This document shows positions 1-64,000 of a stretch of DNA of 64,000 nucleotides, piece by piece. Origin of the DNA: Bacteroidota bacterium (GTDB lineage Bacteria > Bacteroidota > Bacteroidia > Bacteroidales > WCHB1-69). Below the pieces are notes generated by a model. That model was not told the DNA's origin, did not search any database, and was given only the letters and a program-made list of their open reading frames with translations. The DNA is taken from positions 3,375-67,374 of the forward strand of contig JAEWNB010000069.1 in assembly GCA_023392945.1 (NCBI GenBank). Reading direction: 5' to 3'. The stretch's first letter is position 1. Each line of letters opens with the position of its first letter. The position numbers and the translations under genes are program-made.

Positions 1-406
1 CCTGATTGAGCACATTAACAACAACTGCAGATTTTGGGAGATCTGTCTCCAAACGGTTTGAAGAAACCACTACTTCATTAATATTCAAAGGTGAAGGTTC
101 CATTTCAATATTCAATTCCAGAACTTTTCCCTTTTCTAAAACAACCTCTTTCTCCAAACCTGCATATCCAATGCTGGAGACCACTACTGCATATGACCCT
201 TTTGGAATTCCCGCCAAATAATAATCTCCCAACTCATTGGTAAAAGTGGAAAAAGTAGTCCCTTTTACTGAGACTGATACAAATTTTAAAGCAGTTTTGT
301 CTTCTTTATCTATAATTTTACCTCTGATTCCACAGAGCTCATCTTGTGCAAAAGAAAAGACACAAATTAGCAATAGTGATAATAAGGTAATGATATATTT
401 TTTCAT
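1..406 (-). CDS. TonB-dependent receptor, N-terminal fragment (gene continues past the window start)
   Basis: Own translation of the minus strand from the ATG at 404-406: MKKYIITLLSLLLICVFSFAQDELCGIRGKIIDKEDKTALKFVSVSVKGTTFSTFTNELGDYYLAGIPKGSYAVVVSSIGYAGLEKEVVLEKGKVLELNIEMEPSPLNINEVVVSSNRLETD... This is a signal peptide, then a carboxypeptidase-regulatory-like domain, then the start of a plug domain, the usual Bacteroidota TBDR N-terminus. The frame is open to the window edge, so it is missing from the ORF track. Confidence 0.8.
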   Translation of the reverse strand, partial: MKKYIITLLSLLLICVFSFAQDELCGIRGKIIDKEDKTALKFVSVSVKGTTFSTFTNELGDYYLAGIPKGSYAVVVSSIGYAGLEKEVVLEKGKVLELNIEMEPSPLNINEVVVSSNRLETDLPKSAVVVNVLNQ

Positions 407-513
407 TTAATTTTTTTATTAATATTAATTTTAGTGATAACTAGTCATCATAATTATTATTATGAATTTTATTATCTATTATCTACTTAGATAAGAATTT
501 TAAATATTTGAAA

Positions 514-906
514 TTATAAATAATAATTGATAGATGGGGGAGCTCTTAGAGATAAGTTTTTTAAGTAAGAAGAAACTAATAACGTTTGATTTATGTCAAC
601 AGAAACATTATTCAGAAAAAATAAATGAGGATTTAAATCATAAAAGTCAATACTAAACTCATCAGAAAAGAATATGGAGGGATCATTTTCAAAATTACAA
701 CAACAATGAGAGTCGTGATGTTTTTCGGAAAAGGGGGCATGATGATCATGATGAGCAAAACAAGGGTAGGAATGAGCCACAATAATCCCATCAACAATAT
801 GAATATGATAAAAATAGGAGATCCCGCCCAGATAAAAAGAGATTAGGACAACAAGAAAGAGAGAACCCAATTTCTTACATGATGTTATCCTAAATATTTT
901 AAACAT
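514..906 (-). CDS. Small His/Cys-rich membrane protein (possibly the HYC_CC_PP-type family), upstream of the TonB-dependent receptor
   Basis: 130 aa with an N-terminal TM helix (LGSLFLVVLISFYLGGISYFY), then AHSYPCFAHHDHHAPFSEKHHDSHCCCNF and a C-terminal LRAPPS. It is on the same strand as, and about 100 nt upstream of, the TBDR fragment. Confidence 0.6.
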   Translation of the reverse strand: MFKIFRITSCKKLGSLFLVVLISFYLGGISYFYHIHIVDGIIVAHSYPCFAHHDHHAPFSEKHHDSHCCCNFENDPSIFFSDEFSIDFYDLNPHLFFLNNVSVDINQTLLVSSYLKNLSLRAPPSINYYL

Positions 907-972
907 TTGCAGTTAATAATTTGCTGCAAATATAAAAAAAATAGAATAAATGAGAAATGATGTTATTGAGCT

Positions 973-1004
973 AAAAAAAAAGCTGCCAAATAGTAGGGCA
1001 GCTT
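973..1004 (-). terminator. Intrinsic terminator downstream of pnp
   Basis: The minus strand reads AAGCTGCCCTACTATTTGGCAGCTT followed by a T9 run, about 18 nt after the pnp stop. Confidence 0.75.
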
Positions 1005-1021
1005 ATAATTAAATAATCAGA

Positions 1022-3250
1022 TTAATCTCTTCTCGGAGGTCTGTTATTATTATGAGGTCTATCATTACGAGGCTTATCTTGAGAAGGTCTCGGGCGGGCA
1101 GGTCTGTCTTCTTCCTTATAACCTTCCGGTTTCGGAAGGAGCACCTTGTGAGAAAGTTTCAATTTCCCTGTTTTTTCATCCACAGCGATTAATTTAACCT
1201 TAATTTCATCCCCTACTTTAAGAACATCTTCTACATTTTCCAATCTACGATATTCTATTTCAGAAATATGAAGCAATCCATCGTGACCGGGAATAATTTC
1301 GACAAAAGCGCCGAAAGGCATAATATTTTTCACTACCCCATCATAAATTTCTCCAATTTCCGGGACAGCAGTAATAGTCTTAATGCGTTTGATAGCTCTA
1401 TTAATATCATCCACATTTGCAGCAGCAATGTCAATAATCCCATACTCACCCACCTCTTCAATATTGATAACTGTATTTGTTTCACGTTGCATTTCCTGAA
1501 TAATTTTTCCTCCGGGTCCAATAACGGCACCAATTTGTTCGCGGGCAATTTGCAGTTGAACAATACGGGGAACAAAGGGCTTATAATCTTCCCGGGGAGC
1601 AGGCATCGCTTCATTAATTTTATCAAGAATAAATAGTCTTCCTATTCTCGCTTGTTCCAAAGCTTCAGCCATTATTTTAGAAGAAAGACCATTAATTTTG
1701 ATATCCATTTGACAGGCGGTAATTCCATTTTTGGTTCCGCATACTTTAAAATCCATATCCCCCAGGTGGTCTTCATCTCCCAAAATATCTGAAAGAATGG
1801 CATATTTACCGGTTTTACTATTGGTAATTAAACCCATAGCTATTCCTGAAACAGGATTTTTAATTTTAACTCCACAGTCCAACAATGCCAACGTTCCAGC
1901 ACAAACCGTAGCCATAGACGAGCTTCCGTTAGACTCCAGAATATCAGACACAATTCTCACGGTATAAGGAAATGCAGCATCTTCGAACGGGATTACTCGT
2001 TTAAGTGCTCTGTGAGCCAAATTCCCGTGACCAATTTCACGTCTTCCGGCACTCATAATTCTTTTAACTTCTCCAACTGAAAAAGGCGGAAAGTTATAAT
2101 GTAACATAAACCGACTTGTTCCGTCAATTACAGCACCGTCTATATTTTGTTCATCCAACTTGGTTCCAAGAGTACAAGTTGACAAAGACTGAGTTTCTCC
2201 TCTGGTAAAGATAGCAGAGCCATGAGCGGACGGCAAATAATCGGTTTCAATCCAAATTGGTCGAATTTGATCCAGTTGACGTCCATCCAAACGAATTCTT
2301 TCATCAAGAATCATAGCACGCATTGCATCATATTGAACATCATGATAATATCGATTTATCATAGGAGTTTTAGCATCTCTTTCTTCTTCAGGAATAGTTT
2401 CTATAAATTCAGCTAAAATTGCATCGAATAAATCATTCCTTTCATGTTTGCCAACAAAAGATTTTGCAATTTCATAAACTTTGTCGTAAAGCGTTTTATG
2501 CACCAATGTGCGTAAATCTTCATCATTATTTTCGTGGCAATATTCTCTTTTAGGGCTTGCTTTTTCGACCATGGCAGCCAATTCAAGTTGAGCCTGACAT
2601 TGAATCTTAATAGCTTCGTGAGCAAAGTTAAGAGCGTCCACCATGTCACTTTCTGAAATTTCTTTCATTTCACCTTCGACCATCATGATATTATCCATGG
2701 AAGCGGCAACAATCATATCAATATCAGAATTCTCCATCTGTTCAATAGTGGGATTAATGACAAAAGAGCCATCGATTCTGCCAACTCTAACTTCAGAGAT
2801 TGGTCCGTTAAAAGGGATATTAGAAACCGCGAGAGCAGAAGAGGCAGCCAAGCAAGCCAGCGCATCCGGTAAATTATTTTTATCTCCGGAAATCAGAGTA
2901 ACAATAACTTGGGTCTCTGCGTGGAAATTATCCGGGAAAAGAGGTCTAAGTGCTCTGTCAACCAAACGGGCAATCAAAATTTCATATTCTGAAGGGCGGG
3001 CTTCACGTTTAAAAAAACCACCGGGAAAACGCCCAACAGCTGCATATTTTTCTTGATATTCAACCTGAAGCGGCATAAAGTCAACATTTTCAGCTGCATC
3101 TTTTTTGGCACAAACAGTTGCTAAGAGCATCGTGTTTTCCATTCTTACCACTGCCGATCCATCGGCTTGTTTAGCCAATTTTCCTGTTTCGATGGTAACC
3201 TGTCTGCCGTCACCAAGTTCAAAAGTTTTGTTTATTCCTAACATAATCAT
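1022..3250 (-). CDS. pnp: Polyribonucleotide nucleotidyltransferase (PNPase)
   Basis: 742 aa with two RNase PH-like halves, followed by KH ([15 protein letters not shown]) and S1 ([20 protein letters not shown]) domains. The N-terminus [27 protein letters not shown] is typical of PNPase. Confidence 0.97.
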
Positions 3251-3313
3251 TCTTTGTTATTTTTTTGAATTTCTGAAAGAGAGAGAATATAGACTTTCAC
3301 TTCCTTAAAAATA

Positions 3314-3342
3314 GAAAAAAAAGGCAATTTGAAAAATTACCT
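3314..3342 (-). terminator. Intrinsic terminator between rpsO and pnp
   Basis: The minus strand reads GGTAATTTTTCAAATTGCC (8-bp stem with one G-U pair) followed by a T8 run. A and T runs on both sides make it formally bidirectional. Confidence 0.55.
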
Positions 3343-3368
3343 TTTTTTGAGAGCTGGCGAACTTACCG

Positions 3369-3638
3369 TTATTTTCTAAGACCTAAAGTCTTAACGATAT
3401 TTCTGTATCTTTCTATATCCTGTATTTTCAAAAAGTCTAATAATTTTCTTCTTTTTCCAACTAAAGCAATCAGAGAACGTTTGGTTGTGAGGTCTTTTTT
3501 ATTGGATTTCAGATGTTCAGTAAGATGTTTAATTCTGTGGGTAAAAAGCGCCACCTGGCTTTCTGGTGATCCTGTATCAAACTCAGATTTGCCAAATTCC
3601 TTAAAAATGTTTTGTTTAACTTCGGGTGTTAAATACAT
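3369..3638 (-). CDS. rpsO: 30S ribosomal protein S15
   Basis: 89 aa, with GSPESQVALFTHRIKHLTEHLKSNKKD...RRKLLDFL. This is the classical rpsO-pnp gene pair. Confidence 0.96.
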   Translation of the reverse strand: MYLTPEVKQNIFKEFGKSEFDTGSPESQVALFTHRIKHLTEHLKSNKKDLTTKRSLIALVGKRRKLLDFLKIQDIERYRNIVKTLGLRK

Positions 3639-3685
3639 AATAATCTACTCTTTTTTAATATTTTTCGTTTTATTTTTTTGGATTG

Positions 3686-3693
3686 CAAAAATA
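3686..3693 (-). promoter_or_regulatory. Bacteroidota -7 box (TAnnTTTG) for rpsO
   Basis: The minus strand reads TATTTTTG, 47 nt upstream of the rpsO ATG. Confidence 0.45.
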
Positions 3694-3796
3694 CGAAAAT
3701 TTTCTTATCTTTTTTCTATTCAGTATTTTTATTGAAAATTTTTCTATAATAATCTAACTTCTAAAGAAAAATAAGCATAATTTGTTTACTCTGAAG

Positions 3797-3828
3797 TAAA
3801 AAAAGGCTGCCGGTTTTCGGCAGCCTTT
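3797..3828 (-). terminator. Intrinsic terminator downstream of the M16 peptidase gene
   Basis: The minus strand reads AAAGGCTGCCGAAAACCGGCAGCCTTT followed by a T run, about 18 nt after the stop at 3846. Confidence 0.8.
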
Positions 3829-3845
3829 CATACTAATGGTAAAAA

Positions 3846-6665
3846 TTATTTCTTCATTGCTTCAGGATACAATGTTAATCTTACAAATTGGTCAGGAGTA
3901 AAATAGGCATTCATAAATTTAACAATATCCTCATTGGTCACGGCATTGACACGTTTTTCATAGGAATTAATTGCATTAACATCATCACCGTAATAATAAT
4001 TTCCAATAATATAACTGTTCCAGAATTTATTAGTTTTAACATCAGTTTGATTAGTAGTTATAAGTTGTTTTTTAACTTTATCAAGAGTTTCTGGTTTCGG
4101 ACCGGTTTTTTGAAAGCCTTTTAGAATATCGGTAACAGCATTGGCCAAATTGTCTGTATTATCCGGAGCACAGCTAAACATAACCAAAGTAGTATAGGTA
4201 GATCTTGGATATTTTTCACTTACCATTTGGAGCATCGGGGAATAAACACCACTCATTTTTTCACGAATAGTTTCAATTAATTCTATTTGCAAAGCTTCCT
4301 CTATTTGATCAACAATCATATTATTTTCCAATGTCCATGGATATTCTTTATTGAAACCCAACCCCACCCAACTTTGTTCTGCTGCACCAAAATAGAGTGA
4401 ATTATTTATCAAAGAAGCGGGAAATTCTTTTAAAATATCTCCTTTAAAATTCTCTCTTTCAATAGAAGTTGGAAGAGAAGCAATATAGGTTTCGATAAGA
4501 TAATTCAAAGTATCTTCAGAAAAATTACCCACAAAGCTGAAAAGAAAATCGGCAGGATTTGCAAAACGCTGTTTATAAATTTGAAAAGCTTTATCATAAT
4601 TGGCAGAAGATACGAAATCTTCAGTATAGTTTAAAAGATTAGCCTGATAAGGATCGTTCTGGGAAAGGAGCCCGAGAAATTCTCCAAAAAATTTATACAT
4701 AGGGTTTACCTTCAGCATCTTAACTTGTTCAATATTTTCATCAATAACAATTTTATAGACACTGGTATCATATCTTGGATTTGTAAAAAAAGCATTCAGA
4801 TATTGAAAGAAAAGATCGAGGTCTTTGGGAGTAGAAGATCCAGAAAGGCCTTCCTCAATAGTACTAATATAAGGTGTCAGTCCAAGTTTTTTCCCTTTTA
4901 ATTTTTTTTCCAGAGAAGAATAGTTTAATTCTCCTATTCCGGCACGGTCAACCATCTGTGATGCAAAATTGACTGAAGCCAAATCCGAAACTTCATAAAG
5001 GCTCATTCCACCCTTGCTTTGAGCTGAAAACAATATTTCATCATTTTTAAAATCTGTTTTCTTTACATAAACCTTAATTCCATTTGACAAAGTAAGTTCT
5101 TTTGTCCCAATTTCAGGGATTTCTTTTACATCGACAATTTTGCCCGGGGTCAAATTATTTTTTTCAACAATATTTTGTTCTTTATAAGTATCTACATAAG
5201 GAGTAACATCTTGTAAAGAAGGATCTTTGATAATAGACAAAACCTCTGCTTCTGTTGGCACAACAACGCCTTCTTTTTCAGGAGCAAGAACTACGGCAAC
5301 AAAGTTATCCTGAGTTATCCAATTTTTTGCCAAATCATTAACCTCACCCAAAGTAATTTGTTCCAGATATTTATTTGCAAAACCCAATTCTCTTTTAGCT
5401 CCGGGAATTGGATCTTGGTGAAGGAAATTGGCAACATATTCAGCAGCAAAATCTTCAGATTCAGTTTTGTCAATTTCTTTCACAGCAATGTCATATTGAT
5501 TCAGCAACTCTTCTTTTGCTCTTTTCAACTCGCTTTCTAAAAATCCAAATTTAAGTACGCGATAATTTTCTCTCATTAGGGTTCTGATGGCATCAGCAAT
5601 TTTATTCTCTTTTGAAGAAGCCTGAGACATATAACAATCAACAGATCCTATTAATTCACTATATCCGCAATAAGCTCCCACAAAAGGAGCTTTACTATCT
5701 TGAAGGATTTCACTTAATCTTGAGTCAATCATTAAATTAAATAATCTGTGTGCCATGTGAGTTTTGAAATCTCCGATAGTTTTCATTCTAAAGTGAGGGA
5801 ATTTTCTTACTAACATAACCTGACTTCCCATAGCTTCCTTATCAGTACACACAGCAACAAGAGGTTCTTTGTTCCCTTCAATTGGGAATTCTATTTTTTC
5901 ACGACCATTTTTAACCGATTTTATTTTACCGAATGTATTGATGATTTGTTGTTCCATTGCAGCAGGATCAAGATCTCCAACAACAACTATTGCCTGTAAA
6001 TCAGTCCTGTACCAATCTTTATAAAAATCTTTAATGGTTTGGTATTTAAAATTTTGAAGAATTTCCAGTTTTCCTATTGGCAAACGGTTTGCATATCTGG
6101 AATTAGTAAATAAAACAGGAAACCATTTTTTCTGCATTCGGTCGCTGGCACCAAGTCCCATACGATATTCTTCAACAATAATTCCTCTTTCTTTATCAAT
6201 TTCCTCATTATCATATAGTAAACCATTAGCCCAACCATAAAGAATATTCAAACCCATTTGCACATATTTAGGGTCTTCGGCTGGCATTTTAATCATATAT
6301 ACAGTTTCATCAAATGAAGTATAAGCATTTAAATCAACTCCGAAAGCAACCCCTATTTTCTGTAATTCGCTAACCAATTCATTACCCGGAAATCCTTTAA
6401 TTCCATTAAATGCCATGTGTTCAGTAAAATGAGCCAACCCCTGTTGATCATCATTTTCCTGATTGGAGCCGGCATTGACTGCTAAGCGAAATTCAATCCT
6501 TTTTTCCGGTTTTTTATTTGCCCGGATGTAATAAGTGATTCCGTTTTCAAGTTTCCCAATTTTCACATTGGGATCCTTATTTATCGGAGAATCTAAAGTT
6601 TGGGCACTTAATACCATAAAAGAAGTAATTAAAATGACCCATAATAAAGAAATTAATTTTTTCAT
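3846..6665 (-). CDS. Secreted M16-family (pitrilysin/insulinase) zinc peptidase, two-domain type
   Basis: 939 aa with a signal peptide (MKKLISLLWVILITSFMVLSAQT) and the inverted zinc motif HxxEH in GLAHFTEHMAFNG. The length fits a fused active plus inactive M16 pair. Confidence 0.9.
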   Translation of the reverse strand: MKKLISLLWVILITSFMVLSAQTLDSPINKDPNVKIGKLENGITYYIRANKKPEKRIEFRLAVNAGSNQENDDQQGLAHFTEHMAFNGIKGFPGNELVSELQKIGVAFGVDLNAYTSFDETVYMIKMPAEDPKYVQMGLNILYGWANGLLYDNEEIDKERGIIVEEYRMGLGASDRMQKKWFPVLFTNSRYANRLPIGKLEILQNFKYQTIKDFYKDWYRTDLQAIVVVGDLDPAAMEQQIINTFGKIKSVKNGREKIEFPIEGNKEPLVAVCTDKEAMGSQVMLVRKFPHFRMKTIGDFKTHMAHRLFNLMIDSRLSEILQDSKAPFVGAYCGYSELIGSVDCYMSQASSKENKIADAIRTLMRENYRVLKFGFLESELKRAKEELLNQYDIAVKEIDKTESEDFAAEYVANFLHQDPIPGAKRELGFANKYLEQITLGEVNDLAKNWITQDNFVAVVLAPEKEGVVVPTEAEVLSIIKDPSLQDVTPYVDTYKEQNIVEKNNLTPGKIVDVKEIPEIGTKELTLSNGIKVYVKKTDFKNDEILFSAQSKGGMSLYEVSDLASVNFASQMVDRAGIGELNYSSLEKKLKGKKLGLTPYISTIEEGLSGSSTPKDLDLFFQYLNAFFTNPRYDTSVYKIVIDENIEQVKMLKVNPMYKFFGEFLGLLSQNDPYQANLLNYTEDFVSSANYDKAFQIYKQRFANPADFLFSFVGNFSEDTLNYLIETYIASLPTSIERENFKGDILKEFPASLINNSLYFGAAEQSWVGLGFNKEYPWTLENNMIVDQIEEALQIELIETIREKMSGVYSPMLQMVSEKYPRSTYTTLVMFSCAPDNTDNLANAVTDILKGFQKTGPKPETLDKVKKQLITTNQTDVKTNKFWNSYIIGNYYYGDDVNAINSYEKRVNAVTNEDIVKFMNAYFTPDQFVRLTLYPEAMKK

Positions 6666-6728
6666 TGCTTTGAAGATTTATTATAATATTTATTGATTCC
6701 GTTTTTTGTTATTTAAAAATCAGGGCGG

Positions 6729-6736
6729 CAAAGATA
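6729..6736 (-). promoter_or_regulatory. -7 box (TAnnTTTG) for the M16 peptidase gene
   Basis: The minus strand reads TATCTTTG, 63 nt upstream of the ATG at 6665. Confidence 0.4.
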
Positions 6737-6796
6737 AAATATTTTCTTCAATAATAAATAATGATGAAACTCATTGAATTTATATAAAAAATAATG

Positions 6797-6804
6797 TATA
6801 TTTG
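6797..6804 (+). promoter_or_regulatory. -7 box (TAnnTTTG) for the sensor kinase gene
   Basis: TATATTTG lies 38 nt upstream of the ATG at 6843. Confidence 0.45.
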
Positions 6805-6842
6805 CATCATTATAAATTAATAATTTTTGAAATCATCTACAT

Positions 6843-9086
6843 ATGAAAACAAAACTTATCTGTTTTTCGTTTTTAATTTGTTGTTTTTTGGTTTCTTTCG
6901 GACAAAATACCCTCCAATCAAATACAAAAAAAATATTCATTTTAAGTTCTTATCATGATTCTTTTAAATGGGATCTTGGATTGGCAAAAGGATATAACCC
7001 ATATTTAATGAATGAAAATTTTGAAATATACCTGGCTCATCTTGATACAAAGCGAATATTTATGGATGAGGAAAGAGAGCTTTTCCTGCTAGATCTTTAT
7101 AAAAAACTTTACAAAAATTTTAAATTCGATATCATATTAGTAACTGATGATCCGGCACTTGAATTCATCAAAAATAATTTCAAGGAGCTTTCTTTCATAA
7201 AAAATGTTCCTATACTGGCATGCGGCATCAATAAACCCTCTTCCGAATATAAATCTATTATTTCTCAGACAAGAATTATTAGTGAAAATATAGAAGCTGA
7301 TGAAACAATTTTACAAATCAAAGCATTCTTTCCGGATATAAAAAATATATTTATTATAAATGACTACACAAAGACCGGTATTGCTTGGGCAGAAGATATT
7401 AAAAGACAAGTAAACAAAATTTCAAAACAAGTGGAAGGAATAAATTTTATATTCAACGAAGATATTCCTTATGATGATTTAATAAAAAAAATAAATTCCC
7501 TTCCCCAAAACTCAGCATTATTGGTTGGAGCCTATTTTCAGGATTCAGAAAAAAAATATTTCCCCAGTGATGAATTTTACAATGTGCTTGCCACTAAAAC
7601 CGATCTTCCCATTTTCGGTCTGCTCAGTGATCTTTTTAACGATAAAGTAGTAGGCGGAAAAATGAATAGCGGTGAGATTCATGGGGATTTATTGGGAAAA
7701 GAAGCAGTCCGTATTTTAAATGATTCACTCTCTTTTCCCAATTTAAAACAGAAAAATGAAGACCTGACTACGTGGATATTTAGTTATCCTGCTCTAAAAA
7801 AACACAATTTATTGAATGTAAAGCTTCCTAAAAATTCTACAATTTTGTATAAACCGCAGACATTTTTTGAAAGAAACAGCATTTATTTTAAATTTCTTTT
7901 TCTCTTTACAGCTTTGCTAATAATAGTATCGGTTACCATAATGATAATAAATATTTTCCTGCACCGAAGTGTTATTATCAAAACAAAAGAATTACAAAAT
8001 TTGATCGTAAAATTTGAATTTTTTATTTCTGAAATGCCAATCGGCTATATTGAACTAAATAAAAATTTTGAGATATTAAAATGGAATAAATCTGCTGTAA
8101 ATATTTTCGGCTATAACGAAGAAGAAGTTTTTGGGAAAAATCTGCTCGATTTTATGATCAATAAGGAGAAGCTTGAACATGCAAAAAAAGTATTTCACAA
8201 CGTTCACTTCAATAATTCTATTTCACAATCAACCCAAATTAAATCAAAAAACGGAAAAAGTATTGATTGTGTCTGGTATATTACAAAATATACTGTTGTA
8301 AATGAATTATCCTGTTACTTCTGCATGGTTGTAGATGTTTCTGAGAATTTAAGATTGAGAAAAAATTTGGAAAATATGCTTAAAAGGAGCAAGGATTTGA
8401 TGCAAAATAATGACATGTTCATTGCTTCTACAATTCACGACTTAAAGAATCTACTTACCCCGATTCTTAGCTACTCCGAATTAATGATGTTAGAGAATCT
8501 CCCAATAGAAAAAATGAAATACATATCTGAACAGCTTAATAAAAGTGCCACTAACTTAATTCAGATTTTTAATGACACACTTAATAATAGCAAAGTTTTA
8601 GGTACTTTTAAAAAGTTTGAACCAAAAGAATTTTCTATCTATAATTTAATTCAGAATATCCTATTAGTAACAAAAAATAATTTTGAACAAAAAAATATTT
8701 CTATTGAAAATCTTATTGAACCTGAACAAAAAGTATTTGCTGATGCTGAAATGATTAATTCAGTAATTATGAATCTTTTGCATAATGCCGGGAAATTCAC
8801 CCCTGAAAACGGAAAAATTACATTCTTCGGTAAAAAATTTCAGGATAACTACTATGAAATTAGTATTAAAGATACCGGAGTAGGTATTAATCCTGAAAAA
8901 ATTAAAGACTTGTTTACCAATAATAAATACTTTACTACTAAAGGGACTGCAAGCGAAACAGGCACAGGACTTGGGCTTATACTTTGCAATGATCTGATTA
9001 TGAAAAATAACGGCACCATAAGGGCTGAGAATAATAGTGACGGACCCGGAGCCACATTTTCAATTACATTGCCAATCAAAAATTAA
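6843..9086 (+). CDS. Sensor histidine kinase with a periplasmic solute-binding-like domain, TM, PAS, HisKA and HATPase
   Basis: 747 aa. After the signal peptide comes about 320 aa resembling ABC substrate-binding-type sensor domains (KKIFILSSYHDSFKWDLGLAKGY), then a TM helix (FLFLFTALLIIVSVTIMIINIF) and a PAS-like region. The H-box is STIHDLKNLLTPI, the N-box is LLHNAGKFTP, and the G-boxes are DTGVGI and GTGLGL. Confidence 0.88.
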   Translation: MKTKLICFSFLICCFLVSFGQNTLQSNTKKIFILSSYHDSFKWDLGLAKGYNPYLMNENFEIYLAHLDTKRIFMDEERELFLLDLYKKLYKNFKFDIILVTDDPALEFIKNNFKELSFIKNVPILACGINKPSSEYKSIISQTRIISENIEADETILQIKAFFPDIKNIFIINDYTKTGIAWAEDIKRQVNKISKQVEGINFIFNEDIPYDDLIKKINSLPQNSALLVGAYFQDSEKKYFPSDEFYNVLATKTDLPIFGLLSDLFNDKVVGGKMNSGEIHGDLLGKEAVRILNDSLSFPNLKQKNEDLTTWIFSYPALKKHNLLNVKLPKNSTILYKPQTFFERNSIYFKFLFLFTALLIIVSVTIMIINIFLHRSVIIKTKELQNLIVKFEFFISEMPIGYIELNKNFEILKWNKSAVNIFGYNEEEVFGKNLLDFMINKEKLEHAKKVFHNVHFNNSISQSTQIKSKNGKSIDCVWYITKYTVVNELSCYFCMVVDVSENLRLRKNLENMLKRSKDLMQNNDMFIASTIHDLKNLLTPILSYSELMMLENLPIEKMKYISEQLNKSATNLIQIFNDTLNNSKVLGTFKKFEPKEFSIYNLIQNILLVTKNNFEQKNISIENLIEPEQKVFADAEMINSVIMNLLHNAGKFTPENGKITFFGKKFQDNYYEISIKDTGVGINPEKIKDLFTNNKYFTTKGTASETGTGLGLILCNDLIMKNNGTIRAENNSDGPGATFSITLPIKN

Positions 9087-9089
9087 TAA

Positions 9090-11696
9090 TTAATTCTTTT
9101 TATTTGTCAACAAAGTAATTGTTCCATGCAAGGGAATCGTAAGAACTCCCGATAGTGTCTGAACAAAAACATCACAAACATAGAAATAGGCTCCGTCAGG
9201 TAATAATTGTTTTGAAATATAGTCGGTGCCATCCCAATTTATATCCGGATTATTAGTCTTAAAAACAATTCTCCCCCATCTATTATGTACTTGAAAATCA
9301 ATTTTTTGAACATTTTTATAGGGAAAAGGAGTAAATAAATCGTTTATCCCATCCTGATTTGGCGTAAAGACATTCGGCAAAGAATAAGTCATACATTCAT
9401 CGTAATCAAAACAAGTAACTGAACTCATTGACGAATAATTACCATTTGAATCAACTAAAACCAAGGCAAAACAACCCGTTATAAAATTAATATTATCAAT
9501 AGTTATGCTGCAAGGCTCAATATAACAAGAATTGTTTTCAATCATAAATGAATCAATAGCAGTAAAAGGAGCATTATTAGTAGGCTTATAATAGAGATAA
9601 TATTGATATACATCAAGATAGGAAGAATCTGTAATAAAATACCAAGTCAGTGTAACTGTTTCGCAATCAGTTATTGCTGTAACGGACGGAATTTCAGGAG
9701 GAACATTGTCAATAGGATAGGCACATATTTCCTGAGAACGATTATATAAAGGAAATATTGAATCCGGTACAAAATAACCGCCTATTGATCGGATATAATA
9801 ACAATATTCAACCCCATTTATTAATTCATCATCAATATAATACTGATTAGCAGTTATATCTAAAGAGTCATATTGAGCTGTCATATCATTATAACGATAA
9901 ATCACATAAGCAATATTTGTCCATGGCACCTGCTCATTCCAGGAAAGTTTCAGCCTTCTGTCTGATGGTAAAAGATTCAAAAAAACTGAATTTGCCACAT
10001 CTGATGTTTCAATAATGACTAAAGAGTCAGCCCTGTAGCCCCAGATTTCGACCTTATAAAAATAAGTCAACATTTTAGTATTCAGATTTGTATCTGTTAA
10101 AAGGGTATCGGAAATCGAATAGGTTGTTTCAATCTGTTGAAAATTATTATCTTGGGAAGTTCTCCTAAAAATATGGTATTCATAATCGGGTCCTGGAAAT
10201 TGGACGGTGTCAATAGCTATCGGTCTTCTCCATTTAACATTAATAATTCCATATTCAACACTTGTTTCAACAACATCTACATTCGTAATAACCGGAGCAT
10301 CATCCAAAAGATAGGTACAGACTTCATCCGAGACATAACTTTCTGCATTATCTGAAAAGAAGGCAACAATGCGATAACAATATTCATTAGCATGAAATGA
10401 GGGCATCACAGAACCATCATCGACAAAAGTAGTATCAAGATAATTGCTTGTATAACCAATCAATTGATATCCTTCTTCATCGGGCATTCCCGTTTCACAA
10501 TAATCGGGAATAAAGGGATTAGTTGACCGACGTTTATAAATCTTATATCCCACAACATTTGAACAGGTATGTGGAGACCATGAAAGAAAAATATTATTGG
10601 CAATCGCGATAGCTGCAAGATTTTCTGGTTTGGGTGCAATTACTGTTATATTAACCGTCTTGTAACTTGACAAATTCACTTGCGGTCCATTATCAATTGC
10701 CTTAAATAAAACATTGTAGGGGTTTAATCTGACATGGTTACAATTGGTAATCCATACAAACTGTGAACTAATTGGAGGAGCACCCGAAACTTCCGGAAAT
10801 AAAGCAGGAGAATTTAATATTTCAAAAGGGGCTCCTGTTGCAGAAAGCGAAACCAAAGAAGAGTTAATATCTGATGCTGAAACAGTAAAAGTCAAACTTG
10901 TACCTGCTAAAATACAAGTATCTTCTATGGTTGTGATAACAGGTGGGATATTATCACAGGCAACAATGGCGATTTGCATATCTCTGACCATGCTTCCAAT
11001 CATAACACCATTTCTGTATTCTTTTATCAAAATAGCAATATTATATTCTCCGACTATAATCGGAGCATCCCAAACCAGATCACCTGTATAAGGATCAATA
11101 GAAATAGAGTTAGAAGCAGCCGGAAGTGAATAACCGGGAATATTCTCTCCATTATACCCCCGACAGGTAATCAAACTATAAGCCAGACTATCTCCGTCAG
11201 GATCATAGGCTCCCGGATTATGATAGTATGTGATGTTTAAACAGCCATCATCAATTGGCGGATTTAAGAGGACAGGGGAAGAATTGCTTCCTAAAAAAGG
11301 GTTGATAATTAAATTTGTTTCAATAAAAAAAGGAATATTCACAGAATTAGGAATATTTACAATGCCGGCATTTCTGTTCGGATCTTCAAAAGTTATGGAA
11401 TAGCTGCCGGCCGCAGGAAAAGTATGCTGAGTTACATATATATTGATGGAAATGTCATTCCCCATATCAGTCTTTGAAGTTCTGTTAACAGTGGAACTAC
11501 TTCCATCACCCCAGTAAATATCAATTTGAGGACGATCTGCCAAACTTGGAGTAAAGGTATAGGTGGTAATAGTAAATTCATAAGTAAGTCCACTCAGATA
11601 TCTATATGAGATTTCTCCCGCCCTTTGATGAGTTGCTAAAGCAAAAGTAGTGCTTGATAAAAAAAGTAGAAATAAAAAACACTTCCTCAAGAACAT
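9090..11696 (-). CDS. Large cell-surface protein with a T9SS type B (gliding motility-associated) C-terminal sorting domain
   Basis: 868 aa with a signal peptide. The C-terminus NVFTPNQDGINDLFTP...VHNRWGRIVFKTNNPDINWDGTD...LPDGAYFYV matches the type B CTD signature. Confidence 0.88.
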   Translation of the reverse strand: MFLRKCFLFLLFLSSTTFALATHQRAGEISYRYLSGLTYEFTITTYTFTPSLADRPQIDIYWGDGSSSTVNRTSKTDMGNDISINIYVTQHTFPAAGSYSITFEDPNRNAGIVNIPNSVNIPFFIETNLIINPFLGSNSSPVLLNPPIDDGCLNITYYHNPGAYDPDGDSLAYSLITCRGYNGENIPGYSLPAASNSISIDPYTGDLVWDAPIIVGEYNIAILIKEYRNGVMIGSMVRDMQIAIVACDNIPPVITTIEDTCILAGTSLTFTVSASDINSSLVSLSATGAPFEILNSPALFPEVSGAPPISSQFVWITNCNHVRLNPYNVLFKAIDNGPQVNLSSYKTVNITVIAPKPENLAAIAIANNIFLSWSPHTCSNVVGYKIYKRRSTNPFIPDYCETGMPDEEGYQLIGYTSNYLDTTFVDDGSVMPSFHANEYCYRIVAFFSDNAESYVSDEVCTYLLDDAPVITNVDVVETSVEYGIINVKWRRPIAIDTVQFPGPDYEYHIFRRTSQDNNFQQIETTYSISDTLLTDTNLNTKMLTYFYKVEIWGYRADSLVIIETSDVANSVFLNLLPSDRRLKLSWNEQVPWTNIAYVIYRYNDMTAQYDSLDITANQYYIDDELINGVEYCYYIRSIGGYFVPDSIFPLYNRSQEICAYPIDNVPPEIPSVTAITDCETVTLTWYFITDSSYLDVYQYYLYYKPTNNAPFTAIDSFMIENNSCYIEPCSITIDNINFITGCFALVLVDSNGNYSSMSSVTCFDYDECMTYSLPNVFTPNQDGINDLFTPFPYKNVQKIDFQVHNRWGRIVFKTNNPDINWDGTDYISKQLLPDGAYFYVCDVFVQTLSGVLTIPLHGTITLLTNKKN

Positions 11697-11718
11697 TTTC
11701 AGCTATAAATTATGGCAG

Positions 11719-11726
11719 CAAAGATA
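11719..11726 (-). promoter_or_regulatory. -7 box for the T9SS type B protein gene
   Basis: The minus strand reads TATCTTTG, 22 nt upstream of the ATG at 11696. Confidence 0.4.
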
Positions 11727-11806
11727 CAATAAAATGTGAAAAATCGGGGATGACAACAACTACAAGAATCCCTTTATAAAATAGAGTTAATTAAGAAAAA
11801 AAGTAT

Positions 11807-12577
11807 TTATTTTTTAGTTTTTATCCTTATAAAGACATGCTTAATGTTTGCCCTATCGGTTATCCTCTCATCAATTTCAAAATATTGTTTAAGAGATTTG
11901 ATTAAAGGCGTTAACTTATCGTAACCATAATTTCTGGAATCAAAATCAGGTCTTTTTTTCATCAAAAGATTGCCAACATCTCCTAAAAAAGCCCATCCGT
12001 CCTCGTCTGCAATATCATTCACGGTTACCGAAATTAGAGAAACTGTTTTCGAATCGACCTTGTGTATTACAGCAGAGGGTACAACCGATTGGGCAGAAGA
12101 AGAAATCGCCATTTCTGAAGGTTCCTTGGGTTTGGTATTTGTAAGAATTTCAAGGTAAATAAATTTATCACAAGCCACAATAAAAGGGCTGGGAGTTTTT
12201 TTCTCCCCAAAACCAATGACTTTCATGCCGGATTCTCTTAATCTGATTGCCAACCTTGTAAAATCACTATCACTTGAAACGATGCAAAAACCATCAACTT
12301 TCCCGGTGTAGAGAATGTCCATGGCATCAATAATCATCGCCGAATCGGTAGAATTCTTTCCTGAAGTATAACCGTATTGCTGAACAGGAGTAATTGCATT
12401 TTCTAGTAAGACACTCTTCCAACCTGCTAAATTGGGCTTTGTCCAATCTCCGTATATCCTTTTAAAAGTAGGCACTCCATACTTCGCAATTTCTTCCATG
12501 ATCCCTTTTACATTTTCGGAAGGCACATTATCGGCATCTATAATCACAGCAAGTTTTAAATCTCGGTTAGTTTCCAT
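11807..12577 (-). CDS. NYN-domain (LabA-like) protein with a C-terminal OST-HTH/LOTUS-like domain
   Basis: 256 aa with LAVIIDADNVPSENVKGIMEEIAKYG...RIYGDW...FCIVSSDSDFTRLAIRLRESG, the NYN acidic residues. The C-terminal roughly 80 aa (DEDGWAFLGDVGNLLMKKRPDFDSRNYGYDKLTPLIKS) is LOTUS-like. Confidence 0.8.
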   Translation of the reverse strand: METNRDLKLAVIIDADNVPSENVKGIMEEIAKYGVPTFKRIYGDWTKPNLAGWKSVLLENAITPVQQYGYTSGKNSTDSAMIIDAMDILYTGKVDGFCIVSSDSDFTRLAIRLRESGMKVIGFGEKKTPSPFIVACDKFIYLEILTNTKPKEPSEMAISSSAQSVVPSAVIHKVDSKTVSLISVTVNDIADEDGWAFLGDVGNLLMKKRPDFDSRNYGYDKLTPLIKSLKQYFEIDERITDRANIKHVFIRIKTKK

Positions 12578-12600
12578 GTTTATTTTATTTAAAAGTAATG

Positions 12601-12608
12601 CAAAGATA
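12601..12608 (-). promoter_or_regulatory. -7 box for the NYN-domain gene
   Basis: The minus strand reads TATCTTTG, 23 nt upstream of the ATG at 12577. Confidence 0.4.
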
Positions 12609-12665
12609 ACTTTATTTGCTGATAATCAGACATCAATAAACAAAACCGAATTTTCACATTTTTTG

Positions 12666-12673
12666 TACTTTTG
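12666..12673 (+). promoter_or_regulatory. -7 box for mntP
   Basis: TACTTTTG lies 26 nt upstream of the ATG at 12700. Confidence 0.45.
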
Positions 12674-12699
12674 TCATTTTTAAAAGTAATATATTTTTC

Positions 12700-13266
12700 A
12701 TGAATTTTATAGAACTAATTTTAATATCAATCGGATTGGCAATGGATTGCTTTGCTGTTAGTTTTTCTGCCGGTGCTGCCCAAAAAGAACTTACGTTTAA
12801 AAACACACTTCTGCTGGCTTTCTTCTTTGGCTTATTTCAGGGACTAATGCCTCTTATTGGGTGGTATGGGGGAGAAACCCTCACAGAAAACATGAGTCAT
12901 TTCGACCATTGGATTGCATTTTTCATTTTATTAATCATTGGCGGCAAAATGCTTTTTGAAGGAATTTTACCAAATAAAAAGCAAAAAGCTATTAATATAA
13001 TGAAGCCGACAACTCTCCTGTTTTTATCTGTTGCTACCAGTATTGATGCTTTAGCTGTTGGGTTTAGTTTTTCAATGCTTAAAGTTGTAAATATATGGTT
13101 TTCCATTTCATTAATAGCTCTTTTTTCTTTTCTGTTTTCTATTTTAGGGGTTTACGGAGGAAAGAAATTGTGTCAAATAATCAAAGCTTCCTATGCAGAA
13201 ATTGCAGGTGGAATTATTCTTATTGCTATTGGGATAAAAATTTTAACCAGCCATTTAATTGCCTGA
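12700..13266 (+). CDS. mntP: Manganese efflux pump MntP
   Basis: 188 aa and six TM segments. The repeated motif LAMDCFAVS ... SIDALAVG is typical of the MntP/YebN family. Confidence 0.88.
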   Translation: MNFIELILISIGLAMDCFAVSFSAGAAQKELTFKNTLLLAFFFGLFQGLMPLIGWYGGETLTENMSHFDHWIAFFILLIIGGKMLFEGILPNKKQKAINIMKPTTLLFLSVATSIDALAVGFSFSMLKVVNIWFSISLIALFSFLFSILGVYGGKKLCQIIKASYAEIAGGIILIAIGIKILTSHLIA

Positions 13267-13356
13267 AAAACATTTGTTTATCTCATAGATTTATAAATTA
13301 ATCCAGACAATTTTTCATAATTTTATCTTTCATTATTATTGTATATAAAAAATTTA

Positions 13357-13364
13357 TATTTTTG
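13357..13364 (+). promoter_or_regulatory. -7 box driving the cobalamin riboswitch transcript
   Basis: TATTTTTG lies about 10 nt upstream of the first riboswitch nucleotides. Confidence 0.5.
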
Positions 13365-13373
13365 CCCCTGATT

Positions 13374-13545
13374 ACTTGGTGATGAATTCTCTTTGAGGAT
13401 TCATAAAAGGGAACCGGGTGAAAATCCCGGACAGTACCCGCTGCTGTAAGTTTCAATACGTTCTTTAGGCTTCCAATTGTCACTGTTGAATCAATCGATG
13501 GGAAGACGCTTAAAGAGAAACAAGTCAGAAAACCTGCCACTTAAT
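13374..13545 (+). promoter_or_regulatory. Cobalamin (B12) riboswitch
   Basis: The conserved core is read directly: AAAAGGGAACCGGGTGAAAATCCCGGACAGTACCCGCTGCTGTAAG, then GTCACTG...GGGAAGAC, then the B12 box AGTCAGAAAACCTGCCAC. It sits about 125 nt upstream of the ATG at 13671 on the same strand. Confidence 0.85.
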
Positions 13546-13670
13546 CTTGTAAAAAAGCTTTCGGGAGAAGAGCTTGATACAGTTCGTAATAATTCCTGCC
13601 GTCTAATTATTCCGTTCTAATCAGATTTTTTTCCGAAACCGGAAAATGAAATGATAAAACGCGCATAATA

Positions 13671-14762
13671 ATGGAAAAAATCAAACTTATTGTTTTATTA
13701 ATAATCATATCTGTGATTTACGGATGCACTCCCGAAAATCCCAAACCGGATCCGATTCCTGTTTCCAATACCGATGCTATAGGTGCTTATGTTTTGTGTG
13801 AAGGTATTTTTAATATGAATAACAGTACTCTCGTTTATTATGATTTTAAAAGTGGAATAGTTTCCGATGATTTATTCTTAGAAGTCAATAATCGTGGATT
13901 GGGGGACACCGGAAACGACTTAAAACAATATGGCTCAAAACTCTATTGCGTTGTAAATATTTCCTCCCAAATTGAAGTAATGGATGTGAATTCGGTACGA
14001 TCAATTAAACAAATTTCCTTGGCAAATCGTCAACCCCGCTATATTGCTTTTTTTGAAGATAAAGCTTATGTATCCTGCTACGACGGATCAGTATTAAAGC
14101 TGGATACCACGACACTCGAAATTGAAGATATTGCCACTGCCGGTTGTAATCCCGAAGGTCTCTGTGTAGCAAACGGGAAATTATATGTGGCTAATTCGGG
14201 TGGACTTAATTATCCCAATTATGGAAATACTGTCTCTGTTTTTGATTTAACCACTTTTACCAAAATAAAAGATATTACTGTCGGAGTCAACCCATATTCA
14301 ATCAAATCTGATTTTCAAGGAGATGTTTATCTGGTTTCAAGAGGTAATTACGGAAATATCCCATACTCTTTCCAACGAATTGATTCACAAATTGATGAGG
14401 TAGTTCAAAATTTTGATATAGAAGTGCTGAACTTCACCATTTCAGGCAATTATGCCTATTTATACAATTATGATTATTCCTCTCAGACTTCCTGGTTTAA
14501 GGTGATGGATATTATTACAGAAGCAACCGTAAAGGATAATCTTATCTCTGACGGTACCGATATAGATATTCCATACGGAATTGCAGTGAATCCGGTAAAT
14601 GGTGATATATATATTGCTGATGCCAACGATTTTATAAGCAATGGGGATGTCTTTTGTTTTGACAAAAATGGCAATAAGAAATTCTCTTTTGAAGTGGGAT
14701 TGAATCCAAATTCCCTAGTCATAAGACTAAAAAATCAAGCCAAACTACTATCTTTTAATTAA
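13671..14762 (+). CDS. Surface lipoprotein, YncE/BtuG-like beta-propeller (candidate corrinoid-binding protein)
   Basis: 363 aa with a lipobox (LLIIISVIYGC). It has repeated propeller-type blades (NPEGLCVANGKLYVANSGG, GVNPYSIKSDFQGDVYLVS, PYGIAVNPVNGDIYIADAN, GLNPNSLV). It is the first gene after the cobalamin riboswitch. Confidence 0.65.
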   Translation: MEKIKLIVLLIIISVIYGCTPENPKPDPIPVSNTDAIGAYVLCEGIFNMNNSTLVYYDFKSGIVSDDLFLEVNNRGLGDTGNDLKQYGSKLYCVVNISSQIEVMDVNSVRSIKQISLANRQPRYIAFFEDKAYVSCYDGSVLKLDTTTLEIEDIATAGCNPEGLCVANGKLYVANSGGLNYPNYGNTVSVFDLTTFTKIKDITVGVNPYSIKSDFQGDVYLVSRGNYGNIPYSFQRIDSQIDEVVQNFDIEVLNFTISGNYAYLYNYDYSSQTSWFKVMDIITEATVKDNLISDGTDIDIPYGIAVNPVNGDIYIADANDFISNGDVFCFDKNGNKKFSFEVGLNPNSLVIRLKNQAKLLSFN

Positions 14763-14778
14763 TTATATTATTATCAAA

Positions 14779-16479
14779 ATGAAAAAAAATATTTTAAAAA
14801 GAACATTCCTATTAGTAAATATTATATTTTTATTTCAATTACTTGTTTTTTCTCAATATGACGGAGCAGTTGGAACAATCGGATGTCTGGCCATCGATAA
14901 AGACGACAGTCGTATTACTTCATGGGCAACAGGTTGCCAAGTGGTTCGGGGATATCAGGATATTGCCATTCCGAATCATGGATTTGTTATTTTTGGCACG
15001 GTTCAAAATGTTCTGAACATGGCAAGTGAAGATGCAACTGATGCTATTAGTCTGGGAGATGGCGGTTGCGCAGTTCTAACTTTTGACCGACCCATTGTAA
15101 ACGGTTCAGGATATGATTTTGCTGTATTTGAAAATTCATTTAGTGACTTTTTCATAGAACTTGCTTTTGTAGAAGTGAGCTCAGATGGGGAACGCTATGT
15201 TCGTTTTCCGGCTGTATCCCTTACTAATTCAGACACCCAGATTGGAACTTTTGCAACTTTGGATCCCACCAAACTTCACAATCTTGCAGGGAAATATCGT
15301 ATTGGATGGGGAACTCCTTTTGATTTAGAGGAATTACAAGACAGTTCAGATATTGATTTAATGAACATTCGTTTCATTAGAATTATTGATGTGGTGGGGT
15401 CTATCGACTCAACTTATGCAACTCATGATGCATCGGGAAATATTATCAACGACCCCTACCCCACCGATTTTTTTTCCGGAGGATTTGATCTGACCGGAGT
15501 TGCAGTAATTCACGGCGGAACACCATACGTTGTGAGTAACCTCAGCAACTTCCTGACAACCTCCAACACCACTTTATTACCTGATGTCAATTCAGGGATT
15601 CCCGATTCCACAGGCATGATTTATTCATTTTTCTCAAGTGGAATTTTCAATTTCAATAATTCATACTCTACTTCCTACGGAGGTTTTTATAATGACGGAT
15701 TCGTCATCAGCAATATGCAGAATGACACTACCGAGAATTATGATCATAGTGCAATTACGGTTGGCGGAATGGAGGGGCCCGGAAGCTCTTATTTATCTGC
15801 ATACTATGCCGGATACGGAATAAATCGCTGTCTAATTGAGTTAAATGATACTATTGCCCGTAAAATAGAAGGAATGTATATAACCAATTCCACCACGACA
15901 GTAATGTCTATGCAAAATGGCGACTTTCTCGCAAAGAAATTTGGAGGGGCAAATGGAACAGACCCCGACTGGTATAAAATAACCGCAATTGGATATAACG
16001 AGGAGTCCGAAACCAATAGAACTGAATTTTATTTGGCCGATTTCAGGTCTACAGCTTCTTCTGAAGATTATATTGTGACTGATTGGCGTTGGTTCAATCT
16101 TTTACCATTGGGTGAAATAACTAAAGTTGAATTTGTACTTTCAAGCAGCGATAATAGTGATTACGGAATGAATACTCCCGCATATTTTTGTTTGGATATG
16201 ATTACTGTTCAGGGCTCCCATGAAGACACCACCTCAATTGAGGAAATTGCCCTCCCTGTCTCAAAAGCTTATCCAAATCCATGTTCTGATTTTGTCACCA
16301 TCACCAATTGCAAAAACTCCTTACTGCAACTATACAATTCTTTCGGACAAAAAATATATGAACAAACGGTGAATGAAGAGTTTATAAAAATCAATATGTC
16401 AAATTATCCCTCAGGACTATACATTGTTAGAATTCAAAATGGGGAAAATAAAAGGGGAATCAAAATTATCAAAAACTAA
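14779..16479 (+). CDS. T9SS type A-sorted surface protein with a DUF4465-like region (candidate BtuH-like corrinoid binder)
   Basis: 566 aa with a signal peptide. The N-terminal domain has GYDFAVFENSF...ELAFVEVSSDGERY. The central region has WYKITAIGYNEE...FYLADFR...DWRWFNLLPLG...TPAYFCLDMIT, reminiscent of DUF4465. The C-terminal CTD is AYPNPCSDFVTITN...GLYIVRIQNGENKRGIKIIKN. It starts 16 nt after the previous gene. Confidence 0.6.
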   Translation: MKKNILKRTFLLVNIIFLFQLLVFSQYDGAVGTIGCLAIDKDDSRITSWATGCQVVRGYQDIAIPNHGFVIFGTVQNVLNMASEDATDAISLGDGGCAVLTFDRPIVNGSGYDFAVFENSFSDFFIELAFVEVSSDGERYVRFPAVSLTNSDTQIGTFATLDPTKLHNLAGKYRIGWGTPFDLEELQDSSDIDLMNIRFIRIIDVVGSIDSTYATHDASGNIINDPYPTDFFSGGFDLTGVAVIHGGTPYVVSNLSNFLTTSNTTLLPDVNSGIPDSTGMIYSFFSSGIFNFNNSYSTSYGGFYNDGFVISNMQNDTTENYDHSAITVGGMEGPGSSYLSAYYAGYGINRCLIELNDTIARKIEGMYITNSTTTVMSMQNGDFLAKKFGGANGTDPDWYKITAIGYNEESETNRTEFYLADFRSTASSEDYIVTDWRWFNLLPLGEITKVEFVLSSSDNSDYGMNTPAYFCLDMITVQGSHEDTTSIEEIALPVSKAYPNPCSDFVTITNCKNSLLQLYNSFGQKIYEQTVNEEFIKINMSNYPSGLYIVRIQNGENKRGIKIIKN

Positions 16480-16485
16480 GAGCTA

Positions 16486-17217
16486 TTATCCTAATTTATT
16501 TTTAATCAAAGAAGTATAACGTCTGCTCATCACAAAAGGTTCTTCAACCCCTGTAACATATACTCTGAAACTGTTGTTGAACCAATCTTCTACTTTTTCG
16601 ACAAAATTAAGATTGATAATAAAGGAACGATGAATGCGAATAAAAGTATTTTCAGGAAGACGCTTTTCCCATTCTAACATACTTTTATTGGTAAGTCCAT
16701 GTTTTCCATCTTTCGTTCTCACTTCAGAATAGTCACCGGAAGAGGTAATAACTACAATCTGGTCAATTTTGAGGAAAATATAATTGGATGAAAACTGCAA
16801 AAAAAGTCGATCATCCAAAGAAAGAGTTTTTTCGGGAATTTTTAACATTTGTGGTTCCTCATGTACGCGGGAGATGGCATCAACTAAACGAGCAGGGGTT
16901 ACCGGTTTTACTAAATAGTCAAGGGCATTAACCTCGAAAGCCCTTAGGGCATATTCATCGTAGGCGGTGACAAAAATAATATTAGGAGAATAGTTAAGCT
17001 TTGAAATCAAGTCAAATCCCGATTGTCCCGGCATTTGAATATCCAAAAAAATTAAATCCGGTTTTTGAACCGAAATCACAGCCATAGCTGAAGCAACACT
17101 GTCGGCTTCACCTATAACCTCAACCATTCCGGTTTCATCCAGAAGAGAGTGCAGGGCTTTACGTGCAAGCCGTTCATCATCAACAATTAAAGTCTTTAAA
17201 GTTCTCTTAATATTCAT
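16486..17217 (-). CDS. LytTR-family response regulator
   Basis: 243 aa with a REC domain (LIVDDERLARKAL...PDLIFLDIQMPGQSGFDL...KP) and a C-terminal LytTR domain (FIRIHRSFIINLNFV). Confidence 0.92.
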   Translation of the reverse strand: MNIKRTLKTLIVDDERLARKALHSLLDETGMVEVIGEADSVASAMAVISVQKPDLIFLDIQMPGQSGFDLISKLNYSPNIIFVTAYDEYALRAFEVNALDYLVKPVTPARLVDAISRVHEEPQMLKIPEKTLSLDDRLFLQFSSNYIFLKIDQIVVITSSGDYSEVRTKDGKHGLTNKSMLEWEKRLPENTFIRIHRSFIINLNFVEKVEDWFNNSFRVYVTGVEEPFVMSRRYTSLIKNKLG

Positions 17218-18320
17218 AAGTTACTATTTTTTATCGGGGGTGTAATCAAAATGGTAGCTACCACAAAATCTCCATTCGGTTCAATATGAAGATAAGAGCC
17301 TTTCCCAAAAGCTGATTCCAGACGATACTTAATATTTTGAAGACCAATACCTGTGCTGTGTAAATTACTTGCATCCGAAGGATCAATCCACTTACCGGAA
17401 TTGGAGACAGTAATTTTAAGACTCTCCCCAATTACATGAGCGGAAATATTGAGCTTCAATGGTAATACTGTTGAATTGCGACCGTATTTGATAGCATTTT
17501 CAACTAAAGGATGAATAATAAAACTTAAAACCGGATAGTCCATGGCTTTTTCTTCGATATCGTAAGTAATCTCCAGTTTATCTTCAAATCTTTTCTTTTC
17601 TATTGAAAGATAGAGTTTTGTTGCATCAATTTCTTGTCTTAAGGGAACCATATTCATATTTCGGCTTTCAAGAGAATATCTGAGAAATTCTGCCAATTCA
17701 CAAAGCATCTCTTTGGATTTCTTTTTATCTTCATCCATTAGGGCAGAAATTGAATTTAAAGAATTAAACAAAAAATGGGGGTTCAACTGATAACGCAACA
17801 TTTGCAATTGTGCCGTCTGAGCAGTGAAATTTGCTTTTTCAGCTTTTTGACGTTCAACATTCCATTCTCTCCAGTATTTAATGCCAAAATAGAGCCCGCT
17901 CCAAGCAAAAAATACAATAATATTGATGGATGAACTATAGATAGCTTTATATATTCCCATTGCGCGATTCTCTTCTATATATCCCATCGCCTGCTGGAAA
18001 AACAGGTCAAATGTCTGACTTAAGGCCGTCATCACTATTGAAGTTACCAATATGGTTATGATGGTATCTTTCAGAGTGAAGTAATGCCTGCCGACAAAAC
18101 GATATATATATCGCATGGCAACAGTAATACAAAATGCAAAAGAATCACTTCCAATGAAAAGAATAAGTAATTTTATGGTTTCTTCAGAAGAGACAATACT
18201 GTCACCAATGAAAATATTGTAAAAGAAATATCTTATTATTCCGACAATTTCAAATAGAACCCATCCTGTTATCTGAAAGTGCCAAAAATTTAATTCTCTC
18301 TGTTTTATTAGTTTCTTCAT
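17214..18320 (-). CDS. LytS/YehU-type sensor histidine kinase
   Basis: 368 aa with a multi-TM N-terminus, the His_kinase motif LRYQLNPHFLFNSLNSI and an HATPase region (HPLVENAIKYG, GIGLQNI). A 4-nt ATGA overlap joins it to the response-regulator gene. Confidence 0.9.
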   Translation of the reverse strand: MKKLIKQRELNFWHFQITGWVLFEIVGIIRYFFYNIFIGDSIVSSEETIKLLILFIGSDSFAFCITVAMRYIYRFVGRHYFTLKDTIITILVTSIVMTALSQTFDLFFQQAMGYIEENRAMGIYKAIYSSSINIIVFFAWSGLYFGIKYWREWNVERQKAEKANFTAQTAQLQMLRYQLNPHFLFNSLNSISALMDEDKKKSKEMLCELAEFLRYSLESRNMNMVPLRQEIDATKLYLSIEKKRFEDKLEITYDIEEKAMDYPVLSFIIHPLVENAIKYGRNSTVLPLKLNISAHVIGESLKITVSNSGKWIDPSDASNLHSTGIGLQNIKYRLESAFGKGSYLHIEPNGDFVVATILITPPIKNSNL

Positions 18321-18392
18321 ATTATATAATTATTCTATTTCCAAAAAGAGCTTTTAACACAAGTAGTTTTTTATTGAAAACTAATTATGCAA

Positions 18393-18400
18393 CAAAAATA
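18393..18400 (-). promoter_or_regulatory. -7 box for the LytS/LytTR operon
   Basis: The minus strand reads TATTTTTG, 72 nt upstream of the ATG at 18320. Confidence 0.35.
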
Positions 18401-18473
18401 ATCAAATAAAGATATTTTCAAATAAAAATAAAAAAACTATTTTAAATAACTATTTTTCAGCACTTTAAAAAAT

Positions 18474-18490
18474 GATCAATAGTATTGATC
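18474..18490. repeat. Perfect 8-1-8 palindrome GATCAATA-G-TATTGATC in the divergent intergenic region
   Basis: Read directly from the sequence. It lies between the LytS/LytTR operon and the small secreted-protein gene. Confidence 0.9.
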
Positions 18491-18603
18491 TTGTTAAAAT
18501 GAAATGTCAGAAACCGCTTAAAGAAAAATGCAACCATTAGTCGAATAATTCTTTTTTATTTTGAGAGATAGCCCTTATTTTGCCACAACAAAAAAATAAT
18601 AAT

Positions 18604-18948
18604 ATGAAAACACTATTTTTATCCATGCTGTTGCTGTTGTCTTTTTCACTTTCAGCAAAAAAAACAGAAATTAATCCTCAAAATTGGGATAAATTCTATC
18701 AATTTAAAATTGATTCAAGAATTGAAATTCTACTAAATAACAATTTACGTGAACACAGATTGTTCAATTCGGATAAAGAATATAATTCGATTTCTTTACC
18801 CAATGCTACTGATATGCAGAATAAGGTAGAAAATGATAAAAGTGTTTCAAAATCCATTATGAAGTATTATATGATTTCATTTAATAAAAATGCTTGTCCT
18901 GAATATTTCATACCTAGGGAATTTCATAAATATACTAATGTAAAATAG
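18604..18948 (+). CDS. Hypothetical small secreted protein
   Basis: The ORF track starts at a TTG (18580). The internal ATG at 18604 gives MKTLFLSMLLLLSFSLSAKK, a clean signal peptide. I recognised no other motifs. Confidence 0.5.
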   Translation: MKTLFLSMLLLLSFSLSAKKTEINPQNWDKFYQFKIDSRIEILLNNNLREHRLFNSDKEYNSISLPNATDMQNKVENDKSVSKSIMKYYMISFNKNACPEYFIPREFHKYTNVK

Positions 18949-19032
18949 GAATTTGTCAAGTGACAATTCAGGCATTACTATTTTACATAAAGATTACAAA
19001 TAATTTTATTAACATAATTAACTTATCAAACA

Positions 19033-22029
19033 ATGAGAAGAAATAGAAAAAACTGTAAAATTGCTGTTTGTTTTTTTACGACACTATTATTAGTTACAAT
19101 CTCTTTTACAATGAACGGATTCGGTCAAACCACAACCCATGGCTTCAAACTATTAGAAAAGCGTTTTATTAAAGAAGTCAATTCTGAATGTTACTATTAC
19201 GAACACGTTAAAAGCGGTGCTAAACTTTTAAAAATTGCAAATCAGGACGAGAATAAAACTTTTGCAATTGCATTCAAAACATTACCTAATTCCGATAATG
19301 GAGTTGCGCATATTATTGAGCATTCCGTTTTGAACGGTTCTACCAATTTCCCGGTAAAAAGTCCCTTTGATATTTTATCAAAAGGTTCTTTAAATACTTT
19401 TCTTAATGCCATGACTTCCAGGGATGTAACTGAGTATCCTGTAGCCAGTCTGAATGACAAAGACTATTTCAATCTGATGCATGTATATTTGGATGCCGTA
19501 TTAAATCCCCTTATCTATTCAGATCCACGAATATTAAAACAGGAAGGATGGCATTATGAACTCACCTCCAAAGAGGCTCCCCTGACTTACAAAGGTGTTG
19601 TTTATAACGAAATGAAAGGAGCTTTTTCCAATCCACAACGACTACTTCTCTATTACAATCTGAAAAGCCTTTTCCCGGATAATGCTATCGGAAAAGAATC
19701 AGGAGGAGTTCCAGCTTCAATTGTAACCTTAACTCAAAAAGAGTTTACTGATTTTCATAAAACATATTATCATCCAAGCAATTGCATTATTATGCTATAC
19801 GGGAATGCTGACATGGACAAAGAACTAGCCTTTATCGACTCCTATTACCTGTCCAAATATTCAAAAGATAATTCGCTGACAAAACTGGAAGATCAAAAGC
19901 CTTTCACAGCCATGCAACAGACGCATAATTATTATCCGATAGTGGAAGGAACTCCTGTCGATAACCAGACTTTTATTACCCTAAATTTTGCTGCCGGCAG
20001 CAATACAGACTATGCTTTGGTATATGCATTAAATATTCTTTGTGAAGTTTTGGTAAACCAAGAATCTGCACCGGTAAAAAATGCTTTGTTAAAAGAAGGA
20101 ATTGGTCAAGATGTGGCTGCATATCCTATAGATTTTAAACAAAATGCTCTCACAATAATGCTTCAGAATGCCAATCCGAAAGACCAAAATAAATTTAAAG
20201 AAATTGTTTTCAGGACACTAAAAGAAGAATTAAAAAAGGGAATTGATAAAAAAGAAATTGAAGCTGTTTTAAACAGAATGGAATTCAATATCAGAGAAGG
20301 AAGTGATGCGCAAAAAGGAATAACCTATTTCTCACAGATTAAACCGGGATGGATGTATGCAGACAATCCATTTATGGGATTGGAATATGAAAAAATTCTG
20401 GAAACTTTGAAAAAGGGATTACAAAGTAACTATTATGAAAACATTGTTAATCAATATATTCTTGATAATAAACATGCCTCTTTGGTTGTTTTGGAACCGA
20501 AACCGGGCATGGAAAATGAGGTGAATAGTGCCATTGAAAAAGAACTTGAACAATATAAATCTACTTTGTCAGAGTCACAAATAGAGAGTTTAGTTAAAGA
20601 AACACAAGAACTGATTGCCTATCAAAATGAGGAAGACTCTCCCGAAGATATGGCAAAAGTTCCGATGCTTTCTATCTCAGACATAAATCCAAAAGCAACT
20701 TATTATCAATGTGACGAAAAAAAGATTGGAAACACTAAAGTACTCCATTACAATGAGTTTGCAAATAACATCATTTATTCTAATCTCTTGTTCAATATGA
20801 AAACATTGCCACAGGAGCTGATTCCATACGCATCTCTCTTATCAAATGTTTTAGGTATTTTAAATACTCAAAACTATTCCTATGGAGAATTAAACCGTGA
20901 ACTCAATAATCAGACAGGTAATTTCAATACTTCATTAAGAACCTATTTAGAAAACAACGATGATACTAAAATGCTACCATACTTTATTTTATCATCAAAA
21001 ATAATAAATAATAAATGCGACAAGATGTTTGATCTGGCAATTGAAGTTTTGCTAAAATCTAACATATCCGATACCGCACGGTTAAAAGAAGTAATCATGC
21101 GTCATCTCGTAGAACTTGAGTCATTTATCAATAATGGATATGCAGTAGCAACATTAAGAGCAGCATCTTATTTTACCAATCAGGGAGTTTTTAATGACTT
21201 GACATCAGGGCTGGACTACTATCGCTTTGTAAACGCATTAGGGAAAGACATAGACAAGAATATGCCCTTGATTGTTGAAAATCTGAAGGAAACCGCCAAG
21301 CTACTCTTTTCAAAAGAGAATATGATGATTGCTGTCACTTGCAGCAACCCTGATTATTCAATTTATTCAACTTCTCTCAAATCGTTTATGGATAAATTAC
21401 CTGCTGCAACGCCGGATTATCAAAAATGGACATTCCAACTAAATAACAAAAATGAAGGAATCCAATCAGCATCTAAAGTACAGTATGTTATTTCCGGTTA
21501 TGATTTTAAAAAACTCGGATATAACTGGGATGGAAAAATGAGAGTATTATCACAAATTATTTCCACCGACTGGCTTAAGAATCAAATTCGGGTAATAGGA
21601 GGAGCATACGGTGGATTCTGCAACTTTTCCCCAAATGGCACCGTAACCTTTAACTCCTACCGAGACCCGAATCTTGTAAATACTCTTGAAACCTATAAAA
21701 AAACCACTGATTATCTATCTTCATTCAATGCTGACCAAGAAGCCATGACACGTTATATCATTGGAACAATTGCCAACTTAGACGTTCCTCAAACAATAGA
21801 GCAAAAAGGAATGGCCTCGTTTATTTATTACATGTCTAATCGTTCTGAAGCAGATTTGCAAAAAGACCGCACCGCTATATTGAATACCACTGCAGCCGAC
21901 ATTCGTTCTTATGCAGGATTTGTAAATAACATTATCGGTCAGGATTCCTACTGCGTTTATGGCAACAGCGACCAGCTTTTAAAAGACAAGGCAGTATTTA
22001 AGAATATATTCAATATCAAAGAAAAATAA
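19033..22029 (+). CDS. M16C-family (PreP/presequence-protease-like) zinc peptidase
   Basis: 998 aa with the HxxEH motif in VAHIIEHSVLNGS near the N-terminus, YNEMKG downstream and a four-domain length typical of M16C. An N-terminal hydrophobic segment suggests export. Confidence 0.88.
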   Translation: MRRNRKNCKIAVCFFTTLLLVTISFTMNGFGQTTTHGFKLLEKRFIKEVNSECYYYEHVKSGAKLLKIANQDENKTFAIAFKTLPNSDNGVAHIIEHSVLNGSTNFPVKSPFDILSKGSLNTFLNAMTSRDVTEYPVASLNDKDYFNLMHVYLDAVLNPLIYSDPRILKQEGWHYELTSKEAPLTYKGVVYNEMKGAFSNPQRLLLYYNLKSLFPDNAIGKESGGVPASIVTLTQKEFTDFHKTYYHPSNCIIMLYGNADMDKELAFIDSYYLSKYSKDNSLTKLEDQKPFTAMQQTHNYYPIVEGTPVDNQTFITLNFAAGSNTDYALVYALNILCEVLVNQESAPVKNALLKEGIGQDVAAYPIDFKQNALTIMLQNANPKDQNKFKEIVFRTLKEELKKGIDKKEIEAVLNRMEFNIREGSDAQKGITYFSQIKPGWMYADNPFMGLEYEKILETLKKGLQSNYYENIVNQYILDNKHASLVVLEPKPGMENEVNSAIEKELEQYKSTLSESQIESLVKETQELIAYQNEEDSPEDMAKVPMLSISDINPKATYYQCDEKKIGNTKVLHYNEFANNIIYSNLLFNMKTLPQELIPYASLLSNVLGILNTQNYSYGELNRELNNQTGNFNTSLRTYLENNDDTKMLPYFILSSKIINNKCDKMFDLAIEVLLKSNISDTARLKEVIMRHLVELESFINNGYAVATLRAASYFTNQGVFNDLTSGLDYYRFVNALGKDIDKNMPLIVENLKETAKLLFSKENMMIAVTCSNPDYSIYSTSLKSFMDKLPAATPDYQKWTFQLNNKNEGIQSASKVQYVISGYDFKKLGYNWDGKMRVLSQIISTDWLKNQIRVIGGAYGGFCNFSPNGTVTFNSYRDPNLVNTLETYKKTTDYLSSFNADQEAMTRYIIGTIANLDVPQTIEQKGMASFIYYMSNRSEADLQKDRTAILNTTAADIRSYAGFVNNIIGQDSYCVYGNSDQLLKDKAVFKNIFNIKEK

Positions 22030-22138
22030 TCATCAAAAGGCTATTTGGTAAAGTATAAAGAAATGAAAAAAGTTGATTATTAACTAAACAAGGATTTGAG
22101 GGACATTTCCCTTTTATCATAGTATTATTATTTTGGTT

Positions 22139-22168
22139 AAGCCACCTCTCATAAGGGTGGCTTTTTAA
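22139..22168 (+). terminator. Intrinsic terminator after the M16C gene
   Basis: AAGCCACC-TCTCATAAG-GGTGGCTT followed by a T run. Confidence 0.75.
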
Positions 22169-22285
22169 TATTTTATTATCTTTAAAATCAGATCATTATC
22201 ATCATTTTCAATAAAAATACGACTCAAATTTGATCATAGAAAGCAGGCTAAGATTATGTTTTGTTTCCACAATTTGGATTTTTCA

Positions 22286-22293
22286 TACTTTTG
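22286..22293 (+). promoter_or_regulatory. -7 box for rlmH
   Basis: TACTTTTG lies 28 nt upstream of the ATG at 22322. Confidence 0.45.
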
Positions 22294-22321
22294 CAGCAGT
22301 TAAAAAAAGGAAGAAAAAGAG

Positions 22322-22795
22322 ATGAAAATCAGGTTAATTTTTATCGGCAAACAAGAGTCGGATGTTTTTCATGAAGCAGTGGAGCAATACATTAAAAAAA
22401 TCAGATTTTATATTCCTTATGAAACCATAGCGATTCCTTACCTTAAAAACAGCAAGTCAATAACTTTTGAAGAACAGAAGAAAAAGGAGGGAGAACTGAT
22501 TCTGAAAAAGATTGATCAGGGAGATTTTGTAGTATTATTGGATGAACATGGGAGAGAGCACACCTCGGTGGAATTTTCAGAATTTATTCAGCAAAAGAAC
22601 AACTGCGGTATCAAAAATCTTGTTTTCATCATTGGTGGGGCGTATGGATTTTCAGATGACTTGCAAAAAAGGCAAAATTATGCTCTTTCCTTATCAAAAA
22701 TGACTTTTCCTCATATAATGACACGACTTATTTTTGCAGAACAACTATATCGGGCATTTACTATCCTAAAAAACGAGCCCTATCATCACGAATAA
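22322..22795 (+). CDS. rlmH: 23S rRNA (pseudouridine1915-N3)-methyltransferase RlmH
   Basis: 157 aa of SPOUT fold, with LDEHGREHTSVEFSEFI...FIIGGAYGFSD...LSLSKMTFPHIMTRLIFAEQLYRAFTILKNEPYH. Confidence 0.93.
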   Translation: MKIRLIFIGKQESDVFHEAVEQYIKKIRFYIPYETIAIPYLKNSKSITFEEQKKKEGELILKKIDQGDFVVLLDEHGREHTSVEFSEFIQQKNNCGIKNLVFIIGGAYGFSDDLQKRQNYALSLSKMTFPHIMTRLIFAEQLYRAFTILKNEPYHHE

Positions 22796-22817
22796 GCTGG
22801 GTTTGATTAAAAAAGTG

Positions 22818-22825
22818 TACCTTTG
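22818..22825 (+). promoter_or_regulatory. -7 box for the MFS transporter gene
   Basis: TACCTTTG lies 24 nt upstream of the ATG at 22850. Confidence 0.45.
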
Positions 22826-22849
22826 CAATCCCTTAATACAGACAAATAG

Positions 22850-24061
22850 ATGACTCTGAATGAGAAAGTTATAGATAAACTATTGACGAAAAATTTCGTA
22901 TTTATTTGCATTGCAAATTTTATGTCAAGTTTTTCTTTTTATCTGTTAATGCCAACATTACCTTTTTATCTCATAGATAATCTGAACACCAATAATACAA
23001 TGGTAGGGTTTGTATTATCTTGTTTTACTATTGCCGTATTATTTGTCAGACCTTTTTCGGGTTTTCTGGCTGATACTTTTTCACGAAGGCCCATATATCT
23101 CATTGCCTACTTTTTATTTTCATCGATATTTGTAGGATATCTGCTTGCAGGCACCCTTACCCTATTCATCATGTTCAGGGTCTTTCATGGATTTGCATTC
23201 GGAACACTTTCTACCACAGGAAATACGCTTGTCATTGACATTATGCCGGCATCGCGGCGAGGAGAAGGATTGGGATATTATGGGGTAACCAGCAATTTGG
23301 CAATGGCTACCGGACCGATGGTGGGTCTTTTATTAAAAGACAATGTTGATTTTGATTGGATTTTTTTAAGTTCTATTTTTTCCGGTGTAATTGGGTTTTT
23401 CTTTGCATACCTTGTGAAAGCACCAAAAAAAATTTGTCAAAAAAAGCAGCCTCTTTCTTTAGACCGATTTTTTTTACAAAAAGGCATTCCTGCAGGCATT
23501 GTATTTGCTCTTATTGCAGTACCATACGCCATGACGACTTCTTATATTGCTCTTTCAGCACAAGAATACGGGATGCAAACAAATAGCGGTATTTTCTTTT
23601 CAATTATGGCCGTTGGCATGATTCTCTCAAGAGTCACCTCCGGAAAAAGGGTAGATAAAGGGTATATAATTCAGGGAATTACCAAAGGAATTGCATTGAG
23701 TCTTTGCGGATTTATTGGAGAAGTTTTTCTTGAACCCACTTTTCTATGGGATCAGACAGTAGGAACGGTTTTATTTTACGTTATTCCTATTTTTATCGGG
23801 TACGGCTATGGGACCATTTTTCCAGCCTTAAATTCTCTTTTTTTAAATCTGGCTCATAACAACCGAAGGGCTACTGCAAATTCCACCTATCTGACAAGCT
23901 GGGACATTGGCATGGGTGCAGGTGTATATTTAGGAGGTTATTTATCAGAGATACGAGGTTTTTCATTTTCCTATTTAGCAGGAACTTTGCTGGCGCTACT
24001 TTCCTTTGGAATTTTTGTAAGAATAGTCATTCCACATTTCAACAAAAACAAGCTCAGGTAA
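22850..24061 (+). CDS. MFS transporter
   Basis: 403 aa and about 12 TM segments. The MFS loop motif is LADTFSRRPIYL. The substrate is not inferable. Confidence 0.85.
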   Translation: MTLNEKVIDKLLTKNFVFICIANFMSSFSFYLLMPTLPFYLIDNLNTNNTMVGFVLSCFTIAVLFVRPFSGFLADTFSRRPIYLIAYFLFSSIFVGYLLAGTLTLFIMFRVFHGFAFGTLSTTGNTLVIDIMPASRRGEGLGYYGVTSNLAMATGPMVGLLLKDNVDFDWIFLSSIFSGVIGFFFAYLVKAPKKICQKKQPLSLDRFFLQKGIPAGIVFALIAVPYAMTTSYIALSAQEYGMQTNSGIFFSIMAVGMILSRVTSGKRVDKGYIIQGITKGIALSLCGFIGEVFLEPTFLWDQTVGTVLFYVIPIFIGYGYGTIFPALNSLFLNLAHNNRRATANSTYLTSWDIGMGAGVYLGGYLSEIRGFSFSYLAGTLLALLSFGIFVRIVIPHFNKNKLR

Positions 24062-24162
24062 AGTATAATTTCACGTCACTTCAAACATTAATTATATAAA
24101 ATATTTTTATTCAAATAAATATAAAAAAAACAAGTATACTATTGATGTATGACAAATTTTTG

Positions 24163-24170
24163 TATTTTTG
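24163..24170 (+). promoter_or_regulatory. -7 box for the C10 peptidase gene
   Basis: TATTTTTG lies 40 nt upstream of the ATG at 24211. Confidence 0.45.
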
Positions 24171-24210
24171 CTCACTTTAATATGAAAAAATAATTTTAAA
24201 CATAATCATT

Positions 24211-26445
24211 ATGAAAAAAGCTATCCTTTTAATTTTCTTTCTTTCGCTCGTGGCATTTACTTTTTCTACTAATATTGTTCCTTCAGATGACGCTCAAAGA
24301 GTTGCCAAAAATTTCATTTCAGAAAGATGTGGCAATTATTCATTAACTGAATCTGATTTTACTTTACAATATACAGAAACAGATGCAAACGGGGAGGCGG
24401 TATATTATCGTTTTAAAATTGGGAACAAGGGATTTATCATTATCTCTGCCACAAATTTGGTTACACCTGTTTTGGCATATTCATTAGAATCAGATTATTA
24501 CGGTCACAGTTCTACCGAATTTATTACGGAAAAATACAAAAACCAAATTGAATTTGTAAAAGCTCATCCTGCAGAAGCTATTCCGGCAATGAAAATGTGG
24601 AAACATTATGGTGCTGAAAATTTTGTTGCTTCATCAAGAAAAGTTCTTAATGCAGTAGAACCATTGGTTACCACCACTTGGGATCAGGTTCAATACTATA
24701 ATAACTATTGCCCTTACAATCCTGAATCTACTACAGATTACAGAGTTCCCGTTGGTTGTGTTGCTCTGACCATGATCAATCTCATGAATTACTACCGTTA
24801 TCCTACTTCAGGAATAGGTGGCGTGTCATACATTCCAAGAGACTATGATGATGAAACCGGTGAATTGCTTTATACTTATCCGCGTCAGACTGTTAATTTT
24901 GCTAATCAAACATACAATTATGACGCTATGAGCAATAGCCTAAACACCTTTGAAGGCGAGTTTGCAAAATTAGTATATCATTGCGGTGTTTCAGTACAAA
25001 TGGGTTATGGTGTTGACGGTTCCGGTGCTCAAAGTGCAGAAGCACTTAATGCTCTGAAAACTTATTGGAAATATTCCTTAAAAGGAGCCTTAAAACCTAT
25101 ATCAGAATCTGCAGCATATGCTGATTGGGCAAATATTATTAAATCGGAACTTGATGCACATCGTCCGGTTTATTATTCGGGAAATAGTAGCCTTGGTGGT
25201 GGTCATGCTTGGATAATGGACGGATACATTGATGTTGATGCTACTACTACCTATTTCCACGTTAATTGGGGATGGGGTGGTTATGACAATGGTTTCTTCC
25301 TTATTGACAATTTAAATACCTCAACAACAGGAGAATACAGCAATGATGAACAAGCTTTTGTTGATGTTTATCCTGCCGATTCACTTGCCATTGTGAAACC
25401 TGACTCAAGTTATACAAGAAATACTGCTTCCATTGGAAGTATTTGTGATGGTGCAGGAAACGTTAAATATGCCAACAACTCATACCGTCAATGGATGATT
25501 GCAGCTCCTAATGCAGCTTCTTATACTTTTACTTTCTCAAAAATTAAAACGGAAGAAAATCACGATTATATCACAATTTATAACGGTCCAACTGTTGCCT
25601 CTGGAATAAAAGCCAAATATTCAGGAAATTACCTCATGCCTGCCTGTACAGATTATTCAGGTGCTACAGGTAGTCACCATGCAGATTACACAGGGACAGC
25701 ACTCCCATCTTCTGTAACTGTTAATGCTGATAGTGTCTTAGTGGTTTTTGAATCAGATAATAATGATGTCAATGACTATGGTTTTCTTATCAACTATACT
25801 ACCTCTTTTTCCTCCACTCCAACTTGTGCTTCAATGACCATGCTCAATACTCAATCTCATTATGTTATTAGTGATAAACAACCCAGCGATGAAGGGAATT
25901 ATCGTGCTCAAACCTATTGTCAATGGAAACTTCAGCCTACTTTCATCCAAGGTTTTGCCTTTGCTTTCACAAAATTTGAACTCAAAGCCGGTGATTTTGT
26001 AGATATTTTTGACAATACCATCACATCAAAGCCAGAATTATTATGGAGATTTGATATCAATAATTTCCCAGCAAATGTTTATAATACAAGCTGTACCAAA
26101 TTATTGGTTAAGTTTGTTTCTGATAACTGGATTGAAGGCGATGGCTTTGACCTTGAATATTACACTATTTTAGGTATTGATAATCAAAGCGGTATTAGTG
26201 ATATTACACTTTACCCCAATCCATCTTCCAATAACATATATATTGATTTGACAGCAGAAGAAGCTGGAGATATTCAGTTTAGAATTTTTGATATGACCGG
26301 GAAATTGATTCAACAGGAAACTGTTAGCCATAATGGAGGAAGTCTTCATTATCAGACCAACGTAAATGATCTTGCTAAGGGTATCTATATTATGCGTATT
26401 CAAACAAATAATGGAGAATCTATTCGCAAATTCATTGTTGAATAA
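24211..26445 (+). CDS. C10-family (streptopain/PrtT-like) cysteine peptidase with C-terminal CUB-like modules and a T9SS type A sorting domain
   Basis: 744 aa with a signal peptide and an N-terminal propeptide-like region. It has TTWDQVQYYNNYCP and the catalytic Cys context PVGCVALTMINLMNY, and the catalytic His context GGGHAWIMDGY...HVNWGWGG. The CTD is LYPNPSSNNIYIDL...GIYIMRIQTNNGESIRKFIVE. Confidence 0.88.
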   Translation: MKKAILLIFFLSLVAFTFSTNIVPSDDAQRVAKNFISERCGNYSLTESDFTLQYTETDANGEAVYYRFKIGNKGFIIISATNLVTPVLAYSLESDYYGHSSTEFITEKYKNQIEFVKAHPAEAIPAMKMWKHYGAENFVASSRKVLNAVEPLVTTTWDQVQYYNNYCPYNPESTTDYRVPVGCVALTMINLMNYYRYPTSGIGGVSYIPRDYDDETGELLYTYPRQTVNFANQTYNYDAMSNSLNTFEGEFAKLVYHCGVSVQMGYGVDGSGAQSAEALNALKTYWKYSLKGALKPISESAAYADWANIIKSELDAHRPVYYSGNSSLGGGHAWIMDGYIDVDATTTYFHVNWGWGGYDNGFFLIDNLNTSTTGEYSNDEQAFVDVYPADSLAIVKPDSSYTRNTASIGSICDGAGNVKYANNSYRQWMIAAPNAASYTFTFSKIKTEENHDYITIYNGPTVASGIKAKYSGNYLMPACTDYSGATGSHHADYTGTALPSSVTVNADSVLVVFESDNNDVNDYGFLINYTTSFSSTPTCASMTMLNTQSHYVISDKQPSDEGNYRAQTYCQWKLQPTFIQGFAFAFTKFELKAGDFVDIFDNTITSKPELLWRFDINNFPANVYNTSCTKLLVKFVSDNWIEGDGFDLEYYTILGIDNQSGISDITLYPNPSSNNIYIDLTAEEAGDIQFRIFDMTGKLIQQETVSHNGGSLHYQTNVNDLAKGIYIMRIQTNNGESIRKFIVE

Positions 26446-26466
26446 TATTGTTTGTATCTTTTTATA

Positions 26467-26497
26467 AAGCGGGAAAATAAATTCCCGCTTTTTTTAT
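26467..26497 (+). terminator. Intrinsic terminator after the C10 peptidase gene
   Basis: AGCGGGAA-AATAA-ATTCCCGCT followed by T7. Confidence 0.8.
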
Positions 26498-26515
26498 GGT
26501 ATGATAAAATTAATG

Positions 26516-26523
26516 TATTTTTG
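26516..26523 (+). promoter_or_regulatory. -7 box for udk
   Basis: TATTTTTG lies 22 nt upstream of the ATG at 26546. Confidence 0.45.
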
Positions 26524-26545
26524 TTGAAATTAAAAGTATAACATT

Positions 26546-27169
26546 ATGCTAGTTATTGGTATTGCAGGTGGTTCCGGATCAGGCAAAACTTCTGTTGTCA
26601 ATAAAATTATCAAAAGTCTCCCAAAAGATAAAGTCAGTGTTTTATCACAAGACGCTTATTACAAAGATAATGGCGATTTGACACAGGAAGAGCGAGACAA
26701 AATCAATTTCGATCATCCCTCTTCCATAGAATTTTCACTTTTAATTAAAAATATTGAATCCCTTGTATCCGGAAAGTCGATTCAGATGCCTACATATTCT
26801 TACATTACCTGTCGGCGGGGCAAAGAGACCATTCCGGTAATGCCATGCGAAGTCTTAATTGTAGAGGGAATATTAATATTTACTGAGAAAAAATTACGAG
26901 ATTTACTGGATCTCAAAGTCTTTGTTGATACCGATTCGGATGACCGCATCATCAGGATTATTCAAAGGGACGTTAACGAACGCGGACGGGGATTGGATAA
27001 ATCAATTCGTCATTATGAAACATTTGTAAAGCCCATGCATGTAACTTTTATTGAGCCTACAAAACAATTTGCCGATATTATCATCCCGGTGGGTGGGCAT
27101 AATGATAAAGGAATAGACATCGTGACCTCAAAAATTAAACAGACAATAGGAATTTCCTCGAACCATTAA
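26546..27169 (+). CDS. udk: Uridine kinase
   Basis: 207 aa with the P-loop GIAGGSGSGKTS, plus NFDHPSSIEF and VDTDSDDRIIRIIQRDVNERGR. Confidence 0.93.
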   Translation: MLVIGIAGGSGSGKTSVVNKIIKSLPKDKVSVLSQDAYYKDNGDLTQEERDKINFDHPSSIEFSLLIKNIESLVSGKSIQMPTYSYITCRRGKETIPVMPCEVLIVEGILIFTEKKLRDLLDLKVFVDTDSDDRIIRIIQRDVNERGRGLDKSIRHYETFVKPMHVTFIEPTKQFADIIIPVGGHNDKGIDIVTSKIKQTIGISSNH

Positions 27170-28437
27170 GTTTTTTGTTTTTCTTTCTTGGCAGCAGGGA
27201 AAAGAACATTATTCAATATCAATCGATATCCCGGAGAATTGGGAAAAAGATTTAAATCGGTAGGTTGGTCATTAACAAAATGCTGATAATCTTCAGGATC
27301 GTGTCCTGAATAAAAAGTCCAGGTTCCCTTTCCATATTCTCCGTGAATATAGCGTGCCTCATCAAAGATTTTAGTTTCACCCATAACCAACACATAAGGC
27401 TTTAATTTACTTTTTCTGAATGCTGTAGTTTGTCCCATAAATCCCGGAATGACAGATTGGTGGTTTTGGCATAACATAGTAGGTACAGGATCCCATTTCG
27501 CTGAAAAATCAAAAAGAGTAAAATAGTCGTTTTTCTTATTTTTTATATGAATAGTAGGGTCAACATCAATATCAGAAATTTCATACTCATAGGGGTTCAG
27601 GCTTATTTTAAAATCAGTGAAAGCAAAAGTATTATTATAATTTAACTGTGACTGAGCATCAGCATCTATTGGGTCCCCGTCAAACATAGAAGCACAAATA
27701 TCAACCCCATCAGCAGCCAACGCCACATCATAACTATCAGGTCCGGAACACATGGCAAAAAGGTATCCTCCACCGGCCACAAAATCTCTAATACCTTTTG
27801 CAACGGCCAATTTTAATTCAGAAACTTTGGAAAATCCTAATTTTGCAGCCATTGTTTCGTTTTCCTTAACATCATTTATATACCAGATGGCATTTTTATA
27901 ACTACCCCAGAATTTCCCATACTGACCGGTAAAATCCTCATGATGAAGGTGTAGCCAATCATATTTAGGGAGCATCCCGGTAACAACTTCTTCATCATAA
28001 ATTATATCATACGGAATTTCAGCATAAGTAAGGACCAACGTCACAGCATCATCCCAAGGCAATTTGTTTTTAGGAGAATATACTGCAATTTTAGGAACTT
28101 TGGTTAACCTTATTTCATTCATATTATTTTCTAGAGAGGCAATTTCCTGCAATATAACAGAAGCCTGAACATCTGCAATCACCTGAAATGAAACATCTCT
28201 GATAACACATTCATCTTCAATGAGAGAGTTATAAGGTAACATGAAACTACCTCCCTGATAATTTAGCAACCAGCTCACATCGACTCCTTTACTTACTGCA
28301 AAATAGGCAATTCCATAGGCTTTAAGATGATTTTTTTGAGATAAATCCATTGGAATAAAAATATAAGAAGAGAAGGCTGTCGTTGAAAGCAATATCAGCA
28401 GAAATAGAAAAATAATACGTTTAAAAAAAGGCTTCAT
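27166..28437 (-). CDS. Secreted hypothetical protein, possibly a class-I glutamine-amidotransferase-like fold
   Basis: The track ORF (458 aa) overlaps the upstream ptb gene. The internal start at 28437 gives MKPFFKRIIFLFLLILLSTTAFS, a clean signal peptide, and 424 aa. The elements KIAVYSP..., WLHLHHEDFTG and GGGYLFAMCSGPD (a nucleophile-elbow-like G-x-C-x-G) suggest a GATase1/ThuA-like fold. This is weak and judged by eye only. Confidence 0.55.
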   Translation of the reverse strand: MKPFFKRIIFLFLLILLSTTAFSSYIFIPMDLSQKNHLKAYGIAYFAVSKGVDVSWLLNYQGGSFMLPYNSLIEDECVIRDVSFQVIADVQASVILQEIASLENNMNEIRLTKVPKIAVYSPKNKLPWDDAVTLVLTYAEIPYDIIYDEEVVTGMLPKYDWLHLHHEDFTGQYGKFWGSYKNAIWYINDVKENETMAAKLGFSKVSELKLAVAKGIRDFVAGGGYLFAMCSGPDSYDVALAADGVDICASMFDGDPIDADAQSQLNYNNTFAFTDFKISLNPYEYEISDIDVDPTIHIKNKKNDYFTLFDFSAKWDPVPTMLCQNHQSVIPGFMGQTTAFRKSKLKPYVLVMGETKIFDEARYIHGEYGKGTWTFYSGHDPEDYQHFVNDQPTDLNLFPNSPGYRLILNNVLFPAAKKEKQKT

Positions 28438-28444
28438 TATAAAT

Positions 28445-29350
28445 TTATTTTGAGAAAATTGCAGCAACAGCAATAGAAAAAAGTTTAGTCTTAGAACTGT
28501 CTCCTCTTGAAGAAAGCACACAAGGCACTTTAGCTCCGGCAAGGATAGCTCCTACTTCAGCATGATTAAATTTGGTACAACATTTATAGAATACATTTCC
28601 ACTTTCGATATTAGGGAATAGCAAACAATCGGCATCTCCGACAACTGCTCCGGAAAAACGTTTAATTTTAGCAGTCTCTTCGTCCAAAGCTAAATCTAAA
28701 GAAAGGGGGCCTTCAATTAAAGCATCCCCAAACTGACCTCTTTCAGCCATTTTAGCAATAATAGCAGCATCAACACAAGACTGCATGCCGGGAGAAATTT
28801 GCTCCGTTGCAGCAATTATAGCTACTTTGGGAATATCAATTCCTATAGACTTTGCAGTTTTCAACAAATAGGATAAAATAGAAATTTTTTGTTTTAAATC
28901 TGGAGCTGGAATAATAGCACAGTCGCTAACTATCAGCAATTTATGGTATTCCGGATTTTCAATAACTGCAATATGAGAAAGCAACGTGTTAGGGGGACAA
29001 AGTCCGCGTTCCTTATGTAGTATTGCCTTCATGTATTTATCTGTTGACAACAAACCCTTCATAAGAATATCACCTTCTCCTTGATTAATCAGGTCGCATG
29101 CTTTTGTGGCAGCTTTTACATCGTTAGATTCTTGTACAATTCTAAATTTTGAACTGTCAATGTGCAAATCATGGCACACCTGATTAATGGTTTCTTCATC
29201 TCCCACCAAAGTTGCTTCCACAATACCCATATCAACAGCAGCATTCACTGCCTCAATAGTATGTTCATCATTTGCATAAGCAGCAACCAATCTTTTTTTC
29301 GGTTTAGTAGTTACTAATTCAACTACCTGATTTAATGTTTTTATATTCAT
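28445..29350 (-). CDS. Phosphate butyryltransferase / phosphate acyltransferase (Pta-Ptb family)
   Basis: 301 aa with VAAYANDEHTIEAV...ILMKGLLSTDKYMKAIL...ISPGMQSCVDAAI...DADCLLFPNIESGNVFYK, typical of Ptb. Confidence 0.85.
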   Translation of the reverse strand: MNIKTLNQVVELVTTKPKKRLVAAYANDEHTIEAVNAAVDMGIVEATLVGDEETINQVCHDLHIDSSKFRIVQESNDVKAATKACDLINQGEGDILMKGLLSTDKYMKAILHKERGLCPPNTLLSHIAVIENPEYHKLLIVSDCAIIPAPDLKQKISILSYLLKTAKSIGIDIPKVAIIAATEQISPGMQSCVDAAIIAKMAERGQFGDALIEGPLSLDLALDEETAKIKRFSGAVVGDADCLLFPNIESGNVFYKCCTKFNHAEVGAILAGAKVPCVLSSRGDSSKTKLFSIAVAAIFSK

Positions 29351-29367
29351 TATTTTATAATTTATAT

Positions 29368-30639
29368 TTATTTTGAATAATAATCAAAAACTTCCAATAA
29401 TGTTTTAGTACAAACAGGACAAAATTTATTATAAACTGCATCTTTCATGGTACAGGATCTGAAAGGACGATATACTCCATCCGCCACATAGCCGCCACCT
29501 TCAAAAACACCCAAAACATTGTCATATTCAATACTATCCGGTGTTGGGACAGGGGTTGACGGAGCCAACATGTTTTTCCACTTAGCATCAAAATTAACCA
29601 AAGTGGTTAAATTTGGATCCGTCGGCTCAATTCCTTCAGGATAAAAATCTCTGACAGAAACCTCTGAAGTATAATATTCATCCCCAAGGCCTCCGATAGT
29701 ATGTCCTAATTCATGCACAATCACATAAGCAGATCTTTCATGAATATTATTTACTGTACAATAGAAATTATAAATACCGCCTCCGCCATACTTAGTAGAA
29801 TTACAAATTATAACAATTATATCGTAGGGAGCGTCATCAGCAATTTCATTCATTTTCCATACATTCAAACACATAAGATAACGATCTAAATCCAATGAGT
29901 TGTAACTTGAATTCAGCAAAGTTTTTTTAGTAATATTTTCATTGGGATTGGTAATTCCTGATTCCTGGGAAAAACCTCGAATAGCTCTTATATTAACTCT
30001 ATTTTTATTTTCTGAATAAGGCGAACAATTCAAAATATAATCGGCAAACCGTTTCATGTCATTATTAAGCATTTTTTTGTCACTCAGGGCATATCCATCA
30101 GGAATAAAAAGTATGTCAAGACAATCTTCCGGCTTTCCGCCAACATGAAGATTCAATACTCCAAACTCCTTATTAAAAGGAATATCCTTCTCCTTTTTGG
30201 GGTTAAAATAACCCTCAAAAAGATGGGTAGCTACTTTTTTTCTCGAATAAGAAGTAAAAGAAAATCTCACAGAATTTTTAGGAAAAGGCATGGATACACA
30301 CTCTTCAAAAGAGCCAATTTCCTTCTCTGCTCTTTCTGTAGTTCTGTATTCATCAAAAAGAGTAGAATAGCTACGACTGAAAATTAATTGGTTAGAAACG
30401 GAATCAAAGACTTCAAAAAGAATATTTCCATAGCGATTGGGTTCATTTAAAAAAGAGCGGGTACCATTCCATTCGCCTCCGGAATAAAAATCCTTAATTT
30501 CAATTTTCTCAATATCGTTTTTCCCAATATGCGAATAATTGATTCTGAGTGTTTTGTTTTCAAAATATTGATCAAAGCATTGAGCTTGAAGCATCCCTGA
30601 CAAAAAAAGAAAAGAAAGAAAGAAAATTATCTTTTTCAT
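29368..30639 (-). CDS. M64-family (IgA-peptidase-like) zinc metallopeptidase
   Basis: 423 aa with a signal peptide. The HExxH site is in YVIVHELGHTIGGLGDEY, with a C-terminal CPVC. Confidence 0.85.
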   Translation of the reverse strand: MKKIIFFLSFLFLSGMLQAQCFDQYFENKTLRINYSHIGKNDIEKIEIKDFYSGGEWNGTRSFLNEPNRYGNILFEVFDSVSNQLIFSRSYSTLFDEYRTTERAEKEIGSFEECVSMPFPKNSVRFSFTSYSRKKVATHLFEGYFNPKKEKDIPFNKEFGVLNLHVGGKPEDCLDILFIPDGYALSDKKMLNNDMKRFADYILNCSPYSENKNRVNIRAIRGFSQESGITNPNENITKKTLLNSSYNSLDLDRYLMCLNVWKMNEIADDAPYDIIVIICNSTKYGGGGIYNFYCTVNNIHERSAYVIVHELGHTIGGLGDEYYTSEVSVRDFYPEGIEPTDPNLTTLVNFDAKWKNMLAPSTPVPTPDSIEYDNVLGVFEGGGYVADGVYRPFRSCTMKDAVYNKFCPVCTKTLLEVFDYYSK

Positions 30640-30641
30640 TA

Positions 30642-32519
30642 TTATAAATTGAATTGGTTGATTTTATATAAAATAGAAGGTTCTTTAAAATATATATCTT
30701 TACGGTACTGAACATCCCCGTTTTTACCTAAGAAACAAGTAAAATATTCCAAATAAACCGGCATTTTATTTTGCATTTGGATATAGGTAGGTCTTAATTC
30801 CTGATAAAAAAGCTTATCTTGTTCACTTAATTCTTCATAGTATTTTTTCTCATTTTCAAGTTTCTCTTTAAGAAATTTTTCTCCTTCTTCGGTAGATGGA
30901 ATATCTCCCAAAAGAATTTTCACTTGTTCCAATTGTTCTTCATCATATTCATTATAGTCAAAAATCTGAAGTCCTAAATCAAGGGGTTTTTCAACTCTGA
31001 CACAACCGTGTGTAATGGCACGATTAGCCTTTTTAAAGGCACTTTTTATTGGCGTATCGTGAAGATAAACCGATTCGCTGTTTGGAAAATTAAATTTGAT
31101 AATCCCTAAAGAATTATGCTTACCCGAAGTCTGAACAAGTCGATAGGGAATTCTATTTAGATCCATTTTAGCCCATTTTATAGAATCCGGACTTACCGGT
31201 TTTTTAGTCAGTATATCGATAACAAACATTTTTTCCTTGTTCAAAAATTGCTTGCTGTTTTTTACAAGTTTAGAATAATATTCGCCTTTCAAAATGCTTT
31301 CGGGGACAAACCACTGTGGATTAAGAACAACTTGGTCAATTTCACTGTACAGCATAGGTGACTCTGTTTTGTAGGAGCAAATAATTCCATCAACAGTGCG
31401 GGATTTAACTGAATCAATTTTAGAAAGCGTTTCCCCGCAACAAATTTTCATTTCTAAAACAGATTCTTGATGCCGAATCACTTGCAAAGAAAAGTCCGCA
31501 AGGTTAACAGCAATATAGGAAGTATCTTTCGGGGGAATCACTTTCCAGCGATAACGTTCCAGATTTGCAGTAAGTTTATCTGTATAATATTGAAAATCAC
31601 GATTTAGTGCTCTTATTGTTTCAACATCCAATAGATTTTTTTCTTCAATAGCGTTATTAGTCCTGAAACGATTTATAGCAGAAAGCAAAACCGCATTCAA
31701 AGTATCCGATAATTTATAATTAGCTTGAAGTTCCCCGGTAAGTTGCAATCTCCGGCCAACAAGAATCATAGCTTTGTTTACTTTTCCTGAATCAACAGAA
31801 ATCTCGGGAATTTTTTTAAATTTCACTTCTTTGATTCTCAGGTATTTCTTCAGCTCTTTTTGCAGTGCTTTGTAATGTTTATTCGTTGGTTGAATAGAAT
31901 AAAGGTAACCTGAAAGAGTATCAGATGCCCAAAGTGAATTTAAAACAGAAGAGGAATCTGCAGATTTGGATTTATAAAACCATTTTCCTCCATTAACTTC
32001 ATAGGGATCGCAAATTCCATACTGTATAACTGAAGAATACTTTACATATGCTTTAGTAAGTAGGACTTCAAGCCTAAAAAGAGATTCATAAAGTTCTTTT
32101 TCATTTTTACATTGTAAAGATTTAATCTTTTCTATTTCATTTATAATATAAGAATAGGAAAAAATTTCCTTAGGAAGACCATGATAACGAACGTTATCGA
32201 GATAAGAGACCATGAGAGCAATATGATTTTCCTGATAACCTTCAACTGTCCAAAGTGGCTTAAATTTATTGTATTCATAAAACTCTTTGATTTGATTGAA
32301 ATATTGGAAATCGGCAACTTTCAAATCTTTTAGGTGAGTTTTAAAATAGTGATAATAATTATCCTGAGAAAAAAAGGAATAATTTTTAAACCAATGGGGA
32401 GTCTCTTCAATTTCTTTTTTACTAAAATTACAAGAGTCGAGAAAGAAAATCACAGAAAACAATACAAGAATAATGCTAAATAAATATTTTTTGATCATTC
32501 TTGTAGTAGTAAAATTCAT
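30642..32519 (-). CDS. L,D-transpeptidase (YkuD/YcbB-like) with an N-terminal peptidoglycan-binding-like region
   Basis: 625 aa with an N-terminal TM or signal segment. The catalytic motif is YLHDTP...AITHGCVRVEKP. Confidence 0.88.
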   Translation of the reverse strand: MNFTTTRMIKKYLFSIILVLFSVIFFLDSCNFSKKEIEETPHWFKNYSFFSQDNYYHYFKTHLKDLKVADFQYFNQIKEFYEYNKFKPLWTVEGYQENHIALMVSYLDNVRYHGLPKEIFSYSYIINEIEKIKSLQCKNEKELYESLFRLEVLLTKAYVKYSSVIQYGICDPYEVNGGKWFYKSKSADSSSVLNSLWASDTLSGYLYSIQPTNKHYKALQKELKKYLRIKEVKFKKIPEISVDSGKVNKAMILVGRRLQLTGELQANYKLSDTLNAVLLSAINRFRTNNAIEEKNLLDVETIRALNRDFQYYTDKLTANLERYRWKVIPPKDTSYIAVNLADFSLQVIRHQESVLEMKICCGETLSKIDSVKSRTVDGIICSYKTESPMLYSEIDQVVLNPQWFVPESILKGEYYSKLVKNSKQFLNKEKMFVIDILTKKPVSPDSIKWAKMDLNRIPYRLVQTSGKHNSLGIIKFNFPNSESVYLHDTPIKSAFKKANRAITHGCVRVEKPLDLGLQIFDYNEYDEEQLEQVKILLGDIPSTEEGEKFLKEKLENEKKYYEELSEQDKLFYQELRPTYIQMQNKMPVYLEYFTCFLGKNGDVQYRKDIYFKEPSILYKINQFNL

Positions 32520-32579
32520 AATAATAAAGCAAACATTGTATTAAACGCCCTATTTTGTAATGGTTTTCAACTTAACACA

Positions 32580-33893
32580 TCAAGAATGGTTTTCATGGAA
32601 AATTTCCAATCTGCTTTTCAGAGCAGGAAATTGATTTCTATTCACAAGAGAGACACAAGCACGTAAACCTTCGGTATGTTCACTACCGGTTATGACGAGT
32701 GAAATTGCACTAATTCCATAGTAGAGAAGTTCTTTCAGCAGTTCTTCCCCATCTAGTCCGGGATATGAGATAGTAAAATAAAAACCATCAGCCAAAGCTT
32801 TGTTGTCATCTTTATCATACACGATAACAAAACCATTATCGGTAAACATTTTTTTCATTATGGCTGCTTTTTCAGCATATTCTTTTACATCGTCCAAATA
32901 ATTATAGGATCCATCATTACAAGCTTTTAGAATAGCTGCAAGTGCATATTGTGCCGAATGTGAAGTTCCGGAACTAATAGCATAAACGGCTCCATAAATG
33001 ATTGCCCGTCCCAGGTGATCAGTATTAAAGTAAGGAATTAAATCCGGGAAACGGCTTTCACACAATTTGTCAGAAAGAACCAGCACTCCCATACGCTCTC
33101 CGGCATAGCTAAAGGCTTTAGAACTGGAAATTAGCAGAGCATAATTATCTGTATATTTTCCCACACTTGGTTGAAAAGGTGGTTGACCAGGAACAGAAAT
33201 ATCATTTCTGAAATCCATTCCGAAATAGGCCAAATCTTCGAAAATGATAACGTCGTATTGGTTAGCTAATTCTCCGATTATCTTTAATTCTTGTTGTGTA
33301 AGGCAAATCCAAGACGGGTTGTTGGGATTAGAATAAATAATAGTATGAATATTGCCTTTTTTCAGATAGCTTTCCAATTTCCCTCTTAATTTTTCCTGAC
33401 GATAATTATAAACATCAAAAGTTTCATATTTCAATCCCAACACACGATGTTGTTGTTTTTGAACCGGGAAGCCGGGATCAATAAAGAGTGTGGTATCTCT
33501 TTCTTTCCTTGCTCTTCCAAACGTCATAAATCCGGCCATCCCCCCCATCATAGATCCCACAGTCGGGATGCAGGATGATGGAGAAACGTCAAGGTCAATA
33601 AAATTTTTCACAAATCGAGACATTTCAATTTTAAGTTCAGGAATCCCTTCAATGTCAGGGTAAAGAGCAGCAACACCATTCTTTAGAGCATTAATCTGAG
33701 CTTCAATCCCAATTTGGCAAGCAGGAAGACCGGGAATTCCCATTTCCATCCTGATAAACTTTTCACCACTCGCTTTTTCAATATCATTGATGAGTTTTTT
33801 TACTTCTCTGATGGAAGCTGTTTCAATTTTTTTAATGGTGCTTTCATTCAGAATTTTGTTTACAATGTCGTAAGGTATAGGGGTATTTTTCAC
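32580..33893 (-). CDS. PLP-dependent aminotransferase, class I/II
   Basis: 437 aa with IYSNPNNPSW, FEDLAYFGMDF and the PLP-lysine context LLISSSKAFSYAGERMG. Confidence 0.88.
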   Translation of the reverse strand: MKNTPIPYDIVNKILNESTIKKIETASIREVKKLINDIEKASGEKFIRMEMGIPGLPACQIGIEAQINALKNGVAALYPDIEGIPELKIEMSRFVKNFIDLDVSPSSCIPTVGSMMGGMAGFMTFGRARKERDTTLFIDPGFPVQKQQHRVLGLKYETFDVYNYRQEKLRGKLESYLKKGNIHTIIYSNPNNPSWICLTQQELKIIGELANQYDVIIFEDLAYFGMDFRNDISVPGQPPFQPSVGKYTDNYALLISSSKAFSYAGERMGVLVLSDKLCESRFPDLIPYFNTDHLGRAIIYGAVYAISSGTSHSAQYALAAILKACNDGSYNYLDDVKEYAEKAAIMKKMFTDNGFVIVYDKDDNKALADGFYFTISYPGLDGEELLKELLYYGISAISLVITGSEHTEGLRACVSLVNRNQFPALKSRLEIFHENHS

Positions 33894-33949
33894 GATAATA
33901 ATAAGGTTTATAATATTTTAAAAAAAAGAATTAACGAAATTTTATTTTG

Positions 33950-33957
33950 CAAATATA
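33950..33957 (-). promoter_or_regulatory. -7 box for the aminotransferase-led minus-strand gene string
   Basis: The minus strand reads TATATTTG, 56 nt upstream of the ATG at 33893. Confidence 0.4.
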
Positions 33958-34013
33958 ATAAATTAATATATATAGATTGCAATTTGAATGTGGGAAAAAA
34001 TAAAGCACAAGAG

Positions 34014-34048
34014 ATAAAAAAAGGAGATTTCAACAATCTCCTTTTTTT
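34014..34048 (-). terminator. Intrinsic terminator after the low-complexity lipoprotein gene
   Basis: The minus strand reads AAGGAGAT-TGTTGAA-ATCTCCTT followed by T7, about 20 nt after the stop at 34067. Confidence 0.75.
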
Positions 34049-34066
34049 TATCTATAAATGGAAATT

Positions 34067-34390
34067 TTACCTTCTACCTGTTTTAACTGGTTTTTCAGGA
34101 GCGGTTGCCGGAGCAGTAGCTTCAACTTCAATTTTTTTTGATGCAACAGTAACTTTTCCATCTTTTGCTTCAACTTTAACAGCTTTTGGAGCTTCGGGTT
34201 TAGCTTCAGGTTTTGAAACAGCAGGTTTTGTCTCAGGAGCAGGAGTAGCAACTGCTACAGGAGGTACTGACTCAACAACTGCTTCAACAGCGGTTGAGTC
34301 AATGGGAGTAACTTCAACAGGTTGTTCTTTTTTATTGCCACAAGCAACAAATAAACCGGCAGCTAATAATACTAGAAATAATTTTTTCAT
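34067..34390 (-). CDS. Low-complexity Pro/Ala/Glu/Lys-rich lipoprotein
   Basis: 107 aa with a lipobox (LLAAGLFVACGNKK), then PAPETKPAVSKPEAKPEAPKAVKVEAK. The competing ORFs at 33714..34406(+) and 34048..34251(-) are alternative-frame artefacts of the repetitive sequence. Confidence 0.7.
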   Translation of the reverse strand: MKKLFLVLLAAGLFVACGNKKEQPVEVTPIDSTAVEAVVESVPPVAVATPAPETKPAVSKPEAKPEAPKAVKVEAKDGKVTVASKKIEVEATAPATAPEKPVKTGRR

Positions 34391-34423
34391 AATTAATTTG
34401 ATTTAAGGTGTTTATTATTAAAA

Positions 34424-34921
34424 CTAATTGCGCGTATAGGTAAGGGTAAATGTATAATTTCTTTGTTCCTTTGCCGGATTAGCGTCATCTTCAATAAAAG
34501 AATAATTGATTTTAAGTGTATTTTTATCTAAGGTAACGATATCAACAGTTTCAACTTCGGAATCATAGAAAAAGGGAATTTGCATATTCAATTTGGTTTC
34601 ATCTTCATTGAATGACCAAACACCGATAGCTGTAGTTTCGGTATAACCCCCTTCACATAAATCATCTTTCGGATCCAGGGTTTGAGAACCATCTTCCTTA
34701 AAATAAATGATATCATCTAATTCACAATCATATAAATAACCGTCAAAAAGACTGGAAATTGAATTGCCGTTCAATAGCTCATAATCAGGTTGACTGGTTG
34801 CAGCGGTAAGAGTCCAACCCTTACTGGCAGTAAGATAAGAAGTATTGGTTTCATCTTTACAGGAAGATAAACCCACCACTAATACCACACAAAATGCAAT
34901 AAAAAAAAGGTTCTTTTTCAT
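34424..34921 (-). CDS. Small lipoprotein (lipocalin-like size), function unknown
   Basis: The internal ATG at 34921 gives MKKNLFFIAFCVVLVVGLSSCKD, a lipobox. The protein is about 165 aa. Confidence 0.65.
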   Translation of the reverse strand: MKKNLFFIAFCVVLVVGLSSCKDETNTSYLTASKGWTLTAATSQPDYELLNGNSISSLFDGYLYDCELDDIIYFKEDGSQTLDPKDDLCEGGYTETTAIGVWSFNEDETKLNMQIPFFYDSEVETVDIVTLDKNTLKINYSFIEDDANPAKEQRNYTFTLTYTRN

Positions 34922-34960
34922 AATAATCGTATTTAAATTAATAATCAAAATTAATTACTG

Positions 34961-34968
34961 CAAAATTA
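34961..34968 (-). promoter_or_regulatory. -7 box for the small lipoprotein gene
   Basis: The minus strand reads TAATTTTG, 39 nt upstream of the ATG at 34921. Confidence 0.35.
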
Positions 34969-35145
34969 CTAAAAAAAAAGATTATCAATTAGGGTAAATC
35001 ATAAATAATGTTAATTTGATTTTTTTGATTAATAAGAATAATAAACCCATTTATAATCAAGACAAAATCAGAAAACACAAAAAAATAGAAAAAAATAAAT
35101 TTATAAGAAAAAAAATTGTAATTTTACACGCTCAAAAAAAGGAGA

Positions 35146-35233
35146 GGAGAGATGGCCGAGTGGTCGAAGGCGCACGCCTGGAAAGTGTGTAAACGCCGAA
35201 AGCGTTTCAAGGGTTCGAATCCCTTTCTCTCCG
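35146..35233 (+). tRNA. tRNA-Ser (anticodon GGA)
   Basis: The cloverleaf was folded by hand. Acceptor GGAGAGA/TCTCTCC, D arm GCC-GAGTGGTCGAA-GGC, anticodon stem CACGC/GTGTG with loop CTGGAAA, long variable arm AACGC-CGAA-AGCGTT, T arm AAGGG-TTCGAAT-CCCTT, discriminator G. No CCA is encoded. Confidence 0.92.
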
Positions 35234-35319
35234 CGAGTTTAAATGGTTTAAATTCAAATAAATAGATAAAGTAAAAACAAAAAAAACAATTCATTAATTT
35301 AAAAATCAGTAAAGTAATT

Positions 35320-36141
35320 ATGAAAAAACTAATCGCTTTATTTACCGTGATAGGATTCTTAACCTTCGGTAATACAAATGCAACGTTTGCACAAAAAGAA
35401 CAAAAAGCCGACAATGCAACCAAAACAGAACAAGTTCAAGACTCAGTTTCAGCTGCAGCACCAGCCGAACAGGCTCAATTAGTTGAAGATGAAGACGAGA
35501 CCGCAGAACAAAGTTTACATTATGTTTTAAAGAATAAATTTATTGAAGGTGGTGCTATTTGGATGGCTCCAATCCTTATCAGTTTAATTTTGGGTTTGGC
35601 ATTAGTTATAGAGCGTATTTTCTATTTAAATTTTGCTTCTGTCAATTCTAGTAAACTTTTGAATAAAATTGAAGATGCTTTAAACAACGGTGGTGTTGAA
35701 AAAGCAAAACAACTTTGTGCTGATACCAAAGGACCTTTGGCATCTGTATTTTATGAAGCTTTTGACCATTATGATGAAGGCATGGAGTCAGTTGAAAAAG
35801 CCGTTGATTCTTATGGCGGCGTTCAATTGGGAAAATTAGAGGCTAATCTTAGCTGGATTTCATTATTTTTAGCTTTAGGACCAATGCTCGGGTTCTTGGG
35901 AACAGTTGTCGGAATGGTACAGGCATTTGATGCTATTGAAGCAGCCGGTGATATTTCTCCAACCATTGTTGCTGGCGGTATGAAAGTGGCTTTGATTACT
36001 ACAGTTTTCGGTTTGATTTCTGCCATTATCCTTCAGATTTTCTACAACTACATTTTATCCAAAATCGACACCATCACCAATGATATGGAAGATGCTACCA
36101 TTGGTTTTATGGATATTTTGGTTAAAAATAAAAACAAATAA
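35320..36141 (+). CDS. exbB: MotA/TolQ/ExbB-family proton channel protein with an N-terminal signal peptide and acidic extension
   Basis: 273 aa. The signal-like N-terminus is followed by an acidic region (AEQAQLVEDEDETAEQ) and three TM segments. The conserved C-terminal core is LALGPMLGFLGTVVGMVQAF...GMKVALITTVFGLISAI. Confidence 0.88.
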   Translation: MKKLIALFTVIGFLTFGNTNATFAQKEQKADNATKTEQVQDSVSAAAPAEQAQLVEDEDETAEQSLHYVLKNKFIEGGAIWMAPILISLILGLALVIERIFYLNFASVNSSKLLNKIEDALNNGGVEKAKQLCADTKGPLASVFYEAFDHYDEGMESVEKAVDSYGGVQLGKLEANLSWISLFLALGPMLGFLGTVVGMVQAFDAIEAAGDISPTIVAGGMKVALITTVFGLISAIILQIFYNYILSKIDTITNDMEDATIGFMDILVKNKNK

Positions 36142-36183
36142 TTTTGAGATTTCTCAATTCTTAACCTCTACATTAAATATAAT

Positions 36184-37131
36184 ATGAGTAAGAAAATAAT
36201 TAATATAATAATTTTTACGGTCGCCGCTATCGCTTGTGCTCTTGGGCTTTGGTTTGCCATATTTTTCAATAATGACACCCAGGATTTATATGACGAGGTT
36301 GGCGTTTTAAAATCAAACAATGCTGAGATGTTGGTTGATTTAGAATCCGTAACCCTTGATAAACTCCCCACTTTCATTGAAAAATATCAAAAAGTGACTG
36401 ACTCCTTTAATGTTGCATCAAAAGAGGTGCAACTCCAAAAAGATATTCTTTATACCTATATTTCAAACTTAGATGAATTAACAGAGGTCTCTTTTCCTGA
36501 ATTTCAGAAAGGTTTTGACTCCTATTCGACTCTGTTATTTGCAAAAAGCAATAATGCAAAAAAATATACCGATGGTTTCAAGTCGGTTGCCGATTTTCCT
36601 TCATTAGAAGGCTATATTGATCAACTTAATGGAGAATATGCCGTTGTCAAACAGGATTATTTATTGAACAAAGAGTATGTTAAATCAATGAATAATATGG
36701 TAAAACGTGTTTCTGATATCAATGAAATAGTTTCCGAAAGTAAAAAAGTGAGTGAATTTTCCACTCTACAAAGTGATATTAAATCTTCTAAGTCTGAAAA
36801 TAGTATTTTTACTGTGTCTATCTTTCTTTTTTACATAATCTTTGCATTCTCAATTATTCTTGTTATTTCATTCTCTTTGTATCATATTGTTGTTAACATC
36901 AAATCATCATACAAAGCGTTAATGGGAGTTGGAGCAATTGTTATTGCCCTTATCATTGGATTTTTTATTGCCAGTCCTGATCTCACCCCCGTTGCCATAA
37001 AAGTTGGTATTGCTTCTGGTGCTGCCAGATGGGTAGAAGCCGGTATATATACATTTTACTTTGTATTCCTTGCAGCATTAGCATCCATTGTTTTCACATT
37101 AGTTATGAATGCAGTAAAAAAAATAAAATAA
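36184..37131 (+). CDS. Hypothetical four-TM membrane protein embedded in the exbB-exbD cluster
   Basis: 315 aa with an N-terminal TM helix (IINIIIFTVAAIACALGLWFAIFF), about 185 aa predicted to be helical and soluble, then three C-terminal TM helices. I recognised no motif. Confidence 0.6.
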   Translation: MSKKIINIIIFTVAAIACALGLWFAIFFNNDTQDLYDEVGVLKSNNAEMLVDLESVTLDKLPTFIEKYQKVTDSFNVASKEVQLQKDILYTYISNLDELTEVSFPEFQKGFDSYSTLLFAKSNNAKKYTDGFKSVADFPSLEGYIDQLNGEYAVVKQDYLLNKEYVKSMNNMVKRVSDINEIVSESKKVSEFSTLQSDIKSSKSENSIFTVSIFLFYIIFAFSIILVISFSLYHIVVNIKSSYKALMGVGAIVIALIIGFFIASPDLTPVAIKVGIASGAARWVEAGIYTFYFVFLAALASIVFTLVMNAVKKIK

Positions 37132-37132
37132 A

Positions 37133-37711
37133 ATGGCTAGAAGAGCTCCCTCAATAAACACAGGTTCAATGGCGGATATTTCATTTCTGCTTTTGTCATT
37201 TTTTCTTATGGTCTCATCCATCAATACTGAGCAAGGTATTCCTCGAAGATTACCTCCTCCAAAAGATGAAAAGGCTACCGAGCAAAAAGTTGATATTAAC
37301 AGACGTAATGTCTTGAGTGTACTTGTAAATTTTAACGATGAACTTTTGGTTAACGGTGAAGAGATTCAGATTTCTCAACTTAAAGAGAAAGCTATGGAAT
37401 TTTTGGAAAACCCTACTAATTCTGCTTCTTTACCTGAAAAGAAAATAAAAGAAATTAACTTTCTGGGAGACTATCCTGTCTCCGAAGGGGTAATCTCTCT
37501 TACAAATGACCAAAGTACCAGTTATGATATGTATGTTCAAGTTCAAAATGAACTTCAGAAAGCAGTAAACGAACTAAGGGATAAAGTATCTTCTTCCTAT
37601 TTTGGAAAGAAATATGAAAACCTTGATACTGCTTTTCAGAATTCAATTCAAAAAGCGGTTCCTATGAACATTTCTGAAGCACCACCTATCGATTACAATA
37701 AAACAGAATAG
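37133..37711 (+). CDS. exbD: ExbD/TolR-family biopolymer transport protein (copy 1)
   Basis: 192 aa with INTGSMADISFLLLSFFLMVS, the conserved Asp-containing TM helix. It starts 1 nt after the previous gene. Confidence 0.85.
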   Translation: MARRAPSINTGSMADISFLLLSFFLMVSSINTEQGIPRRLPPPKDEKATEQKVDINRRNVLSVLVNFNDELLVNGEEIQISQLKEKAMEFLENPTNSASLPEKKIKEINFLGDYPVSEGVISLTNDQSTSYDMYVQVQNELQKAVNELRDKVSSSYFGKKYENLDTAFQNSIQKAVPMNISEAPPIDYNKTE

Positions 37712-37713
37712 TT

Positions 37714-38208
37714 ATGTCACGATTTAGAAAAGGCGAAAAAAAAGAACTTCCGGCTATTAACACCGGTTCAATGTCTGATATTATTTTTATGTTTTTATTC
37801 TTCTTTATTACTATTACTAATATGCGAGATGCCAGCTTAAAGGTTACTTATACAGCTCCCAAAGCTACTGAAGTCCAAAAACTGGAAAAGAAATCCTTGG
37901 TGGCAAGTATCTATGTTGGGGCCCCCGTTGGGAAAAACGAAAACACACTCCCTCCTGGAAAAATTTCTGTTCAATTAAATGACCAAACAATCAAACAAGA
38001 AGAACTTGTTGCAGATGTTCGAGATTTTGTTGGAACAGAAAAAGAGTCTCGCAGTGAAGAAGATAAAAACAAATTGACATTTTCATTGAAAATTGACAAA
38101 AGTGTACAAATGCGTTATGTAAACATCATTAAATCTGAATTACGTAAAAACAATGCACTTAAAATCAATTATGCTGCCGGTAAAATTGCGGAAACGAAGA
38201 AAAATTAG
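37714..38208 (+). CDS. exbD: ExbD/TolR-family biopolymer transport protein (copy 2)
   Basis: 164 aa with INTGSMSDIIFMFLFFFITIT. It starts 2 nt after copy 1. Confidence 0.85.
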   Translation: MSRFRKGEKKELPAINTGSMSDIIFMFLFFFITITNMRDASLKVTYTAPKATEVQKLEKKSLVASIYVGAPVGKNENTLPPGKISVQLNDQTIKQEELVADVRDFVGTEKESRSEEDKNKLTFSLKIDKSVQMRYVNIIKSELRKNNALKINYAAGKIAETKKN

Positions 38209-38238
38209 AACATTTATGTTTAACCAAAATAATTATTT

Positions 38239-40251
38239 ATGAAAAAAGTGATTTTTACCCTTGCAATGATTGTTTTAACAGTGGCTGTTTTCGCACAACA
38301 ACCCGTTAAAATGTATCAACAAAACCCTGCTTCTCAAAAAGTAGCACAAAAAGTACTGAACGGAAGAGAAACAGGTGAAGCCTTTAGTCTTCCTGCCCCC
38401 ATGGTAAGAAATACCGAAGCCAATTACATTGGCTCAACTTACTATGATTTACAAACAAATTCATCAATGGGCAGTAGAATTATTGCTCATGAAGATGGAA
38501 CTGTCAGCTATGCTTGGACAACTTGCGGAACTGGATCTGCAACCCGCGGAACCGGGTACAATTATTTCTCAAACGGAAGTTTAGTTAATGATTATACCAG
38601 TACTGCCAGAATTGAAACAACAAGAACAGGTTGGGCAAATCTTGCCCCACTGGGTACCGGAACTGAAATTGGAGAAATTGTAGTTGCACACAACGGCTCA
38701 ACAGGATTAGTTGTTTCAACAAGACCTACCAAAGGAACCGGAGACTGGAACTCACAAACTCTTCTTGGACCATCAATAATCAGTGGAACAACTTCAAGCA
38801 CTGCACTACTTTGGCCTACCATGACAACTTCCGGAAATACCGTTCATCTATTTGCTTGTACTGAATCAGATCCCGGATACCTTTATGAAGGAATCCAAAC
38901 TGCATTAGTATACTACAGAGGAACTTATGACAGAACTTCCAATAGTGTTACCTGGGAAAATCCACGTTTAGTTGACGGAATTGATTCTGCCTATATTGGC
39001 GAATTTGACGGTGACGCATACAGAGTAAAAGCTCAAAATGGAAAAGTTGTTTTATTAGTTTGTGGCGCATTATCAGATGTTTTCTACTGTGAAAGCAGTG
39101 ATGGTGGTACTACCTGGACTAAAACAATCGTTTTTGACAGCCCTATTCCTGAAGGATATGTTACAGATGAAGCCTTACTTCCTGACACTCCTTTTGTTTG
39201 TGATGGCTCCGGATCATTAGTTATTGATGAATCAGGAAATGTACATGTTGCTTTCGGAATTACCCGTATTTTAGACGATGACCTTTCCGATGGTGGCCAT
39301 AGCTATTTCCCGGGATACGATGCTCTTCTATACTGGAATAGTACAATGCCTCAAATTACTCAAAGAGTTGATACTCCTGCATACTCTCTTGATCCCGATT
39401 ATTTATTAACTCAAGGTAGAATTATCTTCTCAAGACCTGACCTAGACGGCGATGATACTTTATGGTACCTGAATGGTGGCATTGAAAATTATCCAAGTTA
39501 TGGAATAGGTATGACTTCTCAACCTCAATTAGTTGCTAATGATGGAACTATTTATCTTTTCTTCAGCTCTGTTTTAGATTTTCCATTCTATGACTATGAC
39601 CAAACCATGTATTATCGTGGAATATTCGGAACTAAATCTACTGATAACGGGGCAACTTGGAATATGGATAGTATAAGCTGGCTCTCTTATGGGCAAGATC
39701 TTTATTTCGTAGATTGGGATCTCCTTCCAACAGTAGAAAATCCGATTGATGCCATATTTATCAATAGCGAAAATGTATATGCTGCAGCTGCTGATGAAAT
39801 TGTAAACGGTAAAGTAAATATGATTTGGCAAACTGATTATTTTGCAGGATCAGAAATTAAAGAAAATAACTCAGCTGTATGTAACAATATTGCTAATATA
39901 AACTGGCTTCAAATCAATGCTTCCCAGATCGGTTCTTTTAATAATACTAATGAAGTTCATACCGGTGTTTGGGATGAAGATGGAATTTGTGAAAACTCAC
40001 TTTCAGAAATGAAAATGTATCCAAACCCTGCAACAACTTCAGTTATTATTACAGTTAATTCATTGACTGGTTGTCAAGCAACTTTAAGTGTTACAAATCT
40101 GATGGGACAAACTGTTTATAATAACGCTGTTGCCCTAACTTCAGGTACTAATCAATTGACTCTTAATGTTTCTGAATTAAGCAATGGTTTCTATATGGTT
40201 AATATTAAATCCAATACAGGAACAACCACACAAAAATTAATCGTTAGATAA
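38239..40251 (+). CDS. BNR/Asp-box repeat (sialidase-fold-like) protein with a T9SS type A sorting domain
   Basis: 670 aa with a signal peptide. The Asp-box motifs are SSDGGTTWTK and STDNGATWN. The CTD is MYPNPATTSVIITV...GFYMVNIKSNTGTTTQKLIVR. Confidence 0.8.
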   Translation: MKKVIFTLAMIVLTVAVFAQQPVKMYQQNPASQKVAQKVLNGRETGEAFSLPAPMVRNTEANYIGSTYYDLQTNSSMGSRIIAHEDGTVSYAWTTCGTGSATRGTGYNYFSNGSLVNDYTSTARIETTRTGWANLAPLGTGTEIGEIVVAHNGSTGLVVSTRPTKGTGDWNSQTLLGPSIISGTTSSTALLWPTMTTSGNTVHLFACTESDPGYLYEGIQTALVYYRGTYDRTSNSVTWENPRLVDGIDSAYIGEFDGDAYRVKAQNGKVVLLVCGALSDVFYCESSDGGTTWTKTIVFDSPIPEGYVTDEALLPDTPFVCDGSGSLVIDESGNVHVAFGITRILDDDLSDGGHSYFPGYDALLYWNSTMPQITQRVDTPAYSLDPDYLLTQGRIIFSRPDLDGDDTLWYLNGGIENYPSYGIGMTSQPQLVANDGTIYLFFSSVLDFPFYDYDQTMYYRGIFGTKSTDNGATWNMDSISWLSYGQDLYFVDWDLLPTVENPIDAIFINSENVYAAAADEIVNGKVNMIWQTDYFAGSEIKENNSAVCNNIANINWLQINASQIGSFNNTNEVHTGVWDEDGICENSLSEMKMYPNPATTSVIITVNSLTGCQATLSVTNLMGQTVYNNAVALTSGTNQLTLNVSELSNGFYMVNIKSNTGTTTQKLIVR

Positions 40252-40272
40252 TTTATTATATCTATTGATCCG

Positions 40273-40304
40273 AAAAAAAGGGCGACCATTCGTTGCCCTT
40301 TTTA
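40273..40304 (+). terminator. Intrinsic terminator closing the exbBD-BNR transcription unit
   Basis: AAGGGCGAC-CATTC-GTTGCCCTT (one G-U pair) followed by T5. Confidence 0.75.
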
Positions 40305-40333
40305 TATTTATAACAGACAATAAAAGAGAATCT

Positions 40334-41206
40334 ATGATAAAATCAATGACGGGGTTTGGGAAAACTGCTTTAGCAATTAATGGAAAGTCAGTTTTAATTG
40401 AAATCAGAGCATTAAACAGCAAACAGCTTGATATAAGCACTCGTATAGCTCCACTATTCAGAGATAAGGAAAATGAGATCCGGACGATTCTTGCCAAGGA
40501 ATTGGAACGGGGAAAAATTGATTTTTCTATCTATATCGAAAATAATGAATCCCAATCTATTACAATCAATTCAAACCTGGCAAAAGCATATTACAAGAGT
40601 TTAGTTAAGCTTTCTGATGAATTAAAGAATCCGGTATCCAGTGATATTTTTATTCAAATACTTAGAATGCCGGAAGTAATAACTACCCCCAAAGAAGAAT
40701 TGTCTGAAGAAATTTGGATTCACACTTCAAATGCCATCCATGAAACATGCAAAAAGTTGAATGATTTTAGATTATCTGAAGGAAATCATTTAGCAAAAGA
40801 CTTTGAGAAAAGGATTTTGCTGATCGAGAAAATGGTGGAAGAAGTAGATCCTTTTGAAAAAAACAGGATTGAATATATCCGTAAAAATTTCATCCGACAA
40901 CTCACAGATTTGCCCAAAGAGGCAGATTATAATGTAAGTCGTTTGGAGGAAGAAATTATTTATTATCTTGAAAAAATTGACATTACAGAAGAAAAAGTAA
41001 GGTTAAAAAAACATTGCTCCTATTTTTTAGAGACTATGAATGAATCTGAATCAAATGGTAAAAAACTGGGCTTTATCATTCAGGAAATCGGACGTGAGGT
41101 TAACACAATGGGCACTAAATCTAATGACTTTAATATTCAATGCATTGTTGTAAAGATGAAAGATGAGATTGAAAAAATGAAAGAACAGATTGCCAATATT
41201 TTATAG
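40334..41206 (+). CDS. yicC: YicC-family stress-induced protein
   Basis: The start is moved to the ATG at 40334 (MIKSMTGFGK...), because the track start at 40265 would cover the upstream terminator. The C-terminus KKLGFIIQEIGREVNTMGTKSND...VKMKDEIEKMKEQIANI is typical of YicC. Confidence 0.88.
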   Translation: MIKSMTGFGKTALAINGKSVLIEIRALNSKQLDISTRIAPLFRDKENEIRTILAKELERGKIDFSIYIENNESQSITINSNLAKAYYKSLVKLSDELKNPVSSDIFIQILRMPEVITTPKEELSEEIWIHTSNAIHETCKKLNDFRLSEGNHLAKDFEKRILLIEKMVEEVDPFEKNRIEYIRKNFIRQLTDLPKEADYNVSRLEEEIIYYLEKIDITEEKVRLKKHCSYFLETMNESESNGKKLGFIIQEIGREVNTMGTKSNDFNIQCIVVKMKDEIEKMKEQIANIL

Positions 41207-41288
41207 AATTTAAATGCCATTTTAGTAAAGTATTTGGAGCAATATATTTATAATAACAAGTGAAAAGAAACAACGCAGAAATAGAACA

Positions 41289-42593
41289 ATGGGAAATATT
41301 TTATCATTAGTTGGAAGACCCAATGTGGGAAAATCCACTTTATTCAACAGACTTACAAAAACCCGTGAGGCAATTGTAGATTCAGTTTCCGGAGTCACAC
41401 GAGACCGGAATTATGGCAAGAGCGATTGGATTGGTTATGAGTTTTCTGTCATTGATACAGGGGGGTATGTGATGGGATCTGAGGATGTTTTTGAAAAGGA
41501 AATTCGGAAGCAAGCCACTTTGGCCATAAAGGAATCCGATGTTATTGTGCTGATTGTTGATGGCAGAGAAGGGGTTACCCCATTAGACGAAGAAGTTGTT
41601 GACATTCTGCGCCGTTCGAAAAAACCATTCTTTCTGGCAGTAAATAAAATTGACAGTCCAAGCAACTACTATGATTATACCGATTTTTACAAACTGGGAA
41701 TCAAGGAAATATTTCCAATTTCTGCAATTTCAGGTGGAGGAACGGGAGAGTTGCTGGATGAAGTTGTTAAGCATTTTTCCAAAGATATTAAAGAAGATTT
41801 GGAAGATTTACCCAAAATTGCCATTGTGGGCAAACCCAATGTCGGAAAATCATCTTTTATCAATACTATTCTTGGCTTTGATCGCCATATTGTAACTCCT
41901 ATAGCCGGCACAACACGTGATTCAATCTATACAAGATACTCAGGCTTTGGCTTTGACTTTTATTTCATTGACACTGCAGGGCTTCGCAAAAAGAAAAAAG
42001 TGGAAGAGGATCTGGAGTTTTATTCTGTTATGAGAACGATAAGGGCGATAGAAAATAGTGATGTTTGTATAGTGATGTCAGATGCAACCGAAGGTTTTGA
42101 CGGTCAAGATATCTCTATTTTTAGTCTAGCTATCAGAAATCACAAAGGAGTTGTTTTGGTACTGAATAAATGGGATTTAGTAGAAAAAGGCAATAAGACA
42201 CATAAAGAGTTCGAGGAATATGTTAGGGATAGAATTGCTCCTTTTACGGATGTCCCGATAATTTTTACCTCTGTAATAAATAAACAGCGAATTTTCAAGG
42301 TATTGGAAATGGCAATTGAGGTATATAAAAATAAATCAAGAAGGATTCCCACTTCTGAATTAAACGAGGTTATGTTGCCTATCATTCAGCAGACACCACC
42401 ACCTGTTGTTAAAGATAAAGTAATCAGGATTAAATTTATCACTCAACTTCCCACTTCTTTTCCTGCCTTTGCCTTTTTCTGTAATCTTCCACAATATAGT
42501 AAGGATAGTTACAAAAGGTTTTTGGAAAACAGGATTCGTGAAAAATGGAATTTCTCGGGAGTTCCAATGGAGATTTTCTTCCGAAAAAAATAG
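41289..42593 (+). CDS. der: Ribosome-biogenesis GTPase Der (EngA)
   Basis: 434 aa with two tandem GTPase domains (GRPNVGKST...DTGG...NKID and GKPNVGKSS...DTAG...NKWD) plus a KH-like C-terminus. Confidence 0.95.
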
Positions 42594-42694
42594 TACTATT
42601 CTCTTTTCTCATAATTTGACTTTAAGGAAAGTAACACAAGAAAAATCAGTAAGATTAGAGATGATATTTTAAATTGAATCCAAAAATATAGCTA

Positions 42695-45600
42695 CTATTT
42701 TCCCAAAAGAGGGTTCAGCACTTCAGGTTGATTTTTAAGTATAATATTCGGATTTTTTTCAACATCAAGTTCGGGAAATAAAATTGCTGTCGGAACAATG
42801 AAACTACATGGAACTCCCGATAGATTAAAATTTTGACCTGCCATGATGTTGTTTTTTTGCTTGCCTTTCAGAAGAGTATTATAAACCTGTTGTTGATTTG
42901 ATATTGCTTCAACATGCTTAAAGGATTTCATATTAAGTGCAGATACCTTAGCCATTCTCATTAAGGTTTCGCTTCCGTCTTTAACAGAAACCCTAATTAC
43001 ATAAACCGGGTAATAATAATTATTTTTTGTCAGATAGTTCCCGACTGTAGGCACAGCTGCACTTTGAGAAACCAGCTTTGGAATAATATAAGCATAGTCA
43101 TAATCTTCTTCCTTTGCCATAGAAATCAGTTTTTTCTTCATCTTGGAATAGGCCATTTTATTCTTACCACTTAATTCAATAACACCTGAACAGAGAGAAG
43201 TTGTCAATTTTCCATAAGAAAGAGCCAATCTTTTATGACCATTTGAGAATTTAGAATGATTAGTTGGAATTCTGTCACTAAGGATATTGACCAAAATCCC
43301 ATCAGAAATAAGCGGCAATTCAGCGGGAACCCTCACTCCTTCTGCATCCACTTTATAGGAGCCAATTAATGGAGTTCCGTTGTACACCGTTTTCCCATCC
43401 AAAGCGTTAACTGACAAATCGCGAGAGATCACTTTTTTACCAAGCAAGGCTTCGGTTGCATTTTCCTGAGGAATATAGGATTCGTACCATCGCAGAAAAT
43501 CGCTGTTGGGAGTTATGGGCTTTCTTCCGGCCAACAAACCATTATTACTTTCTATAAAAGATTGAGCAACTATTTCTCCCACAGCATCTCCGGTAAACAT
43601 AACAGGACCGCTGAATGACTCATTCATTACCGGAACAGACCTAATTTGTTGAAGTAAATCTGCCATTTTCACAACCCTCTCTCTTAACAAATCCATATTG
43701 GGCAACTGAGTATATGAATTAACATAAATAGTAAAATAGTCCATTACAGATTCACCATCCTGAGTCAAGGTCTCAGCAAATACCCTCAAACAAACCAAAG
43801 TAAAAGGCTGCTTGAATTTCATTCCTTCACTATTTAGATAATAGGTATTGGCATTGTATACATATATATTTGCTCCTGAATTTGTAAAATCAGGATAATT
43901 CAGAAAAATGCGTGATAATTCGACAGAAGTATTAATCAGATTTGAAAAAAGAACATCTTCAAGCATTACATCTATAGGAGTTTTTTGAATTTCAACTTCC
44001 GAAAAATCAGACAGCTCTTTTTGTTTCTGAGTTTGATTTTGTTGTTTAATAACAGCTTCTTTATTTTGAATTGATTCTGCTGCAGTCTTATATGCCTGAT
44101 CTGTTGTAATCCATAGACTGTTTCTGATACCGGAATAATCAGTATTTTCAGGAATTGTAATTCTATTGTTATAATAGTAGCCGAACAAACTATTCTCATC
44201 AAAGAAATTAAGGTTATTAAATTTGTCACTCCCAACCAGTACAGTAGTTTCCTGATCCCGGAATGGCCTGGAGTCTGATAAGGTTATGGCACCCAAAGAG
44301 CTTTCTACCACCATCATTTTGGCATCAGAAACTAAATAGCTGATATAATATGGTGATTTAAGCCCTTCAATTTTTAGATTGGTCAAATTATTATTCAATT
44401 CATCTTGCATAGCATTAAATACAACTGTCTCAAAGTTGTCATCAGGAAGAATATCAAGAGAAGTTCTTTCAATGATAGGGGGTTTATCCTGAGATTTTGC
44501 TTTTTTTTGCATTTCTATTTGCTTAACGAATAATGCAGGAGAGCAACAGCCTGCGGGAATAGATCCTGATTCGGCACCACAAGAGCCGGCAAAATTACCG
44601 GGTGTATTGCCAATCGCCTCAATTTTTGAAAACATCGCCAACGGTGTCCCCACCAGATCAACACCCCGAACAAGTTCATCGGGGCGACCATCCACATAAA
44701 TACGGTAAACTTCCAATGGAGTAACATTAAAAGAATTGGGAAAATAACGTCCTGTCGTAGTAAAACCCCCTTGCACTTTTGCAAAAAGATAACCATAATC
44801 CTTCCCTTGTTTCTTTGCTTCACCAATTAGCATTTGGCGCAATTCAACATCTGTGTATGATTTTTGTGTTTCAACAATCAAATTTGACTGACGTGATACC
44901 GGCTGAAGTCCGGCAGCAGCCCTCGCATGACCGTTTGACTGGGGAAAACTGTCAATTGGGGTTCGTGTCATTAAGAAGTTTTTTAACACCCCCTTATCCA
45001 CAACGACCGTCCTTTGACTTTTTACCCCTTCATCATCATAAAGATAACTTCCATTCAAAGGAATTCCTTTATAATACTGAATAGTAGGATCAAAGATAAC
45101 AGAGATATCTTCATTAAGAACAACCTCGTTTAATTTCTTTTTAAAAGTCTGCCCGTCACTTTCACTTTTCATTCGCTGACCTTCTACTCTATGTCCAAAA
45201 ATTTCGTGAAAAAAGACTCCTGCGGCATCATTTGACAACAAAGCAGGCCCGGTATAAGAATCGACAACAGGAGCTGTTTTCAATGATAATAATGTAAAAA
45301 TCAATTTTTTGGCATCATTTTCAATAATATTACCTTGGGGTAAATCACCCGGATAATGAGCAAAATAGCTTTTATAAAGAGGCAGTTCCATGCCGTCTTC
45401 TGCCTGAGTTTTAGCATTTAAAAAAAGATGAGAATAGCTATTATTCTGAACAATAGCACTTCCTTCGCTATTGACAAAATACTTTCTGGAAATATAAAAT
45501 TTCAAATAAGCACTGCCGGTTATAATATCTTTATTTTCAGTAAATAAACCTGAATATCTCGACAATTTAGATATCCACTCTTCCTGATTAAAATCATTGA

Positions 45601-46150
45601 TAACCAAAACAGGTTCATAATAAATTTCCGGTTCGGTATCCGAAAAATCCGGGGATTTATCTTCTGATTCCACTTTAACGGCAACATTCGCTTTTACCTT
45701 TTCAAAACGCTGAACTGCATCACGATACGCTTGATCAGTTTCCCGCCACAAAAATTGTTTAATAGCTTTTACATCATCAGTCAATGGGAATTTAATTTCT
45801 CTGTAATCAGTAAAATAATCGGACATATCGTCCCGAAGTTCATGAAAGTTATCCAGTTTTTTACTTCCTACTCTCACCTGTACGGTCAGGATTTTCTCAA
45901 CCGTATACCGTGAATAGTCAAGATTTCCAAAAGTAGAACTTACAGAGTATGTCTTAATTTCTTCAATACGATAGCTTAAAAGATAAACGGGGATCTCTTT
46001 TTGTTTCAATACATTCATGTTTCGGTCAAGTTCTTTTTGCATAACCTGAAGTAAAACATCCTCTTTTGCACTTGACTGTGAAAAGGAAGAAAAAGAAAAG
46101 AAAAGAACAATCAGAGGCAATACCTGCCTAAAAAATGATAAAACTTTCAT
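42695..46150 (-). CDS. Exported single-chain TldD/PmbA (U62/M103 metallopeptidase) tandem fusion
   Basis: 1151 aa with a signal peptide (MKVLSFFRQVLPLIVLFFSFSSFSQS). The first half carries HExxxH in GVFFHEIFGHRVEGQR and the TldD-type C-terminal GSCGAESGSIPAGCCSPALFV. The second half is a homologous repeat lacking the metal site (DAVGEIVAQSFIE at the equivalent position), which makes it PmbA/TldE-like. Confidence 0.75.
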   Translation of the reverse strand: MKVLSFFRQVLPLIVLFFSFSSFSQSSAKEDVLLQVMQKELDRNMNVLKQKEIPVYLLSYRIEEIKTYSVSSTFGNLDYSRYTVEKILTVQVRVGSKKLDNFHELRDDMSDYFTDYREIKFPLTDDVKAIKQFLWRETDQAYRDAVQRFEKVKANVAVKVESEDKSPDFSDTEPEIYYEPVLVINDFNQEEWISKLSRYSGLFTENKDIITGSAYLKFYISRKYFVNSEGSAIVQNNSYSHLFLNAKTQAEDGMELPLYKSYFAHYPGDLPQGNIIENDAKKLIFTLLSLKTAPVVDSYTGPALLSNDAAGVFFHEIFGHRVEGQRMKSESDGQTFKKKLNEVVLNEDISVIFDPTIQYYKGIPLNGSYLYDDEGVKSQRTVVVDKGVLKNFLMTRTPIDSFPQSNGHARAAAGLQPVSRQSNLIVETQKSYTDVELRQMLIGEAKKQGKDYGYLFAKVQGGFTTTGRYFPNSFNVTPLEVYRIYVDGRPDELVRGVDLVGTPLAMFSKIEAIGNTPGNFAGSCGAESGSIPAGCCSPALFVKQIEMQKKAKSQDKPPIIERTSLDILPDDNFETVVFNAMQDELNNNLTNLKIEGLKSPYYISYLVSDAKMMVVESSLGAITLSDSRPFRDQETTVLVGSDKFNNLNFFDENSLFGYYYNNRITIPENTDYSGIRNSLWITTDQAYKTAAESIQNKEAVIKQQNQTQKQKELSDFSEVEIQKTPIDVMLEDVLFSNLINTSVELSRIFLNYPDFTNSGANIYVYNANTYYLNSEGMKFKQPFTLVCLRVFAETLTQDGESVMDYFTIYVNSYTQLPNMDLLRERVVKMADLLQQIRSVPVMNESFSGPVMFTGDAVGEIVAQSFIESNNGLLAGRKPITPNSDFLRWYESYIPQENATEALLGKKVISRDLSVNALDGKTVYNGTPLIGSYKVDAEGVRVPAELPLISDGILVNILSDRIPTNHSKFSNGHKRLALSYGKLTTSLCSGVIELSGKNKMAYSKMKKKLISMAKEEDYDYAYIIPKLVSQSAAVPTVGNYLTKNNYYYPVYVIRVSVKDGSETLMRMAKVSALNMKSFKHVEAISNQQQVYNTLLKGKQKNNIMAGQNFNLSGVPCSFIVPTAILFPELDVEKNPNIILKNQPEVLNPLLGK

Positions 46151-46179
46151 AAAGAAATATATATTTGATATGTAATTAA

Positions 46180-47463
46180 TTACAATCCAAATTCCGCTTT
46201 AATCCTATCCACATAATCTAATTTTTCCCAAGGGAAAAAAGTGATTTTCTTGAAAATTTTTACAACTCCGTTTTCTGTTCTGCTATATGTGTCCTTGTCG
46301 TTATACTTAACCTCCACTTCTTGCTCAAAAGTATCTCTTCCAAAATGGCCATAAGATGCAGTTGCTTCATAGATAGGATTTTTTAGTTCAAGTCGGTTTA
46401 TAATTGCAAACGGAGTCATATCAAAAATAGTATCCAGTTTCTTGGAAATTTCTCCATCTGTCATTTTAACTTTAGAAGTATTGAAAGTATTAATATAAAG
46501 ACCAACGGGTTTTGCAACTCCGATAGCATAAGCCACCTGAACAAGAGCTTCGTCGCAGAGGCCTGCAGCAACAATATTTTTTGCCATATGTCGTGCGGCA
46601 TAGGCAGCAGATCTGTCAACTTTGGAAGGATCTTTTCCTGAAAAGGCACCACCACCATGAGCAGCTTTTCCTCCATAAGTATCCACAATAATTTTACGTC
46701 CTGTCAATCCACTGTCGCCGTGAGGTCCCCCAACAACAAATTTTCCGGTCGGATTAACATGCAATTTATAATCGTCTTTAAAAAGTTTTTGAACAAATTC
46801 AGGACAATTAGCTTTCACACGAGGAATTAAAATAGTCTCTATATCTTTTTTAATTGTATAAAGCATTTTTTCTTCTTTATCAAAATCATCATGTTGTGTT
46901 GAAACCACAATGGCATCAATACGTTCAGGAATACCGTCATCAGAATACTGGAGTGTTACCTGTGATTTAGAATCCGGACGGAGATAAGTCATAACTTTTC
47001 CTTCGCGACGGATAGCCGCTAACTCTTGTAAAAAAATATGAGACAATTCTATAGAAATCGGCATAAAATTATCCATTTCCTTACATGCATAGCCAAACAT
47101 CATTCCCTGATCACCGGCTCCCTGTTCTTCCAATGATGAACGGTTAACACCCTGACTGATATCAGGAGATTGTTTATGAATGGCAGAAAGAACTCCGCAT
47201 GACTTATAGTCGAACTGATAGTCGCTATTAGTATACCCTATTTTTTTAATAACGCGCCTTGCAACATCATCAACGGAAACATAACCCTTAGTGGTTACCT
47301 CTCCGGCACATACTACCAATCCGGTAGTAACTAATGTTTCGCAAGCCACCTTGGATTCCGGATCCTGAGAAAGGAAGGAATCAAGCAAAGCGTCTGAAAT
47401 TTGGTCACAGATTTTGTCAGGATGACCTTCAGATACTGATTCAGAAGTGAATAGATAGCTCAT
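46180..47463 (-). CDS. metK: S-adenosylmethionine synthetase
   Basis: 427 aa with [33 protein letters not shown] and [22 protein letters not shown]. Confidence 0.97.
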
Positions 47464-47581
47464 AATAAATTGATTTAGTTATTATTAATTCATCATCGAA
47501 AAAAAGGAGGTGGAAATGTTTTAGCATTTTTTTTTTTGAGGTTGCAATCACTACAAATCTTTCCTCATTTTTTTCGTGCTG

Positions 47582-47589
47582 CAAAAATA
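47582..47589 (-). promoter_or_regulatory. -7 box for metK (implies a leader of about 110 nt)
   Basis: The minus strand reads TATTTTTG, 118 nt upstream of the ATG at 47463. Confidence 0.4.
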
Positions 47590-47764
47590 CAATTATTTTC
47601 TATAATTATTCTCGACTCGTTTATTATTTTACTAAATAATACTCTCTAAAGTTTTCTGCCTTTCTTTAATAATCATATTCTAATATTTAAGAAAGCCGTT
47701 AAAAATAATCCGGAAAATATTTTTCCGAGGATAATTAGAGAATAGTAAATTTGGGTAAAAAATG

Positions 47765-47772
47765 TATTTTTG
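47765..47772 (+). promoter_or_regulatory. -7 box for the polytopic membrane protein gene
   Basis: TATTTTTG lies 17 nt upstream of the ATG at 47790. Confidence 0.4.
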
Positions 47773-47789
47773 CCATCTAATTGATTAAA

Positions 47790-49661
47790 ATGAAATTATT
47801 ATCCGGAAAAACTCTTTTATTCATCTTATTTGGGGTGACTGTCGTTATCACTTTAATACCTTTCTTTAGGGTAGGGTTCACCACCGGAGATGATCTTGAA
47901 TATTACCTCACTTGGCTAATCGGAGATTTATTTACAAATGCCAATATATATGCTCACGGTGCCGGACGATTCTATTTTCTTATTACCAAACCCATATACA
48001 GTTTGCCCTATATCGGAGACAACTTCTTTTTAACCAAAGTAATCCAATATGCCTCCCTACTGCTCTCTTTTGTACTTTTTGCTTTATTAGTAAGTAAAAT
48101 TTTTAAATCTAACAAGTTGGGATTACTTTCATTTCTGATTCTTATTATTCCTTTATCGGTAACTCCCGACTATTACATTCCAATTATTTCCTATCCCCTT
48201 TTCTTCACTTTCAGTTTTTCACTGGCACTATTATCACTCTTATTTCTTCTTCGCTATTTTGAGACCAAAAAAAACAAATTTCTAATTGCTTCAGTGCTTT
48301 TATTTGCAGTTACAGTTTTATTTTATGAAACCTATCTTCTTTTTCTGCTCTTTACCGGAATATTTATTTTTGTCAGAAGCTGTCAGCAACGGGGCACTTT
48401 GAATACTTTTAAAAGCAAGCTTTTTTACAAAGAAATTATGCCTTTTGTTGCCATTGGAATCATTTACCTTATAGTCTATTTTTCATTTCGTGCCTGTATC
48501 CGAACTCCCGATGGTTTTTATAATGGCAGCTCTTTTGCCAATGATTTTAATTGGAGCAATTTTTATAAAATTCTTTTAAAATATAACAATGCTGCCCTAC
48601 CGACCAAAGTGTTTAACCTTAATCAGGATATCATCAGTGCCAACTCGCTTTTGGTCGAAGGACATAAGAATAATTTTTGGTATATTCTTACTCATTCTTC
48701 TCTTTTATGGATAATCAATGCTATTATCCAGTCAATCTTGTTTTTCTTTATTTTAATAAAAAATAAAACAGCTATTACATGGAAAAAAATAGGATTCGGT
48801 ATATTATTTTCTTTTCTTTTCGCAATTTTTTCTCATTTTCTTGTTGCCATTGCCGACAAATACAATAGTGAATATTCTTATCTAAACGGCTATGTCACTA
48901 CCTTTTATTCTTATTTTGGAATAACCTTGTCATTCACTTTGGCTTTGTTTGGTTTATACAAGATTGCCTCAAAAAAAAGGTGGTTACAATACCCTGTACT
49001 TGCCATCATGATATCTCTTGTGTTTTATATTTCCATAATGACAAGCTATTCCAATGACCATTTGAGTAGGGACTGGCAACATAGTCAAAATCGTTTTAAT
49101 CTGATTAATGAAATGTCACAAGAAAAAGTTTTTGACAGAATTCCGGAACACTCGCTGATCTACTCCCCTGATCTTTATGAAACTTGTTCATTTTCAGGAA
49201 GAAATATATGTTATCAGAATTTGAAATGGGAAGTATATATTGAATTAAAATCGGGAAGAAAATATACTGTCTGCCGCAACCCCGAAGAGATGCAAAAGAA
49301 AATAATTGAAAACCCCCAAGCTGCTATATACCGGTTTATAAAAAGGGAGAATATCAAAAACAATGATCTATTGGCTGTGATTGCTAATGTCGAAAAAAAC
49401 AGTCTCAATATGCAGGATCCTCAGAATATGTTCTCCCGATCCATATGCAACGAAGCCGCGATTTATATTTATTCCAAAAAAAATCAATTTACAATCAACT
49501 ATAATATTATCGGAAGTGACACTCTTCTGCCTAAGTTATATTCATGTTCAACTTATTTAAATAACAAAAATAAGGATGGCGATCTCATGAATATCACTAT
49601 AAAAAAACAGAATATGGCAGTTGAAAGTTTCATGATAGCAGATAATAGACCATCTGATTAA
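47790..49661 (+). CDS. Polytopic membrane protein, possibly a GT-C-type (ArnT/PMT-like) glycosyltransferase
   Basis: About 623 aa from the ATG at 47790 (the track begins at a TTG three codons earlier). It has at least 10 TM helices, an acidic first loop (FTTGDDLEYY) and a C-terminal soluble domain of about 200 aa. The family assignment is inference only. Confidence 0.6.
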   Translation: MKLLSGKTLLFILFGVTVVITLIPFFRVGFTTGDDLEYYLTWLIGDLFTNANIYAHGAGRFYFLITKPIYSLPYIGDNFFLTKVIQYASLLLSFVLFALLVSKIFKSNKLGLLSFLILIIPLSVTPDYYIPIISYPLFFTFSFSLALLSLLFLLRYFETKKNKFLIASVLLFAVTVLFYETYLLFLLFTGIFIFVRSCQQRGTLNTFKSKLFYKEIMPFVAIGIIYLIVYFSFRACIRTPDGFYNGSSFANDFNWSNFYKILLKYNNAALPTKVFNLNQDIISANSLLVEGHKNNFWYILTHSSLLWIINAIIQSILFFFILIKNKTAITWKKIGFGILFSFLFAIFSHFLVAIADKYNSEYSYLNGYVTTFYSYFGITLSFTLALFGLYKIASKKRWLQYPVLAIMISLVFYISIMTSYSNDHLSRDWQHSQNRFNLINEMSQEKVFDRIPEHSLIYSPDLYETCSFSGRNICYQNLKWEVYIELKSGRKYTVCRNPEEMQKKIIENPQAAIYRFIKRENIKNNDLLAVIANVEKNSLNMQDPQNMFSRSICNEAAIYIYSKKNQFTINYNIIGSDTLLPKLYSCSTYLNNKNKDGDLMNITIKKQNMAVESFMIADNRPSD

Positions 49662-49698
49662 AAAAGAGAGATTAATTATTTAATAAACAAAACTATTT

Positions 49699-51294
49699 AT
49701 GAAGAGATTACTTTTTACTTTCATTTACATGTTCTCATTTTCACTATTTGGACAAGTAAGTTTTAATTTTGTAGATGACATTACTACCGAATGCACCTCG
49801 GTTACCGTGGGTAAAAATGCCTCCAAAGATGGATCGGTAATGACTTCCCATACTGACGACAGCGGACGAAGCAGAACCAACATATCGGTAACAGAAGCCA
49901 AAGATTATACTGAGGGGACTATGAAAAAACTCTATCGTCGCCAGGCTGCCGCTAATGAATTCGGAAAAATGCCCTATTACGAATTTGTTGAAACGGGAGA
50001 GATTCCTGAAGTTTCGCATACTTATCAATATTTCAATTCAGCATATCCCTGTTTAAATGAAAAGCAACTTGCTATTGGAGAATCGACTTTCGGGGGCCGA
50101 CCGGAATTAAAATCCGACAAAGGATTGATTGATTGCAGTTGCCTTTGTATGTTGATGCTGGAGCGTTGTTCTACTGCCAGAGATGCCATCAGAACTGCAG
50201 GAGAATTATTGAAAAAATATGGTTGGAACGATGCCGGGGAGTGCTTAACTATTGCTGATAAAAATGAAGTTTGGCATTTTGAAATTTTAGGCCCCGGTAA
50301 AGATAAAGTTGGGGCTGTATGGGCTGCTCAAAGAGTACCGGACGGACACGTTGGAGTAAATGCCAATGCTTCTACAATCAGAGAAATGGATTTAAAAAAT
50401 AAAGACTACTTTATGGCCTCAGACAATGTACATTCCTTGGCCGAAGAGAATGGCTGGTATGATAAAAAAAATGAAGTTTTTCGCTTTGCTTATGCCTATG
50501 CCCCAGACAGTCGGGCTATGTTAGCCTGCAGAAGAAGAGAATGGAGAGTCTTTGACCTTGTGGCTCCTTCACAGAAGTTTGATCCTAATGCCGAAAATTA
50601 TCCTTTCTCCGTCAAACCGGACACGTTGGTTACTTTGGAAAAAATGGTCAGCATTTTTAAAGACTACTACGAAGGTACCGAATACGATATGCGCAAAACT
50701 CTGACAGTCACTGACAATCAAGGCAAAACTATCATCTCACCTTTGGCAAATCCATTCATGAAATCCGATGAATTAAAGTTGCATAAAATCAACGGTGGTT
50801 GGCACTGGCGGGGAGAAAGAGCTATTGCCGTTCATTTCACTGTTTACGCAACCATCATTCAATGCCGTAACTTTCTACCTGATGAAATCGGGGGAGTGTG
50901 CTGGTTTGCACTGGATAATGTTGCTTCATCAATTTATGTTCCCTTTTACGGATCTATCAATTATTTTCCAAATTCTTATCAGACATGTGGAAGAAAAACC
51001 GGTTTTAGCAAAGAATCCGCCTGGTGGGCTTTCAACAGATTAGGAACGATTACAGCTCAACGTTGGGGAGATATGCACAAGATTGTTGACAATGCATGGA
51101 ACCCAATGCAGAAACAATTCTTTACCGATCAAAATCAAATTGAAAACAAAGCATTACTTCTTTACAATAATGGTGAACATGAAAATGCCATCCGTCTTCT
51201 GACGGATTACAGCAATTCCTGTGGCAATAAAGCAGTTGAAACAGCTTGGGAAACAGGGGATTTAATTTGGACAATCTTTGACGGAGCCTGGTAA
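49699..51294 (+). CDS. C69-family dipeptidase
   Basis: 531 aa with a signal peptide. The N-terminal nucleophile context ECTSVTVGKNASKDGSVMTSHTDDSG is typical of peptidase C69 (Ntn hydrolase). Confidence 0.82.
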   Translation: MKRLLFTFIYMFSFSLFGQVSFNFVDDITTECTSVTVGKNASKDGSVMTSHTDDSGRSRTNISVTEAKDYTEGTMKKLYRRQAAANEFGKMPYYEFVETGEIPEVSHTYQYFNSAYPCLNEKQLAIGESTFGGRPELKSDKGLIDCSCLCMLMLERCSTARDAIRTAGELLKKYGWNDAGECLTIADKNEVWHFEILGPGKDKVGAVWAAQRVPDGHVGVNANASTIREMDLKNKDYFMASDNVHSLAEENGWYDKKNEVFRFAYAYAPDSRAMLACRRREWRVFDLVAPSQKFDPNAENYPFSVKPDTLVTLEKMVSIFKDYYEGTEYDMRKTLTVTDNQGKTIISPLANPFMKSDELKLHKINGGWHWRGERAIAVHFTVYATIIQCRNFLPDEIGGVCWFALDNVASSIYVPFYGSINYFPNSYQTCGRKTGFSKESAWWAFNRLGTITAQRWGDMHKIVDNAWNPMQKQFFTDQNQIENKALLLYNNGEHENAIRLLTDYSNSCGNKAVETAWETGDLIWTIFDGAW

Positions 51295-51331
51295 TAAAAA
51301 AAGAGCCTTGATAAACAAGGCTCTTTTTTTA
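51295..51331. terminator. Bidirectional intrinsic terminator between convergent genes
   Basis: A8-AGAGCCTTG-ATAAA-CAAGGCTCT-T7. The A run upstream and T run downstream serve both strands. Confidence 0.8.
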
Positions 51332-51371
51332 TAATCCATTGATTAATAATTCAATGGAAAGATAATTGTGA

Positions 51372-51947
51372 TTATCTTTCAAGTTTACGAACAGGAGATC
51401 TCATTAACTTGGTAGCAGCCAAAATTGACATATCGGTACCTGTAATAGTAAGAGGAACAATAACTTCTTCTGCACCATTTACCATATAATCACCGGCATT
51501 CCACATAGTTCCTGTGAAAACAAAACTTGTGCTTAAATTAGTCAAATCAACTTCAGTAACATTATAAGAGCCAGTGTCTGATAACCAGTCACAATAAGTG
51601 TAACCATTATATTCAAACATAAATTCCTCACAATACTGAACCATATAATAATTTGATTCTTCTGTAGAGAAAGTTCCGGTAGCATTAGGCATTTGTACAG
51701 CTACAAATGGAACGGTATCCATTGAGGCAAACTTGTATGCAGTAAAAAATAAAATACCGTAATCATCATAATTTTCTCCCTGAATGGTAGTTTCATCGGC
51801 ATCCCATGTGGTGCCATCAAAGTTAATTGCAAGAGCTGCAGCTGGTTCCGGTTCCGGTTCTGGCTCTGGTTCTGGTTCTGGATCACAAGCGGCAAATGCC
51901 ACCATAATAAACATAGCTAATGCTAATAATTTTGCTATTTCTTTCAT
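51372..51947 (-). CDS. Lipoprotein with an (EP)n linker, function unknown
   Basis: The preferred start is the ATG at 51947, giving MKEIAKLLALAMFIMVAFAACDPEPEPEPEPEPEPEPAAALAINFDG (lipobox AFAAC). The track start at 52082 would add a 45-aa Lys-rich extension. The start remains uncertain. Confidence 0.6.
   Translation of the reverse strand: MKEIAKLLALAMFIMVAFAACDPEPEPEPEPEPEPAAALAINFDGTTWDADETTIQGENYDDYGILFFTAYKFASMDTVPFVAVQMPNATGTFSTEESNYYMVQYCEEFMFEYNGYTYCDWLSDTGSYNVTEVDLTNLSTSFVFTGTMWNAGDYMVNGAEEVIVPLTITGTDMSILAATKLMRSPVRKLER
51844..51881. repeat. Tandem hexanucleotide repeat (GGTTCY/GGCTCT) x6 encoding the (EP)n linker
   Basis: Read directly: ggttccggttccggttctggctctggttctggttctgg. Confidence 0.9.
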
Positions 51948-52268
51948 ATTAATAATTTTGGTTGTTTTTTGCCTACTCTTATTGATTTTCGGCTTCCTCA
52001 TCTTTTTTTTTAGAGATTTAGATTTCTCTTTTGTCATATCCTTTCCCCACTTTAGTCCTTGAAGCGGATTAATTCTACTCAAAAAAACGTAGGACCGGAT
52101 TCCATTTGTTTATAAACGAAAGAAATCTAACGTTTTTTTTTATTATTTTTAGTTTTTCAATTATATTATCGTAAATTCCAACTATTATTTACTATTAATA
52201 ATGCAAAAATAAAAATTATTTATATAGAATAATTTTTTTTTGAAAAAAATTATTCACAGCAAAATATT

Positions 52269-52276
52269 TATCTTTG
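52269..52276 (+). promoter_or_regulatory. -7 box for the radical SAM gene
   Basis: TATCTTTG lies 35 nt upstream of the ATG at 52312. Confidence 0.45.
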
Positions 52277-52311
52277 CAATCACATTTTTTATTTTATAAA
52301 ATCATATAATC

Positions 52312-53082
52312 ATGTTTCTTTGGGAATCTATAGTATTTGGACCTATACACAGCAGAAGATTGGGAAGCTCTCTCGGAATAAACGTCTTGCCCACCACAGA
52401 GAAAATTTGTTCGTTTAACTGCCTTTATTGTGAATGCGGTTGGACTTTGGAAAAAAATATTGACTCTACTCAATTTTATCCTCTTAAAACAATATTGGAT
52501 GCACTGGATTCTAAATTGAAAAAGTGCAGTGATGATAAAATTCAGATTGATAGTATTACTTTTTCAGGAAACGGAGAACCCACTCTGCATCCTGATTTTG
52601 GAGAAATTATTGATGGACTGATTCTTATTAGGAATCGCTATTATCCCGGAATTCCTATTACCTGTCTTTCAAATTCCACACAACTCTATAAGGAAAGTGT
52701 AAGAGAAGCATTGAAAAAAATTGAAAATCCTATCTTAAAGTTAGATGCCGGTATCGAAGAACTGTTTCAACTTATTAACAGACCTATTTTGCCTATATCA
52801 TTAACTGATGTTATTTTTCACTTAAAGAATTTTAAGCAAAATCTCATCATCCAGACTCTTTTTCTGAAAGGGACCATTGACGGAATGACATTTGACAACA
52901 CCGACGATGCAAATCTTGAAAAGTGGTTGTTATATATTAAGGAGATCGCTCCCAAAAAAGTAATGCTCTATTCATTAGATAGGGAAACCCCTGCCAATCA
53001 TCTGATAAAAATCTCAAAACCACAATTGGAAATCATTGCAGAAAGAGTCAAAGAAATGGGTATTCTAACGGAAGTATATTAA
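52312..53082 (+). CDS. Radical SAM protein (small stand-alone type)
   Basis: 256 aa with GPIHSRRLGSSLGINVLP...KICSFNCLYCECGWT (CxxxCxxC cluster) and GNGEPTLHP. The substrate is unknown. Confidence 0.8.
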   Translation: MFLWESIVFGPIHSRRLGSSLGINVLPTTEKICSFNCLYCECGWTLEKNIDSTQFYPLKTILDALDSKLKKCSDDKIQIDSITFSGNGEPTLHPDFGEIIDGLILIRNRYYPGIPITCLSNSTQLYKESVREALKKIENPILKLDAGIEELFQLINRPILPISLTDVIFHLKNFKQNLIIQTLFLKGTIDGMTFDNTDDANLEKWLLYIKEIAPKKVMLYSLDRETPANHLIKISKPQLEIIAERVKEMGILTEVY

Positions 53083-53111
53083 AATCTTCAATAGAATTAA
53101 TCACATATTAG

Positions 53112-54863
53112 TTAGCGGGTTCTTCTGAAACTCCTCTCTGAGGAACTTTGTTTCTTTTTTTCTCCCGCCCTGAAACTTCGTTTATCATGAAAATTATATC
53201 GTGGTTTTTCCCCATCAATATTTCTCCCTGAATCTTCGACAACAGTTACTCTAAAATCATTACCACCATTGCGGTTAAAAGCTCCCAGTACTTTTGAAAG
53301 CTGATCGTCATAAATTTCAAAAAATGAATTTTTGCTGCTTACTTCAATCTTGCCGACATTTATTTTCTCTTTGGTAGTAGTATTGATAATGTCTAATATC
53401 GACCTTGGAGAAGCATTCTGAGACATTCCAACGTTTATCTTCAAGCGAACACGATTGCTACGCTGCGAAGAACGTTCGCCCTTCTTTTTGCCTTGTCGAC
53501 CTTCTTTTTTATCATACTTATCAGATTTGTCACTTTCAAAAACATTGAGGTCCACGGCATCTTTGTAATACTCCAGAAATCGATTGAATTCCACTGAAAC
53601 AAATCGTTTGATAATCTCATCCTTGTCCAGATATGCCAGCTTTTTGTATATCTGAGTTAAAAGAGGGTCTATCTGTTCATTATTGACCTGAACATTTTCC
53701 ATTCGGTCAATAAGAAAGAAAAGTTGCCGTTTGCAGACTTCTATCCCGGAAGGAATTTGTTCCTGCTTAAACTCTTTCTGTACCAACTTCTCAATTTCGT
53801 GAAGTCTTCTTACTTCTTTGGTATGAATAATAGAAATGGAGATTCCGGATTTATTGGCACGCCCGGTTCGACCGCTTCGGTGAGTATAAATCTCATTGTC
53901 ATCAGGAAGATTATAGTTGATAACATGAGTAAGGTCGCTGACATCAAGTCCTCGAGCAGCCACATCGGTTGCCACAAGAATCTGAAGATTGCGGAGACGG
54001 AACTTATTCATAACCAAATCTCTTTGCATCTGACTCAAATCACCGTGAAGCGCATCGGCATCATAGCCATCACGCATGAGTTTGTCGGCAATCTCTTTCG
54101 TTTCCTGACGGGTATGGCAAAATACGATTCCGTAAATGTCAGGATTCATATCCACAATACGTTTTAGCGCCAAGTAGCGGTTACGAGCCTGAACCACATA
54201 GTATTTGTGCTCAACATTTTCAGCACCTGCATTGCGGTTTCCGACAGATATTTCACAATATTGACTCATATATTTCTTGGCAATGTGAAATACAGGGGCA
54301 GGCATGGTAGCCGAAAATAACAGTGTGCGACGATCTTTGGGAGTAGTGCTTAAGATGGTCTCAATTGCGTCTTGGAAACCCATATTGAGCATTTCGTCAG
54401 CTTCGTCCAAGACTAAAAAAAGAATATTGTCAAGTTTTACTTTTTTACGTTCAATAAAATCTATCAAACGACCGGGAGTTGCCACCAAAATTTGTGGCTT
54501 TTGTTCAAGTTGACGCATCTGCGTAACGATGCTTTCTCCACCGTATACGGGAACAACCTTAATTGCAGGCATTAACTGTGAATAGCTTTTTAAGTCATTG
54601 GATATCTGAACACAAAGTTCGCGTGTAGGCGCTAATATCAGAGCCTGAATAGATTGATTGTCAGGATCTACCATATTTAAGATAGGTAAGCCAAAGGCTG
54701 CTGTTTTACCGGTTCCGGTTTGGGCCATAGCTACCAAATCGGTAGTTTCGTTCATAATAAAGGGGATTACCTGCTCCTGAATAGGCATAGGTAATTCGTA
54801 ACCGAGTCCGGTTACTGCTGTCAGGATTTCTTCTTGTAATCCTAAGTTTTGAAATGTTATCAT
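53112..54863 (-). CDS. deaD: DEAD-box ATP-dependent RNA helicase (DeaD/CsdA-like, with a DbpA-type C-terminal RNA-binding domain and basic tail)
   Basis: 583 aa with the Q motif (FQNLGL...PMPIQ), motif I AQTGTGKTAAF, PTRELC, VLDEADEML, SAT and HRSGRTGRA. The C-terminus is LKINVGMSQNASPRSILDII. Confidence 0.92.
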   Translation of the reverse strand: MITFQNLGLQEEILTAVTGLGYELPMPIQEQVIPFIMNETTDLVAMAQTGTGKTAAFGLPILNMVDPDNQSIQALILAPTRELCVQISNDLKSYSQLMPAIKVVPVYGGESIVTQMRQLEQKPQILVATPGRLIDFIERKKVKLDNILFLVLDEADEMLNMGFQDAIETILSTTPKDRRTLLFSATMPAPVFHIAKKYMSQYCEISVGNRNAGAENVEHKYYVVQARNRYLALKRIVDMNPDIYGIVFCHTRQETKEIADKLMRDGYDADALHGDLSQMQRDLVMNKFRLRNLQILVATDVAARGLDVSDLTHVINYNLPDDNEIYTHRSGRTGRANKSGISISIIHTKEVRRLHEIEKLVQKEFKQEQIPSGIEVCKRQLFFLIDRMENVQVNNEQIDPLLTQIYKKLAYLDKDEIIKRFVSVEFNRFLEYYKDAVDLNVFESDKSDKYDKKEGRQGKKKGERSSQRSNRVRLKINVGMSQNASPRSILDIINTTTKEKINVGKIEVSSKNSFFEIYDDQLSKVLGAFNRNGGNDFRVTVVEDSGRNIDGEKPRYNFHDKRSFRAGEKKKQSSSERSFRRTR

Positions 54864-54872
54864 AAAATTTGT

Positions 54873-54953
54873 TTACACGTCCACTGTATTTTCTCGAAAA
54901 TTCCTTATCGTTATTTTGACGTGTAAGCTATTGTTAGCAAAGGCACTGCCTTT
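54873..54953 (-). promoter_or_regulatory. Structured 5' leader of the DEAD-box helicase gene (two hairpins)
   Basis: The 9-bp inverted repeat TTACACGTC (54873-54881) / GACGTGTAA (54918-54926) closes a 36-nt loop and ends about 10 nt upstream of the AUG. A second hairpin AAAGGC-ACT-GCCTTT lies at 54939-54953. Confidence 0.4.
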
Positions 54954-55002
54954 AGAATTTGAACAAGGGAATACGTTTTCGACGTCCGTTTTAAATTGGC
55001 GG

Positions 55003-55010
55003 CAAAGGTA
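55003..55010 (-). promoter_or_regulatory. -7 box for the DEAD-box helicase gene
   Basis: The minus strand reads TACCTTTG, 139 nt upstream of the ATG at 54863. Confidence 0.4.
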
Positions 55011-55201
55011 CACTTTTTTTCCATATAAAAATGTCCTGTTATCAATGCAAATTTTAATAGCCGACATTTATGTCATTATCTTATTTATCAGGGCGTTCCG
55101 GATCGCTCCAATCACTAACGCAAAGTAATTTGGAATGATTACGGATTTTAAATAAAGAATTTCTTTTTCATCTCATGTTAAAAAAACATCATTTTTTTTT
55201 A

Positions 55202-55209
55202 TACATTTG
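55202..55209 (+). promoter_or_regulatory. -7 box for corA
   Basis: TACATTTG lies 70 nt upstream of the ATG at 55280. Confidence 0.45.
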
Positions 55210-55279
55210 CACGTCAAAAAAAAATTGATTTAACGGAATGTAGAAATTAGTATTTTTCCAAAGAGGAAAGGAGGTTTAG

Positions 55280-56191
55280 ATGGTTGATACCATTAGTTTT
55301 GGGACGCTAAAATGGCACCATATTACAAATCCAACTGTTGAGGATTTGGATTTTTTAAGAGATAACTTCCATTTTCACCCCTTGGATATTGATGACTGCT
55401 CCAGTTTTGTTCAACGTCCCAAAATTGACATCTACGATGATTATTTCTTTTTAGTTCTCCATTTCCCTTTATTGGACAAACGAACTAGTTTGGTCAAAAC
55501 AGAAGAAACTAAAATATTCTGGGGACAGGATTTTATTATCACGGTTGCCAATTCCCATTATGTGGTTCAGGATCTCTTTAACTTGATAAAACTTAATCCT
55601 GAAGAACTTGAAGAAGATGCGATTAGCGGAACCAGTGATGCCATTTTATATAAAGTGCTTTACAGAATGATGAAAGAAACATTTCTTCTTGTAGAACGGA
55701 TGGGCACTGAAATTGACTTTATTAACCGAGAGCTTTTTGAAGCTAAATCAGAGAAAATTATTGAACAGATTTCACGTTTTAGAAAAAATATAATTCAACT
55801 CAATACCATTTTTAAACCTCAACTCCGACTATTTCATAAATTTGAATCCGGGGAAGTGAGAGGTTTTGCCGAAGATATGGAAGACTACTGGGGAAATATC
55901 CTTGACTTTTACCAAAAAATGTGGGATATGATTGACGACTACGGCGAATTGGTAGCAGGACTTTCCAATACTTTTGATTCTTTACAGGCAAATAAAACTA
56001 ATGAAATCATGCGTGTTCTGACCATTATTTCAACTATTGTACTGCCACTTACTTTTATAACCGGACTTTATGGAATGAATGTGAAACTTCCTTTCGGTCA
56101 TTTGTCTTATGCTTTTTGGATAATTATGGCTCTCTGTGTAGGCGTAATTATCGGCCTTCTTTTCTCTTTTCGCCGAAAAAGATGGATGTAA
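55280..56191 (+). CDS. corA: CorA-family magnesium/cobalt transporter
   Basis: 303 aa with two C-terminal TM helices carrying the signature GLYGMN. Confidence 0.92.
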   Translation: MVDTISFGTLKWHHITNPTVEDLDFLRDNFHFHPLDIDDCSSFVQRPKIDIYDDYFFLVLHFPLLDKRTSLVKTEETKIFWGQDFIITVANSHYVVQDLFNLIKLNPEELEEDAISGTSDAILYKVLYRMMKETFLLVERMGTEIDFINRELFEAKSEKIIEQISRFRKNIIQLNTIFKPQLRLFHKFESGEVRGFAEDMEDYWGNILDFYQKMWDMIDDYGELVAGLSNTFDSLQANKTNEIMRVLTIISTIVLPLTFITGLYGMNVKLPFGHLSYAFWIIMALCVGVIIGLLFSFRRKRWM

Positions 56192-56220
56192 TTTCTCTGT
56201 TTTTTTACCGATAACTCTCA

Positions 56221-56658
56221 ATGAAAAAACAATTTACAATCAAATTTAAACTGTTAGAGCTGGAACCTGACAATTTTCATATTATTATTAAGGGAAAAAT
56301 TGAAAAAATTCCGGTTCATTTGGTAATAGATACCGGAGCATCACACAGTTGCTTTGACCTTAATTTTATTAAATCACTAAATCAAAATGCTCACATTACT
56401 GACAATGACGGAATGAATGTCGGGGTTGGAAGTTCCGATTTTGAGAGTAAAATTACCGTAATCCAGAATTTTAAAGTGGGTAATCTAAAAATTAATGATT
56501 ACAAAGTAGTGCTTATTGATCTGGAAAACATAAATATGGCATATCGTTCTATTAAATTACCCGAAGTTCATGGAATTATCGGAGGAGATTTTCTTGCTAA
56601 ACACTGTGCTTTGATAGATTACCACGAAAAGAAATTGACCTTATGGAAGAACAACTGA
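56221..56658 (+). CDS. Retropepsin-like (clan AA) aspartic protease domain protein
   Basis: 145 aa with the catalytic triad context HLVIDTGASHSCF and the later IIGGDFL, typical of bacterial retropepsin-like proteins. Confidence 0.75.
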   Translation: MKKQFTIKFKLLELEPDNFHIIIKGKIEKIPVHLVIDTGASHSCFDLNFIKSLNQNAHITDNDGMNVGVGSSDFESKITVIQNFKVGNLKINDYKVVLIDLENINMAYRSIKLPEVHGIIGGDFLAKHCALIDYHEKKLTLWKNN

Positions 56659-57194
56659 TATTGGGTATCGATCCCGGAACTACGATTATGGGCTATGCTT
56701 TGCTGAAAGTCAATTTCAAAAAAACTGAAATGGTGGATTTGGGAGTGATTAAGATGTCCCGTTTACTTAATCAAAGTGAAAAACTAAAAAAAATATTTGA
56801 ATCCACTGTTGAGATAATTGAAAAATATCATCCCACTCTTTTAGCCATTGAAGCTCCTTTTTTTGGGAAAGATGCTCAGTCAATGCTTAAATTAGGACGT
56901 GCTCAGGGAGTGGTCATTGCTGCCTGCATCCACAATGGCATGGAGGTATCTGAATACTTGCCGCGCAAAATAAAACAATCGATAACCGGAAACGGAAATG
57001 CAACCAAAGAGCAAGTAGCTGCCATGCTTAAAAGAATGTATCCTATTCCGGAATGTTCAAATTATTATGATGCAACCGATGCTTTGGCTGTTGCAGTCTG
57101 TCATTTTCTACAAAATAAAATTACCATTGGCGGGCAAAAACTCAGTGGATGGGAAAGTTTTATTTCCAAAAATAGTGATAGAATTCTTCCTTAA
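56643..57194 (+). CDS. ruvC: Crossover junction endodeoxyribonuclease RuvC
   Basis: 183 aa with ILGIDPGTTIMGYAL, LAIEAPFFGKDAQSMLKLGRAQGV and DATDALAVAVCH. Confidence 0.93.
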   Translation: MEEQLILGIDPGTTIMGYALLKVNFKKTEMVDLGVIKMSRLLNQSEKLKKIFESTVEIIEKYHPTLLAIEAPFFGKDAQSMLKLGRAQGVVIAACIHNGMEVSEYLPRKIKQSITGNGNATKEQVAAMLKRMYPIPECSNYYDATDALAVAVCHFLQNKITIGGQKLSGWESFISKNSDRILP

Positions 57195-57670
57195 AAAGTA
57201 TATCTCACACTTGCGCAAGTAGCCCAGTCAAAAAACGGATAAGGTCCGCTTCTACTAAAGCTTGTCCCAAATCCGGGTCTTACATCTGCCTGTAAGGTTA
57301 AGGGAATTTTTGCAAATTTATATTCTATTCCGCCAATAGCATTAAGACCTAGCTTGAAAGCGAAATCTATATAATAATAGCCAAATCCTAAACTTGCCCC
57401 ACCCCCAACAAACCAGTACAGTCCAATATTCTTAATCTCTTTCTCAAACATCAAATTCGGGTTTAAGTCAAAAGTCCAATAATGTAAAAATTTAGTTCCA
57501 CAATCTACCTGAAGAGAAAAATCATCTAAAAGGAAAGTCTTATATGATACCCCATAATAGGATCCCACAACTCCTCCAATACTGTGTTTGTATGGAACTT
57601 GTGCCTGTAATGAAATCATAGAAGTTGTCATAATTGCCATAACAATAAGTAAAAAAGAAACTTTTTTCAT
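57191..57670 (-). CDS. Small outer-membrane beta-barrel protein
   Basis: 159 aa with a signal peptide (MKKVSFLLIVMAIMTTSMISLQA), alternating aromatic/Gly-rich strands and a C-terminal VRYTF with a terminal Phe. Confidence 0.7.
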   Translation of the reverse strand: MKKVSFLLIVMAIMTTSMISLQAQVPYKHSIGGVVGSYYGVSYKTFLLDDFSLQVDCGTKFLHYWTFDLNPNLMFEKEIKNIGLYWFVGGGASLGFGYYYIDFAFKLGLNAIGGIEYKFAKIPLTLQADVRPGFGTSFSRSGPYPFFDWATCASVRYTF

Positions 57671-57698
57671 CTTGATAAATTTTTAATTTGAATAAAAA

Positions 57699-58562
57699 TT
57701 AAAGTCTCTTTATAACTTTATGAGATTTAAATTTATTGTCCTTTTCAATAACTTTTAATCTCTTTTTCGTTTCCTCAGAAAAAAAAGAATCGGCAAACAT
57801 TTCTTCCATATATTCTATGGCATTGTCTCCCGGATGACAAAGATCCGAAGCATAAAAGCGATAATCCCGCAAATCATCCTGTATTATTTCATAAGAGGGA
57901 AAGTAGAATACTGTTTTATTGTCTACCATTTTATCAACTGCCAAATGCAAGATTGATTTGCTTAAGGTATTCTCATGAAAACCATCTCCCAAATGGCGCA
58001 CGGGACTGACAGTAAATAGTACTTTCATTTCAGGATTATGATCTATTATCCATTCAAACAAAAAATCAAAAGAAGTCACTATTTCTTCAGTATCAAGACG
58101 GATTTTTTCAAATTCACGTGCTGGAATCTTATGACAATTTGAAACAATAATATTATTTTTTTTGTGCAAATAAGCATAACTTGTTCCAAAAGTAATAAAA
58201 AGGAAATTGGTGTTTTTGAGAAAGAGGTTTGTGTTTTTAAGTTGATTTTCAATGTTTTCTAAAAAAAGCAATTTATCAGGATTGGAAAATTTTCCGTGAT
58301 GAGCAAAACTTATCCAATTTTCATCATAAAAAGAGTAAAAAGTATCATTAAATAAATCAGGATTGATTGCCATTTTAAGAGCATTGACAATAGATGCAGG
58401 ATTAAACAAAATGCCAAAAGGATTTGATAAAACAGGAAACCCGTTATTTTTCAAATAATTGCCAATATGGTCTGAAAAACAAGAACCCATGAAAATAGAT
58501 TTGCTTTCATATCCTACCAGAAAAGGATATTCAGGTCTTGGGATTTCCGTTCTGAATTTCAT
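57699..58562 (-). CDS. GSCFA-family protein (SGNH-hydrolase-like, function unknown)
   Basis: 287 aa with the N-terminal motif IFMGSCFSDHIG, the GSCFA signature. A 4-nt ATGA overlap joins it to the upstream helicase gene. Confidence 0.75.
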   Translation of the reverse strand: MKFRTEIPRPEYPFLVGYESKSIFMGSCFSDHIGNYLKNNGFPVLSNPFGILFNPASIVNALKMAINPDLFNDTFYSFYDENWISFAHHGKFSNPDKLLFLENIENQLKNTNLFLKNTNFLFITFGTSYAYLHKKNNIIVSNCHKIPAREFEKIRLDTEEIVTSFDFLFEWIIDHNPEMKVLFTVSPVRHLGDGFHENTLSKSILHLAVDKMVDNKTVFYFPSYEIIQDDLRDYRFYASDLCHPGDNAIEYMEEMFADSFFSEETKKRLKVIEKDNKFKSHKVIKRL

Positions 58563-60883
58563 TCTTTGGGTAAAATTAATTTTGCAAATTTAAGCAGCAA
58601 CGTTTTTTCTCCAACGGTATCAAATTTTATCACAGCTTTTTTATCCTGACCGGATCCTTCAGTACTTAATACATTGCCATATCCAAATTTAGCATGATAA
58701 ATTCTTAAAGAGGGAAAGATATCTTCTATCATGGCATCTTTTCCAAATGAGCTCGGAGCCTCCACAATCTTACTTTTTATAACCCGATTTGAATCCGTCA
58801 ACTTATTGATTGGAGTAAGGTTGTTTCTGTGGAAATTAAAATCCGAAGTTTGTCTTTCAAAGAATTCTTTTCCTGACGAAGCTTTGTGAGTTTGATTAAT
58901 AAATTGAACCGGAATTTCATCAATAAAGCGACTGTGTTCACAAAACTGAGGAGATCCATACTTATAGCGCATTTTGGAATGAGTAAGAGTTAATTGCTTC
59001 TTTGCACGGGTAATGGCAACATAAAAAAGACGACGTTCTTCTTCCAGTTCAGAGCGAGTTCCTAAAGAAAGGGATGAGGGAAAGAGATTTTCCTCCATTC
59101 CGGTAACAAAAACATAGTCAAATTCCAATCCTTTGGCAGAGTGAATTGTCATTAATTTCACTTTATCCTGATTTATATCCCCACTGTTATCAACATCAGT
59201 CAATAAAGCAATACTATCAATAAATCTATCTAATGAGGGAAAATAATCCTGAATTAATTCTCCTGTTTCTTCATTGAATTCACTTTCTGGTTCTCTTTCA
59301 GAAAACTCTTTCATTGAATCAAGAAGCCCTTCTACATTTTCTACTCTTTCCTTTTCTGTGATATCATCTTTTAAATCCTGCATTAAACCTGAGGTATAAG
59401 CAATATGCTTTCCCATCTCATAAGCATCTGTAGTAGTAATCATGGCTGAATAACCCTTGATACGCAGGGCAAAATCCTTAAGTTTTGCCTTAGTTGGCAC
59501 ATTAACATCCAAATTGTATTGGTCCGGATTTTCAATAATATTCCATATTCTTTGGTTGCTCTCGTTTGCCGTTACCAGAAGCTTGTCAATAGTGGTTGCG
59601 CCAATTCCACGTTGAGGGTAATTGATAATTCTAAGAAGTGATTCTTCATCATAGTGATTGATCGCTAAACGAAAATAGGCCAGGATGTTTTTTATCTCTT
59701 TTCTTTTATAAAAAGAGAGCCCTCCGTATATAACATAGGGAATATGTCGTTTTATCAAAGCTTCTTCCAATGCCCGCGACTGCGAATTTGTACGGTATAG
59801 AATTGCAAAATCGCTATTTTTGAGTTGATATGTAAATTTAAGTTCAAAAATAGTGCCCGCTACAAACTGAGCTTCATCTGAGTCGCTGTTTGATTGCACA
59901 ATTTTAATCTTATCACCTTCCCCATTTCCTGTCCATATTTCCTTATAAAGCTGATCTTTATTATTTTTGATGATGGCATTTGCGGCATTGACAATATTTT
60001 GAGTAGAACGATAATTTTGTTCAAGCTTTACGACTACCGCTTCAGGATAGTCTTTTTTAAAGCTCAGAATATTCTGGATGTTTGCACCGCGAAAGCCATA
60101 AATACTTTGGGCATCATCTCCCACAACACAAATATTATGATGTGCTGCAGCCAGCTTTTTGATGATGATATACTGAGCAAAATTTGTATCCTGATATTCA
60201 TCCACTAAAATATACTGAAAACGATTTTGGTATTTATAGAGCATCTCAGGAAAATCTCTGAGCAAAACATTCATGTAATAAAGCAAATCGTCAAAATCCA
60301 TCGCACTTGATTTCTTCAGTCGATTATCATAACGAATAAAAATATCCCCAATAAGTGGGCGCCCGCATCTCACATCAGCCTCGATAATTTCATGACTGCT
60401 TGCATATTCCTGAGCAGAAAGCAGATTGGATTTTGCAGCAGAAATCCTACTCAAAATAATATTTGCCATGTAAAGTTTAGGGTCAAGATTCAGTTCTTTA
60501 ACAATAGATTTAATCACCCCTTTTGAATCATCTGTATCATAAACGGTTAGATTTTTGGTATAACCAATTTTTTCACATTCCACTCTCAAAATCCTATAAA
60601 ATACAGAGTGAAATGTTCCCATAGTGACAGATTTTGCCTGAGCATCTCCCACAAGATTAAAAATTCGTTCCTTCATTTCATTTGCAGCCTTATTTGTAAA
60701 AGTAAGGGCCAATATTCGATAGGGGTTGATACCTTGAGTCAGCATGTGAGCAATTCTATAGGTAAGCACTCTGGTTTTTCCTGATCCGGCACCTGCAATC
60801 ACCATTAAAGGACCATCTATAATTTTAACAGCCTCTTGCTGAGAATCATTTAAGTGAGTTAAAAAAAAATTCGGGGAGTTCAT
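58559..60883 (-). CDS. uvrD: UvrD/PcrA/Rep-family ATP-dependent DNA helicase
   Basis: 774 aa with LNDSQQEAV, the Walker A motif AGAGSGKTRVLTYR, VDEYQDTNFAQY, LEQNYRST, TIHSAKGLEF and YVAITRAK. Confidence 0.93.
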   Translation of the reverse strand: MNSPNFFLTHLNDSQQEAVKIIDGPLMVIAGAGSGKTRVLTYRIAHMLTQGINPYRILALTFTNKAANEMKERIFNLVGDAQAKSVTMGTFHSVFYRILRVECEKIGYTKNLTVYDTDDSKGVIKSIVKELNLDPKLYMANIILSRISAAKSNLLSAQEYASSHEIIEADVRCGRPLIGDIFIRYDNRLKKSSAMDFDDLLYYMNVLLRDFPEMLYKYQNRFQYILVDEYQDTNFAQYIIIKKLAAAHHNICVVGDDAQSIYGFRGANIQNILSFKKDYPEAVVVKLEQNYRSTQNIVNAANAIIKNNKDQLYKEIWTGNGEGDKIKIVQSNSDSDEAQFVAGTIFELKFTYQLKNSDFAILYRTNSQSRALEEALIKRHIPYVIYGGLSFYKRKEIKNILAYFRLAINHYDEESLLRIINYPQRGIGATTIDKLLVTANESNQRIWNIIENPDQYNLDVNVPTKAKLKDFALRIKGYSAMITTTDAYEMGKHIAYTSGLMQDLKDDITEKERVENVEGLLDSMKEFSEREPESEFNEETGELIQDYFPSLDRFIDSIALLTDVDNSGDINQDKVKLMTIHSAKGLEFDYVFVTGMEENLFPSSLSLGTRSELEEERRLFYVAITRAKKQLTLTHSKMRYKYGSPQFCEHSRFIDEIPVQFINQTHKASSGKEFFERQTSDFNFHRNNLTPINKLTDSNRVIKSKIVEAPSSFGKDAMIEDIFPSLRIYHAKFGYGNVLSTEGSGQDKKAVIKFDTVGEKTLLLKFAKLILPKE

Positions 60884-60902
60884 ATAACGTTATTTAACGA
60901 AG

Positions 60903-60910
60903 CAAAAATA
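60903..60910 (-). promoter_or_regulatory. -7 box for the helicase-GSCFA operon
   Basis: The minus strand reads TATTTTTG, 19 nt upstream of the ATG at 60883. Confidence 0.4.
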
Positions 60911-61063
60911 GTCAAAAAAATCATTGATGACATTCTTGAAAAAAAGTTAATTATTTAATGATTTCTATTTACAATTGGCAAAATAAGTAAATTAATTTTA
61001 TTGTTGTTAACAGATTGTTGATAACTTTTTTATAAACAATATAAAAATTAACTATTAAATTAT

Positions 61064-61071
61064 TATTTTTG
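61064..61071 (+). promoter_or_regulatory. Orphan plus-strand -7 box pointing into the structured intergenic element
   Basis: TATTTTTG sits on the plus strand with no plus-strand ORF downstream. The long stem begins about 19 nt later. Confidence 0.35.
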
Positions 61072-61089
61072 TTGCGGCATATTTGTTCA

Positions 61090-61185
61090 ATATACACAGT
61101 AACCGGAACTATCCCACCTCAACACGTACAAATCTATCCCACCTCATTTTGGCAATTACTCGTTTCCATCCGGTTACTGGTATAT
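61090..61185. repeat. Long inverted repeat (17 bp, one bulged A) enclosing two 13-nt direct repeats; candidate small RNA or protein-binding element
   Basis: The arms are ATATACACAGTAACCGGA (61090-61107) and TCCGGTTACTGGTATAT (61169-61185). Inside, CTATCCCACCTCA occurs twice (61109-61121 and 61134-61146), 25 nt apart. Confidence 0.85.
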
Positions 61186-61196
61186 ATTTAAATAAA

Positions 61197-62294
61197 TCAT
61201 AATCTATAGATTTTCCCGGGTTTGCATTCCACCACTCCTTTTAATTCGAGTCCCAATAAGAGTCCGGCAACTTTGGAGGGAGTTAATTCATTACAACATT
61301 GAATAATTTCATCAACAGAAATATCTTGATGCATTTTAATGATTTTTACAATTTTTTCTTCGTTTTCATCCAGTTCAACAAAAAGCTCTCGTTGGACTGC
61401 TTTGGGAGGAGAAGAATTCCATCCCATCATTTCAATCAAATGTTCTCCCGAATTGAGCAGACAGGCAATATTGGAGCGAATCAACTCATGACATCCATCC
61501 TGAAGAGGGTTAAAGATTGAACCCGGAACAGCAAATACGTCTCTGTTATAAGAATGGGCCAGATAAGCCGTAATGACACTACCCCCTTTTTTGGCCGTTT
61601 CCACAACAATAGTAGCATCTGCCATTCCGGCAATAATACGATTTCTTTTAGGAAAATTAATCTTGTCGGGAATCATATCATGCGGAAATTCAGAAATAAT
61701 AGTTCCGCCATATTCAATAATGCGATTTGCCAGTTTGATATTTGAAGGTGGATATATAACCCCGAGTCCGGAGCCAAGAACTGCCACTGTATTCAAGCCG
61801 AAAGAGAGTGATTGTTCATGGGCCATAGTATCAATACCCATTGCCAGTCCACTTACCACAGAAATATCATATCCTGCTATTTCAGAAATTATTTTTTTCA
61901 CAATATCACACCCATAATCAGAGGCACTCCGTGTTCCAACCACCGCCACAACTTTTGATCTATTAAAAAACCCATCTCCTTTATAATAAAACATATATGG
62001 AAAATCATTACAATTTTTGAGTCTTTTGGGATAATTTTCATCCGTAAAAAAACAAAGATTAACCCCATGTTTCTCTATCCATTTATATTCTTTCTCTGCA
62101 AGAGAATAAATTTTATCGGTAAGAACAGGTTTAAGTAGGGTTTTTCCTAAAATGTTTTTTCTAAAAAAAGAATTAGGGGAAGTTGCAAAAAGTGATTGTG
62201 CACTGCCACAATGTTGGATCAATTTCTTTATTACTTTATTCCCTAAAGTATCTTGATATTGCAGCGCAATTCTGTAGAAGGTTTCGTCGAGCAT
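61197..62294 (-). CDS. dprA: DNA-processing protein DprA (Smf)
   Basis: The start is moved to the ATG at 62294 (MLDETFYRIALQY...). It has VAVVGTRSASDYG and GLAMGIDTMAHE, with a C-terminal winged-helix-like tail. Confidence 0.9.
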   Translation of the reverse strand: MLDETFYRIALQYQDTLGNKVIKKLIQHCGSAQSLFATSPNSFFRKNILGKTLLKPVLTDKIYSLAEKEYKWIEKHGVNLCFFTDENYPKRLKNCNDFPYMFYYKGDGFFNRSKVVAVVGTRSASDYGCDIVKKIISEIAGYDISVVSGLAMGIDTMAHEQSLSFGLNTVAVLGSGLGVIYPPSNIKLANRIIEYGGTIISEFPHDMIPDKINFPKRNRIIAGMADATIVVETAKKGGSVITAYLAHSYNRDVFAVPGSIFNPLQDGCHELIRSNIACLLNSGEHLIEMMGWNSSPPKAVQRELFVELDENEEKIVKIIKMHQDISVDEIIQCCNELTPSKVAGLLLGLELKGVVECKPGKIYRL

Positions 62295-62362
62295 TGTTAG
62301 TAATTTATTAGTGTTACAAAAATAACATTTATTTTGTATATTTGTACTCAAAGTTTATTAAG

Positions 62363-63094
62363 ATGGATTTGGCAATTGATATAGGTAACAGTTTCCATAA
62401 AGCGGCCCTTTTTTCTGAAGAAGGAGATATGGTATATTACAAATGTTTCAAGAATATAACTATTAATAATGTTATGGAATTTTTCGATTTTTTTAAAATC
62501 GAACGTTCTATTCTTTCCTCAGTAGGAAAAGAATATGATGAAATTAAAAAATATTTGCAGTCTAATAGCCACTATTTCCCCTTCTCATATAACTCCAAAC
62601 TACCCATATCAATAGAATATGAAAACCCTCAAACGCTTGGACTTGACAGAATTGCAAATGCCGTGGCCGCATATTCCAATTTCCCGGGCTACCATATTTT
62701 ATCTATCCAAGCGGGAAGTTGTCTTGTTTTTGATTTCATTACCAAAGAAGGCAACTATTTGGGAGGATCTATTTCACCCGGAATAGAAATGCGATTCAAA
62801 GCCCTGCATGAATTCACAAATCGCCTTCCGTTATTATCAAAAAAAGAAATTAATTATTTTATTGGACATTCTACACAACAATCTATTAAGAGTGGCGTTA
62901 TCAATGGGGTTATTTATGAAATTAACGGCTTTATCAGTAATTACAAAACAAACTATAGTGACCTAAAAATAGTTATCTCAGGAGGAGATTCAGATTACTT
63001 GCAAAATTCAATAAAAAATACGATATTTGTCGGCTCAAGTTTTATCCTCTGTGGATTACATAAAATATTGAAATTTAATGTTGAAAATAACTAA
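62363..63094 (+). CDS. coaX: Type III pantothenate kinase
   Basis: The start is moved to the ATG at 62363 (MDLAIDIGNSFHKAALF). It has GLDRIANAVAA and ISGGDS. Confidence 0.9.
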   Translation: MDLAIDIGNSFHKAALFSEEGDMVYYKCFKNITINNVMEFFDFFKIERSILSSVGKEYDEIKKYLQSNSHYFPFSYNSKLPISIEYENPQTLGLDRIANAVAAYSNFPGYHILSIQAGSCLVFDFITKEGNYLGGSISPGIEMRFKALHEFTNRLPLLSKKEINYFIGHSTQQSIKSGVINGVIYEINGFISNYKTNYSDLKIVISGGDSDYLQNSIKNTIFVGSSFILCGLHKILKFNVENN

Positions 63095-64000
63095 ACTTCT
63101 ATTCTTATTTATCATTTTGTCATCCATTTTTGTTCAAAAAGTGAATTCTCAAAATGAAATTAATTCTCCCTATTCGGGCTATGGTGTTGGATTGTTGACA
63201 AATATAACCAATGGGACAATGGCATCTATGGGGGGCGTTGGTTATGCTTTACAAAATCCTTTATATATAAATTTTAAAAACCCGGCATCTTATGTTGCTT
63301 TTGATTCTCTTTCATTTATTGCAGATGCTTCATTGTCTGTAATCAGTGGAAAATTAAAAACCACCACTTTGGCCCAAAGAACCTCCTATGCAAGAGCAAA
63401 TTATCTTATGATGGGATTGCCTGTTGTCAAGAACTGGCGTACCACTGTAGGAATTGTTCCTTTTAGTGACATGGGATACAAAGTATATGATGCATACGAA
63501 GACTATACTTACACTTATAATGGCGAGGGTGGGCTTATGCAACTTTTTTGGGGCAATGCTTTCAAAATATGGAAAGGCCTTTCTTTAGGAATCAATACTT
63601 CTTACATGTTTGGCACCCTTAGTTCAATCCGATATGTTGAATTCAATGGTGATAATTTTTATAATACCCGAATTGCACGTTCAATCTATGTTGATGGTAT
63701 CTATTTTTCCGCTGGACTACAGTATTTTCATACTATAAAAGAAAAACACAAGCTGGGAATAGGAATTGTATACGAAAACAGCGCCTATATTTGGGCCCGT
63801 GAAAATTTACTGATTAATTTTTACGAAGATGCATACAGCAGTACTAGAAGTTATGACACTGTCTTAAACAAGGTGGGGACAAAAGGGCGTCTTAAATTAC
63901 CTCAAACTATCGGTGCCGGATTATCCTATTGTTTTAAAGATAAACTTCTTGTTGGAATTGATCTATCCTGGCAAAATTGGTCTAAATATGAGTTAATGGG
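63078..64000 (+). CDS. Putative outer-membrane beta-barrel protein (FadL/PorV-like), N-terminal part; continues past the window end
   Basis: Own translation from the ATG at 63078: MLKITKLLFLFIILSSIFVQKVNSQNEINSPYSGYGVGLLTN...GIVPFSDMGYKVYD...GLSLGINTSYMFG. The frame has no stop up to position 64000, so it is absent from the ORF track. It overlaps the coaX end by 17 nt. Confidence 0.6.
   Translation, partial: MLKITKLLFLFIILSSIFVQKVNSQNEINSPYSGYGVGLLTNITNGTMASMGGVGYALQNPLYINFKNPASYVAFDSLSFIADASLSVISGKLKTTTLAQRTSYARANYLMMGLPVVKNWRTTVGIVPFSDMGYKVYDAYEDYTYTYNGEGGLMQLFWGNAFKIWKGLSLGINTSYMFGTLSSIRYVEFNGDNFYNTRIARSIYVDGIYFSAGLQYFHTIKEKHKLGIGIVYENSAYIWARENLLINFYEDAYSSTRSYDTVLNKVGTKGRLKLPQTIGAGLSYCFKDKLLVGIDLSWQNWSKYELM

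Follow-up and report, generated by a model that had tools for sequence, protein, structure and literature searches.

The dprA gene, a DNA-processing gene of natural transformation, and a gene encoding a UvrD/PcrA helicase lie next to each other on the minus strand of the window, i.e., the whole 64-kb stretch of DNA that was analysed. The spacer that separates them carries a hairpin with a very large loop, which is referred to below as the element. The features of this locus are the following:

60884-61196: dprA-uvrD spacer, 313 bp, flanked by two minus-strand genes
61197-62294 (-): dprA, 365 aa, with the Pfam domains PF02481 and PF17782, convergent with the predicted sRNA
58559-60883 (-): uvrD, the UvrD/PcrA helicase gene
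61064-61071 (+): -7 promoter box TATTTTTG, read in the sequence and corresponding to the sigma-ABfr consensus TAnnTTTG
61076-61196 (+): candidate sRNA transcript of about 115-120 nt, with both ends predicted
61090-61107 (+): 5' arm of the closing stem, whose conserved inner 10 nt are 61098-61107, AGUAACCGGA
61169-61186 (+): 3' arm of the closing stem, whose conserved inner 10 nt are 61169-61178, UCCGGUUACU
61109-61121 (+): C-rich box A, CUAUCCCACCUCA
61134-61146 (+): C-rich box B, CUAUCCCACCUCA, identical to box A
61147-61168 (+): most conserved single-stranded block, UUUUGGCAAUUACUCGUUUCCA, containing UUUGGCAAUU at 61148-61157
61187-61196 (+): A/U-rich tail past the stem, reaching the dprA stop codon
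60903-60910 (-): -7 box TATTTTTG of the uvrD promoter, outside the element

The start of the candidate transcript was placed about 5-8 nt past the -7 box and its end at the A/U-rich tract that follows the stem. As for dprA, its mechanical ORF extends to 62351, and the DprA homologues have a length of 365-366 aa.

The hairpin, the -7 box and the two repeats had been proposed from the letters of the window alone (hereafter the sequence-only reading), and each of them was verified at these positions on the + strand. The same reading gave the spacer as 313 bp long, which is correct, and as free of ORFs, which is not, since the ORF list gives one ORF of 42 aa (-) and one of 40 aa (+), neither of them conserved. 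The two CTATCCCACCTCA copies, at 61109-61121 and 61134-61146, are perfect and spaced by 25 nt from start to start, and this exact repeat has no further occurrence in the 64-kb window. The stem is made of an 11-nt core (61097-61107 / 61169-61179), which is 100% complementary and whose arms are separated by 61 nt, and of an outer extension, to 61086/61191, which is 83% complementary. The 17-bp stem initially described is present, but only its inner 10-11 bp are conserved, the outer part already differing in L004, a relative whose DprA is 99% identical to that of the window. Relative to dinucleotide shuffles, the + strand fold (-23.7 kcal/mol) has a z-score of -4.67 and the - strand fold (-31.2 kcal/mol) a z-score of -3.62. 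The G+C content of the element is 46% versus 34.5% for the window.

Relatives were sought by searching for DprA homologues and then inspecting their contigs for the element. It was found in nine distinct sequences belonging to about six lineages, with DprA identities to the window going down to 60%: L004 (99%), L001 (97%), L005 and L101 (83% each), L133 (about 77%), L006 (72%), L134 (65%), and L007 and L027, which belong to the same species (60%). In a collection with one genome per species, the DprA query gave only L001 as a close relative, which comes from the MAG "Bacteroidetes bacterium WAS_Bin_9" (97% DprA identity). The host lineage is one of poorly sampled uncultured Bacteroidales, represented here by MAGs and metagenome assemblies only. 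A pattern scan of metagenomes (TGGAAA..AATTGCCAAA..GGGATA), which turned out to be too loose, gave L027 and L101 as genuine carriers among the 120 stretches listed, the others being chance matches, mostly to one gut Bacteroides coding sequence. L008/9, L010-12, L135/6 and L137, four further lineages whose DprA is about 60% identical, do not carry the element.

In every carrier, the element begins 10-25 nt past the dprA stop codon. In L007, the gene downstream is not uvrD but a convergent gene encoding a LytTR response regulator, and both the element and its promoter box are retained; this conservation without uvrD indicates that the element belongs to the dprA end of the spacer. In L133, dprA is split at 827-920 into overlapping ORFs of 270 aa and 95 aa, with a long perfect hairpin matching miRNA models where the two ORFs meet; the split probably reflects either a misassembly or a disruption of the gene, and the element downstream is intact.

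Purifying selection acts on the hairpin as well as on the motifs of its loop, and this conservation among relatives is the strongest evidence that the element exceeds chance. Between the window and L005, the element is 89% identical, the four-fold sites of dprA 46% and the remainder of the spacer 70%; between the window and L006, the corresponding values are 79%, 37% and 51%. The sequence-only reading had stated that it should be given up if there were no transcript beyond dprA read-through and relatives displayed neither conservation nor covariation; the element proves to be conserved among them, with some compensatory change.

The same reading had also considered a known multi-copy or MITE-like repeat as fatal to its proposal. 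Indeed, the element has some traits of a MITE- or REP-like mobile or repetitive element that would have landed downstream of dprA, with its terminal inverted repeats of 11-17 bp and its short non-coding core richer in G+C within an A+T-rich spacer. However, a search with filters off, using a covariance model (R1) built from the homologues, scores the element at 102 bits and the next match in the window at 16 bits, and there is likewise one copy per related locus. Its genomic position past dprA does not change even in lineages whose DprA is only 60% identical, which indicates vertical inheritance rather than insertion. Furthermore, no target-site duplication or duplicated flank is seen, and the stem 8-mer GTAACCGG is not over-represented. 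Searches of plasmids and phages by blastn, as well as two pattern scans of viral contigs, gave no true match to the element. A single-copy element is thus observed in the window and in the related loci, and a mobile or repetitive origin is scarcely credible. A DNA-uptake sequence was also considered and rejected, the motifs not being over-represented.

The element does not encode a protein. Its core measures 79, 82 or 77 nt in relatives, the indels are not multiples of three, and no peptide is common to the carriers, which shows that it is non-coding. The small protein-coding gene that was envisaged was discarded because the conserved blocks lie in different frames (FWQLL versus FGNYS), so that no peptide is shared.

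Alignments A2 and A3 delimit a conserved 10-bp stem, GGUAACCGGA/UCCGGUUACC, rich in G+C and lengthened by A/U pairs that are particular to each lineage. Eight of the 10 inner pairs are invariant. The two others vary: the pair 61098-61178 is GC in four sequences, AU in three and GU in two, and the pair 61107-61169 is AU in seven, UG in one and CU in one. The first of these two pairs shows a full exchange from A-U to G-C. In alignment A3, two of the 10 pairs are changed on both sides and 96.3% of the cells are paired; the covariation score of 0.154, versus 0.074 in shuffles, is attained by 10 of 500 shuffles, with only eight distinct sequences contributing. In L001, one stem arm carries CC in place of AA at 5176-5177, so that two central pairs are lost; the outer stem of L001, on the other hand, pairs perfectly thanks to an inserted A and to the replacement of C-G by A-T, and the fold energy is unchanged (-21.8 versus -22.2 kcal/mol).

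The loop is pyrimidine-rich and about 61-65 nt long. It bears two AUCCCAC-type boxes, whose core UCCCAC is kept in most relatives, and then the conserved block UUUUGGCAAUUACUCGUUUCC, within which UUUGGCAAUU does not vary among the nine sequences. The sequence-only reading had pointed to the two exposed C-rich motifs; across the carriers, the most conserved single-stranded block is UUUGGCAAUU and not the repeat, and this block is a candidate for the seed or for the site of protein binding. A change in one box is matched in the other, both being CCCACAU in L006 and both UAUAUCC in L007. This hints that both boxes read the same partner, although only two such events are available. Inside the loop, neither RNAalifold nor the single-sequence folds, which agree with it, give a conserved + strand structure.

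Such a conservation pattern could also be expected if the element acted as DNA, being bound by a protein or recombined, for example as an operator, an iteron-like site or a short invertible segment. The 10-bp stem arms would then be inverted half-sites, accompanied by the direct repeats with their 25-bp spacing and by one more conserved block. The stem arms are indeed conserved in sequence beyond what pairing needs, as illustrated by their invariant pairs (8/10), and the direct repeats evolve in parallel in L006 and L007, as sites of the same protein would. Moreover, invertible regions flanked by inverted repeats are well known in Bacteroidales. However, the half-sites are about 61-65 bp apart with a variable spacing (cores of 77-82 nt), the internal orientation is identical in all nine homologues without any sign of inversion, no TAnnTTTG promoter box lies within the segment and no recombinase or regulator gene accompanies the element. 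In addition, the wobble-compatible intermediates of the stem point to RNA. A role as a DNA site thus seems improbable. Two specific DNA sites were also examined. The Bacteroidetes LexA motifs are GGA-N5-TCC and CTAA-N5-TTAG (PMC8565304), neither of which the element matches; the nearest approach to a LexA (SOS) box, the GGA-N4-TCC present in GGGATAGTTCC (- strand), is lost in L006 and L007. In the same way, a sigma-54 promoter (TGGAAA-N7-TTGCC) was rejected by reading, the spacing from GG to GC being 14-15 nt instead of 12, and variable.

If the element acts as RNA, the strand from which it is transcribed has to be determined. A TAnnTTTG box is located 12-29 nt upstream of the stem in nine of the 10 loci and is, in each spacer, the sole one on the + strand within 250 nt. 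This motif is the -7 consensus of the primary sigma factor of Bacteroidetes and is carried by 76% of the intergenic sRNAs of B. thetaiotaomicron (PMC7366714). The window group, the L005 group and L006 share the box TATTTTTG, whereas L134 has TATCTTTG and L007 has TATATTTG. In L006, L134 and L007, the flanks cannot be aligned with those of the window, yet the box is kept, with different variable bases and at different distances. Its placement would occur by chance in 1.8-3.6% of shuffles per lineage, and TAnnTTTG occurs in the window about once every 1.2 kb on each strand. On the - strand, the sole TAnnTTTG of the spacer is the box of the uvrD promoter, which is kept in every locus with uvrD and missing in L007. 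The locus without a box upstream of the stem is L027, which diverges completely from L007 12 nt past the stem, at a point where only 40 nt of the L027 contig remain; comparison of L027 1-40 with L007 4294-4330 indicates either that a rearrangement eliminated the antisense box or that the contig is chimeric at its end.

The variable stem pairs and the tails also bear on the strand. The A3 pairs 4-88 and 13-79 form G·U/U·G wobbles in the + orientation, whereas they are A×C/C×A mismatches in the dprA orientation, so that paired cells amount to 96.3% in the former versus 93.8% in the latter. Past the stem, the + strand carries U7 in L007, CUCUUUUU in L006 and a U-rich tail in L101, the tail of the window, AUUUAAAUAA, being a weak terminator. 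Because of the promoter box, the wobble pairs and these U-tails, the + strand appears favoured; this preference is drawn from two wobble positions and one promoter motif in a small sample.

The dprA strand has tails of its own. It carries CUUUUUAUGAU past the stem in L005, L101 and L133, and UGUUUUUAUAUUU in L004, whereas this strand lacks a U-run at that place in the window, L134 and L007. The sequence-only reading, which had the window only, had argued that the hairpin does not look like a terminator of dprA. This does not hold across the family: given the U-runs on the dprA strand in L004, L005, L101 and L133, the hairpin probably also terminates dprA. A single stem would then probably be the bidirectional terminator of two convergent units, while the functional sequence of the sRNA would lie in the loop. 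A scan with a simple terminator consensus gave nothing at the element, because the loop exceeds 8 nt.

These tails raise the question of whether the functional RNA is the dprA-sense (-) transcript itself, as a structured 3' UTR, a terminator or stability element, or a 3'-UTR-derived sRNA. Read in this sense, the element displays purine-rich GAGGUGGGAUAG-type motifs and four GGA triplets. It always lies 10-25 nt past the dprA stop and stays there when the downstream gene differs, the U-runs in four carriers are on the right strand, and the - strand fold is the more stable one (-31.2 kcal/mol, z = -3.62). RNAalifold also suggests an additional inner helix in this orientation, UUGCC/GGUGG, but the latter is made of three G·U and two G-C pairs, without covariation, and is broken in L134. 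Furthermore, transcription from dprA leaves the conserved antisense TAnnTTTG box unexplained, the two stem positions that wobble on the other strand are mismatched on this one, the U-run is missing in L007, L134 and the window, and a mere terminator needs no conserved loop sequence. That the dprA-sense RNA is the functional one is therefore considered unlikely, though less so than a DNA site.

The structured sRNA transcribed from the + strand, antisense to its neighbours, that the sequence-only reading had put forward remains the best-supported explanation, in view of the purifying selection, the conserved box and the + strand wobble pairs. With a probability of roughly 55%, the element would be a non-coding small RNA gene, carried by the + strand of the window, with its own promoter and convergent with dprA. 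Transcription would begin a few bases past the sigma-ABfr-type -7 box (61064-71) and give an RNA of about 115-120 nt. This RNA would be closed by the stem GGUAACCGGA/UCCGGUUACC, and its loop would expose both AUCCCAC(C) boxes together with the invariant UUUGGCAAUU. Flanked by A/U-rich sequence, the same stem would terminate the transcripts of the sRNA and of dprA, one from each direction. Since the hairpin would be shared by both transcripts, the sRNA would be fully complementary to the 3' end of dprA and could be coupled to the stability of the dprA mRNA. The loop motifs may pair with purine-rich sites of target mRNAs or bind a protein. Our best estimate is a base-pairing sRNA that would act via UUUGGCAAUU and the UCCCAC boxes.

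Several observations weigh against a + strand sRNA. Most of the stem pairs never vary, and a DNA or protein recognition site would look alike. The comparison covers only nine sequences from about six lineages. The window tail AUUUAAAUAA is a poor terminator, L027 has no box and two pairs are broken in L001. Finally, the target search in the 64-kb window identified no target, its results being at the level of shuffles. In this search, the window contained 38 complementary 9-mers versus 42.5 in shuffles and 12 complementary 10-mers versus 10.5, and a duplex-energy scan of the same 64 kb did no better with the loop than with shuffled loops. The 10-mer AATTGCCAAA found upstream of dprA was rejected as a target, as it lies within the start of the coaX coding sequence and is not conserved.

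The sequence-only reading had pointed to the metK leader as complementary to the repeats in the case of minus-strand transcription. The metK gene (46180-47463 (-)) has in its leader a SAM-II riboswitch (47511-47572 (-), 63.7 bits), preceded by a TATTTTTG box at 47588-47581, and the 5' part of this leader contains the 9-mers AAAAUGAGG and AGAUUUGUA, which are complementary to the + strand loop. This complementarity is at chance level, and the matching segment of the candidate sRNA is not conserved in relatives; it was judged fortuitous.

As regards known families, the comparison with Rfam that had been suggested was carried out, and no family matches the element. With Rfam 15, the window searched at the gathering threshold gives no match in the spacer, the region 60800-61300 searched at E<=10 gives two chance matches to eukaryotic snoRNA/miRNA models only, both outside the hairpin, and five homologous loci searched at E<=1 give nothing at the element. 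In the same way, the literature on Bacteroides reports no sRNA beside dprA. Judging from the sequences at hand, the element most likely represents a new family of sRNAs, which is confined to a small clade of Bacteroidales and has no Rfam match.

A resemblance of the C-rich motifs to the anti-Shine-Dalgarno sequence had also been noted. Such motifs do occur in some carriers, as CACCUC twice in the window, CCUCCUU in L133 and CUCCUUUCU in L134, this last 9-mer being identical to what we take to be the 3' end of Bacteroidetes 16S rRNA. The likeness is missing from both L006 boxes, which read CCCACAU, and from box B of L007, which is AUCCAAUCU. The carriers thus do not retain the resemblance: the core that persists is UCCCAC, and CCUCC is lost in L006 and L007. 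In addition, the window does not contain the 16S rRNA of this organism. The RNA could still be imagined as a mimic of the 3' tail of 16S rRNA, with a helix followed by an anti-SD-like pyrimidine-rich single strand, twice, but this is very improbable. If it were true, the RNA would titrate either mRNA sites of the rare SD-like type (GGAGG/GAGGUG) or bS21, bS18 and bS6, the proteins that lock the anti-SD, and would be a trans-acting regulator of the unusual translation initiation of the phylum. The ribosomes of Bacteroidia work without Shine-Dalgarno pairing, their anti-SD being sequestered (PMC7797042, PMC9976891).

The candidate sRNA can be compared with several known systems. The intergenic sRNAs of Bacteroides mostly have a canonical promoter and terminator, often with extended unfolded regions and conserved single-stranded seeds (PMC7366714). 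Like these canonical sRNAs, for example GibS of B. thetaiotaomicron (Ryan et al. 2020, PMC7366714), the candidate sRNA would have its own sigma-ABfr-type -7 box, a length in the range of about 100-150 nt, a 3' hairpin with U-rich flanks and unstructured regions with a conserved single-stranded stretch that could be a seed. However, it has no sequence or Rfam relationship to them, and its presumed seed is located in a very large terminal loop and not in a 5' single strand. The duplicated unpaired UCCC motifs presumably recall the UCCC loops of RsaE/RoxS and RNAIII from Firmicutes and could likewise pair with GGGA/GAGG sites; these RNAs are from another phylum and have no homology to the element. 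Furthermore, since Bacteroidia do without SD pairing, the target logic of the RsaE/RoxS type need not apply.

The element also resembles the bidirectional intrinsic terminators by its G+C-rich stem placed between convergent units, A-rich upstream and U-rich downstream, which could make it a terminator for either strand. The loops of terminators are normally of 3-8 nt and not conserved, whereas that of the element has 61-65 nt and is its most conserved part. As for the CsrB/RsmZ sponges, the dprA-sense strand carries, by reading, four GGA triplets in every lineage, but these are not in small hairpin loops and the strand evidence favours the other strand.

To our knowledge, Bacteroidota have neither Hfq nor ProQ, and few of their sRNAs have been characterised, nearly all of them from cultured Bacteroides. 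If confirmed, the element would add, for uncultured Bacteroidales, a family of conserved sRNAs that Rfam does not contain, a useful yet incremental step that would bring no new principle. Its architecture is unusual, as a terminator stem would close a loop of about 60 nt bearing all the conserved motifs. Moreover, its fixed location at the 3' end of dprA offers a testable tie between an sRNA and a recombination gene.

Besides the element, the spacer contains another conserved block at 61000-61025 (+), about 110-130 nt upstream of uvrD. Read in the dprA sense, it is GTTATCAACAATCTGTTAACAACAAT, two 12-nt direct repeats, and in L134 (2030-2055) the same block is the near-perfect palindrome TTATCAACAATATGTTGATAA. 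It is found in all the loci that have uvrD downstream, is absent from L007 and matches neither of the Bacteroidetes LexA motifs. This block could be an operator controlling uvrD. Elsewhere in the window, Rfam identifies an 88-nt tRNA at 35146-35233 (+), a DUF805b RNA motif at 51970-52002 (-) (39.2 bits) and a cobalamin riboswitch at 13360-13555 (+) (94.5 bits).
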